NCBI GenBank assembly: GCA_964597355.1
Contig: CAZQWS010000005.1
Coordinates: 903 to 64,902 of the forward strand
Direction: 5' to 3'
Origin: an uncultured Bdellovibrionales bacterium
Lineage (GTDB): Bacteria; Patescibacteriota; Minisyncoccia; Moranbacterales; UBA1568
DNA length: 64,000 nt
In this document: positions 1-64,000 of the stretch, one piece after another
Layout of the letters: every line of letters begins with the position of its first letter
Position numbering within the stretch: the stretch's first letter is position 1
The notes under the pieces: model-generated
The model's input: the letters and a program-made list of their open reading frames with translations, nothing else
What the model was told of the DNA's origin: nothing
The model's database searches: none
Program-made: the position numbers and the translations under genes

Positions 1-208
1 TCTCGCTCATATCATTACTCGAATTACGTTTACCGGGGCGCTGTTTCTCGGACTGATTGCAATCCTTCCATTGGTGGTTCAGGGTATGACGGGGATTCAG
101 GCACTCTCAATCGGTGGCGTGAGTATCCTTATTGTCGTTTCGGTTGTGCTCGAACTCGTGAAGCATATCCAGAGCCAGCTCATGATGCGAAGCTATGAGG
201 CTTTTTAA
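1..208 (+). CDS. secY: preprotein translocase SecY, C-terminal end (partial at window edge)
   Basis: Frame 2 translation '...GIQALSIGGVSILIVVSVVLELVKHIQSQLMMRSYEAF*' matches the conserved SecY C-terminus; followed by adk and map as in the spc operon. Confidence 0.85.
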   Translation, partial: LAHIITRITFTGALFLGLIAILPLVVQGMTGIQALSIGGVSILIVVSVVLELVKHIQSQLMMRSYEAF

Positions 209-297
209 TAATTTCAAATTTTAAATGCTAAATTTTAAAATAAGTTCAAATTTTTGACTTTTAAAATTTGAAATTTAAATTTTGATATTACTCTACC

Positions 298-963
298 ATG
301 TCTATTGAAGACGACGTCTATATACTCTTGGGTTCAGCGGGGAGCGGCAAAAGCACTCAAGCAGAACTCCTCAAAAGTTCGCTCCACCTGGTACACATTG
401 ATATCGGTTCCGAACTTCGAGCAGTAGCGGCGCATGATACTCCTTTGGGCCGTCAGGTTAATGACATTATCAATGTAAAGCATGAATTTGTTCCAGATGA
501 GGTAGTGTTTGCGGTGCTCGTTGATGCGGTGCACTCGGTACCCGAATCAGTCGGGCTTCTGATTGATGGTATCCCTCGTCGTGAAAGTCAAATCCAAAAG
601 GTGTTGGATCTCCTCAAAGAGACTGGACGAAATCTCCGTAATGTCATCTTTATTGACGTACCAGAGGCGGTATCGGTGGAACGTATTTCAAGACGCTATG
701 CTTGTGAGAGTTGCAAGCGTCCGTATATTCTTGGTAAAAACTTAATTAACCCCGCTCGGCCTTGTCGCTACTGTGGCGGCAAGATTTCCCAGCGGGCTGA
801 TGATACCGAAGAGGGGGTGCGCAAGCGCCATCAAATTTTTCGAGAGGAAACTTTGCCAGTAGTGAAATATTTCGAAAAAACTGGGCACTTACTTACGGTA
901 GATGGACGACAGGAGACGTATAAAGTGTTTAAACAAATCTTAGAAGCAGTTCGCCCAGAGTAA
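298..963 (+). CDS. adk: adenylate kinase
   Basis: P-loop 'LLGSAGSGKSTQAELL', zinc-lid CxxC...CxxC ('CESCKRPY...CRYCGG'); position secY-adk-map. Confidence 0.9.
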   Translation: MSIEDDVYILLGSAGSGKSTQAELLKSSLHLVHIDIGSELRAVAAHDTPLGRQVNDIINVKHEFVPDEVVFAVLVDAVHSVPESVGLLIDGIPRRESQIQKVLDLLKETGRNLRNVIFIDVPEAVSVERISRRYACESCKRPYILGKNLINPARPCRYCGGKISQRADDTEEGVRKRHQIFREETLPVVKYFEKTGHLLTVDGRQETYKVFKQILEAVRPE

Positions 964-1050
964 GCAGAAAAAGTATTAAGTATATCGTATAGAGTACTTA
1001 GTATTTCTGAGTTCAATACGAGATACGTCATACGGAATACGAAGAGAGGT

Positions 1051-1845
1051 ATGCCAAAAAAATGGATTAAAACCGAAACTGAACAAAAAGCCTTGCGCGA
1101 AGGAGGGCAGCTTTTGGCACGGATTCTTGAGGAACTTTCGGAGGCAGCTAAGCCAGGGGTAACTACCAAGATGATTGGTGATATGGCTGATACCAAGATT
1201 CGGGCACTTGGAGCGGATCCTATTTTCAAGGGTTACGGCAAGGCGTGGGGAGCACCACCATTTCCGGCAGCTATTTGTATTTCGCGCAATGAAGAAGTAG
1301 TCCATGGTATCCCACGTGCTGATGTCATTTTGGTCGCGGGGGACATCCTGAAGGTTGATATCGGGATGCGTTATCGGGGTATGGTGACGGATATGGCGAG
1401 AACGATTGCTGTCGGAGAAGTCTCGCCTGAAAAAAAGAAGTTACAAATAGTGGTAGAACAAGCACTCAATGCAGGGATAGCTGTACTCCGGCCTGGTGCG
1501 AAAATGGAGGATTACGCACAAGCCGTTGAACGCGTTACCAAACAGGCAGGTTTTTCGTGTGTTCGGGACTTGGTCGGTCATGGTGTTGGGCACGAGCTTC
1601 ACGAAGATCCACAGATTGCCAATTATACTCACTCTGGTCTCCCAAACTTTACTTTTGAAGCGGGGATGGTGGTAGCGCTTGAACCGATGATCAATGCCGG
1701 AACTTACCATGTCGAACTCGCTCCCGACGCTTGGACCTTTGTCACGGCAGATGACCGTCCTTCGGCTCATTGGGAAAACACCGTGCTTATTACGAAAGAG
1801 GGAGCTGAAGTGCTGACGCGTTGTAATGTTGAAAACCATGAATGA
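1051..1845 (+). CDS. map: methionine aminopeptidase type I
   Basis: 264 aa, pita-bread fold metal ligands pattern (D..D..H..E..E), conserved context after adk. Confidence 0.9.
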   Translation: MPKKWIKTETEQKALREGGQLLARILEELSEAAKPGVTTKMIGDMADTKIRALGADPIFKGYGKAWGAPPFPAAICISRNEEVVHGIPRADVILVAGDILKVDIGMRYRGMVTDMARTIAVGEVSPEKKKLQIVVEQALNAGIAVLRPGAKMEDYAQAVERVTKQAGFSCVRDLVGHGVGHELHEDPQIANYTHSGLPNFTFEAGMVVALEPMINAGTYHVELAPDAWTFVTADDRPSAHWENTVLITKEGAEVLTRCNVENHE

Positions 1846-2242
1846 GGATAAAAACTACCTTGGCCTTGACTGGGGTGAAAGCAAAGTAGGTGTGGCCTTG
1901 GCTCATGCTGAAACCAAAGTGGCCGTGGCCTGTGGCATTTTTAAAAATAATGAGGATCTTTTGGAAGAACTCGAACGGCTGGTGAAAAGCGAGACGATAG
2001 GAACAGTCATCATAGGGATTCCCAAACGGAAGGAATCACCAGAAGAATATCCGGCTAAGAAGTTTGGGCAAAACATTGCCAATATACTCGGGGTAAATGT
2101 TGTGTACACGAATGAAATGTTTACGACCAAACTAGCCCAAGACACACTCAAAGTTTTGGGAAAAAAGCAGCTGGGAGCGCAAGACGATAGTGAGGCGGCG
2201 AAAATTCTGCTTCAGGATTGGCTTGATCGAGAGGTATTATAG
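1826..2242 (+). CDS. yqgF: Holliday junction resolvase-like protein YqgF/RuvX (putative pre-16S rRNA nuclease)
   Basis: N-terminal 'YLGLDWGESKVGVALA' RNase H-like YqgF signature; 138 aa; overlaps map stop by 20 nt. Confidence 0.8.
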   Translation: MLKTMNEDKNYLGLDWGESKVGVALAHAETKVAVACGIFKNNEDLLEELERLVKSETIGTVIIGIPKRKESPEEYPAKKFGQNIANILGVNVVYTNEMFTTKLAQDTLKVLGKKQLGAQDDSEAAKILLQDWLDREVL

Positions 2243-2307
2243 GCTCTCTTATATTTGTGTTACAATAAAAACGTAATCCGGAGGTGCTTTGATCCGTCTT
2301 TTTTGTT

Positions 2308-3072
2308 ATGGAAACACCCTATTTGTCAGTGATTATCCCTGCCTATAAAGAAGGGGAACGTATTGGTCACAACTTGCTCGAAATTGATCGGTATCTCAAA
2401 GGGAGAACATATACCTACGAGATCGTGGTTGTCGTGGATGGGTCTCCTGACAATACCGCTGAAATAGCAAGAAATTATGCGTTGCAGATACCACACCTTC
2501 GTGTTATAGATAATGCTGAAAATCATGGTAAGGGCTATGTGGTTCGGCAGGGACTTCTGGAAGCGGTAGGTCAATGTCGGTTATTTTTAGATGCAGATGG
2601 ATCAACTTCGATTACACATCTTGATACGTTTCTTCCTGTTTTCCAAGAAGGGTATGATGTGGTGATTGGATCGCGTAAAATTTCGGGATCATTTATTCAG
2701 GTGCATCAACCGAAGATTCGTGAAATTATGGGACAAGGAGGGAATGTTCTTATTAAACTTGCGCTGGGATTGTGGCGATATCCGGATACCCAGTGTGGTT
2801 TCAAAATGCTTTCTGCTCCCGCTGCCGAAGCTGTCGCAAAACGCATGGTAGTTGATCGGTTTGGATTTGATTTTGAGCTCATCGCTCTGGCTCACGCGCT
2901 CAAATTCAAAGTAAAACAACTGCCTGTTCGTTGGATGAATGAAGAAGGATCGACCGTAGGTGGACTTGTTGGCCCTAACGGATTTATACAAGTACTTATT
3001 GATTTATTCAAAACAAAATGGCGCTTTATTACAGGGCAATATCGTATTGGCACTCCTACGGAGCAGCTCTAA
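2308..3072 (+). CDS. glycosyltransferase family 2 (dolichyl/polyprenyl-phosphate sugar transferase-like)
   Basis: 'LSVIIPAYKEGERIG' GT2 N-terminus, 'VVVVDGSPD' and 'LDADGS' DxD-type motifs. Confidence 0.8.
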   Translation: METPYLSVIIPAYKEGERIGHNLLEIDRYLKGRTYTYEIVVVVDGSPDNTAEIARNYALQIPHLRVIDNAENHGKGYVVRQGLLEAVGQCRLFLDADGSTSITHLDTFLPVFQEGYDVVIGSRKISGSFIQVHQPKIREIMGQGGNVLIKLALGLWRYPDTQCGFKMLSAPAAEAVAKRMVVDRFGFDFELIALAHALKFKVKQLPVRWMNEEGSTVGGLVGPNGFIQVLIDLFKTKWRFITGQYRIGTPTEQL

Positions 3073-3111
3073 AGATTTCTCGAGAGAAGTAGTTTCAAAA
3101 ACACAAATATC

Positions 3112-4143
3112 ATGCAGATTCCCATCGAAAATAAAAAAACAACGAAGCCAGCCGAATCTGAACTCCGTCAAGATATCGTTACTGGTGACTGGGTGATTAT
3201 CGCTACCGCTCGGGCCAAACGCCCGGATGAATTTGTGGCTGGTAAACGCGCTGAACCCGATGAAGGACTGAGTATTTTCGAACGAGCCGAAGAAACAAAA
3301 CAAGAGAAAGATGTCCTTATTTATCGTCAAGGTGATGATGAGTGGAGTCTCCGAGTGTTCCCCAATAAATACCCAGCGGTTTCTCGTGGTCGAGCAGCTC
3401 GTTCTCTTGAGGAAGGGCCGTATTTCGCCATGACGGGCGTGGGGTATCATGAACTTGTGGTTACGAAAGATCGTAAGCGTCATCTGGCGCTCCTCGAAAC
3501 CTGGCAAGTAGCGGAGGTGCTGGATGCCTATCAGGAACGTTATCTTGCCCTGATGAATAAGGCGAATATCAAGTATATTCAGGTTTTTCATAATCATGGC
3601 AAGGAGGCGGGAGCATCTGTGACTCACCCTCACTCCCAAATTATGGCTATACCAGTACTCTCTCCGTATGTGAAGAGTATCCTCGAAGGGGCAGAAGGTT
3701 TTTACAAGAGTCACCGTGAACGAGTCTATACGATGATGATAGAGTATGAGCGTGAGGTTGAAAAACGGGTTGTTTTTGAGAATGATGACTTTATAGTGTT
3801 TACCCCATTTGCTTCACGGGCAGCTTTCGAACTTTGGGTAGTCGGTAAACGTCCCAATGCATATTTTGAACGGATTACTGAGGAAGAGAAATTTACGTGT
3901 GCAGAAGCGCTCCAGAAAGCTCTGCAGGCACTCTTCTATGGACTAGAAAATCCAGCGTACAACTTCTATCTCTACACGGCGCCTGCCTCAGGAGAGGACT
4001 ACCCACACTTCCAGTGGCATATTCAAATTTTGCCTCGTACTAGTACCTGGGCTGGTTTTGAGCTTTCTACGGGAATTGAGGTTTCTACGATTCAGCCTGA
4101 GATAGCGGCTGAATACTTGCGTTCCAAACTAGCTTCCCACTAG
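3112..4143 (+). CDS. galT: galactose-1-phosphate uridylyltransferase (HIT family, GalT type)
   Basis: HIT motif 'HPHSQIMAIPV', two half-domain architecture, 'FENDDFIVFTPFASRAAFELWV' typical of GalT. Confidence 0.8.
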   Translation: MQIPIENKKTTKPAESELRQDIVTGDWVIIATARAKRPDEFVAGKRAEPDEGLSIFERAEETKQEKDVLIYRQGDDEWSLRVFPNKYPAVSRGRAARSLEEGPYFAMTGVGYHELVVTKDRKRHLALLETWQVAEVLDAYQERYLALMNKANIKYIQVFHNHGKEAGASVTHPHSQIMAIPVLSPYVKSILEGAEGFYKSHRERVYTMMIEYEREVEKRVVFENDDFIVFTPFASRAAFELWVVGKRPNAYFERITEEEKFTCAEALQKALQALFYGLENPAYNFYLYTAPASGEDYPHFQWHIQILPRTSTWAGFELSTGIEVSTIQPEIAAEYLRSKLASH

Positions 4144-4150
4144 CCGTCTT

Positions 4151-4939
4151 ATGAAAGATTTTCTTGTGGTCGGTAACCTCAAAATGAATCTACTCTCTGA
4201 GAGTGAGAGTGAGCATTATCTGTCGGAGTTGCGAAAAGCAGCTTATGGGAAACATTTCGCACAGGTTACGGGGGTAATTGCCCCACCGTTTGTCCACCTC
4301 TATCGTTTTGCTCACTTGCCGACTCACTTCTCGCTCGCTGCTCAAGATATGCACTGGGAAAAAAGTGGAGCAGCAACGGGATCAATTTCACCACTCATGC
4401 TCAAAAGTTTTGGGGTGAGCTATGTGATTTTGGGACACAGTGAACGGCGCAGTACGCTTGGAGAAATTGATGCTTTAGTACGTACCAAAGTTGATGCAGC
4501 GCTCAAGCATAATTTGACCCCTATCGTTTGCATCGGAGAAACCCGAGAAGAGCGCGATCGAGATGAAACAACCCGCGTGGTTACGCGGCAACTCGAAACA
4601 ACCTTTGCTGGGCTATCATCGTTTCAAGCAGAAAAAGTGATTATTGCCTACGAACCTCGTTGGGCGATCAGTACAAGTGGCACGGGGCAAATTCCGACCA
4701 CTACGGATATTTTTCAGGTAAAAGTATTTATCCGCAAGTGGTTTACGGAGCACTTTGATGCGAGGGTAGCAGACAAAATCCAAGTCCTTTATGGTGGTTC
4801 AGTTAATAGCATGCTTTTGCCAGCGCTATCTTGGGAAGCAGAAATGGACGGAGTGTTGGTGGGTAAGGAAAGTCTTTTTCCTCGTGAACTTGTCAAAATG
4901 ATGGAGATGGCTGGACAATATTTCAAAACAGTTACTTAG
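4151..4939 (+). CDS. tpiA: triosephosphate isomerase
   Basis: 'VVGNLKMN', 'ILGHSERR', 'YEPRWAISTSG', 'YGGSV' TIM signatures. Confidence 0.9.
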   Translation: MKDFLVVGNLKMNLLSESESEHYLSELRKAAYGKHFAQVTGVIAPPFVHLYRFAHLPTHFSLAAQDMHWEKSGAATGSISPLMLKSFGVSYVILGHSERRSTLGEIDALVRTKVDAALKHNLTPIVCIGETREERDRDETTRVVTRQLETTFAGLSSFQAEKVIIAYEPRWAISTSGTGQIPTTTDIFQVKVFIRKWFTEHFDARVADKIQVLYGGSVNSMLLPALSWEAEMDGVLVGKESLFPRELVKMMEMAGQYFKTVT

Positions 4940-4949
4940 ATAATGGTGT

Positions 4950-5816
4950 ATGATCGTATCATCTACAAAAATCTTGCTCGAAGCACAGGCTGGTAAGTAC
5001 GCCCTAGGCGCTTTTAATACGGTGAATCTTGAAACAACTCGTGCCATTCTTGAAGCGGCTGCCGAGTTACGTTCCCCGGTGATTATTCAGATGACTGAGA
5101 AGACGTTCCAATACGCGGGCGGGCGTGCTATGTACCACCTGGTAAAAAATTTAGCAGATTTTTATTTTCCTGATATCCCATTGGCGATCCATCTTGATCA
5201 TGGGCGTAATACGGCGGTGGTGCGAGAAGCGTTGGCCATTGGATTCAAGTCAGTGATGATGGATGCTTCGACACTTTCCTATGAAGAAAATGTGGCGATG
5301 ACGACTGAAATTGTAACTGAGGCGCATAGCAAGGGAGCGGTAGTCCAAGGAGAGCTGGGTAACGTGCCTTACAAGGGTGAAATTGCTGATACCGATACCA
5401 TGGATTGGGATAAATATATGACCAACCCATCTCAGGCGGAGGACTATGTTCGAGCGACCAATGTGGATGCTCTCGCCATCGCTATTGGTAATGCCCATGG
5501 CAGCTTCCCAGAGCGGCCAGAGCCGGACTTTGATCGACTCATTGCTATGAGTAAACTAGTCAAGCTACCACTCGTGTTACATGGAGCATCGGACTGGGAA
5601 GCAGCCAATGTGAAGCGGGCGATCGAGCTTGGGATCACTTGTTTTAATGTGGAAACGGCAACGAAGGCGGCCTTTATTGAAACCTTACGAGAGACACTCC
5701 CAACCAATGAAGCGGTTGATATCAGAAAAATTCTGATGCCAGCTCGGGAAGCCTTTAAAGAAGCGGTGAAAAAGAAGATGGAACTGTTCGGTTCGGCGGG
5801 TAAGGCAACAGCGTAA
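4950..5816 (+). CDS. fba: fructose-bisphosphate aldolase class II
   Basis: 'AGKYALGAFN' N-terminus and metal-binding 'LAIHLDHG' of class II FBA/tagatose-bisphosphate aldolase family. Confidence 0.85.
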   Translation: MIVSSTKILLEAQAGKYALGAFNTVNLETTRAILEAAAELRSPVIIQMTEKTFQYAGGRAMYHLVKNLADFYFPDIPLAIHLDHGRNTAVVREALAIGFKSVMMDASTLSYEENVAMTTEIVTEAHSKGAVVQGELGNVPYKGEIADTDTMDWDKYMTNPSQAEDYVRATNVDALAIAIGNAHGSFPERPEPDFDRLIAMSKLVKLPLVLHGASDWEAANVKRAIELGITCFNVETATKAAFIETLRETLPTNEAVDIRKILMPAREAFKEAVKKKMELFGSAGKATA

Positions 5817-5838
5817 TTTCTCTAAATGCTTTAGGATC

Positions 5839-6864
5839 ATGGAAACAAAAAAGATACGGGTGGCCATCAATGGGTTTGGACGGATTGGTCGAGCAGCTTT
5901 TAAGATCGCGTTGGAAAAACCGCAACTCGAAATTGTTGCTATCAATGACCTGACGGAGCCAGAAATTTTGGCCAACCTCTTGGCGCATGATACGGCATAC
6001 GGGAATTACCGTAAGTCGATTGAAATAGAGGCTGGGAAGCTCATTGTAGCTGGTAAAGAGTTTTCGGTTTACGCCGAACCAGATCCAGAGAAACTCCCTT
6101 GGAAAGATCTTGATGTGGATGTGGTGCTTGAGTGCACTGGGCGTTTTACCGATAAAACAGCGGCCAGTGAACACATCAAGGCTGGTGCCAAGCGTGTCGT
6201 GCTTTCAGCTCCAGCTAAAGGGGAGGACGCGTCGCTCCCGACCTATCTTATCGGTGTGAACAATGAAAAGTACGCCAAAGATGAAGTGATTTCCAATGCT
6301 TCTTGCACGACGAACTCTCTCGCTCCAGTAGCCCAGATTATTCACGAAAAATTTGGAATTGAGAAGGCACTTATGACAACGATTCACTCGTACACTGCTG
6401 ATCAGAGTCTACAGGATGGACCGCACAAGGACTTGCGTCGGGCTCGGGCGGCGGCTCACAACATCGTCCCGACCACGACGGGAGCGGCAATTGCGGTGAC
6501 CCAAGTGATGCCAGAGCTTGAAGGGCACTTTGATGGATTGTCGATCCGTGTACCAACGATCGTAGTGTCTCTTTCAGATTGTACGTTTCTTTTGAAAAAC
6601 AAAACGACTAAAGAAGAGATTAATCAGGTTTTGGTGGAGGCGAGTCGCAACCCACGGTATGCGCATATTTTGGCAGTAACCAGCGAGCCACTCGTTTCTT
6701 CTGATTTCATCGGTGATCCGCACTCGGCTATCGTTGATTTATCACTTACCAAGGTGATTGATGGCGATCTCGTAAAAATTGTTGCGTGGTATGATAACGA
6801 ATGGGGATATTCCAATCGCTTAGTAGAAATGGCCATGCTCGTGGGCAATGGCATTTCACAGTAA
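5839..6864 (+). CDS. gap: glyceraldehyde-3-phosphate dehydrogenase
   Basis: Rossmann 'VAINGFGRIGR', catalytic 'SNASCTTNSLAP'. Confidence 0.9.
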   Translation: METKKIRVAINGFGRIGRAAFKIALEKPQLEIVAINDLTEPEILANLLAHDTAYGNYRKSIEIEAGKLIVAGKEFSVYAEPDPEKLPWKDLDVDVVLECTGRFTDKTAASEHIKAGAKRVVLSAPAKGEDASLPTYLIGVNNEKYAKDEVISNASCTTNSLAPVAQIIHEKFGIEKALMTTIHSYTADQSLQDGPHKDLRRARAAAHNIVPTTTGAAIAVTQVMPELEGHFDGLSIRVPTIVVSLSDCTFLLKNKTTKEEINQVLVEASRNPRYAHILAVTSEPLVSSDFIGDPHSAIVDLSLTKVIDGDLVKIVAWYDNEWGYSNRLVEMAMLVGNGISQ

Positions 6865-6867
6865 CGT

Positions 6868-8469
6868 ATGTATGATGTCGCCATCCGACGAGGTACTTTG
6901 GTAGACGGTTCTGGTCAGCCGATGTTTTTGGGTGACTTGGGTATTAAAGAAGGGCGGATTGTGGCAATGGGAGAGGTGGTTGGCAGTACGGAACGATTGA
7001 TCGATGCCGAAGGAGCGTACGTCACTCCAGGTTTTATTGATGTGAACAATCATTCTGATACGTATTGGGCGCTCATGGCCGATCCAAGTCTGGAGAGTCT
7101 TTTGTACCAGGGTATCACGACAGTGATTGGTGGAAACTCTGGATCGTCTCTGGCCCCACTCACTCGAGCTGAAGATATTCGTTCAATTCAGAAATGGACT
7201 GATGTTGATAAGATCAACTTCAATTGGCTTAGCATGAAAGAGTTTTTGCAGTCAGTGGAGAGACGCGAACCAGCAGTGAACTTTGCGACGCTCGTGGGGC
7301 ATGGGACACTTCGTCGTGGGGCGATGCAGGATGAAACGAGGCCGATTCATGATGATGAGGTCCGGGTCATGGAAAAGCTCCTCAAAGAATCGCTCCATGC
7401 AGGAGCCTTGGGGTTTTCGACCGGACTGCTTTATACGCATGCTCGTGGGGCACATATCAATGAAATTTTGAAGCTCGTAGAGCTCGTTCATGATGAAAAG
7501 GGGGTTTATGCCACCTATGTCCGCAATGAAGGGGAGGGGCTTGTCAAAGCCGTGGAAGAAGCTATTACGGTGGCGAGGAAAACGAATGTACCACTTCATA
7601 TTTCCCATTTGAAAGCGGTGGGTAAAAATAACTGGTCCCTCATGGACGAAGTATTTAACCTTATCGAAGCAGCAGCTCTTGGTGATCTCGATATTTCCTT
7701 TGACGTCTATCCGTACACGACGACAGGTTCAGTGCTGTATACGTTCTTACCAACGTGGATTACGGAAAATGGTCGTAAACTCATGTTGGCTCGTCTCAGA
7801 GATGAAAAGGTGCGTCAAACAGTCGTTGAAGAAATGCGAAAGAACGAAGTAGACTACTCCGCCATGATGCTTTCAGTGACCAATCTTGGAAGAATGCTTT
7901 CGCGGCGCAAAATATCTGATATTGCCTTGCTTCAAAACAAGAGCCCAGAAGAAGTAGTTATCGACGTCTTGCTTGCGAGTGAAGGCCGGGCGATTGTCTC
8001 GATCGAATCACTCTCCGAAAAGAATGTGATGAAGGCGATTCAACACCCATTTTCTATCATCAGTTCCAATGGTTCTGGATACTCCAAAGAACATGCTGAA
8101 ACAGGTGACTTGGTCCATCCGAGAAACTTTGGGACTTTCCCACGGATTTTTGCTGAGTATGTGAGGCGCCATCGGGCACTTTCTTGGGAAGAAGCCATCC
8201 ATAAAATGACGGGGAAACCTGCCAAGAAGTTTGGTTTAGAGAATCGTGGAATCCTCGCTCCGGGCAATGTGGCTGACATCGCGGTGTTTTTCCCAGGGAA
8301 AATTGCTGATCAGGCAACGCTTGAAAATCCGTATCAGTATGCAGTCGGCATGGAATGGCTTCTCGTGAATGGTGTTCCAGTGATTGAAAATGGAGCTTAC
8401 AATGAGAAGCGGCCCGGCCGGGTTTATCGCGAACCCCATGGTTGGTGGCATGGAAAGCTGCCTTTTTAG
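6868..8469 (+). CDS. N-acyl-D-amino-acid deacylase (D-aminoacylase) family amidohydrolase
   Basis: N-terminus 'YDVAIRRGTLVDGSGQP...GIKEGRIVAMG...YVTPGFIDVNNHSD' typical of D-aminoacylase/DHOase-like metal-dependent hydrolases; 533 aa. Confidence 0.75.
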   Translation: MYDVAIRRGTLVDGSGQPMFLGDLGIKEGRIVAMGEVVGSTERLIDAEGAYVTPGFIDVNNHSDTYWALMADPSLESLLYQGITTVIGGNSGSSLAPLTRAEDIRSIQKWTDVDKINFNWLSMKEFLQSVERREPAVNFATLVGHGTLRRGAMQDETRPIHDDEVRVMEKLLKESLHAGALGFSTGLLYTHARGAHINEILKLVELVHDEKGVYATYVRNEGEGLVKAVEEAITVARKTNVPLHISHLKAVGKNNWSLMDEVFNLIEAAALGDLDISFDVYPYTTTGSVLYTFLPTWITENGRKLMLARLRDEKVRQTVVEEMRKNEVDYSAMMLSVTNLGRMLSRRKISDIALLQNKSPEEVVIDVLLASEGRAIVSIESLSEKNVMKAIQHPFSIISSNGSGYSKEHAETGDLVHPRNFGTFPRIFAEYVRRHRALSWEEAIHKMTGKPAKKFGLENRGILAPGNVADIAVFFPGKIADQATLENPYQYAVGMEWLLVNGVPVIENGAYNEKRPGRVYREPHGWWHGKLPF

Positions 8470-8667
8470 GATATTCTCCTTGCTTGCCTCGCTCCCTCTT
8501 TTCCTCTATGCTGGAGACTCTTTTAGCTCACAGTCTATGTCCGGCAGTGAAATCTCGGCCGGAGAAACAGGGTAGAGAATGAGATGGAAGATAGGGGTGT
8601 TTATTGGTAAATTGTGGGGGGAAGTTCTATTTTTTGAAATAAGAAGTCGAGATTTTACTAATCAGAT

Positions 8668-10071
8668 ATGCTTAAAAAAGATTTTTTCAAAGGCAAGCGA
8701 GTTACTGTGTTTGGTGTTGGCTTGAATGGAGGAGCTCTCGGTGCAATTGAATTTCTCATCCAGTCGGGCGTTCGGGAGGTAATTGCTACAGATATCCGAA
8801 GTCGAGAAGAACTCGCTCCAACACTCGAAAAGCTCAAGAAATACAAAAATATCGTCTATGTTCTCGGTCAGCACCGACCTGAGGATTTTATGAATGTCGA
8901 CATGGTAGTAAAGACGCCTGGTATTCCATGGACCAACGAGTATGTGAAACGAGCGGTAGAAAAAAAGATTCCTGTGGAGACCGATGCTAGTCTCTTTTTC
9001 CAAATGGTGAAAAATAAGACCATTGCAGTAACGGGAACGCGAGGAAAATCAACGACGGCTTCGCTCATAGCCCATATACTCGAACAATCGGGGAAACCAG
9101 TGGTGCGGGTGGGGATTAATCAAATTGGCTTCTTAAGCGAACTCGGGAAAATAACTCCAGAGAGCATTATTGTCGCAGAACTCTCCTCTTGGCGTCTTTC
9201 TTCACTTCGTAAAATAGAGTGGCGGCCAGATATTTCTGTCGTCACCAATCTCTTTCCTGACCATCAAAACTACTACAAGAGCATGGAAGCGTATGCGAAG
9301 GATAAGCAGGTTATTCTTGAATTTCAGAAAGAGACGGATACTGCGGTACTTAACTTCGATCATGAAGTCGTGCGAAGTTGGGGTGAAAAAGCTTTAGCGA
9401 AACGGTATTTCTTCTCTCAGTCAGGGCAGTCTCTGGAAAACGGCGTGAGTCTTGTAAACGGCGAGGCGGTTGAATACGTTCATGGTGTGATCCAGCCATT
9501 ATGCTCACTCGTGACGCCGTTCTTGGTAGGGGAGCACAATAAAGCCAACGTACTCTCGAGCGTGGCAGCTACGCATGCGCTTGGTATTCCAGGAGAAAAA
9601 ATCCAAAAGGCCCTAGAAACATTCCATGGCCTTCCCCATCGATTTGAGTTCGTAACTACCAAAAATGATATTACCTATATCAATGATACGGCTGCGACTT
9701 CGCCAGATGCATTAGTCGCTGCGCTCAATACTTTGACGACCCCAGCCGTGCTCATTGCTGGTGGAGCTGACAAAAATTTTGATTTCACGAGCCTTGTCCC
9801 GGTCATGTATGAAAAGACAAAGGCCATCATTCTTTTCAAAGGAACCGGAACAGAAAAGTTGTTACCACTCTTGGAAAAGTACGCTAAAGAGAAAGGGGAG
9901 GAGCGCATCTTTCCTGTAGTTGGTTCGATGCGTGATGCTGTCACGGTGGCCGAAGAAAATGCCGAAGCGGGAGATACCATCCTTCTCTCCCCAGGGATGG
10001 CGAGCTTTGGGATCTTCAAGAACGAGTTTGATCGCGGGGAACAATTTCGCCAGGCGGTCAAAGAGATGTAG
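8668..10071 (+). CDS. murD: UDP-N-acetylmuramoylalanine--D-glutamate ligase
   Basis: 'KRVTVFGVGLNGGA', Mur ligase P-loop 'AVTGTRGKSTT', 467 aa. Confidence 0.85.
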   Translation: MLKKDFFKGKRVTVFGVGLNGGALGAIEFLIQSGVREVIATDIRSREELAPTLEKLKKYKNIVYVLGQHRPEDFMNVDMVVKTPGIPWTNEYVKRAVEKKIPVETDASLFFQMVKNKTIAVTGTRGKSTTASLIAHILEQSGKPVVRVGINQIGFLSELGKITPESIIVAELSSWRLSSLRKIEWRPDISVVTNLFPDHQNYYKSMEAYAKDKQVILEFQKETDTAVLNFDHEVVRSWGEKALAKRYFFSQSGQSLENGVSLVNGEAVEYVHGVIQPLCSLVTPFLVGEHNKANVLSSVAATHALGIPGEKIQKALETFHGLPHRFEFVTTKNDITYINDTAATSPDALVAALNTLTTPAVLIAGGADKNFDFTSLVPVMYEKTKAIILFKGTGTEKLLPLLEKYAKEKGEERIFPVVGSMRDAVTVAEENAEAGDTILLSPGMASFGIFKNEFDRGEQFRQAVKEM

Positions 10072-10080
10072 TGTCCATAT

Positions 10081-10109
10081 TTGACTTTTTTATCCAGGAT
10101 GCTAATATA
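10081..10109 (+). promoter_or_regulatory. sigma70-like promoter for the csoR-like gene (-35 TTGACT, 17-nt spacer, -10 TAATAT)
   Basis: TTGACT at 10081-10086 and TAATAT at 10104-10109, 30 nt upstream of the ATG. Confidence 0.5.
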
Positions 10110-10125
10110 CCCATAGAGGGTATAT
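10105..10125. promoter_or_regulatory. CsoR-family operator dyad ATATACCC-N5-GGGTATAT
   Basis: Perfect 8-bp inverted repeat 'atataccc ataga gggtatat' overlapping the -10/TSS immediately upstream of the CsoR/RcnR-family repressor gene; matches the ATACCC..GGGTAT architecture of CsoR-type sites. Confidence 0.6.
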
Positions 10126-10137
10126 TTTTCTTTTCCT

Positions 10138-10386
10138 ATGCCAAATGCAAAAATAACTAATCCTGTCTTTTCCCGCATCGCTCGGATTGAGGGACAGCTT
10201 AAGGGTGTGCGGCGCATGGTTGAGGAAAAGAAAGATTGTCTTCAGGTAATCACGCAGATTCAAGCTATCCGCGAAGCGGTCGCTATGCTTGGGGTAGAGC
10301 TCCTCAAGGATGACATTGCCTGTAAGTGGGATGGCAAGAAGAAGATCGATGAAGGCTATCTCAAATCCTTGTTCAAAATGCAGTAG
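10138..10386 (+). CDS. metal/thiol-sensing transcriptional repressor, CsoR/RcnR/FrmR (DUF156) family
   Basis: 82 aa all-helical protein, conserved Cys in 'EKKDCLQVITQIQAIREA' helix alpha2 and a second Cys 'DIACKW'; no intervening His (two-Cys CstR/FrmR-like variant). Confidence 0.7.
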   Translation: MPNAKITNPVFSRIARIEGQLKGVRRMVEEKKDCLQVITQIQAIREAVAMLGVELLKDDIACKWDGKKKIDEGYLKSLFKMQ

Positions 10387-10420
10387 TTCTTTATTTGTAA
10401 CGTAACTAGTGGAGACGCGT

Positions 10421-11185
10421 ATGAACCAGTACATTCCCAAAGTTGAAGGCCATGTGCTTGTTCTTGGCGGCAGCGGTGGCATCGGTTCGGAAGTCGCTCG
10501 GGCCATGGTAGCTCTTGGAGCGAGTGCGGTGACTTTTACTTATGGAAAGAAGCGGGAAGTTGCTGAAGCCTTGAAACAAGAGTTCGAGTCACAAGGTATC
10601 AAAGTTCATTTTGCCTCGATTAATCGCTCGGATGAGGGCGCGTTCAAGGCGTTCCTTCAAGAAGCCATTACGCTTCAGGGTGGGGAAGTGACTGCCATGG
10701 TGGATGCTATCGGTATTTCACCCAATACTCACCATCTCGAACAGACTATGGATGAGTGGCGCAACGTGATGCAGGTGAATGTGATCGATGCTTTTGTTTC
10801 TACCCGTGCCGTTCTTGAGCGGATGCGGGAGAAAGAAGTGAAGGGTTCGGTTGTTCTCATCACTTCAACCAATGGTGTCAATTCTTGGGCTTCGTACTCG
10901 ATGCATTATGATGCATCCAAGGCGGCACTTGTACCCATGCTCCGTGGTTTTGCTGAAGAGTATGCCAAATACGGCATCCGTATCAATGGCTTGGCACCAG
11001 GTTGGATTGACACAGAAATGAATGTTACGTTGCCTCCAGGGGAAAAAGAAAAGGAAACCGCCAAGATTTGGCTCGGACGTTTCGCGACACCAGCCGAAGT
11101 AGCTTCGATGGCTGCGATCCTCAGCAGTTCGTCTGCTTCGTACATTACCGGTCAAAACATCATGATTGATGGCGGCTATCGGTAA
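10421..11185 (+). CDS. short-chain dehydrogenase/reductase (SDR), 3-oxoacyl-ACP reductase-like
   Basis: 'VLVLGGSGGIGSEVA' Rossmann motif and catalytic 'YDASKAAL' (YxxxK). ORF track starts at GTG 10409; ATG 10421 with GGAG SD preferred. Confidence 0.8.
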   Translation: MNQYIPKVEGHVLVLGGSGGIGSEVARAMVALGASAVTFTYGKKREVAEALKQEFESQGIKVHFASINRSDEGAFKAFLQEAITLQGGEVTAMVDAIGISPNTHHLEQTMDEWRNVMQVNVIDAFVSTRAVLERMREKEVKGSVVLITSTNGVNSWASYSMHYDASKAALVPMLRGFAEEYAKYGIRINGLAPGWIDTEMNVTLPPGEKEKETAKIWLGRFATPAEVASMAAILSSSSASYITGQNIMIDGGYR

Positions 11186-11187
11186 GA

Positions 11188-12195
11188 TTGAGAGAGGGTT
11201 TTGTGGAAGCAAGACCCTCTCAATCATTTTTTGAAACGCTAAATTATTTTTCAAACAACAAATATATGTATGATGTAATCATCATTGGGGGAGGACCTGG
11301 AGGAGTAGCGGCTGGTGTATATACAGCCCGCAAACAAATGAAGACACTTTTTCTCACACAGGATTTTTTAAGTCAGTCGGTAGTATCAGCATCAATCGAA
11401 AACTGGATTGGTACGGTGACGGTGCCAGGCTATGAATTTGGCCAGATGCTTGAGAAGCATCTCCGCGCTCAGGAAAACATTGAGATTAAGACGGGGACGA
11501 AAGCTGCGAAAGTTTCTGAACGTGCCGAAGGTGGGTATGTGGTGGAAACAGAAGTCGGAGAAAAATTTGAAACCAAGACGGTCATCATTGCCTCTGGTGG
11601 ACGGCACCGCCATCTCGAAGTACCGGGTGAAGAAAAATTTGTTGGGAAGGGCGTGGTGTATTGTTCGACCTGTGATGCGCCATTTTTCCGTGACCGCAAA
11701 GTGGCTGTCGTGGGGAGTGGTAATTCGGCTCTTGAAGCGGTAGAAGATCTTATTCCGTACGCTAAAGAGATTGTACTCTTGGTTCGTTCTGGAGAATTAA
11801 AAGGGGACAAGGTTACTCAGGATAATATTTTTACTTCACCAAAAGTAAGCGTGCGTTATCATGTGACTACCCAATCGATTCTTGGTGAAAACAAAGTAGA
11901 GGGGATTGCGCTCATGAACACAGAGACAAATACGCCGGAAGAAATTGCTCTCGATGGTGTGTTCGTGGAAATTGGTATGCTCCCCAATACGGAATTCGTG
12001 AAGGATATAGTAGAGCTCAATGAAGGGGGAGAGATTGTGGTAGACGCACGGACTGCCAGCACCTCGAAGCCTGGTATCTTCGCGACAGGAGATGCGACAG
12101 ACCTTCCCTATAAGCAAAACAATATTTCCGCTGGCGTAGGCGTCACAGCAGCTCTCTCAGCTTATGATTTTATTCGCAAAGGCAAGGCAGAGTAG
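11188..12195 (+). CDS. trxB: thioredoxin-disulfide reductase
   Basis: FAD motif 'YDVIIIGGGPGGVAAGVY', redox-active 'CSTCDAPFF' (CxxC), NADPH motif 'VAVVGSGNSALE'. Probable true start ATG 11266 (MYDVIIIGGG); the 11188 TTG extension is doubtful. Confidence 0.85.
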   Translation: MREGFVEARPSQSFFETLNYFSNNKYMYDVIIIGGGPGGVAAGVYTARKQMKTLFLTQDFLSQSVVSASIENWIGTVTVPGYEFGQMLEKHLRAQENIEIKTGTKAAKVSERAEGGYVVETEVGEKFETKTVIIASGGRHRHLEVPGEEKFVGKGVVYCSTCDAPFFRDRKVAVVGSGNSALEAVEDLIPYAKEIVLLVRSGELKGDKVTQDNIFTSPKVSVRYHVTTQSILGENKVEGIALMNTETNTPEEIALDGVFVEIGMLPNTEFVKDIVELNEGGEIVVDARTASTSKPGIFATGDATDLPYKQNNISAGVGVTAALSAYDFIRKGKAE

Positions 12196-12211
12196 ATTAA
12201 TCGTCTTTACT

Positions 12212-12275
12212 ACTTGGAAGCCGAACTTCCAAGTAAGAATAGATGGTAAAAAGAGGTTTATCCAAGCCTCTTTCT
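12212..12275 (+). terminator. trxB downstream tandem hairpins (9-bp stem acttggaag/cttccaagt; second hairpin agagg..cctct followed by TTTCT)
   Basis: Inverted repeats read directly at 12212-12234 and 12251-12275 followed by a T-rich stretch. Confidence 0.55.
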
Positions 12276-12290
12276 CATGCCACAAATGAC

Positions 12291-12318
12291 TAGACAAAAT
12301 AGCAAAAAAGTGTATAAT
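12291..12318 (+). promoter_or_regulatory. promoter of DGR target gene 1 (-35 TAGACA, 16-nt spacer, extended -10 TGTATAAT)
   Basis: tagaca 12291-12296, tgtataat 12311-12318; homologous copies upstream of target 2 (13361-13389) and of ORF 37494 (37332-37360). Confidence 0.6.
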
Positions 12319-12470
12319 GTACTGTTCGTTAAAAATTCAGAGTTTTGCCAGAGCGAAGAGATTTTTACTTGGAGGCCGGATCCCCAAGAAGACCTCCAAG
12401 AAGGGTAGAGACTTCTTCACTCTGGCAGACTACTCGAATTTTCGAGAGGCCATGAGTAAAAGGAATTGTC
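12319..12470 (+). other. ~150-nt structured 5' leader of DGR target 1 (nested inverted repeats gccagagcgaagag.../...cttcactctggc and cttggaggcc.../gacctccaag)
   Basis: Long imperfect hairpins between the promoter and the AAGGA SD/ATG 12471; a homologous leader core (ccagagcg...cttcttc.ctctgg) occurs at 37386-37432. Confidence 0.5.
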
Positions 12471-13100
12471 ATGACACAGCGTGTCGCCGACGAAGTCATC
12501 TCACGTTTTGCACGTCAACAGCACGATTGGATGGGGCGTGTCCTCAAGGGATCGCTTGATCCAACCGAAGTGGCCCGGGTCGTGCAGGCCATTATCGATC
12601 GTGGTTTACGCTACCCACTGCTTTCGGAAAGGAAGCTCCTCAAGCCCGTCGCCACGGCGACCGCGGCCAAGGATCCGCCCTTCGTGAACGAGTTCTTCCA
12701 GAGCCGTCCCGGCCTCTACGTCTGGGACTCGTTCCGTGAACGCTTCGATCTCAAGGCATTATCCCAGTCGGTGGGCGGCCGTCCCTACGTCGCCTCTCTC
12801 TTGAAGTTGAACGCCTACGATCGTGACATTCGCCGGGAACTGCCGGAGAACAACCTCTCGGCCTTGGAAGACATCGCCGGCTTCATCGAGGCCCAGCCGA
12901 ATGGCAAGGAGGGCTTCCTTCTCACTAACGGTTACGCGAACATCTTCTACGTCGAAGGGCGTAACGGTGAAGTCTTCTCCGTGGATGTTTTCTGGTTCTC
13001 CGACCGCCGCCGGTGGAGCGTCCGCGACTGGAGGCTCGACGAGAATGGCTCGTGGAGTGCTGGCGACCAGGTTCTCTGCCCCGGCAACGCCGCACTCTGA
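12471..13100 (+). CDS. DGR target protein paralog 1 (variable C-terminal domain, VR1)
   Basis: 209 aa, ~60% GC vs ~48% background. Shares 'FQSRPGLYVWDSFRER...PYVASLLK.NAYDRDIRRELPEN.LS.LEDIAGFIEAQP.GK.GFLL.NGYAN.FYVEG.NGE' with the downstream paralog; its C-terminal ~115 nt align to the TR with mostly adenine-site differences. Confidence 0.8.
   Translation: MTQRVADEVISRFARQQHDWMGRVLKGSLDPTEVARVVQAIIDRGLRYPLLSERKLLKPVATATAAKDPPFVNEFFQSRPGLYVWDSFRERFDLKALSQSVGGRPYVASLLKLNAYDRDIRRELPENNLSALEDIAGFIEAQPNGKEGFLLTNGYANIFYVEGRNGEVFSVDVFWFSDRRRWSVRDWRLDENGSWSAGDQVLCPGNAAL
12972..13086 (+). repeat. VR1: variable repeat at the 3' end of target gene 1 (diverged from TR)
   Basis: Aligns codon-for-codon with TR 14504-14620; ~20 differences at TR adenines plus ~12 non-adenine differences. 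Confidence 0.6.
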
Positions 13101-13142
13101 CCCTTCAGTCCATTGGGCAAAGACCCTTGGATACTTAGTCCC

Positions 13143-13193
13143 TTAGACCCTTGGAAACCGCATCGCGGCTACCGGGGGTCTTTTTGTTTTGCT
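13143..13193 (+). repeat. 51-bp element ttagacccttggaaaccgcatcgcggctaccgggggtctttttgttttgct downstream of VR1 (identical copy downstream of VR2); hairpin plus T-run, candidate terminator/IMH-associated structure
   Basis: Exact 51-bp identity between 13143-13193 and 14224-14274; contains ccgc-atc-gcgg hairpin and gaccc/gggtc flanks, then TTTTTGTTTT; preceded by tandem GACCCTTGGA motifs. Confidence 0.6.
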
Positions 13194-13195
13194 CC

Positions 13196-13281
13196 CCTAC
13201 AAGCAGAACAATATTTCAGCCGGTGTAGGTGTGACCGCGGCGTTGTCAGCCTATGACTTTATCCGTAAAGGCAAAGGTTAG
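13196..13281 (+). pseudogene. duplicated 3' fragment of trxB (encodes '..PYKQNNISAGVGVTAALSAYDFIRKGKG*', no start)
   Basis: ~80% nt identity to trxB 12111-12195; followed by duplicated hairpin (13283-13303, compensatory changes preserve stem), terminator hairpin (13318-13346) and promoter. Confidence 0.8.
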
Positions 13282-13360
13282 ATTGGGAAGCCCGGCTTCC
13301 AAGTAAGAAGAGGTAGTAAAAAGAGGCTTGAGTAAGCCTCTTTTTCGTACCCCGTATGAC

Positions 13361-13389
13361 TAGACAAAAGTACCAAAAAGGTGTACAAT
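13361..13389 (+). promoter_or_regulatory. promoter of DGR target gene 2 (-35 TAGACA, 17-nt spacer, -10 TACAAT with upstream TG)
   Basis: Duplicate of the 12291-12318 promoter module. Confidence 0.55.
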
Positions 13390-13463
13390 TATAGGTTGCA
13401 GGTGAGAACTTGCTTCTGCCCCGATTCCCGGCATATGGGAATTACCTTGAAAAGGAGACTGCG

Positions 13464-14168
13464 ATGACGACTCAGTCGATCACGCAAGACCAGGAAAAGC
13501 AACTGAAGCGCTTCCTCGAAGACGCGTCCATAGCGGCGACCCGTTCGGCCCTTGCGCAGGTGTCCCTCGACAAAGAGGGCTCCCAGCAGGTCATCGAACG
13601 GGGCGACCAGCTCAAGGCCGAAATCGAACGCGCCACCGTCGCCATCCTGAAGAAGTTGAGTTCCCGCTATTCGGTCGTCGGTGAAACACGGCTCCTCAAG
13701 CCCGCCGCCGCCTCGACCGCTCGGGCCCGGACTAAGCCGTTCGACCCCTCCGAGTTCTTCCAGAACCGTCCCGGGCTTTACGTCTGGGATTCGTTCCGCG
13801 AGCGGCTCGACATCGAAAACCGCAAGCTCGTTCCGTCGGCTCCCGAACGTCCCTATGTGGCGTCCCTCCTGAAGTCGAATGCCTATGACCGAGACATCCG
13901 CCGGGAATTGCCCGAGAACCATCTCTCGACACTCGAAGACATCGCGGGCTTCATCGAAGCCCAGCCGGAAGGCAAGTCGGGGTTCCTCCTGAACAACGGC
14001 TACGCGAACAACTTCTACGTCGAAGGACACAACGGCGAAATCTTCGCCGTGCGTGTCCTCTGGTACTCGGACAACCTTGAGTGGGACGTCCGCGTTTGGT
14101 TCCTCGATGAGCGTGACTGGTGGCGCGCCGAGCGCCAGGTCGTCTGTCCCGGAAACGTGTCGCTCTGA
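13464..14168 (+). CDS. DGR target protein paralog 2 (variable C-terminal domain, VR2)
   Basis: ATG 13464 with AAGGAG SD (ORF track extends to TTG 13410); 234 aa, GC-rich, paralog of 12471-13100; last ~38 codons are the VR matching the TR. Confidence 0.85.
   Translation: MTTQSITQDQEKQLKRFLEDASIAATRSALAQVSLDKEGSQQVIERGDQLKAEIERATVAILKKLSSRYSVVGETRLLKPAAASTARARTKPFDPSEFFQNRPGLYVWDSFRERLDIENRKLVPSAPERPYVASLLKSNAYDRDIRRELPENHLSTLEDIAGFIEAQPEGKSGFLLNNGYANNFYVEGHNGEIFAVRVLWYSDNLEWDVRVWFLDERDWWRAERQVVCPGNVSL
14040..14153 (+). repeat. VR2: variable repeat at the 3' end of target gene 2
   Basis: 114-nt alignment to TR 14504-14617: 21 substitutions, every one at a TR adenine (aat>cgt, aac>ctc/tac/gac/cgc/ttc, aag>gag, gat>gtt, agg>tgg, cca>ccc), zero at C/G/T positions. 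Confidence 0.9.
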
Positions 14169-14223
14169 CGCTTCGGTCCCTTGGGTCTCTGATTTGTATT
14201 CTGACCCTTGGACCCTCAGTCTC

Positions 14224-14274
14224 TTAGACCCTTGGAAACCGCATCGCGGCTACCGGGGGTCTTTTTGTTTTGCT
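14224..14274 (+). repeat. second copy of the 51-bp post-VR hairpin/T-run element
   Basis: Identical to 13143-13193. Confidence 0.6.
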
Positions 14275-14503
14275 ACAGTAAAAGCGGTATGTTGAAAATC
14301 CCTTCCGGCTACGGCTGGCAGAGCAAGATGCTGGAATGAAAGCGGATGAGAGCCGGAGCAGATACCAACTTCTTCGGGAGAACGCTTTTGTTTCAAAAAA
14401 TATATTGCGTTGGTGTCTTGAGCTTGAGGACTTCGAGGTCCCGCATACGATACAGCTCTGAGAGTAGTCGAGGAGCAGTGGAACGGACGGCTCAAGGCAC
14501 GGA

Positions 14504-14620
14504 ATCTTCGCCGTGAATGTCAACTGGAACTCGGACAACCTTAAGTGGAACGTCAACGATTGGAACCTCGATGAGAATGACAGGTGGAACGCCAAGAACC
14601 AGGTCGTCTGTCCAGGCCAC
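14504..14620 (+). repeat. DGR template repeat (TR)
   Basis: Truncated copy of the target 3' end lacking the N-terminal gene body and start codon; encodes '...IFAVNVNWNSDNLKWNVNDWNLDENDRWNAKNQVVCPG' with 8 AAC + 2 AAT codons exactly at the positions that vary in VR1/VR2. Confidence 0.9.
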
Positions 14621-14638
14621 GCACAAAGTTTCTCTCGC

Positions 14639-14989
14639 CTATTTCGGCGGGAGTTTTGTTTCGAGGCCTTTCTTCCAACCGCCAAGCATCCGGCCTGTTT
14701 CGTTCAACTCCATTGAAAGAGTAGAATACTTCTTGTGATCAATGAGTTTATTTTCCCAACCAAGCTGAAGAAAAAACTTTATGATATCTACCTTTCCGAC
14801 GGTGGCTGTTAAATAGGCTATTTTTTGTTCTGATTTGGTATACTGAGCTCGAAAGATATACTCGAGAGCTTCAAGAAAAATTGCATCTACTTTACCGCCA
14901 AAAGTATAGCGATGGGTTTTGGGAATATGCGGAACACACTGAAGCCACAAATTATATGAAAGTTTTAACTTCTGAACCACTGGCAACAC
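14639..14989 (-). CDS. avd: DGR accessory variability determinant (Avd), four-helix-bundle / 23S rRNA-IVS protein family
   Basis: ~113-116 aa. The pattern 'PKTHRYTFGGKVDAIFLEALEYIF...KIAYLTATVGKVDIIKFFLQLGWE...ETGRMLGGWKKGLE' parallels Bordetella phage Avd ('PRKHGVAREMFLKCLLGQVELF...EVGRILGSWIARVNRK'). Likely start GTG 14980 preceded by AGGTG SD; it lies between TR and RT but on the opposite strand. Confidence 0.7.
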   Translation of the reverse strand: MLPVVQKLKLSYNLWLQCVPHIPKTHRYTFGGKVDAIFLEALEYIFRAQYTKSEQKIAYLTATVGKVDIIKFFLQLGWENKLIDHKKYSTLSMELNETGRMLGGWKKGLETKLPPK

Positions 14990-14993
14990 CTGC

Positions 14994-15002
14994 GGGGGGG
15001 GG
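14994..15002. repeat. G9/C9 homopolymeric tract between divergent avd and RT
   Basis: Nine consecutive G (14994-15002) ~5 nt upstream of the avd SD on the minus strand and inside the open N-terminal extension of the RT frame. Confidence 0.8.
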
Positions 15003-15076
15003 TATTAGAGGCATATCGAAAACGTAAAAAATTAGACATCGCTTACCATGATATCATTTCTCTCGACAACCTCCTC

Positions 15077-16048
15077 TTGGCTTGGCAATCCTTTGTGAAA
15101 GGAAAAAGACAAAAGAAAGACGTTCAGGAATTTGAACTTCATTTGATGGATAACCTGATAGATCTTCGCGAGTCGTTCAAAACCAAAACCTATACCCACG
15201 GTTCCTACCATGCCTTCAAAGTAAATGATCCAAAGCCGAGAGATATTCACAAAGCAAGGGTGAAAGATCGAGTTCTTCATCATCTTCTCTATCAAGCTCT
15301 CTCACTCTTCTTCTTCAAGCGCTTCATTCATGACTCTTATTCTTGCCAGGATGGCAAAGGCATTCACAAGGCTTTACTCAGGTTTGAAACTTTCTCAAGG
15401 AAAGTTTCCAAGAACCATACGAAACAGTGTTTTGTCTTGAAATGCGACATCCGCAAGTTTTTCGCGAGTATTGATCAGGCAATACTTCTCAAGATTCTCG
15501 AAGAGTGGATTGAAGACAAAGAGGTACTGTGGCTTCTCAAAAGAGTGATACAGAGCTTCTGGATCCCGGATCACCCGCCCGAACGTACCAGTTCGGTACG
15601 GGCGGGAGTCCGGGATGACACAAAGAGAGGATTACCCCTGGGCAATCTGACATCCCAGCTTCTGGTGAATATCTATCTGAATGAGTTTGACCAGTTTGTG
15701 AAGCATGTTCTTAAAGTACGGCATTATATCCGGTATGCCGATGACTTTGTAATCCTCTCGCACGACAAGAGTGAACTTCAAACACTACTTATCAAGCTTC
15801 AAACCTTTCTCAAGTTGAGGCTTAATCTTGACCTTCACCCGAACAAAGTCTCAATAGAGACTCTTGGAAGTGGAGTAGACTTCTTGGGTTGGGTGCATTT
15901 TCCTGATCACAGAGTATTACGAACGGTAACGAAGCGGAGGATGATGAAGAAGGTGAATCCGAAGAATATTGCTTCGTACTTGGGAATGCTTGATTGGGGA
16001 AATGGGTGGAAATTAAAACAATTGATAGAAGATTTGTTTGACTTCTAG
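15077..16048 (+). CDS. DGR reverse transcriptase
   Basis: RT motifs: 'LLAWQSFVKGKRQKKDVQEF' (DGR RT N-terminus), 'PKPRDIHKARVKDRVLHHLLY', motif 4 'LPLGNLTSQLLVNIYL' (DGR-specific [LIV]GxxxSQ) and motif 5 'RYADDFVIL' (YxDD). The frame stays open upstream to 14969 with RT-like residues ('LEAYRKRKKLDIAYHDIISLDNLLL') but no in-frame ATG/GTG; TTG 15077 is the track start. Confidence 0.9.
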   Translation: MAWQSFVKGKRQKKDVQEFELHLMDNLIDLRESFKTKTYTHGSYHAFKVNDPKPRDIHKARVKDRVLHHLLYQALSLFFFKRFIHDSYSCQDGKGIHKALLRFETFSRKVSKNHTKQCFVLKCDIRKFFASIDQAILLKILEEWIEDKEVLWLLKRVIQSFWIPDHPPERTSSVRAGVRDDTKRGLPLGNLTSQLLVNIYLNEFDQFVKHVLKVRHYIRYADDFVILSHDKSELQTLLIKLQTFLKLRLNLDLHPNKVSIETLGSGVDFLGWVHFPDHRVLRTVTKRRMMKKVNPKNIASYLGMLDWGNGWKLKQLIEDLFDF

Positions 16049-16082
16049 GTAAAAAGCTGCTATACTGGTAGAGTAAATGAAG

Positions 16083-16110
16083 AAACGGGTGAATGCCCGT
16101 TTTCTTTTTT
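16083..16110 (+). terminator. rho-independent terminator after RT (aaacggg-tgaatg-cccgttt + TTTCTTTTTT)
   Basis: 7-bp GC-containing stem and T-run read directly. Confidence 0.7.
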
Positions 16111-16136
16111 ACAAGAGGAAATCCTCTTACAAATAC

Positions 16137-16195
16137 ACCACCACACCAATAGTGCCTTGAGTAAAGAGTATTTAGGGCTTTATTGGTGTGGTGGT
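16137..16195. other. perfect 15-bp stem-loop (accaccacaccaata ... tattggtgtggtggt, 29-nt loop) within a ~250-bp structured intergenic region
   Basis: Exact reverse complement arms; followed by further hairpins (ggcgaaagcc, ctggga..tcccag, gccgctt..aagcggc) up to 16330; no recognised ncRNA family motif. Confidence 0.4.
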
Positions 16196-16395
16196 ACATA
16201 GTAGTTAAAAGGCGAAAGCCTCCTATTCTGGGACAGGGTTCCCTCTCCCAGCGAGCAGTGCCAATTAAACGGTCCTGCCGCCACCAACAGTCTGCCGCTT
16301 CGGTCCATTGTGATCTAAGCGGCTTTGAATTTCCCCCTTGTCTTAGGTAATTTTTCAGCTTGAAAAAGAGGGTGTTTTGGGCTATACTCCCCCTT

Positions 16396-17667
16396 ATGGA
16401 AGTATTTGAAATTGAGGGCGGAAAACGCCTTGCTGGTACCATTGCCGTAGCTGGACTAAAGAATGCCGCTACGCCGATTATCGCGGCGACTTTATTGTCA
16501 CGTGAACCATCAATTTTGGAAAACATCCCTCGGATTGAGGATGTGTTTCGCATGCTTGAAATCGTGGAGAGTCTCGGAGCGACCGTAGAATGGGTAGGTG
16601 GGCAGACAGTAAAGATCACCCCGACGGATATTGACCCGAGTCACATGGATCAGGAAAAGGTAAAACGCCTGCGTTCCTCGATTCTCCTCTTGGGGGCACT
16701 CTCTGCCCAATTTGATAATTTTGAACTCTGTCAACCTGGTGGCTGTGTTATCGGTACTCGACCAGTAGAAGCGCACCTTGATGCCTTGATGAAGTTTGGG
16801 GTGAAAGTGGAACAAAAAGAAAAAGGCTATGTGATCGATGCGAGCGAACGACATGCAGCCAAAGTTGTTCTTCGTCAAATGTCAGTAACCGCCACCGAGA
16901 ATGCGATGCTGCTGGCAGCACGCTTGCCAGGTGATACCATGATCAAGATTGCCGCTTGTGAACCGCATGTGGTTGATCTGGGCCGTTTCCTGGAAAAAAT
17001 GGGAGTGGAGATTGATGGACTGGGTACGCATACGCTTACCATTCGTGGGAAGAAAGAGCTGCATGGAGCAACGCATGCGATCATGCCTGACCACAATGAA
17101 GCGGCGACCTACCTTATTTTGGGAGCAGCTACAGAGAGTGAGATTACGGTAGAAAACGCCCGTGAAGATGATCTTGATCTCGTACTAGAAAAACTCCGTG
17201 AGCTTGGTGTCTCGTTCACGATTACCCCTAATGCTATTACTATTCATCCAACCGATCACCTCAATGCCCCATCGCTCTTCATCGACCCACGTCCGTATCC
17301 AGGTATCCCAACTGATATCCAGGCACCCCTTGCTGTGCTTGCAACCCAAGCCGAAGGAGAAACACTTATTTTTGATACGCTTTACGAAGGCCGTTTTAAT
17401 TACGCTGTGGAATTAGAAAAAATGGGAGCAAAGCTTTCTGTGCTCAATCCTCATCAGGTGGTGGTGCATGGCAAGACACTTTTGCGTGGTACGGTGATCA
17501 AAAGTTATGACCTGCGTGCTGGGGCAGCCCTCATCATTGCTGCGCTGACTGCTCAAGGGAAAACAGTGATCGAAGATATCTATCAAGTAGACCGTGGCTA
17601 TGAGCGAATCGAAGAACGACTGCAGAAGATTGGCGCAAATATCAAAAGAGTAGGGCGCGGGGAATAG
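16396..17667 (+). CDS. murA: UDP-N-acetylglucosamine 1-carboxyvinyltransferase
   Basis: 'MEVFEIEGGKRLAGTIAVAGLKNAATPIIAATLL' and EPSP-synthase-like fold motifs ('PGGCVIGTRPV', 'YDLRAGAALIIAAL'). ATG 16396 preferred over TTG 16360. Confidence 0.85.
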   Translation: MEVFEIEGGKRLAGTIAVAGLKNAATPIIAATLLSREPSILENIPRIEDVFRMLEIVESLGATVEWVGGQTVKITPTDIDPSHMDQEKVKRLRSSILLLGALSAQFDNFELCQPGGCVIGTRPVEAHLDALMKFGVKVEQKEKGYVIDASERHAAKVVLRQMSVTATENAMLLAARLPGDTMIKIAACEPHVVDLGRFLEKMGVEIDGLGTHTLTIRGKKELHGATHAIMPDHNEAATYLILGAATESEITVENAREDDLDLVLEKLRELGVSFTITPNAITIHPTDHLNAPSLFIDPRPYPGIPTDIQAPLAVLATQAEGETLIFDTLYEGRFNYAVELEKMGAKLSVLNPHQVVVHGKTLLRGTVIKSYDLRAGAALIIAALTAQGKTVIEDIYQVDRGYERIEERLQKIGANIKRVGRGE

Positions 17668-17687
17668 CTATTTTTTCTGAAGACATT

Positions 17688-18701
17688 ATGAATTGGTTTG
17701 TCCGGAAAATCGGCATTGATTTAGGTACGGCGTATACGCTTGTGTTTGTCCCAGGCGAAGGGGTGGTCATTAATGAACCATCCGTAGTTGCCATTTCTCT
17801 CTTTGAAAACAAGGTACTTGCGGTTGGTAATGAAGCCAAAGAAATGCTCGGCCGTACGCCGGATACGATCGTCGCAAGTCAGCCGCTCCGGGACGGCGCT
17901 ATTGCTGACTATCGGGTGACCGAAGCCATGCTCAAATACTTTATCAATCGAGTTACCGGCCGGGTACGGTTTATCCGCCCTGAAGTAGTGCTTTCGATCC
18001 CAGCCGGAATTACTTCGACCGAGCGACGCGCGGTGGTGGATGCAGCCATGAAAGCGGGGGCCAAGGCGGCATATGTCGTAAAGGAGCCGATCCTCGCTGC
18101 CATCGGAGCCGGAATCCCTATTCATACAGCCCAAGGCAATATGATTATCAATATCGGCGGAGGGACTTCAGAGATCGCGATTATTTCTCTTGGGGGAGTA
18201 GTGGCTTCCCATAGCGCGCGAGTGGGCGGAAACAAAATTGACCAAGCTATTTCGGACTATATCAAACGGAAATACAGTCTGGCGATTGGCGACCGTACAG
18301 CCGAAGAGGTGAAGATGAAAATCGGTTCAGCGATCGCTCAGGTAAAAGAAGAGCACATGGAAGTGCGGGGACGGGATCTCATGGGAGGATTGCCAAAAAC
18401 GATCTCTATTGCTTCTAATGAGGTGACTGAAGCGATCCAGGAGGAGCTCCGTGAAATTATCAATGTAATTAAGCAAGTGCTCCAAGAAACTCCGCCAGAA
18501 CTTGCCGCTGATATCATGGACAAAGGGATGGTGCTCTCCGGTGGGACGGCCCAGCTCAAGTATCTCGACCAGCTTATTGCCAAAACGATTAATGTGCCTT
18601 GTTATGTAGCTGATGATCCTGCTTACTGCGTGGTAAAGGGAACAGGGATCGTTCTAGACAATCTTGATGTGTACAAGCGGAGTCTCATGCTTGGCAAGTA
18701 A
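17688..18701 (+). CDS. mreB: rod shape-determining protein MreB
   Basis: Actin-fold motifs 'IGIDLGTAYTLV', 'VVKEPILAAIGAG', 'IINIGGGTSEIAIIS', 'VLSGGTAQLKYLD'. Confidence 0.9.
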   Translation: MNWFVRKIGIDLGTAYTLVFVPGEGVVINEPSVVAISLFENKVLAVGNEAKEMLGRTPDTIVASQPLRDGAIADYRVTEAMLKYFINRVTGRVRFIRPEVVLSIPAGITSTERRAVVDAAMKAGAKAAYVVKEPILAAIGAGIPIHTAQGNMIINIGGGTSEIAIISLGGVVASHSARVGGNKIDQAISDYIKRKYSLAIGDRTAEEVKMKIGSAIAQVKEEHMEVRGRDLMGGLPKTISIASNEVTEAIQEELREIINVIKQVLQETPPELAADIMDKGMVLSGGTAQLKYLDQLIAKTINVPCYVADDPAYCVVKGTGIVLDNLDVYKRSLMLGK

Positions 18702-18705
18702 TGCT

Positions 18706-19845
18706 ATGAAAATTGGGATTGATGCTTCAAGGGCTTTTTTGAAAAATCGGACAGGTATAGAGGAATATAGTTACCAAGTGATCCGACATCTTCGTGAAAG
18801 TTTTTCCGAGGAAAAGGTCGTCCTCTATGTGAGGAAGAAACTGGTTTGGGAAAGTGGCCGGTTGAAATTAGAACCGCAAAGAATTGATTTTGAGCTCTCA
18901 GCAAATTGGGAAGTAAAGGGACTGTGGGCGCCACGCTTTTGGACCCAAATTCGGCTGTCATGTGAAATGTTACTTCATCCCGTGGATGTATTGTTTGTTC
19001 CAGCGCACACAGTTCCCTGTATTCATCCCAAGCAGACAGTGGTGACGATTCATGGACTCGAATACGAGTTTTCCCCAGAGAGCTATTCTTGGTATGAACG
19101 ATGGTACATGCGTTTCTCGATCCGGAATTCAGTTTGCTGGGCAAAGCGAGTGATTGCAGTTTCAGATAACACGAAGCGAGACCTTATAAGACTGTATCAG
19201 GTTCCAGAAGAAAAAATAACTGTGGTGTATGAAGGAGTAGAAAAGTATCGAGTATCGAGTATCGAGTATCAAGTATTAAATACAAAATACTCTATACCCA
19301 ATACTCCATACTTCTTATTCATTGGGCGGGTAGAAGAACGGAAGAATGTCAGTCGAATTATTGAGGCATTTGATAACTTTAAGCAAAAGACTGGACTGCC
19401 ACATAAACTTATTCTGGCTGGAAAACCTGGCTATGGATATGAGAAAATAAGATACAAGATACAAGAGACAAGGTACAAGGGAGACATTTACGAACTCGGA
19501 TATATAACAGAAAAGAAAAAGTGGGAGCTTCTCAAAAAAGCTGATGTTTTGCTCTTTCCAAGTCTCTATGAGGGCTTTGGTCTGCCGATTCTCGAGGCAC
19601 AACAGGTAGGCACGCCAGTGATTACCTCTACTACTTCATCTCTCCCAGAAATTGCGGGTGAAGGAGCTATTTTAGTTGATCCACTGGATTCTCGGGCTTT
19701 GGCGGAAGCCATGGAAAGGGTAGTTACTAACCCAGAGCTCCGGGCTGGTATAATAGACAAAGCGACCCGGAACGCGGATCGCTTTAGTTGGGCAACATGT
19801 GCCGATGGAGTGGCTCAGCTCTTGAAGAGTTCGTCGCCATCGTAG
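18706..19845 (+). CDS. glycosyltransferase family 4 (GT-B, group 1), contains two heptanucleotide tandem-repeat tracts
   Basis: C-terminal GT4 motifs 'LLFPSLYEGFGLPILEAQQVGTPVI'; (GTATCGA)3-GTATCAA-GTATTAA at 19245-19279 and GATACAA-GATACAA-GAGACAA-GGTACAA at 19451-19478 inside the inter-domain linker. Confidence 0.8.
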   Translation: MKIGIDASRAFLKNRTGIEEYSYQVIRHLRESFSEEKVVLYVRKKLVWESGRLKLEPQRIDFELSANWEVKGLWAPRFWTQIRLSCEMLLHPVDVLFVPAHTVPCIHPKQTVVTIHGLEYEFSPESYSWYERWYMRFSIRNSVCWAKRVIAVSDNTKRDLIRLYQVPEEKITVVYEGVEKYRVSSIEYQVLNTKYSIPNTPYFLFIGRVEERKNVSRIIEAFDNFKQKTGLPHKLILAGKPGYGYEKIRYKIQETRYKGDIYELGYITEKKKWELLKKADVLLFPSLYEGFGLPILEAQQVGTPVITSTTSSLPEIAGEGAILVDPLDSRALAEAMERVVTNPELRAGIIDKATRNADRFSWATCADGVAQLLKSSSPS

Positions 19846-20030
19846 AGGTAGTGATAAAGGAGCGAGTTGGGAAACCCAAGAGCGACGACCATGACCTGAG
19901 TTGTGATCCAGCCAACCAAGTAGATGGACATCCCAATTTCGAAAGCTGTAGGCATTCTCAGTCCTTAAAGTTGCACAGGTCCGTTATTACGGACATTGAA
20001 ATATGACATTAAGCTATTGCAAAGTCAAGT

Positions 20031-21161
20031 ATGGAAGAACTTGAAAACAATAAGATCGTTCAGTCATTTAACAATAAAAAGATAGCCTTAGCTCACGATT
20101 TTTTGGTTACGTGGGGTGGGGCCGAACGGGTATTCAAAGTGATGACGGATATATATCCTGAGGCGCCGATTTATACATTGTTTTATGATGAGGTTTTGGT
20201 CCGAGAGCGCTTTCCAGGCAGGGAAATCCGTACTTCGTTCTTGCAGAAACTTCCCAAATGGCTTCGCCAGTCACCACTCCTTATGCCACTCTATCCAGTG
20301 GCTATAGAAACACTGGATTTGCGTGACTTTGATACCGTGCTTTCATCGTCAGGAGCCTGGATGAAGGGACTGGTCACACGGCTTCATACTCGTCACATTG
20401 CTTACCTTCATTCACCGATGCGATTCGCATGGGATACCTTTCATGAACACCCAGGTATTACTTCAGGCGTCAAGTTTTTCAAGCGACTTCTCATAAGTTA
20501 TCTTCGCCTTTGGGACAAGGAAGCAGCCGATCGACCAGATATACTTCTTGTGAATTCTGAATACACGAAAAGACGGGTGGCCAAATATTATCGTCGAGAT
20601 AGCCAGGTGGTCTACCCGCCCCTTACTCTGAAAGTGGAACAGAGAGAATCTGCTATGCCAAAAAATGAACGACCATTTCTTGTTGTGGCCCGGCTTACCG
20701 CCTCTAAACATGTTGACATTGTCGTTGAGGCATTTAATAAATTAGGGCTCCCTCTCAAAATTATTGGGACTGGCAGGGAGAATAAGTCTTTACGTTCTTT
20801 GGCAGGCAGTCAGATTACCTTTCTTGGTGTGCTGAGCGATGAAGCTTTGCGGCAAGAGTATGCTGTTGCTCGAGCCCTGATCCAGCCGAGTGAGGAGGAT
20901 TTCGGACTTGTAGCGCTTGAAGCATTGGCTTTTGGCGTGCCAGTCATTGCTTATAAAGAGGGAGCGGCGAGAGAGATCGTCACTCCAGGAGAAACGGGGG
21001 AACTGTTTGACGACCTTGTACCTGAGTCAGTGGCTGATGGTGTGCGTCGCTTTGTGGTTCACGAAGAGCAGTATCGTTTTGCTCCGGAACATCTTGAGGG
21101 ATTCTCGCGAGACGCCTTCGCAGCGAATGTGAGAAAAACTGTTGACTCGCTTGATGCATAA
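20031..21161 (+). CDS. glycosyltransferase family 4
   Basis: 'IALAHDFLVTWGGAERV' N-terminus, 'EEDFGLVALEALAFGVPVIA' EX7E motif. Confidence 0.8.
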   Translation: MEELENNKIVQSFNNKKIALAHDFLVTWGGAERVFKVMTDIYPEAPIYTLFYDEVLVRERFPGREIRTSFLQKLPKWLRQSPLLMPLYPVAIETLDLRDFDTVLSSSGAWMKGLVTRLHTRHIAYLHSPMRFAWDTFHEHPGITSGVKFFKRLLISYLRLWDKEAADRPDILLVNSEYTKRRVAKYYRRDSQVVYPPLTLKVEQRESAMPKNERPFLVVARLTASKHVDIVVEAFNKLGLPLKIIGTGRENKSLRSLAGSQITFLGVLSDEALRQEYAVARALIQPSEEDFGLVALEALAFGVPVIAYKEGAAREIVTPGETGELFDDLVPESVADGVRRFVVHEEQYRFAPEHLEGFSRDAFAANVRKTVDSLDA

Positions 21162-21164
21162 CTT

Positions 21165-22034
21165 ATGCAGACATGCATTGGCCACGAAATACTCCAAAGT
21201 GAACTCGAGCGTTTAGCCGGTCTTCCGGAGATGCCTCAGAGTTTTCTCTTTTGTGGGCCACGTCATGTGGGGAAACGATTCATGGCTGAATGGTTTGCTC
21301 AAAGACTGATCGATGCCGATCACCCCGGTGACTTTTCGCAGAATTTGTTGATTGTGGAACCGAACGAGGCTGTTTCGGCCAAACGAACACGTGAACAACT
21401 CATCCCTGTTGATACTATCCGTGAAGCGCAGAAGTTCCTTTCTTTGTCGCCAGTGGCAGGTAAGTGCCGAGTACTTATCGTTGACGGAGCAGAAAAATTG
21501 AGTACCGGGGCAGCTAATGCACTACTTAAGATTTTGGAGGAGCCACCGGAGAAGAGTTTACTTATCCTTATTACGGCTGAACCAGGGAGTCTCTTGCCGA
21601 CTATTCTTTCACGACTGGTCAGTATGCATTTCCATCCTGTCTCTAGCAAGGTAGTACAGAAGTATGTCGTTGGGGCCCAAGATCTCCCACAGTTTTTCTT
21701 TGACCTTGGGCTGCCAGGAGTGGTGGTGGAGGCAGTCCGTTCGCCTGAACAATTTTCGGTAAAAAAAGAAATGCTTCGTAGTCTGTTCCAACTATCAAAA
21801 CTTTCACTATATGACCGGATGACACTGGCTGAAACGCTTGCCAAAGACGAGAGGGTTGCCCGTGATCTTTTGGAAATTTGGTGCATCGGTCTCGTATTTC
21901 AGGCGCGGAGAAGGTCCGGAGGTGTATCAACACACTATATGTTCCTTGAACAGGTGCTTGCAACACTGAGAGCACTTTATCGAGGAGAGGGGTCACTTCG
22001 GTCACTTCTCGAAAAGCTTTTCTTTTGTCTCTAA
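21165..22034 (+). CDS. holB: DNA polymerase III delta-prime subunit-like AAA+ clamp-loader protein
   Basis: 'FLFCGPRHVGKRF' P-loop-like, 'LIVDGAEKLSTGAANALLKILEEPPEKSLLILIT' (SRC/sensor region). Confidence 0.75.
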   Translation: MQTCIGHEILQSELERLAGLPEMPQSFLFCGPRHVGKRFMAEWFAQRLIDADHPGDFSQNLLIVEPNEAVSAKRTREQLIPVDTIREAQKFLSLSPVAGKCRVLIVDGAEKLSTGAANALLKILEEPPEKSLLILITAEPGSLLPTILSRLVSMHFHPVSSKVVQKYVVGAQDLPQFFFDLGLPGVVVEAVRSPEQFSVKKEMLRSLFQLSKLSLYDRMTLAETLAKDERVARDLLEIWCIGLVFQARRRSGGVSTHYMFLEQVLATLRALYRGEGSLRSLLEKLFFCL

Positions 22035-22037
22035 CGT

Positions 22038-23021
22038 ATGGCCCACTCCTCTCATCGACAGCAACTCTTTCGTGAAGCACTTTCACGTGAGTCAGCCAAA
22101 CAAAAAAAGAATGTTGACCGAGGAGAGAGATTTCGTTCGAAGTTTCCGTACGGAGTGCTTGTACTATGGATCGCTTTTTTTGGAATACTAGGTTACATCC
22201 TCCTCTTTAGTCCCTTCCTCGTGCTTTCGCAGATAACAGTGATATCGTCTGGTCGTGTCGGTGCCGAGGAAGTACAGTCGGTCATTAACCCGTTACTTGA
22301 TACGAAGCGCTGGTTTGTTTTTCCAGCAAGAAACTTTTTCGTCGTTCCAAAAACAAAAATAACTGAGAGTCTGCTTACGGAATATCCATTACTTGAGTCG
22401 GTCAGAGTGGAACGTACTTTTCCAAACGCACTGGAAGTTATCACTACGGAACGATCAAAACTTCTCCTCTGGTGTTCAGGTGGCCCATGCGCCATGCTCG
22501 ATGCTGACGAGCGAGCAAGGGTACACGAAAAGAGTTTTCAGTCTCGTTACGATGAGTTGCGCCTGAGCGTGGTAGATACGAGTGCTCTTCCGTTTGACAT
22601 CGGGGCGATCCTTCCTGTGAGAGAGTACCTCACATATTTTTCTCTTCTTCAGGGACGTTTCCCTGAGGCAGCGGGTATTGATCTCTCACTTCAGGCTACG
22701 ACCCCATCACGTTTTTCACGCGAACTTCGGGTAACGACAAGTGAAGGATGGTTCCTTTTGGTCAATATTGATATTCCTTTCGAGGAAACTATCTCAAGCC
22801 TCCAGGCCTTTTTTGAAGAACGGCGATCCCAGGTATCTCGGCCGGCTTTGATAAGCATAGATGCTCGAGTCCCTGGAAGAATATTTTTTACAGAGGTAAA
22901 CAGTGGGGAGAGTGAAAATGATAAAGCGGTCTTGAGTGACACAGAGGTCTTGGACGAAACAAAGAAACAAGAGTTGCTCAAAGAGAATACAAAAGACACA
23001 AAGAAAAAGAAAGAGCGGTAA
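22038..23021 (+). CDS. ftsQ: cell division protein FtsQ/DivIB-like (N-terminal TM + POTRA), Lys-rich tail
   Basis: TM 'VLVLWIAFFGILGYILLFSPF' then POTRA-like 'ITVISSGRVGAEEVQSVINPLLDTKRWFVFPARNFF...YPLLESVRVERTFPNALEVITTER'. Confidence 0.55.
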   Translation: MAHSSHRQQLFREALSRESAKQKKNVDRGERFRSKFPYGVLVLWIAFFGILGYILLFSPFLVLSQITVISSGRVGAEEVQSVINPLLDTKRWFVFPARNFFVVPKTKITESLLTEYPLLESVRVERTFPNALEVITTERSKLLLWCSGGPCAMLDADERARVHEKSFQSRYDELRLSVVDTSALPFDIGAILPVREYLTYFSLLQGRFPEAAGIDLSLQATTPSRFSRELRVTTSEGWFLLVNIDIPFEETISSLQAFFEERRSQVSRPALISIDARVPGRIFFTEVNSGESENDKAVLSDTEVLDETKKQELLKENTKDTKKKKER

Positions 23022-23065
23022 GCCATTTCTTTTTATCTTGCCCAACCTGGTCCAGGAGAGATAGC

Positions 23066-25003
23066 TTATGGTCGGTAGAAGACGAAGATGGAGTCTCCTA
23101 TACGAGCGACAGGAATCTGATCACGGAGCCACTCGTATGTCTGGTCTTCTGAGTTATGGGTCTTGTACAAATTCTCCATGAGGAAGCCAATAGAGATAGC
23201 GTACCAGCCAGATTCAGGAGCTCGATGTGAGTGCCAAGGGATATACTTGTCACCCAAGTGATAGCGCGGGTTGGATCCGCCAAAGTAGTCGACGCGGATG
23301 TACTCGATAGAGGAGTGGGGAACATTCATTTGAGAGAATTGAGTGCAGTCAGACGAACTGAATGAGATTTCAATACATTGGTTGTACTGGTTGACGAATC
23401 CACCCAGGCGTTTCAGGTCCTGGCCCCAATCATAGTTGGAGTCAGTAACGTAGAGATAGCCATCTCGATGACCTCCACCAATAGGGTTGAAATAGGAGAG
23501 ATAACTTGGGAATGAGAGTGCGGGAATGGCAATAATAGCAAAGACAAAGATTCCTATCATTGTAGAGAGAAGATTTTTCGTGAGAACCTCTTCCTGGACG
23601 CGATTGAGGATATCAAAGACGACTTTGGCCACCAAAACATAGATGAAGGGGAGGATAGGGAAGAGGTGTCGGAAGCCAATGTTGAGGTTGCCGGTGATAC
23701 TGACGTAGCTGTAGAAAAGAATGAAGAAAATCATCATCACTTGAGTAATTCGATCCCGCAAGAGCTCCGTGAGGAGACCTGACCATTCACGTATTTTGAC
23801 GCTAAATAGGTTCTTTATGCAGCGGAAAAACGTGTAACTGCTCGTGATAACAATAAGAAAGAGCATGGGCAAAGTTTCTTTGAGAAGGAAAACCACTGGG
23901 AAATACCAAACACTTGCCTGGTTGGAAACAGTTCCGAGGAAGTAGTAGGTATTCCCTCCGGCCACACGGGCAAACACCATGAACAGCCCGAGGAAGTATT
24001 CGGCGAGCGGTTTTAAGACGGGATTGTTACTTATGAAGATGACTGCTGCTTCCGCTATTCTCCCGACGGCGCGATCATTCGGGAATTGGGCGCGAGCAAT
24101 CTCAGCGATCACTTCACCGGGCATATGCCAAGTGTTGGGGACATAAAGTATCCAAATGACGATAAAGCAGATGAACACACTCACACCATATTTCCACCCG
24201 TAAAGGAACGCATTTTTGAGACGAACCTTCCATGCTCCTGGTACCTGGTCTACAGCAACGACTAGGCCATAAAGAACAGCAAACATTCCAAAAATCGGGA
24301 AAAGAAGAACAGCTGAGAATTTGGCGAGTTGAGCTAATCCAAGAAATACACCACTTATCACCACGTTCTTCCAAGTAGGGGCTTTGAGGAAGCGGACGAA
24401 GTAGTAAAACGAGATAAAGATAAAAGCAGCGATACCAATATCGGTTGTAACGTAATGGCTATGAGCGATAATGTGAGGGTTGGCAAAGTAGAGGAGGGCT
24501 CCAAAGAGACCAGCAACAGTGCCGGCTAATTCGCGGGTCCAGCGGAAGACAAAGAAACCAAGCAACAGCGAAACAAAGATCATTGGAAAGCGTGCCCAAA
24601 AGGTAATGCTATTGGCATTATTACCGTTTTCATGCAGAATCTTGTCGCCAAAAGCCCATTGGGCGAGCCCCCAAGTGCGAGCTGGTCCCTCGGGGAACTT
24701 GCCTGGTGTAAGGTAATCGCCACTTTCCCATAGAGGATCAGTCTTCGGCATGATGGGGGCAGGATGTAAAAAGAGAAGTGGCAAACCAGCGAGGTCTTTG
24801 AGGAGTGGCGGGTGTTCGGGGTTAATACGCATATCCTGATATTTCACGTAACTGTAACCGGCAGGGATATGAGCCTTTTCGTCCATAGTGGTCGATTCCG
24901 TGTGTGACACGAAGAGTGAAACTACGAGAAATGTGACCATCATGAGACCAAGTAACTGTGGAGCGAGACGCTTCAGGTTGTCCATATTATTGAGTGAAAA
25001 CAA
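23066..25003 (-). CDS. GT-C fold membrane glycosyltransferase (PMT/ArnT family, GT39/83-like), 645 aa
   Basis: Multiple TM helices; N-terminal loop 'DEKAHIPAGYSYV...NPEHPPLLKDLAGLPL' resembling the DE..Y / PPL motif of phospholipid-carrier dependent glycosyltransferases. Confidence 0.65.
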   Translation of the reverse strand: MFSLNNMDNLKRLAPQLLGLMMVTFLVVSLFVSHTESTTMDEKAHIPAGYSYVKYQDMRINPEHPPLLKDLAGLPLLFLHPAPIMPKTDPLWESGDYLTPGKFPEGPARTWGLAQWAFGDKILHENGNNANSITFWARFPMIFVSLLLGFFVFRWTRELAGTVAGLFGALLYFANPHIIAHSHYVTTDIGIAAFIFISFYYFVRFLKAPTWKNVVISGVFLGLAQLAKFSAVLLFPIFGMFAVLYGLVVAVDQVPGAWKVRLKNAFLYGWKYGVSVFICFIVIWILYVPNTWHMPGEVIAEIARAQFPNDRAVGRIAEAAVIFISNNPVLKPLAEYFLGLFMVFARVAGGNTYYFLGTVSNQASVWYFPVVFLLKETLPMLFLIVITSSYTFFRCIKNLFSVKIREWSGLLTELLRDRITQVMMIFFILFYSYVSITGNLNIGFRHLFPILPFIYVLVAKVVFDILNRVQEEVLTKNLLSTMIGIFVFAIIAIPALSFPSYLSYFNPIGGGHRDGYLYVTDSNYDWGQDLKRLGGFVNQYNQCIEISFSSSDCTQFSQMNVPHSSIEYIRVDYFGGSNPRYHLGDKYIPWHSHRAPESGWYAISIGFLMENLYKTHNSEDQTYEWLRDQIPVARIGDSIFVFYRP

Positions 25004-25137
25004 ATTATGTTTCTTTTAGAATCTGATGAATCTTATTGACCTTCTCTTCCATAAAGAGCGTAATCCTGGTGGGTGGGTGGCGAATTATGTTCAGTAGAGA
25101 GTGTGTTTGCGATTCCTATTAGTCTCACGGTTTGATT

Positions 25138-26763
25138 TTACGGTAAACGAATTATTGTAAAATCACTGTTTGTCCTTGGGTAGAGATCAATTTTTTCCCG
25201 TTTTGCTCCCGGGATTTTTGTTTCAATCTTGTTTAGGAGGGTTTCATCGTGGTTCATAAGGATGACAATGTTTTTCTGGCCGAGTCTGAGAAGAGTCTCT
25301 GGCTCTATAAAGACAATATTGGCTACTTTGCCATGAGTAAGGAAGACAATCGGTTGAGCAGAAACAGGCAATCCATTGTCGAGCATACGGCCACCGCCGT
25401 TTGGAACGATATATTTGATGGTTTCCGGAGGAAGTGTTGCGACATACTCTGCTATGTTACGGAAGTTTTTATTGAAGGCGCCGTGTTGTTCCGGACTCTC
25501 GGCAAAGAAAACAAAGTACTTGGTGAGATTGATGGTGGCTCCTAAGAAAAGGCTAAAGAAAATGAGTGAGTAGAGTGCTAGGCGAGTCCCGAGGAAAACA
25601 CTCTTGGCATGCTTCATAAAGAGAGAGATTGCTAGGGTAGCCATGAGGAAGACGGGAGTCTGGGTGCCGATAGCTCGCAGAGCATGGGGCAGTCCTTCTT
25701 CGGTAAGAAATTCTGGCATGAGCATGGCAAAGAAGAAAGCGAGAAGAAAGGCAGCCCGCGCGAGAGCGGGGTCACGAATTTTTTCTCGGAAACGTCGACC
25801 GATGAGTCGAACAAAATCATAGATGAGATAAGTAAATCCAGCTAGGAAGAAAATACCAGTAAAGGGATCAAGGATTGGGTAGGGCGGATAATTATGACGC
25901 CAGTTCTGATCACCCCAGAAGTTGTACTTCACGAGTGAGAGGCCGAGCGTTTTTCCAAACGTACCCCAGAAGTCGCCTTTGTTTATTTCTGGTGAAAAGA
26001 TAGAAACTGCTCCAGTCCGGGAATTGAGCTCTTCGGGATGAGTCACAAAATGAAATACGAGTGGCGCGGCCGTGAGGAAGGCGCCAAGAATAAAGATAAG
26101 ACCATGCTTCCAGAAACGTTTAAGGAAATTTTCGTACGAAAGGATGAGAAAAGGAAGAATGGCGATGAGAATAAGTGGAGCGAGTCGATAGGCTACGTAG
26201 GTATGAAGCCCAAGGCCAAAAATAAGTCCAGCGAGGAAAAAGGTACGCAGGCGCTCGGTGCGAAGACCCTTGAAGAAGAAATAGAAGGCAAAGGATAGGA
26301 GAAAGGTCACCATAATGGCTCGAAAGCCAATACGGGAGAAATTGATGGCCCAATAGGAGGTAGCGATGAGGAAAGCAGCGATAAGGCCAGCCGACCGGCG
26401 TTGGAACAACTCTTTTGCTAGGAGGTAGACACCGAGGACGGCGAGCGTACCAAAGACAGTGGACCAGAATTTGAGTACAGGAACAGTGTTGCCAAAGTAC
26501 TTGACGGCGAGAGCTTGCAGGTTGATGAAGAGCCCCTCGCGACCGTAATTATTTGAATAGAAGAGTTTGTAATCGCCAGTTTCGATCGCAGTGAGAGCGT
26601 CGGTACCATTGGTAGCTTCATCAGGGTACAAGCCACTAGGGATGTTATCGATTTGGTAGACACGAACGAAGAGTGCGATCGCAAGAATAGTAAAAAGGAG
26701 CAGAACACTCAGCATCCTCCGAAAAGAATAGTCCGGTTTCTCGGGCCGTAGGTAAGGTGACAT
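25138..26763 (-). CDS. GT-C fold membrane glycosyltransferase (ArnT/PMT family), 541 aa
   Basis: 'YPDEATNGTDA...GREGLFINLQALAVKYFG' first extracytoplasmic loop DE motif; ~12 TM helices. Confidence 0.65.
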   Translation of the reverse strand: MSPYLRPEKPDYSFRRMLSVLLLFTILAIALFVRVYQIDNIPSGLYPDEATNGTDALTAIETGDYKLFYSNNYGREGLFINLQALAVKYFGNTVPVLKFWSTVFGTLAVLGVYLLAKELFQRRSAGLIAAFLIATSYWAINFSRIGFRAIMVTFLLSFAFYFFFKGLRTERLRTFFLAGLIFGLGLHTYVAYRLAPLILIAILPFLILSYENFLKRFWKHGLIFILGAFLTAAPLVFHFVTHPEELNSRTGAVSIFSPEINKGDFWGTFGKTLGLSLVKYNFWGDQNWRHNYPPYPILDPFTGIFFLAGFTYLIYDFVRLIGRRFREKIRDPALARAAFLLAFFFAMLMPEFLTEEGLPHALRAIGTQTPVFLMATLAISLFMKHAKSVFLGTRLALYSLIFFSLFLGATINLTKYFVFFAESPEQHGAFNKNFRNIAEYVATLPPETIKYIVPNGGGRMLDNGLPVSAQPIVFLTHGKVANIVFIEPETLLRLGQKNIVILMNHDETLLNKIETKIPGAKREKIDLYPRTNSDFTIIRLP

Positions 26764-26885
26764 GTGTGTTTGTGTTTAAGCTTGTGTTAGAATTATAACA
26801 CTAGCTTGTTCTCATCGCCTAGCAAACTGTCAAAGGCGGTAGCGAGGTAAGTTTCTTATTTTATGTAACACTTTTCCTCTCGGGT

Positions 26886-29111
26886 ATGGGTGAAAGTATA
26901 CAGGAACAATTGCGAGCGTTGAGTGGCCAAATACGCCGACCAGAGATCTCTGCAGAAGAGGCAATTTCTTCGGCTGAATCGCCGTCTCATGTGGTGGTAG
27001 GTAGTGTTGCTGGAGAGATGGTCCATGCTCGTGGAGGGGTTTTGATTAACCTTGAAGTTGAACGACAGAAGCGTTCTAGTGAAGTCGAAGTCGGGAAAGT
27101 AAATACAGTACACGGCAGTCCAGAGACTGAACTAGGAGTAGCAGATCAATTGCTTCGCAAAGGCGACATTTTTACTAATCCGGAGACAGGAGCCAGACAA
27201 ATCATCGAGGGAATCAGGAGAGAGGGTGCTACCAAGATGGTTTTGTTTACCAATGAACTCGAACCCGGCGTGCGTGCGGAACCAGGGGAAGTTATTCGTC
27301 AACTGCCGTTTGAGAACTTTGAGGTGCAGCGCAAAGCTGGAGGATTCATGGAATGGAAACCGGTTTACGAGCAAGAATTTGATGAGATTTTTGATACCTG
27401 TCAGGAAGCGTTTGAGGCTGTTAATGTTCTAGAATTACAGCGTACTAAAGAACACACACCCGAATCTTTGGAAGTAGTGACAAGAGTAGAAGAGTTGGCG
27501 GCTGATATTAGTGTTCTTGAAGAGATGTGGGACATAGCGAAAGGAATGGAGAATCAGAAAGCCGCGATTAAGGAAAAGCTTGACATTCTCGATCGCCTGA
27601 AAGAGACAGTGGCTCTGTTGCCGGAATCGCTGACTCAATCGTATGCTCTTCTTAAAAAAGTTCAGGATGAGTGGAAGCACGGACATAGGGATGATGAGGA
27701 AGAACCTATCGAGGATGGGGTGGTTGATAATAAACAGAAAACCAAAAAGGGATCAATCTGGAGGAACCATCGTGAAACTCTCCGCAAAGAAGATGGTGCC
27801 GGTAAGGGTCGTGTACGGGATATGGAAGGTTTGAATGTGGCAGTGAGTGGGGAGAAGGTGGCAGAGAAAACGAGGAGAGAAGCACGTCGAGGAGAAGTCC
27901 ATCAACCGATGATAGATTTTCATGCCTACCGAACAAGCACAGAGGAATTGGAAACCCTTTGGAGTGATGAAACTATCCCACTTGCAGCGTGGATTGATAC
28001 TATCCGACAAGAGCAGGCAGACCTCGCTGTGGTGATAAATGAACTGGAGCGCCTGGGTGGAATAGGGCGCTGGGAGGAAGCACTTGAGTCTCTTGGTGCT
28101 GGTTATCAGCAGCTTACCCTGAAAGCCGATCGTGAATCGGTGGCCCAATACTTGGATAATCTCGATACCATCTTTATCAAAAGGAAAACGATCAAAAAGA
28201 AGGATCAAATGGCTGAAGCAGAGAAAGCGACCAGAACACAACGATTCGTTGAAGAGAGGCCGAAATTGAAAGAAATATTGTTCAAATATTACGGTATTCT
28301 CCGAACGGGTGAAGCAGTCATTAATGAGTTACGCCAGGCAGCATTGCAAAGAAATGAGATAGAGGGAGAAGTTCCAGCTTCACCAAAAAGAAATGAGAGG
28401 AGGGAACAATCCCATGAAAGGATGCCAAACAACAACAAAATTCAGTCTATGCTTTTCGAAGCGAGGGTGCTTCTTGCTGATTGGAGTGAACTGCGTCAGA
28501 GCGTAGATCCAAAGAAAAGGACAGTCTTCGATCAGGCTGTAAAAAAACGTCTTGGGATTACTCGGTTACCGCAGTTTGACTTTCAAGTACGGTGGATAGA
28601 AACGCAGAGTGAGCGAGACGACTGGCGAACGTCGGAAGGGAGGGAAATGTTTGTGAAGCTGGATGACCAACTCAGGAAGTATGGGCTCATTGTGGCGGCC
28701 TGTCGACGCGAAGTTGGCAAGTTTAGGAAAAAATCAAAAAAACCTGGACGTCCTACCGCAACCGTTGGTTCGAGATCGCTTATCGTTGAGCAGGCTTCAA
28801 AGAGCATGGGTGAAGTCTGGGAGAATACGAATTCGAAGTTAAAGGAAGAGCTTTTGACTGGATTGCAAGCATTGGAAACTCAAAAAAATGAAGATGCTGA
28901 ATCTGCATTCGAAATTTTGAAAGATTCCGGTATACCTCCTGAAGATCAAGGAACGGTTGTGATACAAACGCTGGCACCGGCATTTAATGAAGAAGTAAAG
29001 AGGATGCTCAGGTATGTCAATATACAGCTGCCACCTGCTGAGATGGCTGAATTTACCCAAGGCTTACTCAGTGTTAATCCAACAAAGGAAAACGATGATG
29101 TCGGAAAATAA
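26886..29111 (+). CDS. hypothetical protein, 741 aa, highly charged / coiled-coil
   Basis: No recognisable catalytic motif; E/K/R-rich heptad-like segments. Confidence 0.5.
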   Translation: MGESIQEQLRALSGQIRRPEISAEEAISSAESPSHVVVGSVAGEMVHARGGVLINLEVERQKRSSEVEVGKVNTVHGSPETELGVADQLLRKGDIFTNPETGARQIIEGIRREGATKMVLFTNELEPGVRAEPGEVIRQLPFENFEVQRKAGGFMEWKPVYEQEFDEIFDTCQEAFEAVNVLELQRTKEHTPESLEVVTRVEELAADISVLEEMWDIAKGMENQKAAIKEKLDILDRLKETVALLPESLTQSYALLKKVQDEWKHGHRDDEEEPIEDGVVDNKQKTKKGSIWRNHRETLRKEDGAGKGRVRDMEGLNVAVSGEKVAEKTRREARRGEVHQPMIDFHAYRTSTEELETLWSDETIPLAAWIDTIRQEQADLAVVINELERLGGIGRWEEALESLGAGYQQLTLKADRESVAQYLDNLDTIFIKRKTIKKKDQMAEAEKATRTQRFVEERPKLKEILFKYYGILRTGEAVINELRQAALQRNEIEGEVPASPKRNERREQSHERMPNNNKIQSMLFEARVLLADWSELRQSVDPKKRTVFDQAVKKRLGITRLPQFDFQVRWIETQSERDDWRTSEGREMFVKLDDQLRKYGLIVAACRREVGKFRKKSKKPGRPTATVGSRSLIVEQASKSMGEVWENTNSKLKEELLTGLQALETQKNEDAESAFEILKDSGIPPEDQGTVVIQTLAPAFNEEVKRMLRYVNIQLPPAEMAEFTQGLLSVNPTKENDDVGK

Positions 29112-30741
29112 ACCAGGACTCACACCAGAGCTCCAGGCCAAACTCAGTGCTCTGGCAGCCAAAAGTAAAGAGGGTTTCCGTCAGATCGCGGACGACACTA
29201 TGCAACGCATGGATGCAGCTCGAGTGGCTACGGAAGAAACAGCTACCCCGCCCCGTGTTCAGGGGGAGGAGTCAGGACTACCTAGCTCCGATGATCCAAT
29301 AACTGTAGGTCAGTCTGGAGAAAGGGCAGATCAGAATGATCATCACAGGATAGAAGATACAGTGATCTTCTCAGAGGTGAATCGGGATAATCTGGAAAAA
29401 GATATTCGAGAGAAAACGGATTATCGCGGCAAGTTGCTAGCAGTAAGAAAGAGTCTTGGTGCTTTAGGTGGTATTTGTCGTGAAATCAGCGATCGGAAAG
29501 GTTGGTCCATATTGGTGGAAGTGGTAAAGGATTTGCCTGAAAAGAACCTTATTGACCAAGTTTATTGGAAGAAAAAGTTCGGCTGGACAGATAAACAGTT
29601 GGATGCGTTGAATGCTAATAAACAGGATGAAGTTGTATCAGCCAAGGAGTTAGAATATCTCTTTCTCTCGTTGCATGATTTGTTAGCTGCGAGTCAGCGA
29701 GTGTTGTTTGAATTACGCCAATCCCAGAAAACAAGACAAGATATCGATGGTGATAAAGAAGTGCTTACGCGACGGGTATCGTTTGCAGAGAGACTAAAGC
29801 GTGTTTATACTCTTGCTGAGGAGTGGGAAAAACTTATGATTCAGTTTGGTCAGGAGCCGAATCGATTTTATGAGGCAGTGGGCATAGAACTTAATCAGAA
29901 ACGTATTCTGAATGTGAAACACTTTGTTGATGAATTGGAAGAGCAAGGCAAACAACATGATTGGAAGGGAGAGGCATCAAAAGGGGATAAGACGGACGCG
30001 GTGAAAAAACTGAGCTATCTGGAAGTGCAAGTGGCTGCGGCGAGAGCAGTTATTGGAAAACTGAAGCAACAGTTACCTAAGGAGGATCAAAAAACGCCAG
30101 TCTCCTCTCCTGTTGCCACAGAACCCGCCGTGTCCTCGTCCCCTGATGCTATTCCCCCCACTCCCTTTGTTGTACCAGAACCAATTACAGCCCAACCGAG
30201 AAATGCTGCTTCACCAGACAAACCGCATCTTTCTCATCTTGATATCGAAAATGGGTTATTGAATCTCAAACAGCACGACAAAGAACTCTGGTACCGAGGA
30301 CCATCGGGTGAGTGGTTTATCGTTCGTCCGACACGTAATCAAGATGTGTTTGAACTCTGGCAACCAGGTGACATGATGAGTCGCCATCATTATCGTGAGC
30401 TGGCAAGTTGGCTGTATGCTAGAAATGTCACTTTTGCTGGGAAGAAAAAACAACCAGAAAACATGGCTGATCCATCGAAAGAGGAACGGCGTGAAGCGCA
30501 AAAGCAACTTAAGAGAATACTAGAGCATAAACTCACTTTGTTTGCTGAGCGTATGGACACACATCTGCGTCAGGAAAATCCGAGCTTGAGTTACGCAAAG
30601 CGTCGGGGGCGTATTTTGTCCCAACTACCAGAGTTCGCCGAGCAGGTGATTGAGCATTTCGGAAAAGGATTGACTTTGTCGAGCTCGGAACAAGAGGCTA
30701 TGATAGAGGAAAATACAGCGTCAATAAAAATACAAAGATAA
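29095..30741 (+). CDS. hypothetical protein, ~548 aa, coiled-coil with Pro/Ser-rich linker
   Basis: ATG 29095 with AAGGA SD (overlaps upstream stop by 17 nt); 'PVSSPVATEPAVSSSPDAIPPTPFVVPEP' linker. Confidence 0.5.
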   Translation: MMSENKPGLTPELQAKLSALAAKSKEGFRQIADDTMQRMDAARVATEETATPPRVQGEESGLPSSDDPITVGQSGERADQNDHHRIEDTVIFSEVNRDNLEKDIREKTDYRGKLLAVRKSLGALGGICREISDRKGWSILVEVVKDLPEKNLIDQVYWKKKFGWTDKQLDALNANKQDEVVSAKELEYLFLSLHDLLAASQRVLFELRQSQKTRQDIDGDKEVLTRRVSFAERLKRVYTLAEEWEKLMIQFGQEPNRFYEAVGIELNQKRILNVKHFVDELEEQGKQHDWKGEASKGDKTDAVKKLSYLEVQVAAARAVIGKLKQQLPKEDQKTPVSSPVATEPAVSSSPDAIPPTPFVVPEPITAQPRNAASPDKPHLSHLDIENGLLNLKQHDKELWYRGPSGEWFIVRPTRNQDVFELWQPGDMMSRHHYRELASWLYARNVTFAGKKKQPENMADPSKEERREAQKQLKRILEHKLTLFAERMDTHLRQENPSLSYAKRRGRILSQLPEFAEQVIEHFGKGLTLSSSEQEAMIEENTASIKIQR

Positions 30742-30749
30742 GAGTCGTT

Positions 30750-33700
30750 ATGCCAGAGAATGGAGATGAAATTTTTAAGAGGGATCAGATCGCAGCAAGA
30801 AAAATTGCTGAGGAGCTTTTGGGTGATGCTCCAACAGTGGGGGATGTTCAGGCTGTACACACTCCTCAGACATCAGATATGTCCGCAGATCCAACGTTGA
30901 CCACGGCTTCAATCGATGCTCAGAGACCATTGAGACGGAAAACAAACAGAGGCTCGGGTGTTGGTCCAAAAGCTCAACAAACTCGAGTTAGGCAACCTTC
31001 TTCGAATGCTTCTGTAACGGCTAGCGCTTCTACTCCCGTATCGCCATCTAAACTAGAACCGGTACTTCCTGTTGCACCTGCTCCGGCTATCATGTCGCAC
31101 CCCGAACCAATTCCAGCGCCCACTCCAACCTCTGGACCAGAACCGAATATTCCGGATGCCATTGTGGATACATCCGAGAAGAAAGGTTGGACCACAGAGC
31201 GACTCTTGGATGAAATTTCTGATGGAGGGGTGTTTGTGTTGGTGAGTTCCGACAAGGGAACGAGGGCGATGTATCGTCGGAAGGGAGATGATTTCTTTTT
31301 GGTGGGTAAAACTAAAGAAAGCCAAGTTCCAGCCGAGAGGATCATCGGATTACTCAGTAATGCTGGCAAGTGGGATATAGATCTGATCGGAGATCACTCA
31401 AAAGAGCTGCCGATTTTGAATGATGTGGTTACGCCTGGGAATACTGATAACCAACGGGAAGGATTAGCGGGAGCAGACTTTGTTTTGGAATTACCTACTG
31501 AGGGGGAAACATTTTTCTATCGAGATAAAGATGGGGTGGAGTTTGGGGTTAGTTTGGCAGCTACCGGAGACTTTGTTTTAGTCGTAGTCAATACGGGTAA
31601 GGAGCGCCTAGTCGATGAGGTCAAACTTCAGGCTTTGGCCGAAAAAAATGAATGGCAACGGTTTGAACGCGCGCAGCCATCAGAAACAGCGATAGAACGA
31701 GTTGTTCCTGAAGAAGAGTTACGTAAAGCAGCGGAGGTCGTGGGCCAAACGAGGACAGATTTTGTGCGAGTTGAGAGTGAACAGAAGGGTGCTCTTGAAC
31801 GATTGAGCCGTATATTTCGCAGCTTGCGAGGCAAAGAAGAATTGAATCCAGAAATTCGTCAGTACTGGGAGGCGTATGAAAGCGCGCTGGTTGTGTGGCA
31901 AAGTTTGAAGATTGAACAATTGAAGCAAAGCGACCTTCCCCCAGAACTTTTAAAGAAGGAGATTGCTGGATTAATTCGTGAGTCAGAGTTTGACGAGGCG
32001 GAACGACTGGATGATGCCAAACGGGAATTACGACTCAAAGCACAGAAACCACTATTTGAAAAAGCTAAAACATTATGGAGAAGTACGCTGCATAATGAAT
32101 TTGATGGGGAGAATCCTGGAGGCAAACAGTGGCGGGATTGGCCTATGGTGATGATAGGAGGGACTGCCCTTGCTGGGGAAGCGCTGTATCGAGGTGTCAA
32201 AGCAACAGGAGAAGGCTACAACAAGCTCATGCGAACCAAGGGAGGGAAGATAACCATGATGGCGGCTGGTGGAGCAGCTCTTGGGACAGCGATACTTTTC
32301 TCGGGTGGAGCGGCGGCCAGTATGGCCGTGGTGATGCTCGGGGCCAAGCGAGCGGTAGCAGGAGCCGGTCTAGCGGTAGCAGCTGAGGGAGTTCTGGACT
32401 TTGGGGCGGCTCAGCTTAGGAAGCGGCGGGCCAATAAACAGGGACAGGAATTTATTGAAGACTCTCTCGAAAGTATAGAGGGACAAATAATTGAAGACCA
32501 GATTAATCTTGGTGATCAGGCGTCCGAGCGTGATGTTACGGAAGAAATATTGAAAAAGTTGGAGACCTACCTTAAGGAAGACGTAAACAAGCGAGCGTAC
32601 CAGGAATTCTACAAACGAAGAGTGGGCCATAGAGGCCGGAAGAGCTTGGCTATTTTGGCTGGAGCTGTTCTTGGATCGGGAGCGGCACAGATGCTTTTCC
32701 CAGATAACACAGGGGCAGCGGGGAGAATGTCCGGTTTCCTATTGGGTGAGTCGAGTGCTGTAGCGGCGGGGGATGCTTCGGGAGTGCCTACTCAGAAATT
32801 TCAGTTTCTGGCACGGCAAATTGAAGAAGCGAATAACCCAGGCAATCAAAGCAGTAGTGGTTCAATCACGCCTCCATTTACAGCAGGAAGACACTTGATT
32901 CCAGTTCAGGGTGTGGTTATCGAGAATGGGAAAAATTTGGCTAGTAATGGACTGTTTGGCGAGCGGACGATAGTGCAAGGAGATACGCTTTGGAAGTATG
33001 CAGTTGAGGGAGGAAAGGCGGTTGGGTTGGAATCAGATCAACAAAACCGTTTTGCGAGTCTCGTCCGTGAAAAAATCAACGAGAAACTTGCCAGCATAAA
33101 CCTGGATGACGCCAAGGCAGCTGGCTTTGTGCCAAATAAAGATGGAGTACTGACTGCTGATTATATTCGTGCTGGAGAGAAGCTTGATCTTGGGAAAATT
33201 TTGAGTGCCGATGAAATAAAAGCCTTGGCAGAAGAAGTGAAGTCAGTTCCAGAAACCACCACATCAACTCCTCCTGGAGGAGTGGTTAAGATTTCGGAAT
33301 CAACAGAACCGAGAGTTGCTGCAGCCATCGCGGAGGCTCCACGAGAAGCTGGAACATCACCGACAGATGTGGCAGAGGTTACGCTTAGTACTGCCTCGCC
33401 AACACCAAGTCTCCAGGAGCTTGCTACCAGTAACAAGGGAGTGACGGAATACATCAAAGGATTACCACAAGCTGAACAGGTGGAGGTATTCCGTACCATG
33501 CGCCGCACTGTACGTGATCTTTTCAATACACCGGAAATTTCTATCTATGGAAATTACGACATGAACTATGATTTGAGTGAACACCCTGAAATGGCCAGGG
33601 TCTCTCTCGCACAGGTTTTGGAGGATCATAAGACGCTCAGTAGTCGGGCTTTCTATATGTATAATCGATCTCTCAATCCACTGCACTGGACGCAGATGCA

Positions 33701-33857
33701 AGAGCTAGTGAAGTTTTCCGAAGGAACCGCCAAGATATTGGGCGAAAAGCTAGCTACACCTTTTGAGCGTGAGACTATCGAACAGTACGTGCTTCGTATG
33801 GCTGTGATAGCCAAAGAAACAAATAAAGTATTGCCAGGCCTCCATATGCTAAAATAA
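30750..33857 (+). CDS. hypothetical large protein, 1035 aa (Pro-rich N-terminus, coiled-coil, Gly/Ala-rich membrane segments)
   Basis: Hydrophobic Gly-zipper-like segments 'MMAAGGAALGTAILFSGGAAASMAVVMLGAKRAVAGAGLAVAAEG' and 'LAILAGAVLGSGAAQMLF'. Confidence 0.5.
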   Translation: MPENGDEIFKRDQIAARKIAEELLGDAPTVGDVQAVHTPQTSDMSADPTLTTASIDAQRPLRRKTNRGSGVGPKAQQTRVRQPSSNASVTASASTPVSPSKLEPVLPVAPAPAIMSHPEPIPAPTPTSGPEPNIPDAIVDTSEKKGWTTERLLDEISDGGVFVLVSSDKGTRAMYRRKGDDFFLVGKTKESQVPAERIIGLLSNAGKWDIDLIGDHSKELPILNDVVTPGNTDNQREGLAGADFVLELPTEGETFFYRDKDGVEFGVSLAATGDFVLVVVNTGKERLVDEVKLQALAEKNEWQRFERAQPSETAIERVVPEEELRKAAEVVGQTRTDFVRVESEQKGALERLSRIFRSLRGKEELNPEIRQYWEAYESALVVWQSLKIEQLKQSDLPPELLKKEIAGLIRESEFDEAERLDDAKRELRLKAQKPLFEKAKTLWRSTLHNEFDGENPGGKQWRDWPMVMIGGTALAGEALYRGVKATGEGYNKLMRTKGGKITMMAAGGAALGTAILFSGGAAASMAVVMLGAKRAVAGAGLAVAAEGVLDFGAAQLRKRRANKQGQEFIEDSLESIEGQIIEDQINLGDQASERDVTEEILKKLETYLKEDVNKRAYQEFYKRRVGHRGRKSLAILAGAVLGSGAAQMLFPDNTGAAGRMSGFLLGESSAVAAGDASGVPTQKFQFLARQIEEANNPGNQSSSGSITPPFTAGRHLIPVQGVVIENGKNLASNGLFGERTIVQGDTLWKYAVEGGKAVGLESDQQNRFASLVREKINEKLASINLDDAKAAGFVPNKDGVLTADYIRAGEKLDLGKILSADEIKALAEEVKSVPETTTSTPPGGVVKISESTEPRVAAAIAEAPREAGTSPTDVAEVTLSTASPTPSLQELATSNKGVTEYIKGLPQAEQVEVFRTMRRTVRDLFNTPEISIYGNYDMNYDLSEHPEMARVSLAQVLEDHKTLSSRAFYMYNRSLNPLHWTQMQELVKFSEGTAKILGEKLATPFERETIEQYVLRMAVIAKETNKVLPGLHMLK

Positions 33858-33873
33858 ACTTAGCTACAAAACT

Positions 33874-34185
33874 ATGAACACTATCGATTACACGCAGCTC
33901 AAAAAAGATTTGATCGAAGAATTGGCTTTGTCGGGACTGACTCCAGAAAAGCAGGACGAACTCTTGGGGAAAATGCTTGAGGCATTGCTCAAGCGGATTT
34001 TTATGAATACGATGGAGCGACTCGGGGAAACTGGAGTAGATGAATATGAAAAGCTCATTGAGAGTAATCCTGAGGAAAAAGCCGTAGCAGAGTTTCTCGA
34101 AGCCAAAATTCCTGATTACAATGCATTTGTGCAAGGAGTGATCGATCAGTTCAAAAAAGACATCAAGGCTGTAGCAGCCGCTTGA
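33874..34185 (+). CDS. hypothetical small acidic protein (103 aa)
   Basis: ORF with SD, immediately after the 1035-aa gene. Confidence 0.4.
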   Translation: MNTIDYTQLKKDLIEELALSGLTPEKQDELLGKMLEALLKRIFMNTMERLGETGVDEYEKLIESNPEEKAVAEFLEAKIPDYNAFVQGVIDQFKKDIKAVAAA

Positions 34186-34214
34186 ATGTTTAATAACTGA
34201 TTGTTAATTGTTGA

Positions 34215-34634
34215 TTGAAATGTATGTCTGAGGAAATACTGGAACCAAGAGGAGAAAGTGTGCCGGTAGCGGGAGGGGACAAGCCAGAAAGTGTGCCTGG
34301 AACCCTTCCTACTCCGGAAAAAGAAACTGGGAATGAAGGAGTAACCGAACGAGCGAGCGAACAGTATAGTAAAATCCTCTCTCAAGTACAGCCAGGGAGT
34401 GCCAATACTAGTGATGATGAGGTAGAAGGGGATGCCAACACAGTAGGCGCTCTCGAAGAGGCTGAGAAGAAAGCACATGCTCTCGTCGAGTTGGCTCAGG
34501 TAAAAGGGGTGGCACATGCAGTACGCGTAGCCAAGCGCATGAATGATCTCTATGTGCTTGACACCATGCACGATGAGTTAGCTGATAAACTGTATGACGG
34601 ATTGGTATCCAAGGGATTGATTGTGAAGGAATAG
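34215..34634 (+). CDS. hypothetical small acidic protein (139 aa)
   Basis: ORF in the same orientation within the cluster. Confidence 0.4.
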   Translation: MKCMSEEILEPRGESVPVAGGDKPESVPGTLPTPEKETGNEGVTERASEQYSKILSQVQPGSANTSDDEVEGDANTVGALEEAEKKAHALVELAQVKGVAHAVRVAKRMNDLYVLDTMHDELADKLYDGLVSKGLIVKE

Positions 34635-34767
34635 AGAACCCAGAAGGAGTCAGAAAGACTGAATAAATAGTCAGAAGCATTTTATTCTTTCTGAAGCAGA
34701 ATAGTTTCGCGGTCGAACAAAAGTTTTTCTTCCTGTATCATACAGTTGTGAAAAAAGAAAAATAAAT

Positions 34768-37278
34768 ATGGAAACGAGTGGGGGATGGGATTTGAACGTT
34801 GTTTTGGTGCCGCTTGCCTTTTTCTCGGGAGGGCTTGCTTTGGTTATGGGGCTCGTCTTGATTGTCCGGAGTTTTTTCCTTATGCGCTTTGAAGTGGCTC
34901 AATCACTCAATACTGATCTCGAGGTGGTGAAAGTGAGTCGGGTCAAAACTGATGAAACGAAGCCAAAAGGAGGAGAGGAATGGCGAGAAGAGATTAAGGG
35001 GATGGAGCAACTACTAACCTCTTTGGCTAATCTCAAGCGCAATGTTCCGTGGTGGCAAAAACTCCTCTTTACCTTGCCGCATCTTATTTTTGAAATCGCC
35101 AACCCCTCGTCCAGTGAGGAAATATTTTTTTACCTTTCAATTCCTAAGCGATTCAGAGAGAGTGTCGAGAAACAGATTCATAGTTTTTTCCCGCATGCCG
35201 TGATCGAAAAAGTACCTGAGTACACTATTTTCTCTCCAGCTGGGGAAACTGCCGTGTCGACGCTTCGGCTCAAAGAAAGTGCCGCTTTGCCACTAAAGAC
35301 CTACAAGACGCTCTCAGTTGACCCTCTGAATGAAATATCGAATGCGCTTTCTAAGCTCGAAACGGTGGCTGAGGGAGCTGCGATTCAGATTGTCCTTGCA
35401 CCTGCCCCAGCAGGTTGGCGTAAAACCAGTCGTTATATCGCTGAGAAGATGCAGGAGGGAAAACGCCTCAAAGACGCACGACCTGAATCAATAGCGGGAA
35501 AATTAGGAAAAGATGTATTAAAGAATACTGGTCGGGCGCTGTTGCAACAGAATCTTGGAAGCAAGCAGGAGGAAGAAAAAGTAGTGGCACTTACTCCTGA
35601 GGAACAGGAGCTAGTCAAAATAATTGATGCCAAAGGAAGTCAGGCAGCCTTTTCAGCTAATATCCGTTTGCTAGCTTCCGCCAAAACCAAAGAACGAGCC
35701 GAAGATATCTTGGCGCATATGGAGAATGCGTTTAGTCAGTTTGAAAACCCTGAAATCAATGCCTTTCGAGTCCAGCGCAAGCATCGAGACAAACAAACAG
35801 CCTATCACTATATCTTTCGTAATTTTGACCCAGAAGCGAGTATCCTCCTTTCGGTGGATGAACTCGCTAGTATCTTTCATTTCCCTATTTCGACGACCGA
35901 AACTCCCAAAATAAAATGGCTGAAAGCTGGAAGTGCTCCGCCCCCAGTCAATATTCCAAAAGATGGGATCCTCTTGGGCTATAACGAATACCGTGGAGTC
36001 AAATCTGAAGTACGGATTACTGAGAGTGACCGTCGTCGTCATATGTATGTAGTTGGGCAAACCGGTGTCGGTAAATCGAACTATCTCCAAGAAATGGCTA
36101 AGAAGGATGCCAAGAGCGGCAAGGGATTTTGCTTTATTGACCCTCATGGGGATGCGATCGAGGATATCTTGACCGCCATCCCCAAGGAGCGAGCTGAGGA
36201 TGTGATTGTCTTTGATCCGAGTGACACCGAACGGCCGATGGGTATCAACATGCTCGAATACGATTCTAAACATCCAGAACAAAAGACTTTCGTCATCAAC
36301 GAAATGATCGGCATCTTTGATCAACTTTATGATATGAAGACCACCGGAGGGCCGATGTTCGAACAGTATATGCGTAACGCCATGCTGCTTATCATGGAAG
36401 ATCCTGAAAGCGGCTCGACCCTAATGGAAATCCCCAAGGTCTTGGCGGATGAAGAATTCCGGCGCTACAAACTGACCAAGTGTACGAACCCGATCGTGCG
36501 GGATTTCTGGCTCAAGGAGGCGGAGAAGGCGGGTGGGGAAGCAGCACTCGCCAATATGGTACCGTACATTACTTCCAAGTTGACGGCGTTTATCAGTAAC
36601 GACATGATGCGGCCGATTATCGCGCAGCAAAAGAGCACGCTCAACTTTCGTGAAATCATGGACGGCGGTAAAATTGTTCTCATTAATCTTTCCAAGGGGA
36701 AAATCGGGGAAATCAATGCCCGACTTTTGGGGATGGTGATCGTGGGAAAAATCCTCATGGCAGCCCTCTCACGGGTTGATATACCAGAAGCAGAGCGTAA
36801 GGATTTCTACCTCTATCTGGATGAATTCCACAATGTTACGACGACCTCAATCGCTCAGATTCTTTCCGAAGCCAGAAAATATCGGCTCGTCCTTATCCTT
36901 GCGCATCAGTTTATTGCTCAGCTTAAGGAAGAAATTTCAAAGGCAGTGTTTGGTAATGTTGGATCGCTGACGGCGTTTCGCGTCGGACCGGAAGATGCGG
37001 AATTTCTTGAAAAACAATTCGCCCCGGTCTTCACCGCCCAAGATATCGTCAATGTTGATAACTATCAGTGTTTCGTTCGTCTCCTCATGAATAATGAACT
37101 CACTAAGCCTTTCAACATGAAAACCTATCCGCCAACGATCGGGGATCAGGAAGTAGCTAATGCTTTGAAAGAACTTTCACGTCTCCGTTTTGGTCGCGAT
37201 GCCACTATCGTGAATCGGGAAATCATGACTCGTATCCGTATGGCTGAAGCCACAAAACCTACACACTCACCTTTGTAG
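34768..37278 (+). CDS. TraD/TraG/VirD4-family type IV secretion coupling protein-like P-loop ATPase (N-terminal TM)
   Basis: N-terminal TM 'VVLVPLAFFSGGLALVMGLVLIV'; Walker A 'YVVGQTGVGKSNYL' followed by 'FIDPHGDA' (coupling-protein IDPKGD-like), Walker B 'LYLDEFHNV', C-terminal 'ARKYRLVLILAHQFIAQL' (TraG-D_C-like RKYG..Q..QL). Confidence 0.65.
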   Translation: METSGGWDLNVVLVPLAFFSGGLALVMGLVLIVRSFFLMRFEVAQSLNTDLEVVKVSRVKTDETKPKGGEEWREEIKGMEQLLTSLANLKRNVPWWQKLLFTLPHLIFEIANPSSSEEIFFYLSIPKRFRESVEKQIHSFFPHAVIEKVPEYTIFSPAGETAVSTLRLKESAALPLKTYKTLSVDPLNEISNALSKLETVAEGAAIQIVLAPAPAGWRKTSRYIAEKMQEGKRLKDARPESIAGKLGKDVLKNTGRALLQQNLGSKQEEEKVVALTPEEQELVKIIDAKGSQAAFSANIRLLASAKTKERAEDILAHMENAFSQFENPEINAFRVQRKHRDKQTAYHYIFRNFDPEASILLSVDELASIFHFPISTTETPKIKWLKAGSAPPPVNIPKDGILLGYNEYRGVKSEVRITESDRRRHMYVVGQTGVGKSNYLQEMAKKDAKSGKGFCFIDPHGDAIEDILTAIPKERAEDVIVFDPSDTERPMGINMLEYDSKHPEQKTFVINEMIGIFDQLYDMKTTGGPMFEQYMRNAMLLIMEDPESGSTLMEIPKVLADEEFRRYKLTKCTNPIVRDFWLKEAEKAGGEAALANMVPYITSKLTAFISNDMMRPIIAQQKSTLNFREIMDGGKIVLINLSKGKIGEINARLLGMVIVGKILMAALSRVDIPEAERKDFYLYLDEFHNVTTTSIAQILSEARKYRLVLILAHQFIAQLKEEISKAVFGNVGSLTAFRVGPEDAEFLEKQFAPVFTAQDIVNVDNYQCFVRLLMNNELTKPFNMKTYPPTIGDQEVANALKELSRLRFGRDATIVNREIMTRIRMAEATKPTHSPL

Positions 37279-37301
37279 GACTGCTACGATCTTCCTTGTA
37301 T

Positions 37302-37327
37302 AAATAAGGCTTATGCAAGCCTTATTT
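37302..37327. other. perfect 11-bp stem hairpin aaataaggctt-atgc-aagccttattt after the ATPase gene
   Basis: Exact inverted repeat; no downstream T-run, so terminator function uncertain. Confidence 0.5.
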
Positions 37328-37331
37328 AGTA

Positions 37332-37360
37332 TAGACAAATATAAAGAAATAGTGTAGAAT
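37332..37360 (+). promoter_or_regulatory. promoter (-35 TAGACA, 17 nt, extended -10 TGTAGAAT) homologous to the DGR target-1 promoter
   Basis: ~70% identity to 12291-12360 including downstream leader core. Confidence 0.55.
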
Positions 37361-37385
37361 ATAACGTCGTAACTTAATAAGTATT

Positions 37386-37432
37386 TACCAGAGCGCAGAG
37401 GCATTTTGGCGAGAGTCTTCTTCGCTCTGGTA
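37386..37432 (+). other. leader hairpin taccagagcg...cgctctggta (10-bp stem) homologous to target-1 leader
   Basis: Shares 'ccagagcg.agag...ttttgg...cttcttc.ctctgg' with 12344-12428. Confidence 0.5.
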
Positions 37433-37493
37433 AACCGCGATTCACCGAGTTCTGGAGCAGTGCTTCTTATGAAGCGTTCAACAAGGAGATCTC

Positions 37494-37931
37494 ATGATGA
37501 ATGATATCGTGTGTGTCCGCGAACGGAGCACTTGGCTCGAGATTGATTGGTTGGAGGAAATCCCTCCTTTCAAGATTTTCGGGTTTGCTATTTGGCCAGG
37601 GAGTAGCAAAAAGCGGGTCACTCGGACAGTCCGGCTCTATCCAAGGAATTTCGGACTCGACCCGCGGACGGCGACCCGCGAGCAAGTCATAGCCTGTGCC
37701 GAAAAAGAAGGCTATGAGTATTGTCCCACGAAGGTGGTGGAAGTTATCCGCAGCGCTGCCCTGGTGCAGCGGCGGGGATACCTGGTGTTTCCGTTGAGCG
37801 ATGGGACGCAGATCGTTCTCTTTGCTAATGGTAGTGGCGCCCAACTCTTCCTCGATGAGGATCTCACACCAACGACGATTGAGAATTCTCATGGTTGGTC
37901 GATCGTAATGGCTATCCCGGACAACGACTAA
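37494..37931 (+). CDS. hypothetical protein, 145 aa, GC-rich (~55%)
   Basis: ATG with AAGGAG SD; shares promoter/leader module with DGR target 1; no recognisable domain. Confidence 0.55.
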   Translation: MMNDIVCVRERSTWLEIDWLEEIPPFKIFGFAIWPGSSKKRVTRTVRLYPRNFGLDPRTATREQVIACAEKEGYEYCPTKVVEVIRSAALVQRRGYLVFPLSDGTQIVLFANGSGAQLFLDEDLTPTTIENSHGWSIVMAIPDND

Positions 37932-37969
37932 TGAGTAAGTCGATAGTCCCCGAACCAAAAGTTTAAACT

Positions 37970-38005
37970 CCCGTGTGTAGCAATCGCTACACACGGGATC
38001 ATTTT
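37970..38005. terminator. bidirectional terminator hairpin cccgtgtgtagc-aatc-gctacacacggg + TTTTTG
   Basis: 12-bp perfect stem between convergent genes. Confidence 0.7.
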
Positions 38006-38018
38006 TGAAAAAGGTTTC

Positions 38019-40388
38019 TTAGGGCAATTGAAAGGAGAAAGTACCGCTGGGGCGAGCGATGAGGAGTTCGTTGTTTCTGGTTACGTTGATAGTCCTTGCA
38101 TCACTGAGCGAATTATGAAAGTACTGGGCGATGAGGGTGCCGGTAGAAGACCAGCGTACAATCCGTTTTTCTTTGGGATCGAGAGCATAGACATCACCAT
38201 TTTTTGGATCGATGGTAAGAGCTTTGGTTTCGAGGGGTGTTTGGGTTCCGGCGAACGCAGCTTCAGTTTTACGACCGCTGCTATAGAGGGCTGGGTGACC
38301 GTCTGGGAGTACGATAGCTACATTTTCAAAGATGGACAAGGGTGAAATGGGGTGGATAGTGAGCGTTTCTTTGGACCATCGTGTGGGAGCGCCAAAACCT
38401 CCTTCGACTCGAGGGAAACGATAGAGAGTGCCAGCTTTGCGATCGAGTACATAGAGATAGGTGAGATAGGTTCCAAGAGCATCAATCTGAGTATTGCCCG
38501 GAAGAGGGAGAGTATTTTGCTCAAACTTTTTGTTAGCGACGGTAAAAATATACAGTGTTCCGGATTGACCGAGGAGGAACAGTGCATCGAGGTCATCCAT
38601 GGCAGTAGCTAAACGAATAGGTTCAGGTAGAGCAGTAGACTCGCTAGTTTTTAGGTTAACGATACGCTCGCTACGGATATCGAAAGGAGTATTATTGATA
38701 AGACTGAGTGCGATAGGTTCGCCATTGAAAGAAGAGATCACACGGCTTTCACTGAGACGGACTGCGAGTGGTTCATTTTCTGATGTAATTGATGAAGGTG
38801 TGAGAGGCGCAACAGTATCGGATAGCGAAGGAACTACTACTGCTGGTTGCTCCCAGACGGGAGAGCGGTTGAGGTAGAACCATGTTCCGAGGCCAATGGT
38901 GACAAGAACTACGCCACTACCAGCCATGATCTGCCGGGTGCGTTTGCTTTGATCTTGCCAGAATATGAGACTGCGTTGCCAGGCGGCTTGGATATATCGG
39001 AGAGTACTATGGTTCACTTGAATGAGTACCTGCTTAGTTTGACCTATCCAGGCAACGAACGTATCGAAGGGAAAAGAGATCGATGGTTTTGGTAGTCGGG
39101 GCAGGGTAACTTTTTTCCAATTGTCTTTTAGGTTTTCTTTGAGAGAAAAGGAAGGGAGTGACGAAGCAGAAGTAGTTGTAGTAGCTTCGGTTGGAGGGAC
39201 TGGAAGAGTGATTGCTGATGATTTTCTAGTCTCACGAATTTTGCGTATATGGCGGAGGGAGGAACGGATGCGGCGCAGTCCCTTGCGTCCGGAACTAGCC
39301 ATCTGGTCTTCAACACCGCTTATGAAAAAAGCAATGTTTTTGCGACTTCGGCGACCAAAACGACGAAGCTTTTCGCGACTAAGTTGCCATGATTGTGAAA
39401 GTGAGTGAGACCAAAGAGTCAGTCGAGTTTTCCATGGCTCCTCCTCTTGTTCAGCTTCTTCTTCTCCATGGACATAAATATGGCCAGTTTTTTTGTCGAT
39501 GTATTCTTGCTGGTGTTCTTTTGGGGGGGTAGTCGGTGGGGGGGATGTAAAAGCCTTGAGGCGGGATGATCGAGCTTTTTCAAATGTCTGGCCACTCCAT
39601 ACATTGAGAAGTTTAGTGGCTTCTGTTTCTTCTCCCAAAGCCTCCTTTGTCTGTTTGGGAGTTGGGGTGGTTATCGGGGCAGCTGAGACGTTGATTACCA
39701 CGGCTCCAGCGATGGGGAGCTCGTTTATGAGGGCAGTATGGAGAAACTGTTCAAAGCCTTTCTGACCAAGCCGGGCTAAATTTTTCTTAAGGTCTTCTGG
39801 GGTAAAGAGAGTCCAGACGGCAGGGGAGAGAGCGAGGAGTACGTCGCTTTCAATGAGCTTACCACTCGAGACCTCGGTGAAGGTTTTGAGAGGGTGGGGT
39901 TCAGTTGAGACTTCCGCCAATCCATCACTAATAGGCCGCAAGGTCTGCTCGCGAACGAGAGCCAGTACCCCATCGCCAGTTGCCGAGAAATGAACGGTGT
40001 TATCAGCAATAGCGCCCAAGATTCCATGCAGGTGTCCAAGCCACGAAACATTGCCTTCCTTGGCAATTTCAGCGAGAGCAACATTGACTTTGTGGAGAGT
40101 GGTTTCGAAACTATCACTTACCTCTCTCCGCGGGTTGGTGAAGTATTCTTTTTTAGCGACGGAGGCAAGAAAGTTAACAATGTAGGCCGCGTCTTCGTCG
40201 TGTATCTCCACTTCAAAGAAGCCAAAAAGCGTACCAAGCGGTTTGCCAGCGACATTGTCACTTTTGTAGTGGAAAGCAATGATATAAGGTTCGGCATGCC
40301 GCCCTGACCCAACCGCAATAGCATTGAAAACACACTGAACGGAGGATGGCGATTTCCCTTCCTTCCGGCGTGAGACTCGTTCTTTCAT
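38019..40388 (-). CDS. hypothetical membrane protein, 789 aa (cytoplasmic N-terminal domain with weak PP2C-like features, single TM, large extracytoplasmic C-terminal domain)
   Basis: TM 'IMAGSGVVLVTIGLGTWFYL'; N-terminal 'IAVGSGRHAE...VHFSATGDGVL' faintly PPM-like; C-terminal beta-rich repeats. Confidence 0.5.
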   Translation of the reverse strand: MKERVSRRKEGKSPSSVQCVFNAIAVGSGRHAEPYIIAFHYKSDNVAGKPLGTLFGFFEVEIHDEDAAYIVNFLASVAKKEYFTNPRREVSDSFETTLHKVNVALAEIAKEGNVSWLGHLHGILGAIADNTVHFSATGDGVLALVREQTLRPISDGLAEVSTEPHPLKTFTEVSSGKLIESDVLLALSPAVWTLFTPEDLKKNLARLGQKGFEQFLHTALINELPIAGAVVINVSAAPITTPTPKQTKEALGEETEATKLLNVWSGQTFEKARSSRLKAFTSPPPTTPPKEHQQEYIDKKTGHIYVHGEEEAEQEEEPWKTRLTLWSHSLSQSWQLSREKLRRFGRRSRKNIAFFISGVEDQMASSGRKGLRRIRSSLRHIRKIRETRKSSAITLPVPPTEATTTTSASSLPSFSLKENLKDNWKKVTLPRLPKPSISFPFDTFVAWIGQTKQVLIQVNHSTLRYIQAAWQRSLIFWQDQSKRTRQIMAGSGVVLVTIGLGTWFYLNRSPVWEQPAVVVPSLSDTVAPLTPSSITSENEPLAVRLSESRVISSFNGEPIALSLINNTPFDIRSERIVNLKTSESTALPEPIRLATAMDDLDALFLLGQSGTLYIFTVANKKFEQNTLPLPGNTQIDALGTYLTYLYVLDRKAGTLYRFPRVEGGFGAPTRWSKETLTIHPISPLSIFENVAIVLPDGHPALYSSGRKTEAAFAGTQTPLETKALTIDPKNGDVYALDPKEKRIVRWSSTGTLIAQYFHNSLSDARTINVTRNNELLIARPSGTFSFQLP

Positions 40389-40491
40389 GGACGTTATTAT
40401 ACCATATTTCCTCTCTTTTTTATGGTTTTTACCCTTTAACCAAGCCTTGAACTGCTTGCTCTGGTTTTGGTTCTTTCAAAATGCCTTGGCT

Positions 40492-40525
40492 ATACCACTA
40501 CACCAATGCATTAGTGTAGTGGTAT
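40492..40525. promoter_or_regulatory. 34-bp near-perfect palindrome ATACCACTACAC-CAATGCATTA-GTGTAGTGGTAT overlapping a TATACT -10, upstream of the wHTH regulator gene
   Basis: 12-bp perfect arms read directly; 37 bp upstream of ATG 40563. Confidence 0.6.
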
Positions 40526-40562
40526 ACTGAGAGAGATTTATTGCTTTAATTACCCTACTGTT

Positions 40563-41168
40563 ATGTCTGTCGCTCTCTTTGAAGCACTGTTTGGATCGCG
40601 GGTTCGGGCGCGTCTCATTCGTTTTTTTGCCATGAACCCAGATGGTGAGTTTTTTGTGAATGATATTGCTGAGCGTACCTTGCTTTCTCGGACTGATGTG
40701 GCCCGTGAAGCGAAGAAATTGGCCAAGATGAAATTTATTCACGAGCGTTCGCGTCAGAATAAAAACTACTATGTGAGTAATACAGATTTTCCTTTTTACG
40801 TCGAGCTCAAGACACTGGTCTCAAAGCTTAATGTGAATGCCGAAGCACATGTGTTTCGTAAGCTCAAAACCGTCGGTGAAGTAAAACTTATTCTCATTAG
40901 CGGTCTTTTTTTGAATTATCCTAAGTCCAAAGTCGATATGATTTTGGTGGTGAATAATATCAATCGTGCTAAGTTACGTCAGGCCATCACGCATCTTGAA
41001 GCTGAGGTGGGCAAGGATGTCCGCTTTGTCTTAATGAATAGTGAAGAATTACAGTATCGTTTGAACATGTTAGACCGATTCCTGATGGAGTTTCTAGAGG
41101 GTCCGTACGAGGAAGTGGTCAATAAAGTAGCCGAACTGAAGCGTTTTATTGCCGGCATTCGAAAATAA
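40563..41168 (+). CDS. winged-helix transcriptional regulator-like protein (201 aa)
   Basis: N-terminal wHTH-like 'RARLIRFFAMNPDGEFFVNDIAERTLLSRTDVAREAKKLAKMKFI'. Confidence 0.5.
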   Translation: MSVALFEALFGSRVRARLIRFFAMNPDGEFFVNDIAERTLLSRTDVAREAKKLAKMKFIHERSRQNKNYYVSNTDFPFYVELKTLVSKLNVNAEAHVFRKLKTVGEVKLILISGLFLNYPKSKVDMILVVNNINRAKLRQAITHLEAEVGKDVRFVLMNSEELQYRLNMLDRFLMEFLEGPYEEVVNKVAELKRFIAGIRK

Positions 41169-41171
41169 TAT

Positions 41172-42266
41172 ATGAACGATGGGGTGTGGATTATTGTTGG
41201 AGTACTCGCCCTTGGTATCGGAGGGGTATTGTTTCTTTTGTGGCGGAATCGTTTTGAGACAGCTCAGTCCCAGGGGAAAGAGTTTGAGGAGCGCCTCCGT
41301 CTCGTAGATCAGGGGATGCGACAGGAAATGCTGCAGTTTTCCCAATCCCTCTTCCAGGAATTTCATCATTTGCGGGATAGTCTCGACAAGCGGCTTCATG
41401 ACAATACGGAGCGTCTCGACAAACGTCTTGAGAATGCTGGGCGCTCATATGTTGATGTGCAGAAACAACTGGTCGAGGTGACCAAGATGAACCAAGCTAT
41501 TCTCGATGTGACCAAGGATGTGGCTTCGCTTCAAGATATTTTGAGGGCACCAAAGATTCGAGGTGGATTTGGTGAGCTTATGCTCAATGATTTGCTTTCC
41601 CAGATGCTCGCGCCAGATCACTTCAAAATTCAGCACACCTTCAAGAGCGGTGAAACGGTAGATGCTTTGATCATTCTTCATGGGGGGAACATTAGTGTTG
41701 ACTCTAAGTTTCCTCTTGAGAACTTTAAACGTTTGTTAGCCTTACCAGATGGGTCAGGGCGGCAAAGCGCTCGGCGGCAGTTTCTTTCGGACGTGAAGAA
41801 GCATGTGGATGCTATTGCCACCAAATATATCGTTCCGAGTGAAGGGACGATCGATCTTGCGCTAATGTATATTCCTGCCGAAAACGTTTATTATGAGACG
41901 ATTATTAAAGAAGATGGGGATAGCGGTCTGTATGAGTACTTCAACCAGAAACATGTGGTGCCTGTTTCACCTAATTCTTTTTACGCGTACCTCAAGACCG
42001 TGATGTATGGCCTTCAGGGGATGAGGATAGAAAAGCGGGCCAAGGAAATGTTTGTCGAGCTTGAGCGTCTTGGCCGCGAGTTCGGGAAGTTTGAAGCTGA
42101 TTTTGATGTGCTGGGCAAACATATTGGTAATACCGGCAAGAAATACGAAGAGGTAGAGAAGCGATTACTGCGTTTAGGAGAGCAGTTTGAACGGACGCGG
42201 CTTACGGATGAAAGAGAATCTGCGCTACTTGAGAAAGTGCCTACACCTACGGATAAGCTTTTATGA
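41172..42266 (+). CDS. rmuC: DNA recombination protein RmuC
   Basis: N-terminal TM, long coiled-coil, C-terminal RmuC nuclease-like domain 'GGFGELMLNDLLSQMLAPDHFKIQHTF'. Confidence 0.65.
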   Translation: MNDGVWIIVGVLALGIGGVLFLLWRNRFETAQSQGKEFEERLRLVDQGMRQEMLQFSQSLFQEFHHLRDSLDKRLHDNTERLDKRLENAGRSYVDVQKQLVEVTKMNQAILDVTKDVASLQDILRAPKIRGGFGELMLNDLLSQMLAPDHFKIQHTFKSGETVDALIILHGGNISVDSKFPLENFKRLLALPDGSGRQSARRQFLSDVKKHVDAIATKYIVPSEGTIDLALMYIPAENVYYETIIKEDGDSGLYEYFNQKHVVPVSPNSFYAYLKTVMYGLQGMRIEKRAKEMFVELERLGREFGKFEADFDVLGKHIGNTGKKYEEVEKRLLRLGEQFERTRLTDERESALLEKVPTPTDKLL

Positions 42267-42637
42267 TTGCTCAATTTTTCTTATCACAAACAGAAAAGCC
42301 ATTGCTTATTCGCCATGCTTGGCCGATAGTGTGGTTGCTCGTTTTGACGCTTCATGTAATTGCTTTTGGAATTTTGTTTTGGTCGGTACGTTCGACAGAA
42401 GATCTCATTATTTTACGATATAATGCCTATCTTGGTATCGATCTCTTGGGGGTATGGTGGCAGGTGTATCTTATGCCGGCCATCACGTTCTTGTTTGTAC
42501 TTATCAATCTTGGGATGGCCAAGCTGCTTATAGTACGGGGATATCCAAATGTGGCTGCACTCTTTCTTATCGGGAGCATCTTGCTTGCTGGATCAGTGGT
42601 AGTGGTAGCTGGCACGCTCTCGTTTATCAATATCTGA
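42263..42637 (+). CDS. hypothetical small membrane protein (124 aa)
   Basis: 3-4 predicted TM helices; ATGA-type overlaps at both ends. Confidence 0.45.
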   Translation: MIAQFFLSQTEKPLLIRHAWPIVWLLVLTLHVIAFGILFWSVRSTEDLIILRYNAYLGIDLLGVWWQVYLMPAITFLFVLINLGMAKLLIVRGYPNVAALFLIGSILLAGSVVVVAGTLSFINI

Positions 42638-43683
42638 TGTTGAACTACTTTTCTTTTGCGTTTGATACAGCATGGATATTCTTGGTGGCTTTTGGGACGA
42701 CGCTGGGACTGCTTTTTTCTTTGTGTCACTGGACGCCTTTCAAGTCGATACTTAGGCGTTCTGAAAAAGGTCGTGAGAGTGCTGCGCCTCGCTATTTTCG
42801 TCTGGGGGGATTAGCCCTTGCCGGGGGATTCCTCGCTACTCTTTTTTTTGACCAGCGATTAGTGTTTGATGTTTCACTTCAAATCCTGCTTACAGGAGGT
42901 GGGTTGGCGTTTCTCTTTGGTCTGGTCGATGATTTTTGGCCGCTGCCATGGTTTTTTCAATTGAGTAGCCAAGTATTTCTCGGGGCCATCCTTTTTTTCG
43001 CTGGCATGACGATTGAAAGTATCCATCTGGGTGGAGGCCGAGTGATAGAATTTACAACGTTGCCTGGGGCAGTACTAGGTATCACCGTTGCCTGGACAGT
43101 GCTGGTGATGAATGCTGTTAATTGGGTCGATGGAGTAGACGGGTTGATGGCCGGAGTGCTTAGTATTGCTTTTGTCACACTCTTTACTCTGAGTTTACGA
43201 CCTGAGGTGAACCAGCCGACGTTAGCCTTGCTTGCCACGATGTTGCTTGGGTCACTTATAGCCTTCCTTTTTTTAAACTGGTTTCCAGCTAAGATCTTGG
43301 CTGGAACTGGTGGCGCAGCCTTTCTTGGTTTTATGCTTGCGGCACTCTCAGTATATGCGGGAACCAAGGTAGCCACCGCTCTTTTGGTATTGGTGGTACC
43401 TATTCTTGATACCTTTTCAGTGATTGTGGGGCGATTACTGCAGCGGCGTTCTCCTTTTCTTCCTGACAAACACCATCTCCACCACCATCTTCTTGAGCTG
43501 GGTTGGTTGCCAAGCCAAGTAGCAAGTGCTTATATGTTGGTGACAAGTTTGATGGCCTTCCTCGCCCTTTCTACGAGGTTGCTGGAAAAACTTGGAGTGT
43601 TTGTCGCGGTAGCTTTTCTCTTCTTCGGAACAGCTGTTTGGGTAGAGCGATGTCTCAATTCAAAGCAGGGATCGTGTGAGTGA
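42637..43683 (+). CDS. polyprenyl-phosphate N-acetylhexosamine-1-phosphate transferase, MraY/WecA (GT4 PNPT) family
   Basis: 'FGLVDDF', 'NAVNWVDGVDGL', 'DKHHLHHHL' PNPT signatures; ~10 TM helices. ATG 42637 preferred over the track's upstream start. Confidence 0.75.
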   Translation: MLNYFSFAFDTAWIFLVAFGTTLGLLFSLCHWTPFKSILRRSEKGRESAAPRYFRLGGLALAGGFLATLFFDQRLVFDVSLQILLTGGGLAFLFGLVDDFWPLPWFFQLSSQVFLGAILFFAGMTIESIHLGGGRVIEFTTLPGAVLGITVAWTVLVMNAVNWVDGVDGLMAGVLSIAFVTLFTLSLRPEVNQPTLALLATMLLGSLIAFLFLNWFPAKILAGTGGAAFLGFMLAALSVYAGTKVATALLVLVVPILDTFSVIVGRLLQRRSPFLPDKHHLHHHLLELGWLPSQVASAYMLVTSLMAFLALSTRLLEKLGVFVAVAFLFFGTAVWVERCLNSKQGSCE

Positions 43684-43708
43684 GTAAAGGTCTTTCTTTA
43701 GAGAGTAT

Positions 43709-44161
43709 ATGTTTTCTACTTCCCGTCCAAAACAAAAGATTGTTATCCTGCTTATTGTTGTGAGCTTTATTGGCATAGGGTGGTTTGCGCTGGTGGCTTC
43801 GCCAGATGAAACTGTCTATCAACGTGTTGAGATTGGAGGAAAAGGTTGGCGTGTCATTGGAGTGGCTGATACGCCGGAGACCCGGGCGCGAGGGCTTTCT
43901 CACCGGGAAACACTTGAGCCGCAAGCGGGACTCCTTTTTGCTTTTCCAAAACCAGGTAAACCCTCTTTTTGGATGAAGGATATGCGTTTTCCTATCGATA
44001 TCATTTTTATCCGTGAAGGGGTAGTCGATTCAGTAGCACTAGATCAAACGCCTGGGGATCTCACGCTTGTCCGCCCCAAAGGGCCGGTGACGCATGTTTT
44101 TGAGGTGAACGCTGGTGAGGCTGAAGGGGTTTATCCAGGGGAAGGCGTTCGTTTACGGTGA
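43709..44161 (+). CDS. DUF192 domain protein (COG1430)
   Basis: N-terminal TM plus 'LLFAFPKPGKPSFWMKDMRFPIDIIFI' DUF192 core. Confidence 0.65.
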   Translation: MFSTSRPKQKIVILLIVVSFIGIGWFALVASPDETVYQRVEIGGKGWRVIGVADTPETRARGLSHRETLEPQAGLLFAFPKPGKPSFWMKDMRFPIDIIFIREGVVDSVALDQTPGDLTLVRPKGPVTHVFEVNAGEAEGVYPGEGVRLR

Positions 44162-44264
44162 TGGTTCTTTTTCAAAAAAGTGGTCTAGAGCCAAACTAAA
44201 AACCCCGATTTCGGGGTTTTTAGAGCAATTGCGATCAAAGGTACTAGAGAAAAGAAACAGAAAT

Positions 44265-44861
44265 TTACGAACGATAGACACTGACACGGTCTGCATACTT
44301 CTGAAGATTCTTGAGCTGACTGTCGGTGAGGGTCTTAGACTGGTCGATAGCCTGACGAATCAGGTCTTTCGAGAATTCGAGTGACTGGCCAGCTGCGAGC
44401 TGTTTGTTGCCAGAAACCTGCTTGCGGAGGTAGTCTTCGATGTACACCTTGTGAGCACCGGTAAGCGATGAATCAGGAGTCTTCTCGAGGTAGTGCATGA
44501 GGGCGCTACGAGCGAGATGGGTAGATCCGTCACCACGAACAGCGGTTTCTACAAAAGCAGTCGTGGTCTCTTGGCTTACTTCAGCGGGACGAGTAGGGGC
44601 AGAAGGAGTTTCTGTAGCATCGGTCTCAGTATCGAGAGCGGTGTCATCAGTCATTTCATCGCTTACTTCATCGGTGATAGCGGTGTCAGTAGTGTCTTGC
44701 ACAGTATCTTCAGAACGCTGTGAGTAAGAGTAAATGCCGAGAGCGATCGCTGCAACAATGAAGATGCTGACGATAACTCGCAAATTCTCTTGTACCCAGG
44801 TTTTAGCCTGGTCTCCGAGGCGTTCCTGTCCATCCATGTTATTTTCTTCCATAGTGGTCAC
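44265..44861 (-). CDS. hypothetical membrane-anchored acidic Thr/Asp-rich protein
   Basis: TM 'VIVSIFIVAAIALGIYSY', strong SD GGAGAGGTGA upstream of ATG. Confidence 0.5.
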   Translation of the reverse strand: MTTMEENNMDGQERLGDQAKTWVQENLRVIVSIFIVAAIALGIYSYSQRSEDTVQDTTDTAITDEVSDEMTDDTALDTETDATETPSAPTRPAEVSQETTTAFVETAVRGDGSTHLARSALMHYLEKTPDSSLTGAHKVYIEDYLRKQVSGNKQLAAGQSLEFSKDLIRQAIDQSKTLTDSQLKNLQKYADRVSVYRS

Positions 44862-45354
44862 CTCTCTTCCTAGTTTATTGATTTAAATGTGAACGTACTG
44901 CTTGCGTTGAAGCCAGAATCGGGAGAGTACCCCCTATCTTTTGGTCCGGGGAACTCTTTCGACCCCCTTCGTTACCCATACTAGAAGGGAAAAAGAAGGG
45001 TGTCAATCTCGACAAAATCCTTTAAATGAGCCGTAATTTTGAGTTTTTATCCCTAGGGTGTTTCTTGAAGGTGGTAATGGAAAGATTTGGTAAGTAGGGT
45101 TTAATGAAGACAGTCAAAGAGGAAATATATGTTTGTCCAGTGGATGAAGCTCAATTGTTTGTTATAACAAAAAAGATCATAGATCCTTTGAGATACAAAA
45201 GTGAACAGCGTTTTTCTTGTGCAGAATTCTTTCGTAGCGGATAGTAATTTATTTTTTTTCACTAAACTATTGTTATAAAGTATGAGTGTGAGGTAGATCT
45301 TTCATATAAATGTAAAGTTTACTTTGAATGAGTGTTGACAAAACTTTTATTTGC

Positions 45355-45383
45355 TTTGCATTTTAAAAAAAGAGTGTATAATA
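45355..45383 (+). promoter_or_regulatory. promoter (-35 TTTGCA, 17 nt, extended -10 TGTATAAT) for the lysine-rich micro-ORF transcript
   Basis: Read directly; followed by a ~130-nt leader with three consecutive hairpins (gtgtgaag/cttcacac, acaaaac/gttttgt, ctctgta/tacagag). Confidence 0.45.
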
Positions 45384-45515
45384 AAAATACGTGTGAAGAA
45401 CTTCACACAAAACAAGATACAAAACAAAACTTTGTTTTGTAGTTAAATAGAAAAACAAATCGCGCTCTGTAAACATACAGAGGCGAAAACAAAAACTGGG
45501 AGGAGGTGACCTATT

Positions 45516-45584
45516 ATGGCAAAAAAGAAAAAGGCAGCAAAGAAGAAAGGCACCAAGAAGAAGGCTACTAAGAAGCGCCGATAG
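45516..45584 (+). CDS. 22-aa lysine-rich peptide MAKKKKAAKKKGTKKKATKKRR
   Basis: Very strong SD GGGAGGAGGTGA 8 nt upstream, immediately followed by a 9-bp-stem terminator (45611-45646); below the ORF-track length cutoff. Confidence 0.45.
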   Translation: MAKKKKAAKKKGTKKKATKKRR

Positions 45585-45610
45585 TTCTGGTGATTCTGTC
45601 TTCAGAAAGT

Positions 45611-45646
45611 AAAAGCTCTAGCGTAATGCCAGAGCTTTTACTTTTG
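45611..45646. terminator. terminator hairpin aaaagctct-agcgtaatgcc-agagctttt + ACTTTTG (serves convergent micro-ORF and prmC)
   Basis: 9-bp perfect stem read directly. Confidence 0.65.
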
Positions 45647-45663
45647 TAGAGCTTAGCTATGTT

Positions 45664-46533
45664 TTAGAAAGTACCTTGCACCATGCGACTTCGCCCTGTA
45701 AGGTCGGGGATAATAGTATGGGATTTTACCCCAAATGAGGGGAGTATCTTTTCGAGAATGGATACCTGTTCGGGGCTTATTTCAAGCAAAAAAGTAACTC
45801 TTTGCTCTTGGCTGAACTTTTTGAGCTGCGTGAGGAGTTTCCGGTAGTGGTCGAGTCCATCCATGCCACTCACGAGTGCCGTTTTTGGCTCAAAGCTTTG
45901 TACGGTTGGCTCGGTGTTCTGATACAGTTCTTCTGAGAGATAGGGGAGGTTGGCGAGGACAGTAATTTCATCGAATGTTTGTAAGTTTTGTTGAATCTGA
46001 TTGAGGAGATTGGACTGCGCGAAAGTAATGCTTTTCTCAACATCATGGCGTCTTGCATTTTCTTTGGCGGTTTCAAGTGCTTCGGGAGAGATATCGATGG
46101 CAAAAAGTTGAGTAGTTGGCAGTGAGTAGTTGGCAGTGAGTAAACTTTTCATTAATGAAATAATAATACAGCCACTACCGGTACCGACATCAATCACTGC
46201 AACTTTTTTATGCACATTCGTTTTTTGCTTCCCTTGGAGTATCTTTAATCCTGCTTCAACGAGCAGTTCTGTTTCTGGTCGAGGAATAAGGGTGAACTGA
46301 TTAATGTTGAATGATAAACCAAAGAATTCTTTCTCGCCCAAAATATACGCGAGAGGTTCATGAGTCTCTCTTCGCTGTATTAATTTTTGAAATCGTTTGA
46401 ATTTTTCTTCCTCTATAGGTTGTTCAGGGTGAGCCAAGACAAAAGAACGGTCCTTTCCAAGGACCATTCCAATAATGAGTTCGCGATCGAGTGGATCAAT
46501 GGTGCCTAAATGAAGAACATCACGGATAAGCAT
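45664..46533 (-). CDS. prmC: release factor glutamine N5-methyltransferase PrmC/HemK
   Basis: SAM motif 'VIDVGTGSGCIIISL', substrate motif 'NLPYLS' (NPPY variant); directly downstream of prfA. Confidence 0.8.
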   Translation of the reverse strand: MLIRDVLHLGTIDPLDRELIIGMVLGKDRSFVLAHPEQPIEEEKFKRFQKLIQRRETHEPLAYILGEKEFFGLSFNINQFTLIPRPETELLVEAGLKILQGKQKTNVHKKVAVIDVGTGSGCIIISLMKSLLTANYSLPTTQLFAIDISPEALETAKENARRHDVEKSITFAQSNLLNQIQQNLQTFDEITVLANLPYLSEELYQNTEPTVQSFEPKTALVSGMDGLDHYRKLLTQLKKFSQEQRVTFLLEISPEQVSILEKILPSFGVKSHTIIPDLTGRSRMVQGTF

Positions 46534-46544
46534 AGTTTTACCTG

Positions 46545-47630
46545 TTAGTTTGCCTCAGCTGCTTCGATTTTCATGCGGATATCCTCTGACTCAAGGGCAT
46601 CGAGAATAGATCCGAGGTTTCCTTGGAGGATGCCGGGGATATTGCTCCAGTTTTGGTGGATACGGTGGTCGGTAATGCGATCTTGGGGGAAATTGTAGGA
46701 GCGGATCTTTTCGCTGCGGTCTCCAGTCCCGATTTGACTCTTGCGGGTGTCGCCGAGTTCCTTGAGTTGGCGTTTTTCTTCCTGTTCCCAAAGCCTAGCC
46801 CGCAAAACCTTCATGGCTTTCTCGCGGTTTTTGATCTGTGACTTTTCATCCTGGCAGGAAACGACGAGATTCGTGGGGAGATGTGTAATTCGTACCGCAC
46901 TGTACGTGGTATTGACTGACTGCCCACCAGGGCCCGAAGAGCAAAATGTATCGATGCGGAGGTCTTCGGGTCGGACGACGATCTCGATGTCGTCGACCTG
47001 GGGCAGCACCGCGACGGTCACGGTGGAAGTATGCACTCGCCCCATTTTCTCGGTCTCAGGGACGCGCTGGACACGGTGCACGCCAGACTCATACTTAAAT
47101 TTCCGGTAGACGGAGATATCGCTGTGGCCGCGGTTGACCTCAAAGGTAACTTCTTTGAAACCACCGGCTTCAGTCTGGTGCGAGTCGAGGAGGGTAGTTT
47201 GCCAGCCGAGAGCCTCGGCATAGCGGGCGTACATGCGAAAGAGTTCCGCGGCGAAGAGGCTGGCCTCGTCGCCACCAGCTCCAGCCCGAATCTCAACGAT
47301 GATGTCTTTTTCGTCATTCTTATCCTTTGGAAGGAGGAGTTTGGTGAGTTCAATCTCGAGTACTTCTTTTTCCTTGGAGAGGGCAATATTGTCTTCGAGC
47401 GCCATCACCTTGAGCTCTGGGTCAGTTTCCCCCTGAGTAAGTTCCGCATTGTTCCGGAGATTTTGCTCGACTACCTTGAGGCGGGCAATTTTCTCCATGA
47501 CGATATCAAGCTCCGCTTTGCGCCGCCCGAGCACCATGAGTTTTTTGGAATCGTTCAAAGTAGCACTTTCCATGAGCTCACGCTCAACCGCTTGGTATTC
47601 CGCTTCAATTTTACTAATCAAATCTTGCAT
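46545..47630 (-). CDS. prfA: peptide chain release factor 1
   Basis: '[11 protein letters not shown]' GGQ motif, 'QRVPETE' tripeptide region of RF1 type. Confidence 0.9.
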
Positions 47631-47751
47631 ATTGACTAAAGAAGACTATTATGATATTTTTCCCCATCGAACCTTTCCAATAGAATAACTCGAATTTCCG
47701 TATTTCAACCCACTACGCACATACGCGTGGTACTTAACCAGGAGTAATGAA

Positions 47752-47967
47752 ATGATGCGATATACAAAATTTATGTTGGTGTTCTTTGCTGTCGAACTTC
47801 TTGGTCTCTTCATCTTTGGCAATACCTGGATGATTGCCAACGCCCTCGGAGCTGAAACGAAAGCAATCCACTCCGCTATTGCGGGAAATTCGATTGCGCT
47901 ATCTTCGATTCTGGTGGTGGCCGGACTGATGTTTGCTGCAGCGTCGGTCATCAAACTGGAGAAGTAG
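47752..47967 (+). CDS. hypothetical small membrane protein (71 aa)
   Basis: Two hydrophobic helices; weak support. Confidence 0.3.
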   Translation: MMRYTKFMLVFFAVELLGLFIFGNTWMIANALGAETKAIHSAIAGNSIALSSILVVAGLMFAAASVIKLEK

Positions 47968-48094
47968 TTCTTGCGACAGAGTTTGGCAGATACAGGGCAG
48001 TTTGCGCGTCGCGCGAGCTGCCTTGAATCATTTTATATACTTTCAAGTAACTTCTATCGCTTAGACTACAGGGCTTTGCCTTCTCTCGCAAACA

Positions 48095-48125
48095 AAAAAC
48101 GACCTAAAAACGGTCGTTTTTTTAA
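48095..48125. terminator. terminator hairpin aacgacc-taaaaac-ggtcgtt flanked by A/T runs (rpmE 3' end)
   Basis: 7-bp stem with T-runs on both strands. Confidence 0.65.
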
Positions 48126-48136
48126 TCGAAACCAAG

Positions 48137-48454
48137 CTAAGCTTTGGTCTTGGTGACTTTTTCAGCTTTTGGAGTCTCGTCTTCTTTCTTCTTGGTTTCG
48201 GCCTTCTTGGCGCGCTTGGCCTTAGTAGCAGTGTGAACCGCAGCAGCTTTGGCAGCCCGCTCGGCGAGTTTCTTGAAGCGGTCTACACGACCACCAGTAT
48301 CGACGAATTTCTTTTCACCAGTGTAGAACGGGTGACAGTTGGAGCAGATTTCAGTCGAGATCTTGGGGATAGTCGAACCAGTGAGAAAGGTTTTGCCACA
48401 GACACACTGGACGGTTACTTCGTGATGGTAGGTGGGGTGAATGCCGGACTGCAT
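48137..48454 (-). CDS. rpmE: 50S ribosomal protein L31 (with Lys-rich C-terminal extension)
   Basis: '[10 protein letters not shown]...VQCVCGKTF...[10 protein letters not shown]'. Confidence 0.85.
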
Positions 48455-48683
48455 AGGGATAATGTGAAATTCAATGGATAGAGTCTAGCATGGACATTGT
48501 AAATTGACAAGTGTCAGGCTTTCTCCTATACTGCCATCGCTCATCTCTGCTGGTCTTTTTATAAAACCAGCGAGAAACCCAGCCTCTTTTTGATCTATAG
48601 CTGCCTTTCCTGCCCTGAGCTTGTCCGAGGGTCCAGGTAGCTCAAGGACAAAAGAGAAGTAATTTATCCTAAGGAAGACCAGT

Positions 48684-49466
48684 ATGAGTCAAACTGAAGG
48701 GGCAGCTTTTGCTCCGTTAACGCTTGTTCGCGCTCTCGAACGCGCTTCTTTCGAGAATTTTAATTTCGACACGCTCGACACGAGTATTGAGGCTCTCCTC
48801 AAAGCTGGAGTACATTTCGGGCATGTCAGTTCTCGCCGGCATCCACGGATGGCCCCGTATATCTTCACCACGAGGAAGAATATCTCCATCATGAACTTAG
48901 AGAAGACCAAGGAAAAGCTTGAAACGGCAGCTCAGTTTCTCGAGACAACGGTAAAAAGCGGTAAGTCGGTGCTGTTCGTCGGTATCAAGAAACAAACCCA
49001 CGATGTTGTGAAGTCTCTCGCCACTCGTCTCGGCCAATCATATGTAATTGATCGTTGGCTTGGTGGCACACTCACTAATGCCGGACAGATTCAAGGTCGG
49101 GCTAAGTATCTCGTCGAAAGTGAACGCATGAAAGAAGCTGGCGAGTACAAAAAGTACACCAAGTTTGAACAGCAGAAGAAAAGCGAAGAGATCGAGAAGC
49201 TCGAGCACAAAGTGGGTGGACTGAAGCGTCTCGTCACGCAGCCTGGGGCTGTTGTGATCGCCGATGGCAAAGAGGCTAGTCTCGCTATCAAAGAGGCTCG
49301 TCGAATGGGTGTACCAATCGTGGCTATTGTCGATAGCAACATGGATCCGACGCTTATCGATTATCCTATTCCGGGTAATGATGATGCTCTTTCCTCACTC
49401 CACTTGCTTTTGGGACGTCTTGGCCAAGCAGTGCTTGCTGGTATTCCCAATGTTCCCAAGGCTTAA
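48684..49466 (+). CDS. rpsB: 30S ribosomal protein S2 (N-terminal ~30-aa extension)
   Basis: 'LLKAGVHFGHVSSRRHPRMAPYIF', 'VLFVGIKKQ', 'VVIADGKEASLAIKEARRMGVPIVAIVDSN'. Confidence 0.9.
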   Translation: MSQTEGAAFAPLTLVRALERASFENFNFDTLDTSIEALLKAGVHFGHVSSRRHPRMAPYIFTTRKNISIMNLEKTKEKLETAAQFLETTVKSGKSVLFVGIKKQTHDVVKSLATRLGQSYVIDRWLGGTLTNAGQIQGRAKYLVESERMKEAGEYKKYTKFEQQKKSEEIEKLEHKVGGLKRLVTQPGAVVIADGKEASLAIKEARRMGVPIVAIVDSNMDPTLIDYPIPGNDDALSSLHLLLGRLGQAVLAGIPNVPKA

Positions 49467-49647
49467 GTCTTTTGACGCAGCTGAAACAAGGGAAAAAGTG
49501 AAAAAGAGTTATCAACAAGCGTGTTTTGGTACAAACGTTATTTTCGTCTAGAATAACGGATAGACATTCGATTTTACCAGTCCTCCGTTCGGAGAAAAAC
49601 ATTGAATGCGTATTTTCCTCACTCACTACATTTGGTAATAAACACAT

Positions 49648-50232
49648 ATGAGTTCAATTGAAGCAGTAAAAAAACTTCGTGAAAAGACAGGTGCAGGGAT
49701 TGTTGAGGTTCAGAAAGCCCTTGTCGAGGCCAATGGTGATGAGGAGAAAGCTATCTCCCTTCTCAAAAAACGCGGTGAGGCCAAGGCTCTCAAGCGGACT
49801 GATCGCGAAGCAGGGGAGGGGATCGTAACGACCTATGTCCATTCCAATGCGCGAGTTGGGGTAATGCTGACACTTCTTTGTGAGACCGATTTTGTCGCAC
49901 GCAACGATGATTTCCAGACGCTTGGACGTGACCTTGCTATGCATATCGCGGCGCTTGCCCCTCTCTATCTCGCTCCCGAAGATGTTCCGGCTGAACTTGT
50001 TGCCAAAGAGCGAGTAATTTGGGAAGAACAGGTGAAGAACGAAGGGAAACCTGCCGAAATTGCTGAGAAAATCCTTGCTGGAAAAGAAAAGAAATTTCGC
50101 GAAGAAATCGCGCTTCTCACCCAGCCGTTCGTCAAAGACCCTTCAAAGACGGTTGGTGAACTTATTACAGAAAACATTCACAAAATTGGAGAAAAGATTC
50201 AAGTTGGTACGTTTGTTCGGTACGAAATATAA
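49648..50232 (+). CDS. tsf: elongation factor Ts (short form)
   Basis: 'AVKKLREKTGAGIVEVQKALVEANGDEEKAISLLKKRG' UBA-like N-terminus. Confidence 0.9.
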   Translation: MSSIEAVKKLREKTGAGIVEVQKALVEANGDEEKAISLLKKRGEAKALKRTDREAGEGIVTTYVHSNARVGVMLTLLCETDFVARNDDFQTLGRDLAMHIAALAPLYLAPEDVPAELVAKERVIWEEQVKNEGKPAEIAEKILAGKEKKFREEIALLTQPFVKDPSKTVGELITENIHKIGEKIQVGTFVRYEI

Positions 50233-50270
50233 GATCTTGATAGTCAAGTTTCGCACAATTCTCCACCATC

Positions 50271-51074
50271 ATGTGGCCACTTATTATCCCACCGATTGTC
50301 TTTGCCCTCTCTCTCGGGTTTTTGGTATGGTTTTTGTCCAAGAAAAGCGCTGATCCAATCCTTCAGGAGCATCTTGCTCTCGCGGGACAAACGTCCAAGT
50401 CAAAACGTTTCCTATTTCTTTTCAAAGAGGAGACGGGACTCCGGCTTCTCGAGCGTATTCTTCAGCGGCTCAAGCTCCTTTCACTCAAATTCCACAACCG
50501 ATTTCAAGAGTTCTCTAACTTTCTCAAACGAAAACGTGAACAGGCCGCTGAAATTCGAGAGATGGCGCTCAAGGATAAAATAACGGTACTTCCCGAAGAG
50601 GATAAAGATGGATTTTGGGATCGTTGGCATCGACGCCACCGTGCTACTCTTGATCCGGTGACCAAAGAAGAACCACTTGAAGTGCAAACTGACCCAGCGT
50701 TAGGGGAACGAGTGGCGATAACCAACGCGACTCCTGAACGCAAAACACATTCACGGTTTGGGGGGCTTCGGAGGAAAGTGAGCGAGTTGGCTTCCGGTTC
50801 GACAGATGAACATTTCACTCGTTCTAAACGGACTCCAGTTCCCACGAGGAAACTTCTCTCTGAGGAGGAACTTATTGACCGGATAGCGAAGAATCCCAAG
50901 GACGCAGCTTCCTATGAGGAACTGGGTGATTACTATATGGCAAGCGAGAACCTCGAGGATGCCAAGGCATGTTACCGCCAGGTGATCAAACTTTTGCCTT
51001 TGAACCGAGAGGTGAAGGATAAGGTGCGGAAGCTTGAGCGGCTCCTCGTACAGCGAGAGAAACACAAAGGATAG
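50271..51074 (+). CDS. hypothetical membrane-anchored protein with C-terminal TPR-like repeat
   Basis: TM 'LIIPPIVFALSLGFLVWFL'; 'YEELGDYYMASENLEDAKACYRQVIKLLP'. Confidence 0.5.
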   Translation: MWPLIIPPIVFALSLGFLVWFLSKKSADPILQEHLALAGQTSKSKRFLFLFKEETGLRLLERILQRLKLLSLKFHNRFQEFSNFLKRKREQAAEIREMALKDKITVLPEEDKDGFWDRWHRRHRATLDPVTKEEPLEVQTDPALGERVAITNATPERKTHSRFGGLRRKVSELASGSTDEHFTRSKRTPVPTRKLLSEEELIDRIAKNPKDAASYEELGDYYMASENLEDAKACYRQVIKLLPLNREVKDKVRKLERLLVQREKHKG

Positions 51075-51128
51075 GCCTCATTATTGCTCTCTCTTTATTC
51101 TTCCGCTAAGATACAAAAGTTCTCTTTG

Positions 51129-51201
51129 GCCATCTTAGCTCAGTTGGTAGAGCAACGGTTTTGTAAACCGTGGGTCGTCGGTTCGAGCCCGACAGATGGC
51201 T
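51129..51201 (+). tRNA. tRNA-Thr (anticodon TGT)
   Basis: Cloverleaf folded by hand: acceptor gccatct/agatggc, D-arm gctc-agttggta-gagc, anticodon stem acggt/accgt loop tTTGTaa, T-arm gtcgg-ttcgagc-ccgac; no encoded CCA. Confidence 0.85.
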
Positions 51202-51222
51202 CTGGTAGTATGTGAACAATAT

Positions 51223-51305
51223 GGGTAGGTGGCCGAGTGGTTAAAGGCGGCAGACTGTAAATCTGCTCTCTCCGGAGTACGGGGGTTCGAATCCCTCCCT
51301 ACCCA
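51223..51305 (+). tRNA. tRNA-Tyr (anticodon GTA, long variable arm)
   Basis: Acceptor gggtagg/cctaccc, anticodon loop cTGTAaa (GTA), long variable arm, T-loop ttcgaat. Confidence 0.85.
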
Positions 51306-51415
51306 CAAAAGTTAAAGCTGTGCCCTTGTGGCACAAATTTAACTTTTTGAAGTACATGGAAGGGATGAAAAGTTTATGCCCCGCAGGGGTAAATCCCTTC
51401 CCACCCACAGTTTAT

Positions 51416-51488
51416 GCCGTTGTAGCTCAGTCGGTAGAGCAATTCCATGGTAAGGAATAGGTCACCAGTTCAAATCTGGTCAACGGCT
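51416..51488 (+). tRNA. tRNA-Thr (anticodon GGT)
   Basis: Acceptor gccgttg/caacggc, anticodon stem attcc/ggaat loop atGGTaa, T-arm accag-ttcaaat-ctggt. Confidence 0.85.
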
Positions 51489-51575
51489 CAAGATTGTTTT
51501 CGGACAGTTGACGGGAAGAAAGAACTCCCGTAGAGTAAACTGCGTACTCGTTAGAGGTAATTTTTACGTTTTGTT

Positions 51576-51737
51576 ATGGGTAAGATCAAGGAAAACATGG
51601 CCAAATTGAAGTGCTCGGTTTGTGGTCGCATCACGCACTACACCAAGCGTAACAAGAAGAAGGTGAAGGAAAAGCTGTCACTCAAAAAGTACTGCAAATT
51701 TTGCCAAAAAAGCAACCTTCACAATGAGTCGAAGTAA
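51576..51737 (+). CDS. rpmG: 50S ribosomal protein L33
   Basis: 53 aa 'MGKIKENMAKLKCSVCGRITHYTKRNKKKVKEKLSLKKYCKFCQKSNLHNESK' with the two CxxC zinc-ribbon pairs; below track cutoff; rpmG-tRNA-Trp linkage is common. Confidence 0.85.
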   Translation: MGKIKENMAKLKCSVCGRITHYTKRNKKKVKEKLSLKKYCKFCQKSNLHNESK

Positions 51738-51772
51738 GCCTTTAAACGGGCTTTTCTTCTTTTGACTCTTTT

Positions 51773-51843
51773 AGGGGCGTCGTATAGTGGTAGTACAACG
51801 GTCTCCAAAACCGTTAGTGAGGGTTCGATTCCTTCCGCCCCTG
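51773..51843 (+). tRNA. tRNA-Trp (anticodon CCA)
   Basis: Acceptor aggggcg/cgcccct, anticodon stem acggt/accgt loop ctCCAaa, T-arm ...gggttcgattcc.... Confidence 0.8.
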
Positions 51844-51903
51844 CAAAAGAGAAATGCTGGTGAGATTTTGGCTCTTTGATGTTTGCTTTTTGATTTTTCA
51901 AAA

Positions 51904-51975
51904 GGCCCCATCGTCTATCGGCTAGGACACTTGGTTCTCATCCAAGAAAGAGGGGTTCGATTCCCCTTGGGGCTA
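51904..51975 (+). tRNA. tRNA-Glu (anticodon CTC)
   Basis: Acceptor ggcccca/tggggct, D-region tcgtctatcggctaggacac typical of tRNA-Glu, anticodon loop ttCTCat, T-arm gaggggttcgattcccctt. Confidence 0.75.
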
Positions 51976-52124
51976 CTAGATAAATGAAAAGCGCCGGATT
52001 TTTTCCGGTACTTTTCATTTTTTAATATCCAAGGGGAAGAGAAGGGTATTTTGAAAAGCCAACTGCTTGGCTTTTCAAAAACCCAGGCTCCGAAGGAGTC
52101 ACGGAGTCTCTGGCGGAATGATGG

Positions 52125-52152
52125 GTGAGGAGGATTCCCCTTGGGGCTACTG
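52125..52152 (+). pseudogene. tRNA-Glu 3'-half fragment (gaggaggattccccttggggctact)
   Basis: Near-identical to the T-arm and acceptor 3' strand of the tRNA-Glu at 51949-51977; followed by its own terminator hairpin and a repeated 'aatatccaagg' motif. Confidence 0.6.
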
Positions 52153-52333
52153 TGAAACAAAAAAGACCCTGAGAGAACCCAGGATCTTTTTTGTTTTGTA
52201 ATATCCAAGGAGGAATCGAACGGGTAGGAGCGAGGTTGGTCTAATTTACTTTTGACACTTTTTTGATTCGGAGTAGAGTTGAGGCACAGTTCTTCACAAC
52301 TTCATTTAAGGTCATTGGTCTCAAGGAGTCATC

Positions 52334-52756
52334 ATGAGCATCGTTGCTATTAGAATGTTTCTCCTATTGTCCTCGTTGAGCGGCCAAAGTGTTGCTCAGT
52401 GCTCCTTGCCTGAGTGTCAAGGGCTAGAATTGAAATGGAAATCGGCTTTTGGAGCGAGTGCAGCCACTCGCATTGGGAACCTTGAATTCAATATTCCCAA
52501 GGCTAAAAAGTGGCCTGAGACGAGTCTTCAAATTGTCCAATCTGCTACCACTACTCAAGATCAGTTCTGGCTTTCGGACAATCCACCAACCGTAGGTATT
52601 AATATACCTGATCCTGATAAGCATTTGAGAATCAGGGCAAAGACGGTCGTCTATAAATCCGTGGGAGAGGATGGGACCGTGACACAGTGGTCGGTCGGAA
52701 TTCTTGGGAAGCCTAAGAGAGGAGTGGGGGTTGAGTTCAGGCTTTCGTGGAAATGA
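52334..52756 (+). CDS. hypothetical secreted protein (140 aa, signal peptide)
   Basis: 'MSIVAIRMFLLLSSLSGQSVAQ' signal-peptide-like N-terminus; AAGGAG SD; TTGACA-17-TAGAGT promoter at 52251. Confidence 0.5.
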   Translation: MSIVAIRMFLLLSSLSGQSVAQCSLPECQGLELKWKSAFGASAATRIGNLEFNIPKAKKWPETSLQIVQSATTTQDQFWLSDNPPTVGINIPDPDKHLRIRAKTVVYKSVGEDGTVTQWSVGILGKPKRGVGVEFRLSWK

Positions 52757-52850
52757 GGAATGGTCATGTCACGTTGGCCAAGACGACTGTACCAGGAACC
52801 CGTGAAAGCCAGAGCCAAAGAAGGAGAGGTAGTAATACTTTTCCCAAAGA

Positions 52851-53189
52851 TTGACGCCAACGTCTACCTCTTCGTGCAGTATTTCTTGCGAGCACTGCCC
52901 TAGAAACTATCACAACAAGTATGTCTTTGGATGGCTGTACATACCTTCTCCAAGCGGTAGCGGATCTTGCTCATCGAAACCAATGGAGTTTTGGCACGGC
53001 CTGAAGGAATGCTGCGGGGGACTCACCTTCCTGAACGGCCAACGGAAGGAGGAGTTTTGCTGGGGGTTCTCTGAGATTATCCGCGTGTTGTTCCCTAAGC
53101 GGACTGCAAGGCTTTGCATTGAGGAATTTGAACGGCGCAATGCGGAGATGGTAGCTCTGAAGAAGAGGGGGTCGCCGCCGATGGAGTGA
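52851..53189 (+). CDS. hypothetical Cys-rich protein (112 aa), weak
   Basis: ORF only; TTG start, no clear SD. Confidence 0.25.
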   Translation: MTPTSTSSCSISCEHCPRNYHNKYVFGWLYIPSPSGSGSCSSKPMEFWHGLKECCGGLTFLNGQRKEEFCWGFSEIIRVLFPKRTARLCIEEFERRNAEMVALKKRGSPPME

Positions 53190-53262
53190 ATTGTTTGAGG
53201 GTGTTGGTGAACTGCCGACACCTTTTGTTATACTAAGACGGTAAGGTTTAACGCAGCGTGTT

Positions 53263-53985
53263 ATGGCTACCCTTATTTTTGACATCGAAACGGTTGGAGA
53301 GGACTTTGCAGCACTCGATGAAACGACGCAGGAGAGTCTCACGCGCTGGATCAAGCGTGAGGCGGGGAATGAGGATGAGTATCAAACAGCTCTCAAGGAT
53401 CTCGAAGAGGGGCTCGGGTTTTCGCCTCTCACCGGACAAATTGTAGCTATTGGCGTTCTTGATGCTGAGCGAGAGAAATCAGCGGTGTATTATCAGCCGG
53501 CGGACGGAGATACAGATTTTGAGGAGGATGGGTGCAAATACGAGGCTCTCTCCGAAAAAGCTATGCTAGAGAAGTTCTGGGATATCGCCACCAAGTACGA
53601 TACGTTCGTGACGTTCAATGGGAGGCAATTTGATGTACCTTTTCTCTGGACGCGTTCGGCAGTGCATGGTGTGAAGCCAACGAAGAATCTCATGAGTAAC
53701 CGGTATCTTAATTATCAACCCTGGAATGCCAAACACGTCGATCTTCTTGATCAACTTTCTTTCTATGGTACCGTGCGGAGGAAGGGAAGCTTGCATCTTT
53801 GGACCAGGGCGTTTGGTATCGAAAGTCCCAAAGCACAAGGAGTAACCGGGGATGATGTACGTGGACTTTTTAAGGAAGGCAAGTACCGAGAAATTGCTCG
53901 TTATAATGCCAGAGACTTGTGGGCGACACTGGAGCTTTATCGCCGTTACCGAGATTTCTTTGTCTTCACTGAGGATGAACGCTAA
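53263..53985 (+). CDS. RNase H-like 3'-5' exonuclease (PolB exonuclease-domain-like, YprB/COG3298 type)
   Basis: Exo I motif 'LIFDIETVG' (DxE), downstream 'YNARDLWAT' Exo III-like YxxxD. Confidence 0.65.
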   Translation: MATLIFDIETVGEDFAALDETTQESLTRWIKREAGNEDEYQTALKDLEEGLGFSPLTGQIVAIGVLDAEREKSAVYYQPADGDTDFEEDGCKYEALSEKAMLEKFWDIATKYDTFVTFNGRQFDVPFLWTRSAVHGVKPTKNLMSNRYLNYQPWNAKHVDLLDQLSFYGTVRRKGSLHLWTRAFGIESPKAQGVTGDDVRGLFKEGKYREIARYNARDLWATLELYRRYRDFFVFTEDER

Positions 53986-54049
53986 TCCTTTGGCTCGATA
54001 GGCCATTTCTGTTACAATGCCAGAGACTTTTTAGTGGCATAGTTTTTTT

Positions 54050-55117
54050 ATGGATATCCAAGCCTCCCTAAAGCAGTTTAAGGCGAATTTTGATCCTCGG
54101 CTCAAGGCTTATTTCGATGCGCGTATTGCTGAAGCCGAGAAAGAAGATGCATTGGTGGCGGAAGCGCTCGAACATGTAAAAATGATGACTTTAGCAGGAG
54201 GGAAGCGCCTTCGTCCCGCCTTTATGCTGGCTGGGTATGAGAGTGCCAATGGAGCGGAGCGTGAACGTCTGCTCCAAACAGCGATCGCAATCGAGCTTAT
54301 CCACATGTTTCTCCTGATTCATGACGACATTATCGATCGAGACGCCCTACGGCATGGAGTGGCGACGTTGCATGAGCGTTATGCCGATTGGGGCCGCCTC
54401 AAACTTGGTCTTACTGATCCAGCCCATTTTGGGAATTCGATCGCACTTATTATAGGTGACCTCTTGTTTTCACTCGGTAATGATATTATTTTCCGTTCTG
54501 GCTTCCCTTATGAACGCGTATTTGAGGCACTTTCCAAAACACAGAAAATTGTCTCTCACACGAGCGTTGGCGAAGCCAAAGACATTTATCTCGAGTACCG
54601 CAAGCGAGCGAGTTCGGAAGAAGTGCTTAAAATGTATGAACAAAAAACGGCCCGGTATACGTTTGAAGGACCACTTCATCTCGGAGCTATCCTTGCTGGT
54701 GGCTCGGCCGAACTCCTCCAAGCTCTTTCGGCCTATTCCCTGCCACTTGGCATTGCTTTCCAAATCCAGGATGATATTCTCGGTATTTACGGTAATGAAG
54801 AACGCATTGGCAAACCAGTAGGCTCTGATATAAAAGAGGGTAAGATGACGATCTTGGTAACAAAAGCCTATGAACTCCCTGGTAACCATCACGCTGAACT
54901 TTCGGAAATTTTGGAGAAAGGAGCATCGCTCACTGCGGACGATGTTGAGCGTTTTCGGGTGTTGATTCGAGAATCAGGCTCACTTGAAGAAGCAAAAAAT
55001 TTAACGCATACTTCTATTCATGCTGCCAAACAAGCTCTTGAGGGAGTTTCTTTGCCAGAACCTACCCGAGCGTTTCTTTTGGGCATAGCTGATTATATGC
55101 TTGCCCGAGAGTACTAA
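54050..55117 (+). CDS. polyprenyl diphosphate synthase (geranylgeranyl/farnesyl diphosphate synthase family)
   Basis: First and second aspartate-rich motifs 'LIHDDIIDRD' and 'FQIQDDILG'. Confidence 0.85.
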   Translation: MDIQASLKQFKANFDPRLKAYFDARIAEAEKEDALVAEALEHVKMMTLAGGKRLRPAFMLAGYESANGAERERLLQTAIAIELIHMFLLIHDDIIDRDALRHGVATLHERYADWGRLKLGLTDPAHFGNSIALIIGDLLFSLGNDIIFRSGFPYERVFEALSKTQKIVSHTSVGEAKDIYLEYRKRASSEEVLKMYEQKTARYTFEGPLHLGAILAGGSAELLQALSAYSLPLGIAFQIQDDILGIYGNEERIGKPVGSDIKEGKMTILVTKAYELPGNHHAELSEILEKGASLTADDVERFRVLIRESGSLEEAKNLTHTSIHAAKQALEGVSLPEPTRAFLLGIADYMLAREY

Positions 55118-55121
55118 TACT

Positions 55122-55838
55122 ATGCCTTCTCTTGCCTCACAACCGCTACCTCGTCATATCGCGATTATTCCCGATGGCAATCGCCGCTGGGCCAAAGAAC
55201 GCGGTCTCGAACCATGGGAAGGACATGAAGCTGGCGCTGAACGCATGGAAGAAATTGTCCGCGAGGGTCGCAAGCTCGGAATTCGCGAAGTGTCTTTTTG
55301 GGGTTCATCCATCGAGAATCTTTCCAAACGGCCACTGCCTGAGAAACAAGCTCTTCTCCGTATCTATGAAACGCAATTCAAGAAACTCATTTCAGATGAG
55401 GATGTTTTTCGCGACAAAGTACGGATTCGGTGTATCGGCCATTGGGAAGAACAGTTTCCCGAGAGTCTGAAAAAAATCCTCAAGGAGGGGATTGAGGCAA
55501 CCAAAGACCATGATCAATACTTCATCAATTTTTTTCTGGCGTATAGTGGCGATGACGATATGCTCAGGGCTATCCAACATATCGCAGGCGAGGGGCTGGC
55601 TCCTGGCATGGTGACCGAAGAAGTGATCAAATCACATCTCATGACCGCCGAACTCCCACCGGTAGATCTCCTCATTCGCACCGGCGACGATCCACATCTT
55701 TCGGCCGGGTTCATGATGTGGGAAACCAAGGACGCCCAACTTTACTTCCCCAACTGCCATTTCCCTGATTTTGGCGCCACTGGGCTCCGAGCCGCTATCG
55801 AAGAATACCAGACCCGCGAACGCCGTTTCGGGAAATAG
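55122..55838 (+). CDS. uppS: undecaprenyl diphosphate synthase (cis-prenyltransferase)
   Basis: 'PRHIAIIPDGNRRWAKERGL' and 'ELLIRTGDDPHLSAGFMMWETKDAQLYF' UppS signatures. ATG 55122 (track TTG 55101). Confidence 0.9.
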   Translation: MPSLASQPLPRHIAIIPDGNRRWAKERGLEPWEGHEAGAERMEEIVREGRKLGIREVSFWGSSIENLSKRPLPEKQALLRIYETQFKKLISDEDVFRDKVRIRCIGHWEEQFPESLKKILKEGIEATKDHDQYFINFFLAYSGDDDMLRAIQHIAGEGLAPGMVTEEVIKSHLMTAELPPVDLLIRTGDDPHLSAGFMMWETKDAQLYFPNCHFPDFGATGLRAAIEEYQTRERRFGK

Positions 55839-56040
55839 GAAACACCATTTGACAAGTTTTTGATTGTCGTTTACACTGTCAACACATTGAAAAAATGCAT
55901 ACGGCTCCCGTGGAGAGGGTATATGACGCGACGCAAGATCGAGGAACGCACGGAATTATACTAAGACCTCTCTTTTTGCGTTGGTTATTACATTTTACCA
56001 AGCGCCCTCACTTTTTCCACTGGAAACTCGCATGCCTCAT

Positions 56041-56262
56041 ATGGGCAATACCAAAGAACTTATTCGTTTTGAAGGCGAAGTGATTGAATCACTACCTTCT
56101 ACCACTTTCAAAGTCCGTCTCGAAAACGGTCATGAGGTGCTCGCCCATATTTCTGGCAAAATGCGTGTTCACTATATCCGCCTCCTGCCTGGAGACAGGG
56201 TATTAGTGGATATGAGCCCGTATGACCTTACCAAAGGGAGAATTGTGCAGCGTTTAAAATAG
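56041..56262 (+). CDS. infA: translation initiation factor IF-1
   Basis: S1-like '[59 protein letters not shown]'; start ATG 56041 or 56032. Confidence 0.85.
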
Positions 56263-56277
56263 TCATGTAGTCACGGT

Positions 56278-56391
56278 ATGAAAGTCCGCGCTTCAGTCAA
56301 AAAAATCTGTGCCCACTGCAAGCTCGTGAAGCGGCAACGAGTTATTTTCGTTATCTGCAAGAATCCGAAACATAAGCAACGACAAGGGTAA
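56278..56391 (+). CDS. rpmJ: 50S ribosomal protein L36
   Basis: 37 aa '[37 protein letters not shown]' (C..C...C..H zinc ribbon); between infA and rpsM as usual. Confidence 0.9.
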
Positions 56392-56397
56392 TCTACT

Positions 56398-56787
56398 ATG
56401 CTCCGTATTTCCGGTATCAACTTGCCTGATCAGAAACGTATCGAGATTGCGCTTACGTATATCTACGGTATTGGTCGTCCGACCAGCAACAAAATCTTGA
56501 CCACTCTTTCGATCGATCCCAATACTCGAACCAAAGATCTCTCAGAAAAAGATGGCAACCGCTTGCGCGAAGCGATTGAGAAGACTTATCGAGTGGAGGG
56601 AGACCTTCGTCATCAGGTCAAGATGAATATCAAACGCCTCAAAGAAATTGGTTGTTATCGAGGAAGTCGTCATGCCAAGAGCCTCCCGGTTCGCGGACAG
56701 CGTACCAAGACCAACACTCGTACTGTGCGTGGCAATGTCCGTAAGACGATGGGTAGTGGCCGTAAGAAAGCATCAGATAAGACCTAA
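56398..56787 (+). CDS. rpsM: 30S ribosomal protein S13
   Basis: '[26 protein letters not shown]'. Confidence 0.9.
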
Positions 56788-56819
56788 ACTAACTTGATGA
56801 GAAGATTTCTCTAGCGTGT

Positions 56820-57266
56820 ATGGCAGAAGAAGATCTCAAAAATGAATCAGTGGCCAAAGCCGTTTCCGAAGTTCCTGAAGAGGGATCTGCCAAGAAGCGG
56901 GGCAAGAAAGCCAAGCGCACCGTCGAAAAAGGCCGTGCCAGCATTCAGTGTACCTACAACAATACGATTGTAACGATTGCCGATCTCAATGGAGGCGTGC
57001 TTGCTTGGTCAAGTTCTGGTCACCTTGGTTTCAAAGGTGCTAAGAAATCTACTCCCTATGCAGCTACTCAAATCATTGCTGAGCTCTCTGAAAAAGTGAA
57101 GAAGTTTGGAGTACAGGAGCTTGAAGTCTATGTCAAAGGTGTAGGGAGTGGCCGTGAAGCTTGTATCCGAGCCTTGGCTAATAATGGTTTCAATCTCATT
57201 TCCATCAAAGACATTACTCCGATTCCACACAATGGTTGTCGCCCACGTCGCCCACGTCGCATGTAA
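56820..57266 (+). CDS. rpsK: 30S ribosomal protein S11
   Basis: 'IQCTYNNTIVTIADLNGGVLAWSSSGHLGFKGAKKSTPYAA'. Confidence 0.9.
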   Translation: MAEEDLKNESVAKAVSEVPEEGSAKKRGKKAKRTVEKGRASIQCTYNNTIVTIADLNGGVLAWSSSGHLGFKGAKKSTPYAATQIIAELSEKVKKFGVQELEVYVKGVGSGREACIRALANNGFNLISIKDITPIPHNGCRPRRPRRM

Positions 57267-57298
57267 TTTTCTACTCGATATTTTGTAAACTCGTTATT

Positions 57299-57931
57299 AT
57301 GGCCCGTCACCTTGATTCAAAATGTAAACTCTGCCGTCGCGCTGGCGAAAAGCTCTTTCTGAAGGGAGATCGTTGTTTTTCTCCGAAGTGTGCTATTTCA
57401 CGCCGTCCATATGCTCCTGGTGTGCATGGTCAGAACCCAAGCCGTAACAAAAGTGAATTCGGCCGCCAGCTCGCTATGAAGCAGAAGATCAAGCGTATCT
57501 ACGGAGTCCTTGAACGACAGTTCCGCCACCACTTTGAAGAAAGCCAGGAGCGCAAAGGCGCCACAGGTGACCTTTTGATTGAACGTCTTGAGCGCCGTCT
57601 CGACAATGTGATTTACCGATTGGGTTTTGTTCCTTCTCGCGCATTGGCTCGACAGCTTGTGGGGCATAAATTCTTTACCGTCAACGGAACTCGGATGAAC
57701 ATCTCTTCCTACGAAGTTCAAGTAGGGGATGTGATCGCTCTCAAGGGGAGCAAGACTAACAAGGGTATTGTTAAAGCCAATGAGGAAATTTTGAAAAATA
57801 AGAAGGATGTACCACGCTGGCTTGCTCTTGAAGCAGATAAATTGGAAGGTAAGGTAGTAGCTCTTCCAACAAAGTCTGATGTCGGAGTGTTTGTCGACGC
57901 ACAGGCAGTGGTCGAATATTATTCGAAATAA
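57299..57931 (+). CDS. rpsD: 30S ribosomal protein S4
   Basis: 'MARHLDSKCKLCRRAGEKLFLKGDRCFSPKCAISRRPYAPGVHG' zinc-finger N-terminus; ATG 57299 (track extends to 57236). Confidence 0.9.
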   Translation: MARHLDSKCKLCRRAGEKLFLKGDRCFSPKCAISRRPYAPGVHGQNPSRNKSEFGRQLAMKQKIKRIYGVLERQFRHHFEESQERKGATGDLLIERLERRLDNVIYRLGFVPSRALARQLVGHKFFTVNGTRMNISSYEVQVGDVIALKGSKTNKGIVKANEEILKNKKDVPRWLALEADKLEGKVVALPTKSDVGVFVDAQAVVEYYSK

Positions 57932-57973
57932 GCGTAATTTTATTAAATATCGCTAATATCGCTCTAGTCGTAA

Positions 57974-58762
57974 ATGACGAGCCCTAACCATATGCAAAAC
58001 ATCGCTCTCCCATCCAAGCCAAAGTATACCGAGATTAAGAAGAATCACGGGAAATTTGAAATTGGTGGTTGCTATCCTGGCTATGGTTCTACGTTGGGGA
58101 ATGCCCTCCGCCGGGTGCTACTCTCTTCTCTTCCAGGAGCTGCTATCCGTTCCGTCAAGATCAAAGGAGTTTCTCACGAGTTCTCTACTATCCCAGGGGT
58201 GATGGAAGATGTGGTGCAGGTTATTTTGAACCTCAAGCAAGTACGTTTTCGCTCGCATTCCGATGAAGCAGTGACGGTAACACTCAAGGCCAAGGGTGAG
58301 GGTGTTGTGACTGGCAAAGACATTAAATGCTCTTCGTCAGTTGAAGTCGTCAATCCTGATCAAGTGATTGCTACTCTTTCTGACAAAAAAGCTGAACTTG
58401 AAATGGATATTGTTGTTGACCGTGGACTTGGTTATGTGGCCGTGGAAACTCGCGAGGACGAAGAACGTGAAATTGGTGAAATTGCTGTAGATGCCATTTA
58501 CACCCCCGTCAAACGTGTCAACTACGAAGTAGAGAACATGCGTGTTGGGAAGCGTACTGACTATGACAAGATTACGCTTGAAGTAGTGACTGATGGTTCT
58601 ATTAGTCCGGAAGAGGCATTCAAACAGTCAGTACAGATCCTGGTTGGTCAGTTCTCGGTGCTGCTCGAAGAGGAAGTAACCGAAACGGAAACTAAAGAAG
58701 AAACTCCAGCAGAGGAAGTAAAGCCAAAAAAGGTGAAGGGAGAAGGAAAGGAAGAGAAATAA
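57974..58762 (+). CDS. rpoA: DNA-directed RNA polymerase alpha subunit, N-terminal domain only (no alpha-CTD)
   Basis: 262 aa; alpha-NTD motifs 'LGNALRRVLLSSLPGAAI', 'EDVVQVILNLKQVRF'; ends in acidic/Lys-rich tail instead of the ~80-aa CTD. Confidence 0.8.
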   Translation: MTSPNHMQNIALPSKPKYTEIKKNHGKFEIGGCYPGYGSTLGNALRRVLLSSLPGAAIRSVKIKGVSHEFSTIPGVMEDVVQVILNLKQVRFRSHSDEAVTVTLKAKGEGVVTGKDIKCSSSVEVVNPDQVIATLSDKKAELEMDIVVDRGLGYVAVETREDEEREIGEIAVDAIYTPVKRVNYEVENMRVGKRTDYDKITLEVVTDGSISPEEAFKQSVQILVGQFSVLLEEEVTETETKEETPAEEVKPKKVKGEGKEEK

Positions 58763-58786
58763 TTTTACCGAAACTGATTTACTCGT

Positions 58787-59200
58787 ATGCAACATCGGAA
58801 CAGAGGTCGAATCTTAAGCCGAGATCGTGGCCAGCGGCACGCTCTCTTGAAGACGCTTATCGGGAGCCTTATCATGCGTGAGCGTATCACGACGACTCTT
58901 GCTAAGGCCAAGGAAGTCAAGAATTTTATTGATCAGATCGTCAATAAGGGGAAGGTGGCCAAGAACGATGACAAGCGCCGAGCAGCTATGCTTCGCCTGC
59001 TCCGTTCACGTCTCTCCCTCGAATCTACTAAGAAAATTTCTGGTGACTTTTCGACTCGTTTTGCTAGCCGTACGAGTGGCTACAGTCGAGTGATTAAGCT
59101 TGATCGTCGCAAGGGTGATGGAGCCGAGATGGCGGTCATTGAGCTGGTGCTTGATCCAGAAAAAGTTGAAAAGAAGACCAAGAAGGAAGCTGCAAAATAA
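58787..59200 (+). CDS. rplQ: 50S ribosomal protein L17
   Basis: 'MQHRNRGRILSRDRGQRHALLKTLIGSLI'. Confidence 0.9.
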   Translation: MQHRNRGRILSRDRGQRHALLKTLIGSLIMRERITTTLAKAKEVKNFIDQIVNKGKVAKNDDKRRAAMLRLLRSRLSLESTKKISGDFSTRFASRTSGYSRVIKLDRRKGDGAEMAVIELVLDPEKVEKKTKKEAAK

Positions 59201-59209
59201 TAGATACCT

Positions 59210-59632
59210 ATGAAGTCAACTCCTAAAAATCCTACCAAGCCTACCAAGCGCACCGTACATCTCTTTGATGCCCAGGGAAAAGTATTGGGACGCCTGGCAA
59301 CTGAAATCGCAACTCTTCTTTCCGGGAAGAACAAAGTAAACTATGCCCCGCATATTGATGGCGGTGACAGTATTGTTGTGATCAATACCGATGGGATCGA
59401 AGTAACTGGCAATAAACCAAACTCCAAGATCTACAATCGTTTCTCAGGGTATCCAGGCGGTATTACCGCTATTTCCTTCAGGGATCAGCGTAAGAAGGAT
59501 TCTCGGAAACTTATTTGGCAGGCAGTTTACGGTATGCTCCCCAAGAACTCTCTCCGAGCTAAGATGCTTACTCGCCTTCGTTTGTTCCAAGGGGCAGAGT
59601 ACACGAAACGCCAAATTGATGTGACTCACTAA
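59210..59632 (+). CDS. rplM: 50S ribosomal protein L13
   Basis: 'LFDAQGKVLGRLATEIATLLSGKNK'. Confidence 0.9.
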   Translation: MKSTPKNPTKPTKRTVHLFDAQGKVLGRLATEIATLLSGKNKVNYAPHIDGGDSIVVINTDGIEVTGNKPNSKIYNRFSGYPGGITAISFRDQRKKDSRKLIWQAVYGMLPKNSLRAKMLTRLRLFQGAEYTKRQIDVTH

Positions 59633-59646
59633 AGATTTTTAACTCT

Positions 59647-60117
59647 ATGGTAACCAAAGCCACCACCAAGAAAGTAGCAGCTCCTAAGGAGAAGGAAACG
59701 AAGCCGACATCAAAAGAAGGACGCTATATTTATGCTGTTGGACGTCGCAAGACTGCCGTGGCTCAGGTGCGCCTGTATGGTGACGCTAAGGACGAAACTG
59801 TAGAAATCCTCGTTAATGATCGGCAGTTTGACCAGTATTTCAATACTGCTTCACAACGCGAAGCCGTACTCGCCCCGCTCAAGGCAGTCGGTCAGGAAAA
59901 AGCTGCCCACATCACTATCCATGTGAATGGTGGTGGGCTTGCGGGTCAGGCTGATGCCGCCAAACTTGGTATCGCTCGGGCGCTTGTCGAGAAAGATGCG
60001 CTGCTCCGTGCCGCACTTAAGGCAGAGAAGCTGCTCACTCGTGACCATCGTTCAGTCGAACGTAAGAAACCAGGGCTCAAGAAGGCTCGTCGGGCGCCAC
60101 AGTGGGCCAAGCGTTAA
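59647..60117 (+). CDS. rpsI: 30S ribosomal protein S9
   Basis: 'YAVGRRKTAVAQVRL' ... C-terminal 'RKKPGLKKARRAPQWAKR'. Confidence 0.9.
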   Translation: MVTKATTKKVAAPKEKETKPTSKEGRYIYAVGRRKTAVAQVRLYGDAKDETVEILVNDRQFDQYFNTASQREAVLAPLKAVGQEKAAHITIHVNGGGLAGQADAAKLGIARALVEKDALLRAALKAEKLLTRDHRSVERKKPGLKKARRAPQWAKR

Positions 60118-60135
60118 TCTTCGAAACTTCCCAAA

Positions 60136-60162
60136 GCACCCCGAAAGGGGTGTTTTTTCTTT
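60136..60162 (+). terminator. rho-independent terminator gcacccc-GAAA-ggggtg + TTTTTTCTTTTG after rpsI
   Basis: GC stem with GNRA tetraloop and T-run. Confidence 0.8.
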
Positions 60163-60292
60163 TGTTTAAGCCATTATCTAATATTGATTTTTTTGTTAAA
60201 AAGGTGTATAATATATAGTTTGGTAGAATTATCTCCCAAACGTGAGCAGTAGCTCATTCACAACTCACACCCCACTTTGAAGGAGAGTTTCT

Positions 60293-60895
60293 ATGGCACA
60301 CTATGCTGTCGGTTCGTTCAAGCCCAGTCGTAGCGGCAGCCCGTCTCAGTTTGTTTCGACGGACCTGCAACCGAAAGGGCCATTTGCCAAGCTGGATCTC
60401 AACCGCTTGAAGATCAAGCAGTCTCAGTTTGATTGGGTGCATCACCGGTTCCTCTTCGAACTTGAGGACTGGCGCTCGGCCAATCAGTCGGTTCAGTATG
60501 TAACGAAGCTTATTACTTCGCTTCGTGACGTCAGAGCAGAGCTCCACCAAGCGCTTAAAGGTGCAACTTGGGAGATGGTTCAGATGGAGTGCCTTCGTCG
60601 GAAGATCCAGATTGTCGGCGAGATCCTCAAGACGAAATACGGCTACTTCCGTCCCGAATACCACAGCGGACTCAATGCGTTTGGTCCGGGGCAAGACGTG
60701 GATCCATGGATCACTTTCGAACCTTGTCCTGTTTCCACCGAGAACCCCTATGGGGATGCGTGGATGGCCGTGTCGGAGCGTGAATATCTCTGCTGTGTGG
60801 ATGAGGCAGAGATCAAGCGGGCTCATGACGCCGGCATCGCCAATGGGGGTCTCGGCGAACTCCTTGCTGCCAAGATGTCCCAACAAGGGAAGTGA
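60293..60895 (+). CDS. hypothetical protein, 200 aa, GC-rich (~55%)
   Basis: Preceded by TTGATT-18-TGTATAAT promoter (60184-60213) and followed by terminator accgcg...cgcggt+T-run (60904-60950). Confidence 0.55.
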   Translation: MAHYAVGSFKPSRSGSPSQFVSTDLQPKGPFAKLDLNRLKIKQSQFDWVHHRFLFELEDWRSANQSVQYVTKLITSLRDVRAELHQALKGATWEMVQMECLRRKIQIVGEILKTKYGYFRPEYHSGLNAFGPGQDVDPWITFEPCPVSTENPYGDAWMAVSEREYLCCVDEAEIKRAHDAGIANGGLGELLAAKMSQQGK

Positions 60896-61368
60896 AGAAA
60901 GAAACCGCGCGCAAGAATAACAATTCTAAAGCACGCGGTTTTGATTTTGTCTTTATTTCTTCCGCTTATTCATCATTCCCCATTTCTTTTGGCAGCAAAA
61001 GAAATGGAAAAAGAAAACTGCCCGTCCCAGTCTCTCGATTCGTGTTTTGTTACCTCTCGCTTCCAGCAACAGCCTCGCGTCTTAGAGAAAGACTGATCCT
61101 GTTGTTCTCTTCCAGCGAGAGAACAAAAAGACTCATCTTCCGCCAGGACGGGATTTAAATCTCTTCTTCTACACCCGCGTTGGGAGGCGAGGGAAGTATT
61201 ACCGATTCATGAAGGATCACCATTGGATCATTCTGAGGCGATGCAATGGCCGGAGGGAATCGTGTAATGCTCCGAGATGGGAAACCAGGGTAGCAATCTT
61301 TCTTTGGAACTTTCTTTTGTTGGCAAAAGAAAGTGGGAAATGACTTGCTGAAAAAAGAAGTGGCGAAA

Positions 61369-62820
61369 CTATTGCCCGAAGAGGCCTTGGGGTTCAGGGA
61401 AAACGATAGAGGTAATGTCGTAGCCGGGGACGACAAAGAAGAGGCGATTTTCGGAGAAAAGATAGAAGATTTGGAGGGGATGTCCTGGGAGGATTTGAAG
61501 GTCGCCGATCAGACGGTAGTCCCGGCCGTCAAGCTCAATAAACTTTACCACGTTGCCGTGGCTAAAGATGATATGCTCATAATTTTCGGTCCAGTGTACG
61601 TTCTTTATGGCATCAGAGAAGCGCGCTACCTGGACGACTTCGCCAGCCTTCCTTCGTGGCTGAACTTCCCAGTCGTCAGCAAAGGCCACACTAATTTCAT
61701 TGTCACCATAGAAAAGAAGTTTCTTGCCGTCATTAGAAAACTGCATGCCGTTAATGAAACGGGCTACTTCTCTGATGATCGGGACGCGGTTTTCGGAATT
61801 GGGATAGACCAAGAAGAGGCGATGCTCCCCAGCGTGTTCCAGGAGCGCGAGACGGTCTTCATCGTAGACAGTGAGTGTTATAGGGGTGCCTGGTACTAGC
61901 GGCAAAGACGGGGTAATTGTAATGAGGCGGTCACCGTCTTCTTGCCACACCTCACCGGTGTCCATGAGGAGGTAGAGAGTATCGTCGGAGATAGTATAGG
62001 TGGTGACGTTGTCAGCCAAGGAATCAAGTGTTCCGTTGGGATTGATACCGAAGCGGTAGAGAGTGTTCCCAGCTATGAAAAGGAGTTCGTGGGAGCGGTT
62101 GGTTTGCCAGCGAGCCTTTTCGATGCCACTCAGACCAAACCGTTCTTCAAGCGAGAAATAGCTTCCATTGGTGGCGTCAATCACAAAGTGATAGGGAACG
62201 CCTTTGACCGTGAGAGGAAAGATCACAAATCGACCGTTTTCAAACCAGGACCACTCGAGGTTTTCTTTACGGTTCGGATCAAAAAAACTTTCAGGGAGCG
62301 AAAATACTTGACGGTTATCGCTTGTCTGGTAATTGTAGAAAACGAGACTAGTTTCATCATCTTGCCTTTTGATGAGGGCGAAACGAGTGGGCTCGGTCGG
62401 GTGTGGGAAAACTTGCTCGGTGAAGTTGGTGGCGGAAATAGTCTCGTAAGGATAGTCGGTGTGGGGCAGGATGACATTCCAGAATTCCCGTGAGACTCCG
62501 CTTTCGATGATAACCCGTTTTTCCCAAGGGAGGTACCCGGGAGCACTGATACGGATGGTATGTTCGCCTGGCATGAGGCCGGTAATATGGATCGAGTTAT
62601 TGAGGATGCCCAGCCGTTTCCTCGGGATGATGTCGCCATCAACCGCAATGTCGACGGTTTCTGGCAGAGTTTTGACGGTAATCGAGCCAGAAAAAATGAA
62701 AATACCCCGCTCGAAGCTGTAGCGGTAGCCAAAAGCGTGGAAGAGGACAAGACCGGCAGTGGCCCAAAAGGCCATGACCACGATCCAGAAAATAAGAGAT
62801 CGATAGCGGGAGAGCAACAT
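61369..62820 (-). CDS. PEGA domain protein with C-terminal TolB-like beta-propeller (N-terminal TM)
   Basis: TM 'LIFWIVVMAFWATAGLVLF', PEGA 'PGEHTIRISAPGYLPWEKRVIIESGVS', C-terminal repeated beta-strand-rich segments. Confidence 0.6.
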   Translation of the reverse strand: MLLSRYRSLIFWIVVMAFWATAGLVLFHAFGYRYSFERGIFIFSGSITVKTLPETVDIAVDGDIIPRKRLGILNNSIHITGLMPGEHTIRISAPGYLPWEKRVIIESGVSREFWNVILPHTDYPYETISATNFTEQVFPHPTEPTRFALIKRQDDETSLVFYNYQTSDNRQVFSLPESFFDPNRKENLEWSWFENGRFVIFPLTVKGVPYHFVIDATNGSYFSLEERFGLSGIEKARWQTNRSHELLFIAGNTLYRFGINPNGTLDSLADNVTTYTISDDTLYLLMDTGEVWQEDGDRLITITPSLPLVPGTPITLTVYDEDRLALLEHAGEHRLFLVYPNSENRVPIIREVARFINGMQFSNDGKKLLFYGDNEISVAFADDWEVQPRRKAGEVVQVARFSDAIKNVHWTENYEHIIFSHGNVVKFIELDGRDYRLIGDLQILPGHPLQIFYLFSENRLFFVVPGYDITSIVFPEPQGLFGQ

Positions 62821-62857
62821 GGTTTCAACCTAGCATACTTCACTCCTCCCCAACAAG

Positions 62858-63445
62858 GTGCCCCAAGCGTTTCAAAAGAGGGGAGTTTTAGTGCTAAACT
62901 GTAAGCATCCAAAGGATAGCTGTTTCTGCCTGATAGATAATCTCTACACGCCTATGATTGATCGTTTGAATGCCTTTCTTCCTGATAAGATTGCCGGGGA
63001 CCTCTCTCTTATTTTGCTTTTTGTTGGTATCTCGCTTTTGGCGGGGTTTATCTTTGGTCGTTGGAAACTCGTCAATATCCTCATCAACGTCTATATCGCG
63101 GTCGCTATCGTCGGTATCGTGCCAGGAGAGTGGTTTGAGGTGAGCGTGTATGCCAAAGCCATGGCGTTTTTTGTTCTGTTGGTTGTGCTCACTATGTTTG
63201 ACGATCGTCTCTTCGATATCCATATCACGAGCGCTGGGACCGATTTTTTCTGGCGCTTTTTTGTTACGTCGTTTCTCGTGACTGGCTCGGTACTTTCGAG
63301 TATCTTTAATTTCCTCCCGAAAAGCGTTGTTCTCGAGTGGGTCAGTCCCAATCTTTACTTTTACATTGCTTCACCCTGGGCACTCATGTTCTGGCTTGTC
63401 GTGCCGATTTTCTCTCTCTTTGTCATCAATACACGCTTGCGCTAG
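62858..63445 (+). CDS. hypothetical polytopic membrane protein
   Basis: 5-6 hydrophobic helices; start may be the internal ATG (MIDRLNAFL). Confidence 0.45.
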   Translation: MPQAFQKRGVLVLNCKHPKDSCFCLIDNLYTPMIDRLNAFLPDKIAGDLSLILLFVGISLLAGFIFGRWKLVNILINVYIAVAIVGIVPGEWFEVSVYAKAMAFFVLLVVLTMFDDRLFDIHITSAGTDFFWRFFVTSFLVTGSVLSSIFNFLPKSVVLEWVSPNLYFYIASPWALMFWLVVPIFSLFVINTRLR

Positions 63446-63510
63446 TTCGTGCGAGGCAAAAGAAAACACGCACCTGAAACGTTGGTATAGGGGTGCGCGT
63501 TGATGAGAAT

Positions 63511-63699
63511 TTAACCATGGCGATGGGACGGGCTGGAACTACCGAGATCAGCCAAGGCATGAAAGAGCATTACCAGAACGACTACGACAAGGCCGATGAA
63601 GATGATCCAACCAAATCCTGTGACAAAGAAGGGGACGATGATGATCCCGAGGATGGCCCCGAAGAACAGTCCGATGGTAGTGTAGTCTTTCCAATTCAT
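63511..63699 (-). CDS. hypothetical small membrane protein (62 aa)
   Basis: Strong SD GAGGGGAGG upstream on minus strand, two TM helices, terminator hairpin downstream; preferred over the overlapping acidic + strand ORF. Confidence 0.45.
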   Translation of the reverse strand: MNWKDYTTIGLFFGAILGIIIVPFFVTGFGWIIFIGLVVVVLVMLFHALADLGSSSPSHRHG

Positions 63700-64000
63700 G
63701 CAGGCCTCCCCTCAGGAAAGGTTTTTTTCTCGATGATTTCTCTCGGCTGGGTCAGCATGAGATGCTCCTAGAGGTTGTTGAAGGACGATTTGCTGGCCTA
63801 AAGCTCGGGATCTCCCAATCTTATCCATCGAGAATATATCTCTTTTTGACTCCTTTGTAAAGGGTAAAATAGGCCAAAAATACATCCTTTTTTCTCCTCT
63901 TAAGACGGTACAGACAAGACCCTTGACAGCCCCTGGAACACCCCCTATACTGTTTAAGCAATCGAGAAGAACTATCTTCTCTTTTGTTTTCCTTAAAAAC

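Follow-up and report, generated by a model that had tools for sequence, protein, structure and literature searches.

The diversity-generating retroelement and its target genes

The window, the whole 64-kb stretch of DNA that was analysed, has a G+C content of ~47% and is a bacterial chromosome segment that carries housekeeping genes and one diversity-generating retroelement (DGR). By the names of its homologs, it belongs to Candidatus Moranbacteria/Moraniibacteriota, within the candidate phyla radiation. Five tRNA genes are clustered at 51129-51975. The DGR is complete and features two target genes, T1 and T2, a template repeat (TR), bAvd, and a reverse transcriptase:

12471..13100, + strand: DGR target gene T1, 209 aa, variable region 12968-13089
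13464-14168: DGR target gene T2, the second target of the window DGR
14500-14621, + strand: template repeat (TR)
14639-14989, - strand: bAvd
15077-16048, + strand: reverse transcriptase (RVT_1)

The variable regions VR1 (12968-13089) and VR2 (14036-14157) differ from the TR (14500-14621) mostly at TR adenines. T1, the coding sequence of which has a G+C content of 0.60 compared with 0.47 for the window, is a DGR target by its VR/TR match, by the adenine mismatches, and by the presence of RVT_1 and bAvd nearby. A run of nine G residues is located at 14995-15003, between the divergent avd and reverse-transcriptase genes.

T1 and T2 form a tandem duplication of ~1070 bp. Comparison of 12103-12310 with 13192-13380 reveals that the duplicated unit holds the 3'-terminal 83 nt of trxB together with its terminator and a promoter; a 3' remnant of trxB is found upstream of T2 because each repeat unit includes the trxB end. 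A partial second copy of trxB, 630 nt long, comes after T1 in the close relative L008, where T2, TR, Avd, and RT were not found within 10 kb. An 83-nt repeat (90% identical) that holds GACCCTTGGA repeats and a terminator-like hairpin follows both variable regions, at 13122-13204 and 14203-14285 of the window, and this repeat may be a post-VR element used in DGR homing.

Two related leaders upstream of T1 and ORF145

A preliminary description of this DNA placed two related regions in front of T1 (12291-12470) and of a second gene, ORF145 (37332-37432), and both were found there; the second copy extends to 37493. The first copy is divided into the following parts:

12291..12318, + strand: predicted T1 promoter, -35 box TAGACA at 12291-12296, 16-nt spacer, -10 box TATAAT at 12313-12318 in a GTGTATAAT context
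12319..12343, + strand: A/U-rich 5' segment, predicted transcript start near 12325
12344..12366, + strand: 5' arm of hairpin P1, TTTGCCAGAGCGAAGAGATTTTT, a purine-rich mimic of the post-P2 motif and Shine-Dalgarno (SD) sequence (anti-anti-SD)
12367..12406, + strand: apical extension of P1, 40 nt, with its own helix CTTGGAGG/CCTCCAAG
12407..12429, + strand: 3' arm of P1, AGAGACTTCTTCACTCTGGCAGA, a pyrimidine-rich anti-SD element with two alternative partners
12430..12448, + strand: short hairpin P2, CTCGAA/TTCGAG
12449..12470, + strand: tail, with the post-P2 motif GCCATGAGTAA, the SD AAGGA at 12460-12464, and a spacer to the ATG at 12471

The second copy and its gene comprise:

37332..37360, + strand: predicted ORF145 promoter, TAGACA, 17-nt spacer, TAGAAT
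37361..37383, + strand: 5' segment
37384..37405, + strand: P1 5' arm, TTTACCAGAGCGCAGAGGCATT
37406..37411, + strand: P1 loop, TTGGCG, without an apical extension
37412..37434, + strand: P1 3' arm, AGAGTCTTCTTCGCTCTGGTAAA, the anti-SD element
37435..37449, + strand: P2, CCGCG..CGAG, imperfect
37450..37493, + strand: tail, with the motif TTCTGGAGCAG at 37450-37460, hairpin P3 (GCTTC/GAAGC) at 37462-37475, and the SD AAGGAGA at 37483-37489
37494..37931, + strand: ORF145, a 145-aa protein of uncharacterised function from a small, rare family
37970..38005, + strand: terminator-like hairpin and T-run that end the single-gene ORF145 unit, read directly from the sequence

ORF145 shows no similarity to T1 and T2. 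It does not behave as a DGR target, as its differences from a 91%-identical homolog are scattered and unclustered and the protein is not hypervariable. The structure model of ORF145 is confident (pLDDT 81), and no relative was detectable in the PDB. A gene for an 836-aa VirD4/TraG-like coupling ATPase (34768-37278) immediately precedes the ORF145 unit, an arrangement that is kept in L003-L005.

Without the 40-nt apical insertion of T1 (12367-12406), 12291-12430 and 37332-37432 match at 76 of 108 columns, in agreement with the ~70% identity given earlier, while 300 shuffles yielded a mean of 59 matches and a maximum of 66. The conserved leader core that had been noticed is also real; the pattern CCAGAGCGNAGAG...TTCTNCNCTCTGG occurs twice in the window where 0 occurrences are expected. 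Both leaders fold into the long hairpin that had been proposed, with energies of -53.1 kcal/mol (z = -4.1) for T1 and -42 kcal/mol (z = -2.5) for ORF145.

The two copies were also thought to share one and the same promoter. The TAGACA box is indeed common to both, but the promoters are not identical, since T1 has N16-TATAAT and ORF145 has N17-TAGAAT. A promoter of the same type precedes T2, and that T2 shares the promoter without the leader is one of two features that the preliminary description missed, the other being a second conserved partner of the hairpin 3' arm:

13361..13463, + strand: TAGACA-N17-TACAAT promoter (13361-13389) and short leader before T2, with a mini-hairpin CCTT/AAGG over part of the SD

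In the window TAGACA-N16/17-TAnAAT is found only before T1, T2, and ORF145. The GTGTAnAAT context of the -10 box is also present at 45374 and 60204, and it therefore appears to be a general strong-promoter form in this organism. Relatives with the same leader use TTGACT, TGGACA, or TCGACA as the -35 box. The promoter as a specific shared feature is thus upheld only in part, as the -35 box differs in the relatives and the GTGTATAAT context is used by further genes.

The short leader of T2 (13395-13463) features a hairpin, UUCCCGGC..GGGAA, and a CCUU:AAGG mini-hairpin over the SD; the P1 hairpin is absent. It is homologous to 9860-9946 of L031, which lies before a T-family gene in the complete Moraniibacteriota genome CP064994, and, as judged by this homology, the T2/L031 short leader is a second leader type for DGR targets. 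In L017 the complete P1 leader precedes a gene of the T2 type, and leaders have therefore been exchanged among target genes in evolution.

Distribution of the leader in related genomes

An exact-pattern scan of 185,579 species genomes identified eight loci, seven of which are from Moraniibacteriota-type MAGs; some of these are labelled 'Bdellovibrionales' and are probably Moranbacteria-like, as judged by the genes they share. The eighth locus, L020 (Planctomicrobium), is a chance pattern match, and both L020 and another chance match, L022, were rejected by the covariance model R1. The same pattern scan gave 0 matches in viral contigs, and in metagenome contigs it gave one real match, identical to L013, plus one G+C-rich chance match. 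In all seven real loci a GTGTAYAAT -10 context, which is GTGTATAAT in six and GTGTACAAT in L019, precedes the hairpin by 29-38 nt, and the hairpin is followed by a G+C-rich ORF of 140-234 aa with a coding-sequence G+C content of 0.56-0.60; the G+C content of the locus is 0.47-0.52 in six of the seven.

The covariance model, a check that had been suggested, scored the two window copies at 94.9 and 102.7 bits with E-values of 1e-16 to 1e-18, and 14 further homologs were obtained from relatives. A search of the whole 64-kb window with filters off found no copy besides these two. Model R1 found no copy in L031-L033. By eye, L033 holds a diverged version of the leader and L031 the different short leader described above. 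Alignment A5, on which the comparisons below are based, comprises 16 distinct leaders from related organisms, which is a small sample, with L033 added separately, and the surroundings of the relatives were read as 10-kb flanks of related contigs. In the aligned leaders the -10 box is 27-30 nt upstream of P1 in 14 of 16 cases, and the sequence upstream of the -35 box is not conserved. Conservation spans the interval from the -10 box to the start codon, so that the similarity is not confined to a sigma70 promoter consensus. Chance similarity plus a shared promoter consensus draws on the use of the GTGTATAAT context by other window genes; with a core pattern found 2 times against 0 expected, 76 matches against a shuffled maximum of 66, E-values of 1e-16 to 1e-18, and 14 further homologs, it is refuted and retains a negligible probability.

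Orthologs of T1 with 92% and 65-66% identity keep the leader, and in L008 and L011 they also follow trxB. The apical helix of these leaders has a wholly different sequence and is still a helix. Between the window and the 92%-identical L008 there are 3 hairpin substitutions, all of which are in stems and each of which keeps or restores pairing, and the sole other hairpin change is an indel in the loop. The close homologs of ORF145 (91% and 74% identity) have upstream regions that can be aligned over the whole interval between the -10 box and the start codon, and the hairpin loop varies more than any other part of these leaders. Conservation of the leader equals or exceeds that of the gene behind it, with 83% identity vs 78% for the coding sequence at aligned positions. 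A full HMMER search revealed six distant ORF145 homologs with 28-37% identity, and the leader is present in all three of those examined (L023, L027, and L028), where it carries compensatory changes in an otherwise invariant lower stem.

BLASTP studies determined that the ORFs behind the leader fall into several families without connection, and Pfam gave no match to the other leader-linked proteins. A template repeat and Avd/RT adjoin the genes of the L014/L016 family, whose two members are distinguished by the variable region alone. The L017 ORF is of the T2 type. For the L013/L018 family, 309 homologs were counted in many lineages of the candidate phyla radiation (CPR), and its C-terminus alternates between invariant positions and positions occupied by 11-13 residue types; this alternation is the DGR variable-region signature. 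The L015 and L019 ORFs are tentatively similar. The leader therefore precedes at least three unrelated DGR-target families (T1/T2, L014/L016, and L013/L018), and ORF145 is the only non-diversified gene that carries it. As the leader is kept across diverged homologs, it appears to be an old, stable companion of genes for DGR variable proteins and of the ORF145 family.

The L013-type target (~3609-4226 of L013; 4581-5198 of L021, minus strand) has the variable-region signature at residues 176-196. The MAG copy of L013 contains Ns inside the variable region, as is expected from assembly collapse over a hypervariable stretch. The L013-type gene stands alone between dcd and a methyltransferase gene, far from any reverse transcriptase.

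Horizontally acquired cargo had been offered as one explanation for the shared module. This was not supported, as the T1 and ORF145 orthologs are syntenic in relatives and each leader groups with its own orthologs and not with the second copy of its genome. A related proposal is that a mobile promoter cassette, a MITE-like repeat, or gene conversion spread the module, in which case the similarity would result from copying and not from function. Such copying would account for the same module standing before unrelated genes and for the L012 copy, which adjoins an rve transposase. However, there are only two copies in 64 kb, both in the same register between the -10 box and the start codon, and they are nearer to their orthologs (about 83% of aligned positions) than to each other (70% of columns). 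The module is also retained by genes whose proteins are 28-43% identical, and neither target-site duplications nor conserved ends were found. Copying is for these reasons considered extremely improbable. A MITE- or REP-type repeat was likewise rejected, since the 64 kb hold two copies and each related locus holds one, all of them in the sense orientation and between the -10 box and the start codon.

Conserved structure of P1 and P2

The leaders are 130-150 nt long and share a common order that consists of the -10 box, an A/U-rich segment of ~20-25 nt, P1, an optional apical helix, P2, a purine motif, the SD, and the ATG. The A/U-rich 5' segment is single-stranded in most copies and is conserved as (A)TAnTGTTGTTTAAAAATCCA in T-type leaders. 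The purine motif after P2 is GGCU.RGAGCRC, and the ORF145 type adds the hairpin P3 before the SD. P1 consists of 21-23 bp, with 21 consensus pairs, and 93.7% of the alignment cells are paired, compared with 40-57% when the partner is slid. Six pairs are changed on both sides, and none of 500 shuffles reaches the observed values. The P1 apex varies from 2 to 42 nt and its sequence is unrelated between copies; eight leaders have an apical helix, each with a different sequence, and the rest have a short loop only. P2 follows directly after P1 and is built from at least eight different helix sequences across the family, and ORF145-type leaders have a conserved P2 loop, ATTCAC. With 16 distinct leaders, compensatory changes in P1, and P2 and apical helices that stay helical when replaced, the earlier suggestion of a cis-regulatory RNA or co-regulation is supported, and it is close to certain, as judged from these alignments, that the element is a conserved structured cis-regulatory leader.

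The structure could in principle act in the DNA, as a palindromic operator for a dimeric repressor or as a cruciform or recombination site that marks target cassettes. The lower 16 bp of the P1 palindrome are nearly invariant on both arms among the Moranbacteria copies, as for sequence-specific recognition, and the T1 cassette is located inside a tandem duplication with the trxB 3' end. This invariance is, however, also explained by a triple constraint on the 5' arm, the 3' arm, and the SD. The half-sites are 2 to 42 nt apart, which is ill-suited to a dimeric operator, and one-strand conservation continues through P2, the motif, and the SD. P1 features conserved G-U pairs at columns 65/123, 68/120, and 70/118 that would be C-A mismatches on the opposite strand, and pairs of this kind work in sense-strand RNA only, which points to an RNA and not to a DNA palindrome. 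Model R1 scores the 16 leaders at 66-120 bits in the sense orientation vs 22-47 bits in antisense. Furthermore, no integrase or transposase is consistently nearby, and the DNA upstream of the -35 box is unconserved. A DNA-level element is accordingly regarded as very unlikely.

Other RNA assignments were also considered. A scan of the whole window with Rfam 15 at gathering thresholds returned the five tRNAs only and no match to a leader, and E-value scans of both leaders gave best scores of 11-17 bits against thresholds of 41-117. An intrinsic terminator or attenuator was rejected because P1 is followed directly by P2 (CTCAC.., CCGCG.., and similar) and a T-run is absent from all 16 leaders. 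A link to the DGR template RNA was rejected as well; the look-alikes upstream of the TR (14313, 14368, and 14395) are chance-level 7-9-mers on both strands.

A second partner for the P1 3' arm

The motif after P2 and the SD resemble the P1 5' arm, and the P1 3' arm is therefore complementary to them as well. In folds computed without the 5' arm, the 3' arm is paired to the tail in every one of the 16 leaders. In this alternative fold GCUCUGG pairs with the motif, enclosing P2, and UUCUUC pairs with GGAGA of the SD. The motif is paired in 16 of 16 leaders and the SD in 14 of 16, where the SD partners were taken from minimum-energy folds and not from alignment columns, a procedure that favours finding pairs. 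P2 is located exactly between the two alternative strands in every copy. In an unfitted MAFFT alignment the helix between the 3' arm and the motif is 82% paired vs 32-47% when slid, and three of its pairs are compensated. Several changes in the 3' arm are accompanied by a matching change in the tail but by none in the 5' arm; they are found at columns 126, 129, and 131 and, in L028, at 133-134. T1 and L003 show G to A in this way, L023 shows U to C, and L027 and L028 likewise show U to C.

The leader of the T1 homolog in L033 (3545-3690; 43% identity) features a different lower stem (GUAGUCAUAGCC/GGCUAUGACUAC). The tail of this leader again resembles the 5' arm of the same leader, and in a fold without that arm UUUCCU is paired with AAGGAGA. 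The covariance model is blind to L033, and the family is therefore probably wider than sequence searches show.

The effect on the ribosome binding site was calculated by blocking the 5' arm, upon which the mean probability of an unpaired SD falls from 0.48 to 0.22; a drop occurs in 13 of 16 leaders, and SD exposure is unchanged in the other 3. P1 is favoured over the alternative by 4-32 kcal/mol. The 5' arm, the 3' arm, and the SD region are constrained together and the SD is fixed by the ribosome, which would explain why the lower stem is invariant among close relatives. The leader thus holds two mutually exclusive helices that share one strand, both of which are evolutionarily supported and one of which contains the SD.

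The main alternative to a switch is that P1 belongs to a static structured 5' UTR, where it stabilises the mRNA or is processed by RNase III, and that the complementarity of the 3' arm to the tail is incidental, arising from purine/pyrimidine bias or as a relic of an internal duplication. The likeness of the 5' arm and the tail could indeed be partly a relic of an old internal duplication. P1 is long, near-perfect, and very stable, with its 4-32 kcal/mol lead over any alternative, and neither a ligand pocket nor a trigger was found. In addition, the per-leader pairing of the 3' arm with the tail is only modestly better than that of a shuffled arm (p about 0.005-0.67), a weak result that is obtained because pyrimidine-rich arms tend to pair with purine-rich tails. 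An incidental complementarity does not predict that changes in the 3' arm are compensated by the tail at positions left uncompensated by the 5' arm, that the alternative helix is far better paired than its slid versions, that P2 fits exactly between the alternative strands in every copy, or that L033 rebuilds all three partners in new sequence. A static UTR is on balance thought to be unlikely, though it keeps a real share of the probability.

Proposed mechanism

The favoured reading, with a probability a little above even, is that the leader acts in cis as a translational switch with anti-anti-SD, anti-SD, and SD strands. The covariation of both helices, the conserved architecture, and the link of the leader to DGR targets and ORF145 are shown here; promoter use, the transcript start, and the switching and its direction are predicted from sequence. 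A strong sigma-70-type promoter would start the transcript ~20 nt upstream of P1. The P1 3' arm (..UUCUUCGCUCUGG..) would be able to pair either with the 5' arm or with the CUAGAGC-like motif and the SD GGAGA after P2. With P1 formed, the SD would be free and the gene ON. With the 5' arm removed or occupied, the 3' arm would close over the motif and the SD, P2 would be enclosed, and the gene would be OFF.

P1 is transcribed first and is much more stable, and the default state would therefore be ON. It follows that the regulated step would be the removal or masking of the 5' arm. Given the 4-32 kcal/mol in favour of P1, the OFF fold could not form at equilibrium and would need an active trigger. 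The trigger might be a nuclease that processes the A/U-rich 5' segment, RNase III cutting P1, or a protein or RNA that acts in trans; no trigger or ligand pocket was found in the leaders.

One speculative candidate is ORF145 itself, which might be a trans-acting RNA-binding protein that recognises the nearly invariant P1 stem or its 5' arm, autoregulates its own mRNA by way of the leader there, and sets the translation of all DGR-diversified proteins of the cell. This would fit with ORF145 being the only non-diversified gene with the leader, with the leader being kept to 28-37% identity, and with the rarity of the family and the lack of a PDB relative. The proposal is nevertheless improbable as it stands. 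If it were true, it would imply a dedicated post-transcriptional regulon for hypervariable proteins in a CPR bacterium.

Comparison with known regulatory RNAs

Translational riboswitch platforms such as the thiM TPP riboswitch feature anti-anti-SD, anti-SD, and SD strands. The leader resembles a thiM-type platform in that a middle pyrimidine-rich strand pairs with either an upstream decoy or the ribosome-binding site, within a 5' UTR directly before the gene. Unlike the thiM-type riboswitch, the leader has no aptamer, and the sole possible site for one, the P1 apex, is variable or absent. It also lacks the multi-helix junction with conserved unpaired bases of riboswitches, and no Rfam riboswitch model matches. 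A metabolite riboswitch is not indicated, as no conserved aptamer core is present across the leaders, which consist of P1, the optional apical helix, and P2 only.

The mRNAs of the hok family undergo processing-triggered refolding via the fbi, tac, ucb, and dcb elements. As in hok, long-range alternative pairings would set the exposure of the SD and the nucleolytic loss of one partner would flip the fold, and hok-like processing is the most plausible kind of trigger for the leader because P1 is so stable. The direction differs; hok is processed at the 3' end, which is activating, whereas the leader would lose its 5' arm, with repression predicted. Furthermore, neither a toxin gene nor a gene for an antisense RNA accompanies the leader, and its sequence is not similar to that of hok.

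The ermC and cat genes are regulated by leader-peptide translational attenuation, in which one of the alternative hairpins buries a downstream SD. The leaders described here likewise feature alternative hairpins, one of which would hide the SD, but they have no conserved upstream ORF. Leader-peptide attenuation was rejected on this basis, as there is no shared closed ORF and most of the leaders are without any ORF.

In RNA thermometers of the ROSE and fourU types the SD pairs with an upstream pyrimidine-rich strand. A weak Rfam match to the Avashort thermometer scored 11.9 bits against a threshold of 88. The short T2/L031 leader resembles the simple thermometer form, and the thermometer feature may apply there. 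The P1 leader is unlike a thermometer because a stronger helix holds the anti-SD and leaves the SD unsequestered in its predicted ground state; in full-length folds it is P1 that holds the anti-SD strand.

In the Bordetella phage BPP-1 DGR, the IMH and a hairpin/cruciform 3' of the variable region act in cDNA homing. Like these elements, the leader is a conserved hairpin tied to DGR target genes. In contrast, it is located in the 5' UTR, with ~600 nt between it and the variable region downstream, it is also found before the undiversified ORF145, and it has no similarity or complementarity to the TR region.

On the favoured reading, the leader represents a previously undescribed RNA family whose kind of regulation is known. 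Nothing relevant on a DGR-target leader or UTR was found in the literature, and the words promoter, UTR, and leader are absent from two large DGR surveys by text search. To our knowledge very little is known about the expression of DGR variable proteins, and the regulatory RNAs of CPR bacteria are barely described. A leader that is common to at least three unrelated DGR-target families suggests that these share post-transcriptional control, together with an uncharacterised small protein. The covariance model provides a handle for finding this regulon, including DGR targets that are remote from a reverse transcriptase. The three-partner design is unusually clear, and it could be tested in vitro without culturing the organism.

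Other leaders in the window

Two further genes with a similar -10 context have leaders of their own. At 60180-60295 of the window, a AAAGGTGTATAATATATAG -10 context precedes a 200-aa ORF (60293-60895) that has no Pfam match. The leader of this ORF contains AUCUCC upstream of a AAGGAGAG SD, and it may be another SD-occluding leader. At 45335-45600, a TTGACA/GTGTATAAT promoter is followed by a long A-rich leader, a lysine-rich ORF of 22 codons (MAKKKKAAKKKGTKKKATKKRR), and then a terminator.

Follow-up and report, generated by a model that had tools for sequence, protein, structure and literature searches.

The locus between positions 12471 and 16048 of the 64 kb stretch of DNA analysed here (the window) is very probably a genuine, chromosomal diversity-generating retroelement (DGR) of a CPR-specific lineage, laid out as target–TR–(avd)–RT, and one of the two target paralogs has demonstrably been rewritten recently by the DGR. 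The reverse transcriptase (RT), avd, the template repeat (TR) and the target genes with their variable repeats (VRs) are all located within this interval (Table 1). The first-pass annotation had proposed a complete DGR in a CPR-like genome, and both parts of this proposal hold. Each component that it listed was found in place: the RT falls among DGR RTs, both an Avd and a TR exist, VR2 is purely adenine-restricted and a strain variant differs at adenines only. The homologs of the target carry the name Candidatus Moranbacteria, and nearly all relatives of the RT come from MAGs labelled Patescibacteria/CPR. No further copies of the TR or VR occur in the 64 kb window, and an Rfam scan with gathering and E-value thresholds returned no DGR-related RNA and no other RNA.

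Table 1. Features of the DGR locus and its flanks, in window coordinates
Feature	Position	Strand	Remarks
Promoter-like site before target 1	12291-12318	+	TAGACA-16-TATAAT; 11/12 matches; inside direct repeat D3
Target paralog 1 (209 aa)	12471-13100	+	Not templated by the present TR; no Pfam/NCBIfam match
VR1, degenerate or foreign variable repeat	12971-13084	+	Mismatches to TR at A and non-A
Terminator-like hairpin and T-run after target 1	13146-13191	+	Direct repeat D4, 90% identity
Orphan trxB 3' copy (last 29 codons)	13192-13277	+	Repeat D5; left edge of the imported target2-DGR module
Promoter-like site before target 2	13361-13389	+	TAGACA-17-TACAAT; 10/12 matches
Target 2 (237 aa)	13455-14168	+	N-terminal helical part, then C-terminal ~160-aa domain bearing the VR
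VR2, active variable repeat	14039-14152	+	Mismatches to TR only at TR adenines
Terminator-like hairpin and T-run after target 2	14227-14272	+	D4 repeat
TR	14503-14616	+	From repeat comparison; translation GIFAVNVNWNSDNLKWNVNDWNLDENDRWNAKNQVVCPG
Conserved hairpin and GUUUUGUUU directly 3' of TR	14632-14663	+	Terminator-like call
avd (116 aa, from GTG 14989)	14639-14989	-	Pfam bAvd, NCBIfam Avd
G9/C9 homopolymer between avd and RT starts	14994-15002		Sole G/C run of at least 8 in the 64 kb window
DGR reverse transcriptase	15035-16048	+	Homology from ~15053; first in-frame canonical start TTG 15077
Terminator-like hairpin after RT	16082-16103	+	Simple scan

The signature of the DGR is seen directly in the comparison of VR2 with TR. 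The two differ by 21 adenine mismatches and 0–1 others over 116 nt (Fisher p 2.8e-13), and within 14503-14615 the counts are 21 adenine and 0 non-adenine mismatches, a bias far beyond chance. The TR, confirmed as rich in Asn codons, contains 34 adenines (32 at codon positions 1–2) and 11 AAY codons, and its 22 mutable codons allow ~10^18.7 possible peptides. A second allele comes from an independent metagenome contig (L004; SRR33452761), which matches the window over 1111 nt (13164-14274) with 12 differences, all 12 of them in VR2 at TR adenines; by our own calculation, this pattern would arise by chance with a probability of ~1e-18 if the differences were random. These adenine-specific natural alleles indicate activity. 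At their 3' ends, VR2 and TR share 22 nt with three differences (CCCGGAAACG versus CCAGGCCACG). No clear IMH-adjacent hairpin is present; the nearest GC-rich hairpin is found ~75 nt downstream of the VR and, with the T-run behind it, resembles an ordinary terminator. The hairpin directly 3' of the TR recurs at this place in 36 related loci, where its stem shows compensatory changes, and is likely a terminator and/or a handle by which RT–Avd holds a short TR RNA. A simple scan found no promoter for this RNA.

This evidence of activity has to be weighed against the state of the RT start. For comparison, 80 related Patescibacteria RT loci (L008-L087; RT identity 56–61%) were retrieved. RTs of relatives begin with ATG, GTG or TTG 6–8 codons ahead of an IIS motif. 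The window reads AAA TTA GAC ATC at that position and has no in-frame ATG, GTG or TTG upstream of the conserved RT N-terminus, and a start at TTG 15077 would drop the conserved IISLDNLL residues. The missing canonical start, which the first-pass annotation overlooked, is common to four independent assemblies. The RT could be impaired, or it could be translated from a non-canonical start. The same observations would fit a recently inactivated relic, in which the RT start was lost (TTG to TTA at 15032) and diversification has ended. We consider such a relic unlikely, since 12 adenine sites account for every difference between the two VR2 alleles in 1111 nt, and since these alleles occur in lineages with an identical avd/RT region (L004 and L090, from the same sample). 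Moreover, apart from its start the RT ORF is complete and retains every catalytic motif, and the TR is intact.

Target 1 does not share this record. The two targets were rightly described as GC-rich paralogs (60–61.5% GC versus 47% for the window; ~60% protein identity), and both had been assigned variable repeats from which a DGR diversifying a two-copy family was proposed. VR2 stands as a clean repeat, whereas VR1 is VR-like without being a clean VR of this TR, and the two-copy proposal finds no support in that form, given the 16 non-adenine mismatches of VR1. VR1 differs from TR at 21 of 34 adenines and at 16 of 82 other positions (Fisher p 1.9e-5), and its non-adenine mismatch rate of 19.5% compares with a background paralog divergence of 20%. 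The ~70 related loci compared have clean, adenine-only TR/VR pairs with 0–2 non-adenine mismatches and a maximum of five. In a syntenic genome (L001), target 1 is 98.8% identical to that of the window outside the VR, and 25 VR positions differ, seven of which are non-adenine relative to the present TR. Ten non-adenine differences from TR are common to the window and L001 and therefore look inherited. No RT, Avd or TR is found at the L001 locus. From the non-adenine mismatches and from the differences to a locus that lacks this machinery, it follows that VR1 belongs to another or earlier TR: it has diversified, but under a different or older TR and not under the present one, which does not template it.

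The opposing reading holds that the single TR currently serves both paralogs, with low-fidelity copying as the source of the non-adenine differences in VR1. The adenine enrichment of the VR1 mismatches and the strong divergence of VR1 from L001 in an otherwise nearly identical gene are consistent with it, and such copying has been proposed for certain CPR DGRs; the multi-target DGRs of Wu et al. also show unequal mutation patterns, with up to 11 non-adenine differences (PMC5758913). Nevertheless, we judge it very unlikely, because the same RT and TR leave no non-adenine change in VR2 in two independent alleles. The non-adenine rate of VR1 equals neutral divergence, part of its differences seem inherited, L001 keeps a target 1 beside none of the machinery, and the non-adenine count of VR1 exceeds that of every related locus compared. 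For the preferred reading, in which VR1 derives from a different or older TR, no second TR or RT was found in the window. An RT is likewise not visible beside target-1-type genes in L001, L091 and L092; for L091 this is uninformative because the contig ends ~90 nt past the target.

The arrangement of the flanks bears on how the target pair arose. Synteny of trxB with target 1 is kept in L001 and L091. The orphan trxB fragment upstream of target 2 differs from the end of the real trxB in 17 codons, all synonymously and none non-synonymously, which indicates that the module was imported and not duplicated in place. The target2-TR-avd-RT module brought a foreign trxB 3' end along, and target 1 remains as a diverged paralog, a leftover of recombination. 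The D4 hairpins downstream of the two targets were not called by the simple scan because of their internal loops.

The identities of the RT and Avd are clear from profile and structure searches. The RT ORF (15077-16048, plus strand) contains GLPLGNLTSQ and RYADDF, which confirms the DGR-specific [LIV]GxxxSQ motif (PLGNLTSQ) and the YADD noted earlier, and it matches Pfam RVT_1 with an E-value of 2.6e-24. Among solved structures, the top match is the Bordetella DGR RT (bRT; 8ub7) with 135 bits and an E-value of 2.8e-38, and the best group II intron RT in the PDB reaches 57 bits (E 1.5e-14), ~78 bits lower; clustering with group II or retron RTs, an outcome that would have spoken against a DGR, was tested in this way, and the RT is closer to bRT. 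In NCBIfam, a group II RT/maturase model scores best with 130 bits against a cut-off of 300, followed by weak Drt3a and retron matches. The notion that this ranking reveals a group II intron, retron or defence RT (DRT/Abi), with the repeats reflecting ordinary paralog similarity, can be set aside almost entirely, given that every NCBIfam score is far under its cut-off, bRT leads any group II RT in the PDB search, Avd adjoins the RT, a TR is present with adenine-only mismatches, and the Rfam scan revealed no intron RNA.

Avd scores 53 bits with Pfam bAvd (cut-off 40) and 73.1 bits with NCBIfam DivGenRetAVD, slightly under the cut-off of 80. It has 228 homologs at E-values up to 1e-10, and PF22296 is present in all 120 among the matches listed. 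The gene had been recognized as Avd-like in the first-pass annotation, which missed its position on the opposite strand. This orientation is general: avd is found in 76 of the 80 related RT loci, in every case next to the RT, on the minus strand and divergent from it. Its usual start across the loci is a TTG or GTG immediately ahead of a conserved LP.

Target 2 has 146 homologs, mostly of 234 aa, and all of those named at source are Moranbacteria/Moraniibacteriota; the longer ORF called earlier begins at TTG 13410. None of the 146 contains a Pfam domain, and searches of both targets and 96 family members against Pfam and NCBIfam gave nothing meaningful. AF2 models of target 2 reach a pLDDT of 78.7 at full length and 81.2 for the C-terminal domain, and a Foldseek search of the PDB returned no match. 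A C-type-lectin fold can be suggested only tentatively for the putative binding domain of target 2; an alternative, of low confidence, is that the VR domain folds differently from the C-type-lectin scaffold.

By analogy with the Bordetella paradigm, from which the cDNA and homing steps are taken, diversification may proceed as follows. A short TR RNA of the plus strand, ending at the 3' hairpin and its U-tract, would be copied by an RT–Avd complex, with misincorporation opposite template adenines. The cDNA would then replace VR2 at the 3' end of target 2, recoding up to 22 codons (~10^18-19 peptides) on predicted C-terminal β-strands. In this scheme target 2 is small and soluble and lacks a signal peptide, and the recoded domain may be a strongly diverged, C-type-lectin-like domain for binding.

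DGRs of CPR/Patescibacteria were reportedly first described by Paul et al. in 2017, and the type found here is already known from these bacteria, so that the locus is one more CPR example. Architecture B3, TR-(avd)-RT, is typical of CPR DGRs (Wu et al. 2018; PMC5758913), and DGR clade 2 occurs in Patescibacteria alone, with targets that contain no known domains (Roux et al. 2021; PMC8144416). The window shows the B3 order (target upstream, TR, reverse-strand avd, RT), as do all 76 related loci with avd. It resembles the CPR B3 DGRs in gene order and strands, with avd divergent from RT, in its chromosomal, cell-carried setting, in a small target without recognisable domain, signal peptide or transmembrane segment, in the C-terminal VR and in the AAY-rich TR codons. 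It differs from them in the second, non-cognate paralog upstream and in the RT without a canonical start. With the DGR of Bordetella phage BPP-1 (mtd-avd-TR-brt), it shares a homologous RT (E 2.8e-38), Avd, an adenine-specific flow of information from TR to VR, and a VR at the C-terminus of a binding protein. Treponema denticola TvpA and other C-type-lectin/FGE-like DGR variable proteins are also among the closest known systems.

A further feature is the homopolymer between the starts of avd and RT. A run of G5–13 occupies this junction in 69 of 78 related loci, other simple repeats occur in eight of the remaining nine, and 63 of 68 G/C runs of at least 8 in 834 kb of related loci lie there. 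The G9 length is identical in three other assemblies, and an assembly error was rejected on the basis of these three independent assemblies. Simple-repeat contingency promoters are known from the poly-G spacer of Neisseria porA and the divergent promoters of Haemophilus hifA/hifB. The G9 tract likewise lies in the promoter/5' region of the genes it would regulate and, as at such promoters, a homopolymer or simple repeat separates divergent genes. In contrast to those systems, no length polymorphism of such tracts was seen within five lineages (23 assemblies: G9 ×4, G9 ×3, G8 ×4, G8 ×5 and G10 ×7), a comparison made on consensus assemblies only and with a bias in two groups, for which the protein used in the look-up contains the tract. 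Translational phase variation, with avd read through the C-tract from an upstream ATG, was rejected: relative to avd, the closest open ATG upstream lies in frame in 16 of 69 loci, in +1 in 33 and in +2 in 20, showing no frame enrichment. In the window, a tract length of 8 would bring both upstream ATGs in frame with avd.

The flanks of the tract resemble promoter elements. In 18 of 19 loci with a 13-nt spacing, it is flanked by a -35-like CTGGCA and by a -10-like TAnnnT 7 nt before the RT ATG, and in the window the spacing between CTGGCA and TATTAG across G9 is 17 nt. The avd–RT simple repeat of CPR DGRs might be a hypermutable or supercoil-sensitive switch that sets the expression of the mutagenic machinery, a putative role that we put forward as a possibility with rather low confidence; the tract would then act as spacer in a leaderless RT promoter as well as belonging to the avd 5' leader. 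Our literature search found no report of a simple-repeat tract at the avd–RT junction of DGRs.

In summary, the locus supplies direct allele-level evidence of activity for a CPR DGR, and it illustrates that sequence similarity by itself can lead to a wrong two-target call. The near-universal G/C tract, or a substitute repeat, at the avd–RT junction is of wider interest. If the switch exists, it would be a second-order control of evolvability atop a hypermutation system, and if the tract controls RT/Avd expression, it would explain how symbionts with tiny genomes restrain or pulse a dangerous mutator.

We compared the locus at 12471-16048 with known diversity-generating retroelements (DGRs). 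As read from the window, this region contains a pair of paralogous ORFs, one small ORF on the minus strand, a reverse transcriptase (RT) ORF and a repeat. A repeat search detects a family of three copies (12968-13089, 14036-14157 and 14500-14621) and a tandem unit of ~1070 nt that spans both targets and their flanks. The RT matches Pfam RVT_1 and contains the GLPLGNLTSQ and RYADDF motifs. Its best match against all PDB sequences is the Bordetella DGR RT (bRT; PDB 8ub7) with 135 bits (E 2.8e-38), followed by a group II intron RT with 57 bits. The NCBIfam models for group II, retron and DRT RTs all score far under their cut-offs. The minus-strand ORF is recognized by the Pfam bAvd model, and the NCBIfam Avd model gives 73.1 bits, slightly below its cut-off of 80. 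The complete DGR proposed in the first-pass annotation is confirmed, with the RT, Avd, template repeat (TR) and variable repeat of target 2 (VR2) all found and bRT as the nearest RT in the PDB.

Coordinates of the features of the DGR locus
Feature	Position	Strand	Remarks
Target 1	12471-13100	+	209 aa
VR1	12971-13084	+	21 adenine and 16 non-adenine mismatches to TR
Orphan trxB 3' copy	13192-13277		86 nt long, ahead of target 2 promoter; last 29 trxB codons
Target 2	13455-14168	+	237 aa
VR2	14039-14152		
TR	14503-14616	+	ungapped register with VR2
Hairpin + GUUUUGUUU	14632-14663		directly 3' of TR; terminator-like call
avd	14639-14989	minus	Pfam bAvd 53 bits (cut-off 40)
G9 tract	14994-15002		between avd start (GTG 14989) and RT
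RT ORF	15077-16048	+	

All 21 mismatches between TR and VR2 are located at TR adenines, and there are no non-adenine differences over 14503-14615 in the ungapped comparison. Of the 34 adenines in the TR, 32 fall at codon positions 1-2; the TR has 11 AAY codons, and its 22 mutable codons allow ~10^18.7 possible peptides. A protein search found 146 homologs of target 2, none with a Pfam domain, and the named ones all belong to Candidatus Moranbacteria. The closest homolog (P0001) is encoded on a 1111-nt contig from SRR33452761 (L004), which aligns with 13164-14274 without gaps at 98.9% identity. The 12 differences all lie inside VR2 and at TR adenines (12/12), which is the adenine-restricted variation among strains that the first-pass annotation had proposed to look for. 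If the differences were random over 1111 nt, the chance of this pattern would be ~(34/1111)^12, roughly 1e-18 by our own calculation. Compared with the TR, the VR of L004 shows 23 adenine and no non-adenine mismatches. Over avd and the 5' part of the RT, another contig from this sample (L090) matches the window at 100% identity.

Regarding target 1, the mismatch pattern is different. In our TR/VR survey of ~70 related loci, TR and VR differ at 5-25 adenine and 0-2 non-adenine positions, the latter reaching 5 at most, and two clean VRs occur in one locus only (L069). The curated DGR set of Wu et al. (PMC5758913) has ≤11 non-A differences. The 16 non-adenine mismatches of VR1 speak against the earlier proposal of a single TR diversifying a two-copy target family. 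They amount to 19.5% of the non-A positions, and the paralog divergence immediately upstream of the VR is 20%. The syntenic genome L001 (ERZ15185090) shares the order murD-csoR-SDR-trxB-target 1; target 2, TR, avd and RT are absent at this locus, and in their place are a partial trxB copy (235 aa, longer than that of the window) and an unrelated 299-aa ORF. Between L001 and the window, target 1 shows 6 differences in ~500 positions outside the VR, and VR1 shows 25: 18 of these are at TR-adenine positions and the other 7 are not. The two VR1 alleles share ten non-A differences to the TR. No second TR or RT is present in the 64-kb window. The mismatch pattern and the L001 comparison indicate that VR1 has undergone diversification and that the TR responsible was not the present one. 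Orphan members of the target family are also found in L001, L092 and L093 (P0104), without RT or Avd within several kilobases, which suggests that Moranbacteria genomes hold either trans-acting DGRs or former targets that were stranded.

The origin of the tandem pair can be traced by the orphan trxB copy, which differs from the real trxB end in 17 codons, all of them synonymous. The fragment evolved within a working trxB of another lineage, so that the trxB'-promoter-target2-TR-avd-RT module was imported from a diverged relative, by recombination beside the resident trxB-target1, and did not arise by in-place duplication. The same cassette is found inside a suf/nif cluster of another Moranbacteria genome (L005-L007). 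In all genomes examined (window, L001, L006, L091 and L092), the target genes have 60-62% GC and are adenine-poor (18-20% A); the loci around them have 47-51% GC, and RT and avd 40-43%. The high GC could result from foreign origin or from selection against adenines.

By inspection, the target protein has no signal peptide or transmembrane segment. The AF2 model (pLDDT 78.7 for the full length; pLDDT 81.2 and pTM 0.81 for the domain alone) shows three helices at the N-terminus and an alpha/beta domain at the C-terminus, with the VR on the final three or four beta-strands. In the family pattern, FAVxVxWxSxxRxWxVxxWxLxExGxWxAxxQVLCPGNAAL, conserved W and V alternate with hypervariable residues. 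Since Foldseek gives no structural match in the PDB and the family has no Pfam match, the predicted fold may at most fit the 'novel C-Lec variants' expected among CPR targets (PMC8144416).

With the RT as query, at least 575 relatives were found in GTDB species genomes; the best 80 of these are 56-61% identical and nearly all labelled as Patescibacteria/CPR MAGs. All 76 loci with a detected avd carry this gene immediately before the RT and in the opposite orientation, with the TR just past the avd 3' end. The order target-TR-(avd)-RT of the window locus agrees with architecture B3 of Wu et al. (PMC5758913), which is typical of CPR DGRs. The locus also matches DGR clade 2, a clade confined to Patescibacteria whose targets have no recognisable domains (PMC8144416). 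The hairpin 3' of the TR was found again in 36 related loci with compensatory changes in the stem (alignment A4); a conserved CGCAACTCTCTTCATTTC-type motif precedes it, and GUUUUGUUU follows. The element overlaps the 3' end of avd on the other strand. The TR RNA would be a short separate transcript, with this element as its terminator and/or its RT-Avd handle. In function, the element is a candidate counterpart of the Bordetella spacer RNA element.

The RT has no canonical start, a feature common to four independent assemblies. Homology to bRT and all relatives starts at IISLDNLL (15053), and from the stop at 14966 up to TTG 15077 the frame contains no ATG, GTG or TTG. The relatives start 6-12 codons ahead of the IIS motif, mostly with ATG (GTG/TTG in the P0126 protein group), where the window reads AAA TTA GAC ATC. 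Three Moranbacteria relatives have an ATG ahead of the G-tract that stays in frame across it; the corresponding ATG of the window (14953) reads through the tract but out of frame. Gene callers place the start at ATG 15146 (300 aa). Expression would have to rely on a non-canonical start, on the truncated TTG or on slippage, and the recent turnover of VR2 speaks for production of the enzyme. Further downstream, an in-frame GC-rich near-perfect palindrome (15561-15616; RNA fold -37.5 kcal/mol) codes for ~18 inserted aa between RT motifs 3 and 4. At this site, relatives have unrelated insertions of 0-45 aa, so that this part of a surface loop is a hotspot for insertions. In the intergenic region ahead of murA, 16150-16360 is 93.5% identical to L001, against ~86% for the flanking genes. 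Its folding is stronger than that of shuffled sequences (z -3.0), no Rfam family matches, and the stretch could represent a leader or small RNA that is not annotated.

The G9 tract at the avd-RT junction is the sole G/C run ≥8 in the window; the only other runs ≥7 are two G7 runs 15 nt apart (39523-39544). Junction repeat positions were inspected in L005-L087 and L095-L110. In the junction comparison of 78 loci (77 related loci and the window), 69 carry G5-13 at this position (mode 9-10), and eight of the remaining nine have another simple repeat, (CTGG)n, (CTGATTG)n, (GT)n, (GA)n or (TC)n; L072 alone has none. Across 834 kb of related loci, 63 of the 68 G/C runs ≥8 sit at this junction. The tract is separated from the RT ATG by exactly 13 nt in 19 loci, 18 of which have T, A and T at positions 1, 2 and 6. 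This -10-like hexamer, TAnnnT, lies 7 nt before the ATG and suggests a leaderless RT mRNA. On the RT strand, the L-P-V codons of avd give a -35-like CTGGCA, and the tract would supply most of a 17-19-nt promoter spacer; the layout in the window is CTGGCA, 17 nt, TATTAG. The arrangement is similar to divergent promoters controlled by simple repeats. Tract length does not vary within five lineages (23 assemblies). Translation of avd through the tract gains no support from frame statistics. Our literature search found no report of a repeat at this junction. The tract is a robust comparative observation, and its function is hypothetical.

In summary, the conserved repeat at the junction and the uncertain fold of the target alone add to what was known. 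The locus is a real, recently active DGR of the well-described CPR type, with one cognate target, target 2, and one non-cognate paralog, target 1, remaining from recombination.

Follow-up and report, generated by a model that had tools for sequence, protein, structure and literature searches.

Non-cognate VR of consensus type beside a divergent TR in a Moranbacteria DGR locus

Results

Two paralogous targets share one DGR locus

The window, i.e., the whole 64,000-nt stretch of contig analyzed here, carries two DGR target genes in tandem between a trxB-like gene and murA (Table 1). Each target ends in a copy of a 111-nt element (VR1 in target 1 and VR2 in target 2), and a third copy, the resident TR, lies downstream together with an Avd gene and an RT ORF. 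The [ILV]GxxxSQ motif is specific to DGR-type RTs, and it was read in the translation of this ORF. Further DGR hallmarks at the locus are the Avd itself, a TR/VR2 pair with A-only differences in which the VR occupies the 3′ end of an ORF, and adenine-restricted change of VR2 between samples. The Avd product scored 53 bits with Pfam bAvd (cut-off, 40) and 73 bits with NCBIfam DivGenRetAVD (1.9e-20), the latter score being below the 80-bit cut-off. Conserved N-terminal residues of the RT extend in frame upstream to ~15005, where there is no canonical start codon. An Rfam scan of positions 12000 to 16400 matched no family.

Table 1. Features of the DGR locus, in window coordinates
Feature	Coordinates	Strand	Remarks
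trxB-like gene (thioredoxin-reductase-like flavoprotein)	11188..12195	+	Pfam Pyr_redox_2 1.7e-37
Promoter-like site upstream of target 1, TAGACA-16-TATAAT (11/12)	12291..12318	+	
Target 1 gene, 209 aa, intact ORF	12471..13100	+	Moranbacteria-specific DGR target family, no Pfam domain
VR1, 37 codons, target 1 C terminus	12972..13082	+	
VR1 3′ boundary / IMH-like end, CAGGTTCTCTGCCCCGGCAACGC	13069..13091	+	
Target 1 terminator-like hairpin and T-run	13145..13191	+	Inverted repeat 13145-13161 / 13165-13181
trxB 3′-end relic, 83 nt, 80% identical to 12103-12185	13192..13274	+	Repeat D5
Divergent DGR module (trxB relic, promoter copy, target 2, spacer, TR, Avd, RT)	13192..16047	+	
Target 2 gene, 234 aa, cognate target of the resident TR	13464..14168	+	
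VR2	14040..14150	+	
Spacer upstream of TR, divergent window version	14285..14503	+	
Resident TR, 33 A	14504..14614	+	
Hairpin and T-run directly 3′ of TR, conserved after every TR in the family	14626..14653	+	
Avd accessory gene, between TR and RT, opposite strand	14639..14989	-	Pfam bAvd 5.3e-14
Reverse transcriptase ORF, motif PLGNLTSQ	15077..16048	+	Pfam RVT_1 2.6e-24
murA	from 16360	+	

The trxB-like gene is the conserved upstream neighbor of target-1-type genes and also precedes the target 1 orthologs of L001 and L008. The promoter-like site of target 1 sits within a repeat, D3, which is found again upstream of target 2. The module that follows target 1 contains a second version of the intergenic region between trxB and target, with a promoter-like site, and the trxB relic marks the left end of the inserted module. 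An assembly chimera was considered and rejected, since a contig from another sample (L004; SRR33452761) independently has an exact copy-1-type terminator end (13164 to 13204) contiguous with the trxB relic and with target 2; bases 13089 to 13163 are covered by the NCBI contig only. The initial annotation had portrayed target 1 as possibly decaying. Its ORF is complete and is accompanied by a promoter-like site and a terminator hairpin, which speaks against decay.

Targets 1 and 2 are paralogs that share 76% nucleotide identity across the 291 nt preceding the VR. Their N-terminal halves are unalignable (45% nucleotide identity), and both types are widespread in the family, which comprises ~164 hypothetical proteins; all members named by a source belong to Candidatus Moranbacteria (CPR). 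The C-terminal consensus of the family reads ...NGYANIFYVEGKNGEVFAV.V.W.S..R.W.V..W.L.E.G.W.A..QVLCPGNAAL. VR1 retains the scaffold of this consensus (R before W; QVLCPGNAAL), whereas TR and VR2 are changed at these residues (L; QVVCPGNVSL). The VR of these proteins is not carried by a domain of the C-type-lectin kind (CLec, FGE-sulfatase, or DUF1566). A confident predicted model of the target family gave no Foldseek match to solved or viral structures.

VR1 and the resident TR differ beyond adenines

VR1, VR2, and TR align in register and without gaps, and a search of the entire 64 kb on both strands, at ≥55% identity over the 78 non-A positions, revealed no further copy of the element. All 21 differences between VR2 and the TR lie at TR adenines (21/33 A sites; 0/78 non-A sites). 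VR1 departs from the same TR at 36 positions, i.e., 21 of the 33 adenines and 15 of the 78 non-A sites, close to the ~20 and ~12 differences counted initially. These differences are biased toward adenines (Fisher p = 1.3e-5), and the resemblance of VR1 to the TR is not fortuitous. The 3′ strings of VR1 (13069 to 13081, caggttctctgcc) and TR (14600 to 14613, caggtcgtctgtcc) had been quoted correctly as unlike each other, and at the 3′ boundary VR1 (CAGGTTCTCTGCCC) and TR (CAGGTCGTCTGTCC) are mismatched at 3 of 14 positions; VR2 equals the TR here. Relative to the resident TR, VR1 shows neither the A-restricted mismatches nor the GC-rich 3′ boundary identity of a target. Some bases are private to the resident TR, e.g., CTT at the sites matching VR1 13008 to 13010 and GTCGTCTGT at the 3′ end (13072 to 13080). 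At most one resident-TR-specific base, possibly 13052 G, occurs in VR1. Eleven of the 15 non-A differences of VR1 fall on third codon positions and the scaffold residues are retained, indicating that its reading frame is under purifying selection.

VR1 fits the TRs of other Moranbacteria

TRs were recovered from other Moranbacteria genomes (L011/L021, L014, L016, L018, and L023), and a pattern scan of genome contigs gave ten Moranbacteria loci, none of them from the genome of the window. The TRs of L014, L016, L018, and L021 are near-identical, with ≤4 differences among themselves. The RTs of these consensus-TR loci are ~55 to 63% identical to the window RT. VR1 has 3 to 5 non-A mismatches to the four consensus TRs and VR2 has 13 to 17, as against 15 and 0, respectively, to the resident TR. 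With the L023 TR, VR1 has 8 non-A mismatches. A site-by-site comparison shows that, of the 15 mismatches between VR1 and the resident TR, 12 correspond to the L016 TR base (P ~3e-4 for ≥12/15 by chance), one, at TR position 14583, to an adenine in every consensus TR, and two are private to VR1. The private non-A bases, two or three in number (12978 T, 12989 T, and 13052 G), could be drift or states of VR1's own TR. At its 3′ end (CAGGTTCTCTGCCCCGGCAACGC), VR1 has the same sequence as the VRs of L016 and L018, and each of these two VRs is a perfect match to its own TR.

The resident TR is identical in two other samples and differs at 15 positions from the L011/L021 TR (HYV45 Moranbacteria genome); VR2 follows the resident TR at all non-A positions. 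Since the non-A bases and the 3′ end of VR1 are the family standard, the resident TR and VR2 make up the derived, diverged pair. The initial annotation had called the 3′ end of VR1 altered, but it is the TR/VR2 end that has diverged. It had further proposed that VR1 is a target that drifted or is homed inefficiently. VR1 is indeed not currently rewritten by the resident TR (15 non-A differences versus none in VR2); the drift part of the proposal does not stand, given that 12 of the 15 are consensus bases and two are private.

Each of the other loci in which the scan detected both a family VR and a TR contains a single VR, which has no non-A mismatches (2 in L014). L023 displays an intact arrangement, consisting of a target-1-type gene, its own spacer, a TR (18 differences, all A), and an Avd on the minus strand. 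Family genes also occur kilobases from any RT, Avd, or TR (L013, L015, L019, L039, and L041-43), and the VR of L019 has 0 non-A mismatches to the TR of another MAG. The closest homologs found for the window RT come from CPR genomes, among them the RT next to the HYV45 target, and none of the RTs found exceeds 77% identity to that of the window. The RTs P0126 and P0127 (74 to 77% amino acid identity) were tried as a second DGR of the same genome and discarded, as they are encoded on 1.2- to 1.5-kb contigs without a TR and probably belong to other organisms.

Target 1 orthologs differ mostly at adenine sites of VR1

Apart from target 1 itself, its 90% protein cluster contains only P0002. This 92% identical ortholog is encoded on a 202-kb contig of the related genome L001; two short contigs also encode it and have an identical VR. 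Outside the VR, target 1 differs between the window and L001 at 6 of 516 nt, whereas VR1 differs at 25 of 111 nt, i.e., at 18 of the 29 consensus-TR adenine sites and at 7 of the 82 other sites (Fisher p = 3e-8 for the adenine bias, with one genome pair compared). Of the 15 non-A mismatches that separate VR1 from the resident TR, 10 are common to both orthologs. Such adenine-focused divergence, with ~1% elsewhere, indicates that at least one of the two VR1s has recently been rewritten from a template with consensus non-A bases. The adenine-site differences between the orthologs could all date from the L001 lineage. Viewed as the VR of a consensus-type TR, VR1 displays near-A-only mismatches to the TRs of other species and adenine-restricted variation between genomes. 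A comparison of VR1 across related genomes had been suggested in the initial annotation; the adenine-focused variation found between strains answers in essence to the refuting test proposed there, although that test was framed for the within-population scale. Between the window and L001, target 1 is far more similar (98.8%) than the neighboring trxB (~89%), which points to recombination and blurs the timeline.

L025 (SRR8893623) is 100% identical to window positions 9788 to 13088, including VR1, and it possibly derives from the same sample as the MAG, so this identity carries hardly any weight for fixity. Look-ups via the CsoR-like neighbor and trxB returned L025 as the sole other assembly covering VR1 of the strain, the protein collection contained no full-length VR1 variants of the strain, and a 45-mer from target 1 had no match in JGI metagenomes. 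As for VR2, the 1111 nt of L004 depart from the window only by 12 VR2 changes, all at TR adenines. With 0 changes in the ~1000 nt of flanks, these A-only changes indicate that VR2 turns over on the shortest observable timescale.

L001 retains a remnant of a consensus-type module next to target 1

blastn aligned L001 to the window up to 13191, where the target 1 terminator ends, and again from 16048, just past the RT stop. Window positions 13192 to 16047 thus behave as an indel between shared flanks. In L001, these flanks enclose a spacer, a 629-nt partial trxB copy, and an unrelated 299-aa ORF. The L001 spacer that follows target 1 is 84 to 88% identical to the consensus-TR spacers of other species and 72% identical to the window spacer. 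It stops ~29 nt short of the TR start in the aligned loci. The window spacer is the outlier, being 69 to 75% identical to every consensus-type spacer. The L001 remnant indicates that a cognate consensus-type module once adjoined target 1. Neither a second TR nor a further TR-flank hairpin or spacer copy was found in the 64 kb by the non-A scan, blastn with the extended consensus TR and spacer, or a hairpin pattern search. In-place divergence of one TR is unlikely because the divergence of the whole module (spacer, TR, Avd, and RT) is far above the 1 to 10% seen between the genomes. The original idea of a single TR serving both targets is contradicted by this remnant beside the L001 ortholog and by the diversification of VR1 from a consensus-type template, as reflected in its adenine-biased ortholog divergence.

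Discussion

A VR probably written from another template

VR1 is not cognate to the TR it adjoins, fits the consensus-type TRs, and has diverged from its ortholog specifically at adenines. On these sequence comparisons, it is probably a genuine VR written from a consensus-type TR, with the resident module writing VR2 only. Retrohoming, as established for BPP-1, swaps the VR for TR-derived cDNA, with conversion proceeding from the 3′ boundary. Any homing from the resident TR would erase non-A mismatches in the converted tract, and VR1 keeps all 15 of them, so it is not written by this TR. A requirement for 3′ identity in homing is assumed from BPP-1. The cognate template of VR1 would be of the type deduced from the TRs of other species and from the ortholog.

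According to the proposed scenario, a recent ancestor would have carried trxB, target 1, the consensus spacer, TR1, Avd, and RT, and the lineages of the window and L001 would both have lost the consensus module by different rearrangements. In the window, the part past the target 1 terminator may have been replaced by the homologous locus of a diverged donor, with its own trxB relic betraying the origin. Alternatively, the ancestor might have been a two-module array that underwent differential deletion. VR1 would have been left stranded beside a foreign template, with the last sequence received from its own lost TR, and would presumably be inactive at present. On balance, we lean toward this stranding of VR1 and rank it above its service in trans.

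Such service would mean that VR1 is still active and is written by a consensus-type TR that lies at another place in the genome and may or may not have an RT of its own. We regard this as unlikely. In its favor, VR1 fits the consensus TRs near-perfectly, has been adenine-diversified since the split from the L001 ortholog, and belongs to a gene with no damage to its ORF, its promoter-like site, its terminator hairpin, or its family-standard 3′ end. DGR targets that do not adjoin their element are on record (PMC5758913), and several Moranbacteria members of the family lie far from RT, Avd, and TR, among them L019, with its perfect non-A match to a TR in a foreign MAG. Moreover, a second RT, 77% identical, occurs in SRR33452761, a sample that also holds the window strain. 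However, this RT resides on a 1187-nt contig, is ~72% identical to the window RT at the nucleotide level, is known from a Logan record only, and may belong to another organism. No second TR was found within the 64 kb, the L001 remnant places the cognate module adjacent to target 1 and not remote from it, and VR1 is unchanged in the sole other assembly that covers it, L025, which is possibly from the same sample.

Two readings that keep VR1 under the resident module fare far worse. It is very improbable that one TR served both paralogs in place and that VR1 then lost homing and drifted, or that the TR drifted with VR2 following. The tandem arrangement, the repeats flanking both genes, and the scarcity of resident-TR-specific bases in VR1 (13052 G as a possible exception) are compatible with such a history, as is the third-position non-A divergence between VR1 and TR (11/36), which resembles the upstream divergence of the paralogs (38/97; p = 0.42), as expected without homing since their split. 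Nonetheless, the non-A differences of VR1 are family-consensus states common to the ortholog rather than drift, and the VR1 orthologs display recent adenine-specific change. The L001 module was of the consensus type, and the window spacer (69 to 75%) and RT (≤77%) are too distant to have diverged since a split across which target 1 and its flanks remain 92 to 99% identical. The unalignable N-terminal halves, of two types that are both widespread, also argue against a recent in-place duplication. Hardly credible is non-canonical (non-A-to-N) mutagenesis of VR1 by the resident RT. Differences of this kind have been reported in 23 to 46% of DGRs, with patterns that differ among the targets of one DGR and ≤11 per target (PMC5758913, PMC6642488). 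Random misincorporation would not yield 12 of 15 bases equal to the consensus TR and 10 common to the ortholog, and VR2, exposed to the same RT, has 0/78 non-A differences in two samples.

More tentatively, and with the odds against it, the stranding of VR1 may exemplify a wider process in which related lineages with tiny CPR genomes exchange whole DGR modules at a constant position (trxB ... murA), with the VR of the earlier target stranded at every exchange. VR1 would then be a dated fossil of the family-standard TR, and the incoming TR would be a reprogrammed one, with adenines gained at 14504, 14580, and 14594, one lost at 14583, and two scaffold changes. Were this the case, the reprogrammed TR would diversify a different set of residues, the VR1/VR2 pair would record template evolution and not target decay, and many catalogued non-A-to-N targets would be stranded VRs instead of products of low-fidelity reverse transcription.

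Surveys take non-A differences between TR and VR as low-fidelity or non-canonical mutagenesis, above all in CPR and in multi-target elements. Here, the mismatched VR appears to belong to another template lineage, and the neighboring TR would be a replacement. This is a useful caution for DGR annotation, with a bearing on the calling of targets as active or inactive. The locus also bears on TR evolution, since the TR is almost invariant across species with RTs of ~55 to 65% identity, the window TR being the outlier, and on the rate of DGR module turnover in minimal genomes.

Comparison with known DGRs

DGRs of CPR/Patescibacteria have been described as DGR clade 2 (Roux et al. 2021; PMC8144416) and in a survey by Wu et al. 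2018 (PMC5758913). The window shares with them an RT with an LGxxxSQ motif, an Avd, a TR of ~110 nt with abundant AAC/AAT codons, and a small target ORF with the VR at its very 3′ end, as well as A-only TR-VR2 differences, adenine-restricted VR2 change between samples, and a chromosomal location (Moranbacteria). It departs from them in the Avd on the opposite strand between TR and RT, in a target that lacks a Pfam domain and is not recognizably C-type-lectin or Ig, as judged from the predicted model and Foldseek, and in the second family VR in the cassette, non-cognate to the TR.

Non-A-to-N differences are found in 23% of DGRs, with ≤11 in one target (PMC5758913), a maximum that the 15 of VR1 exceed. 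Differing patterns between two targets of one DGR, notably in CPR, have been attributed to non-canonical mutagenesis or to a low fidelity of the RT (PMC5758913, PMC6642488). The multi-target system ANKO01000117.1_3531_4562 (PMC5758913) resembles the window in having two targets beside one TR, one with A-to-N differences only and the other with many non-A differences. In the window, however, sister TRs and an ortholog show that the non-A differences are inherited from another template lineage and reflect neither RT infidelity nor decay. The remote targets of Treponema denticola and Legionella (Wu et al. 2018) likewise have the VR gene separated from the TR that templates it. Those remote VRs match their TR with A-only differences, whereas VR1 adjoins a non-matching TR and no matching TR was found within the 64 kb.

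The Bordetella phage BPP-1 DGR (mtd / TR / avd / brt) has in common with the window the unidirectional TR-to-VR transfer with adenine mutagenesis, the GC-rich IMH-like 3′ boundary shared by the VR and the TR-proximal end, and a structured RNA element 3′ of the TR. It differs in target fold and gene order, and the window is known from sequence alone. Collectively, these comparisons identify the locus as a standard CPR-type DGR, neither a new kind of system nor a new mechanism, and its proposed history would be a fairly ordinary instance of module turnover.

Family targets with and without a DGR

Genes of the DGR target family were also found alone, at seven loci (L013, L015, L019, and L039, and L041 to L043). 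RT, Avd, and TR were absent from the several kilobases fetched around each of these targets. Aligned to the TR of another metagenome-assembled genome (L014), the VR of the L019 gene had 0 mismatches at non-A positions. Remote or stranded targets may be common in this Moranbacteria family. A target-1-type homolog (P0123; 43% identity) is encoded in L024, a locus without any DGR, and has lost the conserved CPGNAAL end. P0123 has the look of a truly decayed family member, unlike VR1, which the initial annotation had read as a possibly older or decaying target.

Coordinates of the features discussed in the window and in the comparison loci
Feature	Sequence	Positions	Strand
trxB (thioredoxin-reductase-like)	window	11188-12195	+
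Target 1, VR1 at C terminus	window	12471-13100	+
Target 2, VR2 at C terminus	window	13464-14168	+
Region covering the two G+C-rich target genes	window	12400-14300	
Mosaic-identity segment	window	11250-13190	
Mosaic-identity segment	L001	8779-10717	
Spacer upstream of TR	window	14285-14503	
Resident TR	window	14504-14614	
TR positions with changed adenines	window	14504, 14580, 14583, 14594	
Avd	window	14639-14989	-
Region between divergent Avd and RT genes	window	14956-15080	
G9 run	window	14994-15002	
RT ORF	window	15077-16048	+
DGR slot	L001	10928-12531	
P0123 gene	L024	3686-4276	

Neighborhood of target 1

Both target genes have a G+C content of ∼58 to 63%, versus ∼42 to 50% in the flanking genes, Avd, and RT. 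Alignment of the window with L001, a related genome that carries a target 1 ortholog, revealed a mosaic of identity: target 1 and the intergenic region upstream of it were 96 to 100% identical, the values for trxB ranged from 68% to 97% across 100-nt bins, and the adh_short gene region had no blastn match in L001. This pattern suggests recombination, or that lineages have recently exchanged the target-1 gene. The DGR slot of L001 is occupied by a partial duplicate of trxB (629 nt; 87% identical to the window trxB) and a 299-amino-acid ORF that is rich in charged residues and has no Pfam hit on record.

The TR, Avd, and RT region

Compared with the TR of the HYV45 genome (L011/L021), the resident TR has gained three adenines and lost one; the set of diversifiable codons has therefore shifted. 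The TR is preceded by a noncoding spacer of ∼230 nt, which is also present at five other Moranbacteria loci with their own TR (L014, L016, L018, L021, and L023). Among the species of these five loci, the spacer is 84 to 97% identical, and their RTs are ∼55 to 63% identical to that of the window. Such conservation suggests that the spacer is a functional RNA or a promoter element of the DGR; it had no match in Rfam.

Avd sits between TR and RT on the opposite strand, a position and orientation shared by L014, L016, L023, and L035. The divergently oriented Avd and RT genes are separated by a region that contains a run of nine G residues. The frame encoding the conserved RT N terminus (…KLDIAYHDIISLDNLLLAW…) is open from 14969, and no ATG, GTG, or TTG occurs in it upstream of 15077. 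An ATG at 14956 would join this frame if the run were G8. Three other assemblies of the window strain keep G9, and two related RT loci have G8. Slippage or phase control, or alternatively a noncanonical start, are possible explanations for this layout.

Target family and predicted fold

The target family comprises ∼164 proteins, and all members with a named source belong to Candidatus Moranbacteria. Searches of Pfam and NCBIfam matched no domain in the family. An AlphaFold2 model built with 108 homologs as input was confident (pLDDT 89; pTM 0.76), and Foldseek returned no match to it in PDB or BFVD at an E value of <0.3. The last three beta strands of the model correspond to the VR. Along these strands the variable residues occupy alternating positions, a pattern suggesting that they are displayed on one face of a sheet. 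As modeled, the family may represent a fold of DGR variable proteins distinct from both C-type lectin and Ig.

Follow-up and report, generated by a model that had tools for sequence, protein, structure and literature searches.

In the 64-kb stretch of DNA that was analysed (the window), two paralogous target genes are followed on the same strand by a template repeat (TR) and a reverse transcriptase (RT) gene, and the avd gene is inverted between TR and RT (Table 1). Together these parts make up a diversity-generating retroelement (DGR), a system in which a reverse transcriptase serves to rewrite the end of a protein gene at positions templated by adenines. Target 1 and target 2 share 59% identity. 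A second copy of the trxB 3' end between the two genes marks a tandem duplication of about 1,070 bp that created the second target gene. The repeat and terminator region behind target gene 1 likewise has a copy at 14203-14285 (90% identical), and the promoter-like site of target gene 2 has a counterpart for target gene 1 at 12291-12318, also by consensus match only. Neither target protein was matched in Pfam or NCBIfam, and a profile search with the target protein against PDB sequences returned only noise.

Table 1 Features of the locus, with positions in the window.
Feature	Position	Strand	Basis or remark
Target gene 1 (209 aa), paralogue of target 2	12471..13100	+	ORF; C-terminal VR1 at 12971-13084
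8-nt periodic repeats, AGACCCTT-like (13121-13152), into target 1 terminator (stem 13146-13180, then T-run)	13121..13192	+	TRF, fold
Duplicated trxB 3' end	13192..13274	+	12103-12185 corresponds to 13192-13274, 80% (repeat families D3-D6)
Promoter-like site of target gene 2, TAGACA-17-TACAAT	13361..13389	+	Consensus match only
Target gene 2 (234 aa from ATG 13464; open from TTG 13410)	13464..14168	+	N-terminal helical part and C-terminal 150-aa variable domain
VR2, variable repeat rewritten from TR	14039..14152	+	21/21 mismatches at TR adenines; alternative allele in L001
VR-specific 3' flank, IMH-like boundary, ..AAACGTGTCGCTCTGA	14153..14168	+	Non-A matching of TR and VR ends; putative function
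8-nt periodic repeats GACCCTTR (14203-14233) and target 2 terminator (stem 14227-14261, then T-run)	14203..14273	+	TRF, fold
Extended -10 promoter of TR-containing RNA, TGCTACAGT	14271..14279	+	Conserved ahead of helix P1
Structured 5' domain of TR RNA (~200 nt), directly 5' of TR	14301..14499	+	Supported by covariation
Helix P1	14301-10/14313-22	+	TR RNA 5' domain
Helix P2	14353-62/14367-77	+	TR RNA 5' domain
Helix P3	14414-24/14489-99	+	Encloses P4 and P5
Helix P4	14428-31/14438-41	+	Inside P3
Helix P5	14455-62/14469-76	+	Inside P3
TR, invariant template repeat	14503..14616	+	34 adenines; 8 AAC and 2 AAT codons
8-bp hairpin and T-run, 16 nt past TR	14632..14662	+	Fold; overlaps avd stop codon on the other strand
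avd (116 aa)	14639..14989	-	PF22296 bAvd; strand opposite TR and RT
G9 homopolymer between avd start and RT N-terminus	14994..15002	+	G-run at equivalent place in relatives
Reverse transcriptase	14969..16048	+	RVT_1; frame open from 14969; possible CTG start at 14990

An earlier note on this DNA had claimed that TR and VR2 differ by 21 substitutions, all at TR adenines, and an ungapped comparison (offset 464) confirmed this. Over 114 nt, TR and VR2 showed 21 mismatches (A>G 8, A>C 7, and A>T 6), all of which fell on the 34 adenines of TR, and the remaining 80 non-A positions showed none (hypergeometric P = 2.2e-14 for all 21 landing on A). Classification of the mismatches by base thus gave no even spread over the four TR bases. 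The 14 codon changes listed earlier sum to the same 21 substitutions, and the count of 8 AAC and 2 AAT codons among 37 TR codons was correct. The range 14504-14617/14040-14153, which had been given as free of C, G, or T mismatches, holds except for its last base, a non-A mismatch (TR C14617 against VR2 A14153), and the homology begins at 14503; the first non-adenine mismatches are at TR 14502 on the 5' side and 14617 on the 3' side. The A count is directional, with 34 kept in TR and only 13 in VR2. Codon position 1 or 2 was affected by 20 of the 21 changes, and 32 of the 34 TR adenines lie at these positions. VR2 ends 16 nt before the stop codon of target gene 2. Apart from TR, VR2, and VR1, no further copy of the repeat was found within the window.

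VR1 differs from the window TR at 21 A and 15 non-A positions, which rules out that this TR also writes VR1. Another type of TR fits, as the TRs of four related loci (L007, L008, L009, and L030) leave just 3-5 non-A mismatches. Judged by these repeats, the TR that wrote target gene 1 was a different or ancestral one and not that of the window. In a syntenic relative (L002), the orthologue of target 1 differs at 18 of 34 TR-A positions, as against 1.2% outside the VR. This relative was considered as a carrier of the TR cognate to VR1 and was rejected, having no RT, avd, or TR; it keeps a remnant of the RNA domain described below and a 100% internal repeat that is possibly an assembly artefact.

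Other assemblies were searched for alternative VR2 alleles, as the earlier note had proposed, and one was found. A contig from a different sequencing run (L001) showed 12 differences from the window in 1,111 bp, all of them at TR-A positions of VR2; on either side of the repeat, the two alleles were 100% identical. Since 12 of 12 differences lie at such positions, the element was in all likelihood recently active. The window allele itself was found exactly in a third sequencing run (L088), and another assembly (L087), which covers TR from 14506 on, aligned without gaps and with 3 mismatches in 4,543 bp. The two VR2 alleles have 14 identical non-A substitutions in common, which would not be expected from two independent full-length homing events. 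JGI metagenome contigs, scanned for the exact pattern with the adenine positions of VR2 wild-carded, gave no match.

The 3' boundary between TR and VR2 is sharp (14616/14617), with non-adenine differences from 14617/14153 onward. Seven of the eight closest TRs have CAC where the target genes have AAC, a change that adenine mutagenesis is unable to produce. The earlier note had described a 3' segment shared by VR1 and VR2 and absent from TR, in an IMH versus IMH* arrangement; the boundary is real, but the segment is not absent, as GG..ACG is common to TR. Past the target stop codons, the motif CYYTTDG was enriched about 20-fold within 100 nt (75 loci). Other clusters of this motif in the window (45798, 600, 24602, and 62735) were dismissed as loose matches in coding sequence without arrays.

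The RT was recognised by RVT_1 at 86 bits. Its best PDB match was the Bordetella phage bRT (8ub7; E 2.9e-38, versus 1.6e-14 for group II RTs), and its motif LGNLTSQ, of the IGxxxSQ type, aligned with bRT IGSLTSQ at I181-Q187 (residue names from preprint 10.1101/2023.10.23.563531). Avd scored 53 bits against PF22296 bAvd (cut-off 40) and 73.1 bits against NF033474 DivGenRetAVD, slightly below the cut-off of 80; a sequence search of the PDB with Avd found no match. The protein set at the locus is complete, with target, Avd, and bRT-like RT.

Over 359 codons the RT frame is uninterrupted and carries all conserved motifs, and its N-terminus is conserved with homologues. Because no ATG, GTG, or TTG occurs in this frame between 14969 and 15077, and so none upstream of the conserved N-terminus, translation of the RT is unexplained; the upstream ATG at 14955 opens a different frame, which meets a stop. 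At least five further loci whose RT is intact likewise have no canonical start, and in the closest relatives a CTG stands immediately ahead of the G-run. These observations suggest that the mode of initiation is unusual and that the gene has not decayed. At the avd/RT junction, 29 of 31 loci had a G-run of 7-11 nt. We rejected the possibility that it causes an assembly frameshift in the RT, because the same G9 is found in the independent assembly L087 and the frame departs from that of L006 only beyond the run.

Comparison of related loci gives good support for an RNA structure beside the TR and for its conservation. In the 5' domain, 93.4% of cells were paired, compared with 40-45% in slid controls, and covariation was 0.708 as against 0.12-0.18. 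Both sides had changed in 34 of 39 pairs, and the G-U pairs fall on the + strand. Two single-stranded segments, GTTGGTG and GCATACGATAC, were conserved. A covariance model found the domain once, and only once, in each DGR locus, every time upstream of TR. Ahead of helix P1, a TAnnnT hexamer was found 17-21 nt upstream in 29 of 33 loci, and TGnTAnnnT in 25 of 33. On the 3' side of TR there is only the 8-bp hairpin with its T-run, followed by antisense avd coding sequence; seven of the eight hairpin pairs covaried across 30 loci. This element looks like an intrinsic terminator and may also serve as an Avd-binding stem-loop. As a candidate for a duplex like the 'cPRT Stop' of the Bordetella phage BPP-1 RNA, which joins sequences on the two sides of the TR, the conserved UUGGU at 14410-14414 has possible partners in several conserved ACCAR sites, 14598-14602 and 14681-14685 among them; both sides are nearly invariant and so show no covariation. 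An Rfam search over 12000-16400 at E <= 1, covering both the 5' domain and the 3' hairpin, gave no match.

About 35 loci from many Patescibacteria lineages showed the same order and orientation, with avd inverted between TR and RT, and the differences within their TR/VR pairs of 105-125 nt lie almost exclusively at A. The nearest homologues of target and RT, like the syntenic contigs, carry the label Candidatus Moranbacteria/Moraniibacteriota. The layout TR-(avd)-RT corresponds to architecture B3, which was reported for 90% of CPR DGRs (Wu et al. 2018, PMC5758913), and the CPR layout has been described as DGR clade 2 (Roux et al. 2021, PMC8144416). The present locus resembles these systems in gene order, in its CPR-type host, in its cellular rather than phage context (the neighbours are the housekeeping genes murD, trxB, murA, and mreB), and in target proteins that have no recognisable domains or membrane signals and carry the VR at the extreme C-terminus. 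Nothing essential differs, apart from the tandem duplication of the target in this lineage, only one copy of which matches the TR.

The likeness extends to the prototype, the DGR of Bordetella phage BPP-1 (mtd-avd-TR-brt): both have A-specific TR-to-VR differences, an AAY-rich TR, a VR at the target 3' end, a bRT-like RT with the IGxxxSQ-type motif, and Avd. In both, TR/VR differences mark the 3' boundary and a stem-loop stands just downstream of TR (preprint 10.1101/2023.10.23.563531). Unlike in BPP-1, avd is located downstream of TR on the opposite strand, the element sits in the chromosome, and its target is something other than a phage tail fibre. Whereas BPP-1 has a 140-nt structured spacer 3' of TR, here the hairpin and T-run lead into antisense avd, and the large conserved structured domain, preceded by a promoter of its own, is found on the 5' side of TR. 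A counterpart of the BPP-1 RNA spacer, which carries the priming adenosine and RT/Avd-binding elements, was not found 3' of TR here, and neither a GC-rich 14-bp IMH nor an obvious cruciform like those of BPP-1 was seen.

Taken together, these findings indicate with high probability that the pair consists of the TR and the active VR2 of a chromosomal DGR that has the TR-(avd)-RT layout typical of CPR and resides in a Moranbacteria-like (CPR/Patescibacteria) genome. The reading of the earlier note, that of a DGR, is supported by the RT and Avd directly downstream and by the natural alternative VR2 allele. Points that weigh against it are the missing canonical start of the RT, the NF033474 score just short of its cut-off, the 14 non-A substitutions that both alleles share, and the lack of a GC-rich IMH and of an obvious cruciform. 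If the Bordetella phage DGR is taken as a guide, the extended -10 promoter would give rise to a separate non-coding RNA of about 375 nt, comprising the 5' domain, TR, and the hairpin with its T-run, and ending near 14662. RT and Avd would then copy the TR part into cDNA, placing random bases opposite adenines, as in the phage system. The cDNA would replace VR2 in target gene 2, with its 3' limit where TR and VR differ (from 14617/14153), and up to 21 codons of a putatively C-type-lectin-like binding domain could in this way be recoded, for some 10^18.7 variants of the protein.

The missing RT start codon raises the alternative that the locus is a fossil, in which the TR/VR2 pattern records past activity and the element is now inactive. 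Two related loci (L042 and L043) are indeed clearly decayed DGRs in which the RNA and TR are still kept. However, the 0 of 80 non-adenine mismatches and the identical allele flanks point to very recent rewriting, the RT frame has retained every conserved motif, and the other startless loci with intact RTs suggest unusual initiation; we consider loss of activity unlikely. It could also be supposed that VR2 is rewritten in trans by a DGR elsewhere in the genome while the local RT and Avd serve another target, given that an RT within 4 kb is lacking for about half of the related target genes and that VR1 evidently depends on a TR outside the window. Against this, the adjacent TR alone fits VR2 without non-A mismatches, whereas the TRs of related genomes give 13-23, and the adjacent target-TR-(avd)-RT arrangement is a conserved unit in about 35 loci, which makes rewriting in trans very improbable.

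The last alternative holds that three paralogous repeats simply diverged or underwent gene conversion, the adenine bias being due to chance or composition; it would draw on the tandem duplication of the region and on the VR1/TR mismatches, which occur at all four bases. It is already refuted in practice and retains a negligible probability: the adenine restriction has P = 2e-14, TR keeps its A's while VR2 has 13, RT and Avd are adjacent, and the two alleles differ solely at TR-A positions.

As a DGR, the locus adds little, the enrichment in CPR being known and the gene layout being the published norm. Its value is that of a clean, apparently live example, with zero non-adenine mismatches and two natural alleles in different samples; moreover, the family of about 35 loci allows the non-protein parts (structured RNA, promoter, terminator, G-run, and periodic repeats) to be read comparatively. 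The locus is a further member of a known DGR type common in ultra-small (CPR) bacteria, with some cis elements that may be undescribed; a limited literature search on CPR DGRs found no mention of the 5' structured RNA, the G-run, or the 8-nt repeats. We raise, as less likely than not, the reading that the template of B3 DGRs is a discrete ncRNA of about 375 nt with its own promoter and a terminator-like hairpin, whose protein-binding or priming domain lies 5' of TR, permuted with respect to the 3' spacer of the Bordetella phage. Two more undescribed cis elements would belong to this proposal: the 8-nt repeats downstream of every VR, which may act as an IMH or cruciform in target recognition, and the length-variable G7-11 tract, which may control RT/Avd expression. 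Should these cis elements prove functionally equivalent to the spacer RNA and IMH of the Bordetella system, they would reveal the organisation of the mechanism in nature's largest DGR reservoir and would provide defined parts for reconstitution experiments.

With regard to the target protein, AF2 applied to the full-length sequence with 83 close homologues gave an unusable variable domain (pLDDT 57); this model was replaced by a second one of the C-terminal domain, built from a more diverse alignment. A Foldseek search of the modelled domain against the PDB gave no meaningful match. In the second model, the variable domain of target 2 models as a distant C-type-lectin-like fold, and DGR variable proteins with the C-type-lectin fold (Mtd, TvpA 2y3c, and archaeal and Thermus variable proteins) are among the closest known systems. 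The modelled domain lends some support to a conjecture in the literature, by which the CPR targets whose fold is unknown would be remote variants of the C-type lectin.

A segment of about 120 nt was present in three copies, at 12968, 14036, and 14500, as indicated by a repeat search and by reading of 12800-16500; a search of both strands of the 64-kb window gave no fourth copy. When the template repeat (TR) was compared without gaps with the variable repeat of target gene 2 (VR2, 14039-14152; offset 464 nt), 21 mismatches were obtained, each at a TR adenine (A>G, 8; A>C, 7; A>T, 6), and all 80 non-adenine TR positions were the same in VR2, just as the earlier note had claimed. With 34 adenines in the 114 nt of the TR, the probability that 21 of 21 mismatches fall on adenines was 2.2e-14. 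Non-adenine mismatches at 14502 and 14617 limited the homology; the range proposed earlier was thus one base too long, but the accompanying codon-by-codon list of changes was exact. Codon positions 1 or 2 held 20 of the 21 changes. The 37 TR codons included 8 AAC and 2 AAT, as previously counted, and about 10^18.7 protein variants would be possible with all 34 adenines used. [quoted passage not shown]

Features of the DGR locus (window coordinates)
Feature	Coordinates	Strand	Basis or remark
trxB	11188-12195	+	ORF and domain search
Target gene 1	12471-13100	+	ORF
Target gene 2	13464-14168	+	ORF
8-nt periodic repeats GACCCTTR, 3-6 copies	13121-13152 and 14203-14233		After each target stop codon, ahead of the terminator
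Predicted extended -10 promoter TGCTACAGT	14271-14279	+	Directly after target-2 terminator
P1	14301-10/14313-22	+	RNAalifold
P2	14353-62/14367-77	+	RNAalifold
P3, long-range, around P4 and P5	14414-24/14489-99	+	RNAalifold
P4	14428-31/14438-41	+	RNAalifold
P5	14455-62/14469-76	+	RNAalifold
TR	14503-14616	+	Repeat comparison
8-bp hairpin, then T-run	14632-14662	+	Starts 16 nt past TR; overlaps antisense avd stop codon
avd, 116 aa	14639-14989	−	Pfam bAvd, 53 bits (cut-off 40); NCBIfam DivGenRetAVD, 73.1 (cut-off 80)
RT frame	14969-16048	+	RVT_1, 86 bits
G9 homopolymer	14994-15002		Between divergent avd and RT starts; preceded by CTG (14990)

The closest solved structure to the window RT was chain 8ub7_A (E 2.9e-38; group II intron RTs, 1.6e-14), and the RT motif LGNLTSQ was aligned with I181, G182, and Q187 of this chain, which are the residues named for the Bordetella phage bRT (preprint 10.1101/2023.10.23.563531). 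A family scan, in which the target alignment was searched against one genome per species, gave 80 loci. The layout of target (+), a gap of about 450 nt, avd (−), and RT (+) was common to about 35 of them by tblastn with the window RT, Avd, and target, in Moranbacteria, Paceibacteria, Kaiser-, Giovannoni-, Berkel-, and Jorgensenbacteria, and others. Roughly half of the homologues of the target lacked an RT inside 4 kb. A TR of 105-125 nt, ending 16-55 nt ahead of the avd stop, was found in the gap of nearly all of the approximately 35 loci, and the TR/VR differences were almost restricted to adenines; as the search was lenient to adenine mismatches, the informative part is the scarcity of other mismatches. 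Wu et al. (2018) described TR-(avd)-RT as architecture B3, which made up 90% of their candidate phyla radiation (CPR) set and was almost missing elsewhere, and kept the label "unknown VRs" for the VR classes of CPR (PMC5758913). Roux et al. (2021) placed CPR DGRs in cellular clade 2, with targets lacking recognisable domains (PMC8144416). The element is of a well-described kind, a CPR B3/clade 2 DGR. Target genes 1 and 2 were a tandem duplication of about 1,070 bp that carried along the 3' end of trxB (12103-12185 = 13192-13274). The G+C content was about 58-64% in the target genes and TR (12450-14400), about 39-48% in avd and RT (14700-16050), and about 47% in the neighbourhood. Taken as a whole, the targets had about 60% and avd/RT about 40%.

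An alternative VR2 allele was found on L001, a 1,111-nt contig from run SRR33452761, which differed from window 13164-14274 at 12 bases only; each of these lay inside VR2, at a site that a TR adenine templates. The target protein of L001, P0001, was 96% identical. A contig from a third run (L088, SRR8893623) had exactly the window allele, and one from a fourth assembly (L087, SRR11524805), beginning at the TR, was 99.93% identical across 4.5 kb. These comparisons indicate that VR2 varies at adenine-templated sites while its flanks and the TR are fixed, which is, as read from these sequences, the output of a working DGR. The window and L001 alleles had 14 non-A substitutions in common, interspersed with the 12 differences and including all five sites at the 3' end. 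This number was far above the expectation for two independent full-length homing events, and suggests that conversion was partial or patchy, or that selection acted. The short-read assemblies broke exactly at the TR (L087 starts at 14506) and at the duplicated trxB fragment (L001 and L088 start at 13164), so that VR alleles are left on orphan contigs of about 1.1 kb.

The variable repeat of target gene 1 (VR1, 12971-13084) differed from the window TR at 21 adenines and at 15 other positions, 11 of which were third codon positions. Against the TRs of related Moranbacteria genomes (L007, L008, L009, and L030), VR1 had only 3-5 non-adenine mismatches and VR2 had 13-23. Compared with its orthologue in L002, a 92%-identical relative, the VR1 gene showed 1.2% differences outside the VR, whereas within the VR 18 of 34 TR-adenine positions and 7 of 80 other positions differed. 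Judging from these counts, the window TR does not serve VR1; VR1 has been diversified since the split from L002, and the template was a TR of the common type with no copy in the window, which implies that a second TR exists or that one was lost. The TR in the window and VR2 have diverged together from the common TR type, as would be expected if the TR repeatedly overwrites VR2. The DGR is apparently active, or was very recently, on VR2 only. The window region 12103-14285 had a differently rearranged counterpart in L002 (9067-11556), where target 2, TR, avd, and RT were replaced by a 300-nt repeat with 100% identity, a piece of trxB, and an unassigned ORF of 291 aa.

At the 3' boundary, the last adenine-templated site was 14614 in the TR (14150 in VR2). 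The earlier note described a 3' segment shared by the two VRs and absent from the TR; in fact GG was common to all three copies, followed by CC, AA, and CA in TR, VR2, and VR1, respectively, then by a common ACG and full divergence. Of the 8 closest TRs, 7 had CAC in place of the AAC (Pro-Gly-Asn) of the targets. Because adenine mutagenesis is unable to turn a TR cytosine into a VR adenine, this difference would mark the edge of the transferred tract. The boundary thus fits the proposed IMH/IMH* arrangement of VR and TR 3' elements as a concept, but a GC-rich 14-mer and a clear cruciform were not found there.

The region 5' of the TR was strongly conserved in a MAFFT alignment of 33 loci, which took in the TR with 230 nt of upstream and 110 nt of downstream sequence and was not fitted to structure. 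RNAalifold predicted five helices (P1-P5) in a domain of about 200 nt (14301-14499) directly 5' of the TR. Pair-forming cells amounted to 93.4%, compared with 40-45% when the 3' partners were slid by 1-3 columns, and the covariation score was 0.708, compared with 0.12-0.18 in the slid control; 34 of 39 pairs were altered on both sides, and none of 500 shuffles reached the observed values. Many conserved G-U pairs indicated the + strand for the RNA. A covariance model of P3-P5 found exactly one copy per DGR locus, one in the window included, always on the + strand just 5' of the TR, also in loci outside the training set and in the decayed L042, L043, and L002 (remnant at 10848-10954). The structured 5' RNA was conserved across about 40 DGR loci, and the RNA around the TR had no match in Rfam. 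In L042 (4647-5162) and L043 (4795-5402), the RNA domain and TR were kept, together with only a C-terminal fragment of avd and of RT, respectively.

In the Bordetella phage prototype BPP-1, the essential RNA is made up of the TR, 20 nt of sequence upstream of it, and a 140-nt spacer on its downstream side, and conservation of this type of RNA was examined only within 40 nt of upstream and 100 nt of downstream sequence, in Bacillota, Cyanobacteriota, and Pseudomonadota (10.1101/2023.10.23.563531). The large structured RNA lies 3' of the TR in the prototype, whereas it lies 5' in the window element; by analogy, the 5' domain may stand in place of the Bordetella spacer. The clade-wide cis elements, above all this covarying domain, may be new to the literature. 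Among the 33 loci, 25 had the motif TGnTAnnnT, and 29 had TAnnnT, 17-21 nt 5' of P1; this conserved predicted promoter suggests that the TR RNA is transcribed as a unit of its own. The hairpin past the TR showed covariation in 7 of 8 pairs across 30 loci; it may be a terminator, a counterpart of the "Avd-binding stem-loop just downstream of TR" described in the Bordetella work (10.1101/2023.10.23.563531), or both. Several conserved ACCAR sites, one of them at the 3' end of the TR, were complements of a conserved UUGGU (14410-14414); all were invariant, so that no covariation signal is possible.

The 137 relatives of the target protein all came from Candidatus Moranbacteria-type assemblies, and no Pfam domain was found in any of them. 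The variable domain was poor in a first AF2 model of the target. A profile search with diverse relatives gave 913 family members, and an alignment of 92 sequences allowed the C-terminal 150 residues to be modelled with confidence (pLDDT 86.6, pTM 0.85). Neither Foldseek against the PDB nor sequence profiles gave a match to the target domain; names listed with the model were sulfatase-modifying factor 2, EgtB, OvoA, PvdO, and many CTLDs, as well as invasin and intimin. A distant C-type-lectin-like fold, of unproven membership, is the best description of the modelled domain; Roux et al. raised the possibility that clade 2 targets are C-type-lectin variants of a new kind (PMC8144416).

A G-run of 7-11 nt, varying in length among loci, lay between the avd and RT starts in 29 of 31 loci, the exceptions being L064 (a TC repeat) and L052 (G5 only). 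It could be a ribosome-binding or an expression-switch element. No ATG, GTG, or TTG was found in the window RT frame before 15077, and the conserved N-terminus began at about 15044; the ATG at 14955 was out of frame and read MKVLTSEPLATPAGGGIRGISKT and then a stop. At least five other loci with an intact RT shared the absence of such a start. The closest relatives had CTG directly 5' of the G-run, and one homologue started with MRGG; in more distant loci, the RT started at an ATG 5-20 nt past the G-run.

The CYYTTDG core of the 8-nt repeats was enriched about 20-fold within 100 nt past the target stops of 75 loci. Other clusters of this core in the window were rejected as repeat arrays, being loose matches in coding sequence. 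The repeats followed VRs, including those of orphan targets, and did not follow TRs; they could help to tell recipient from donor, or could be a 3'-UTR feature.
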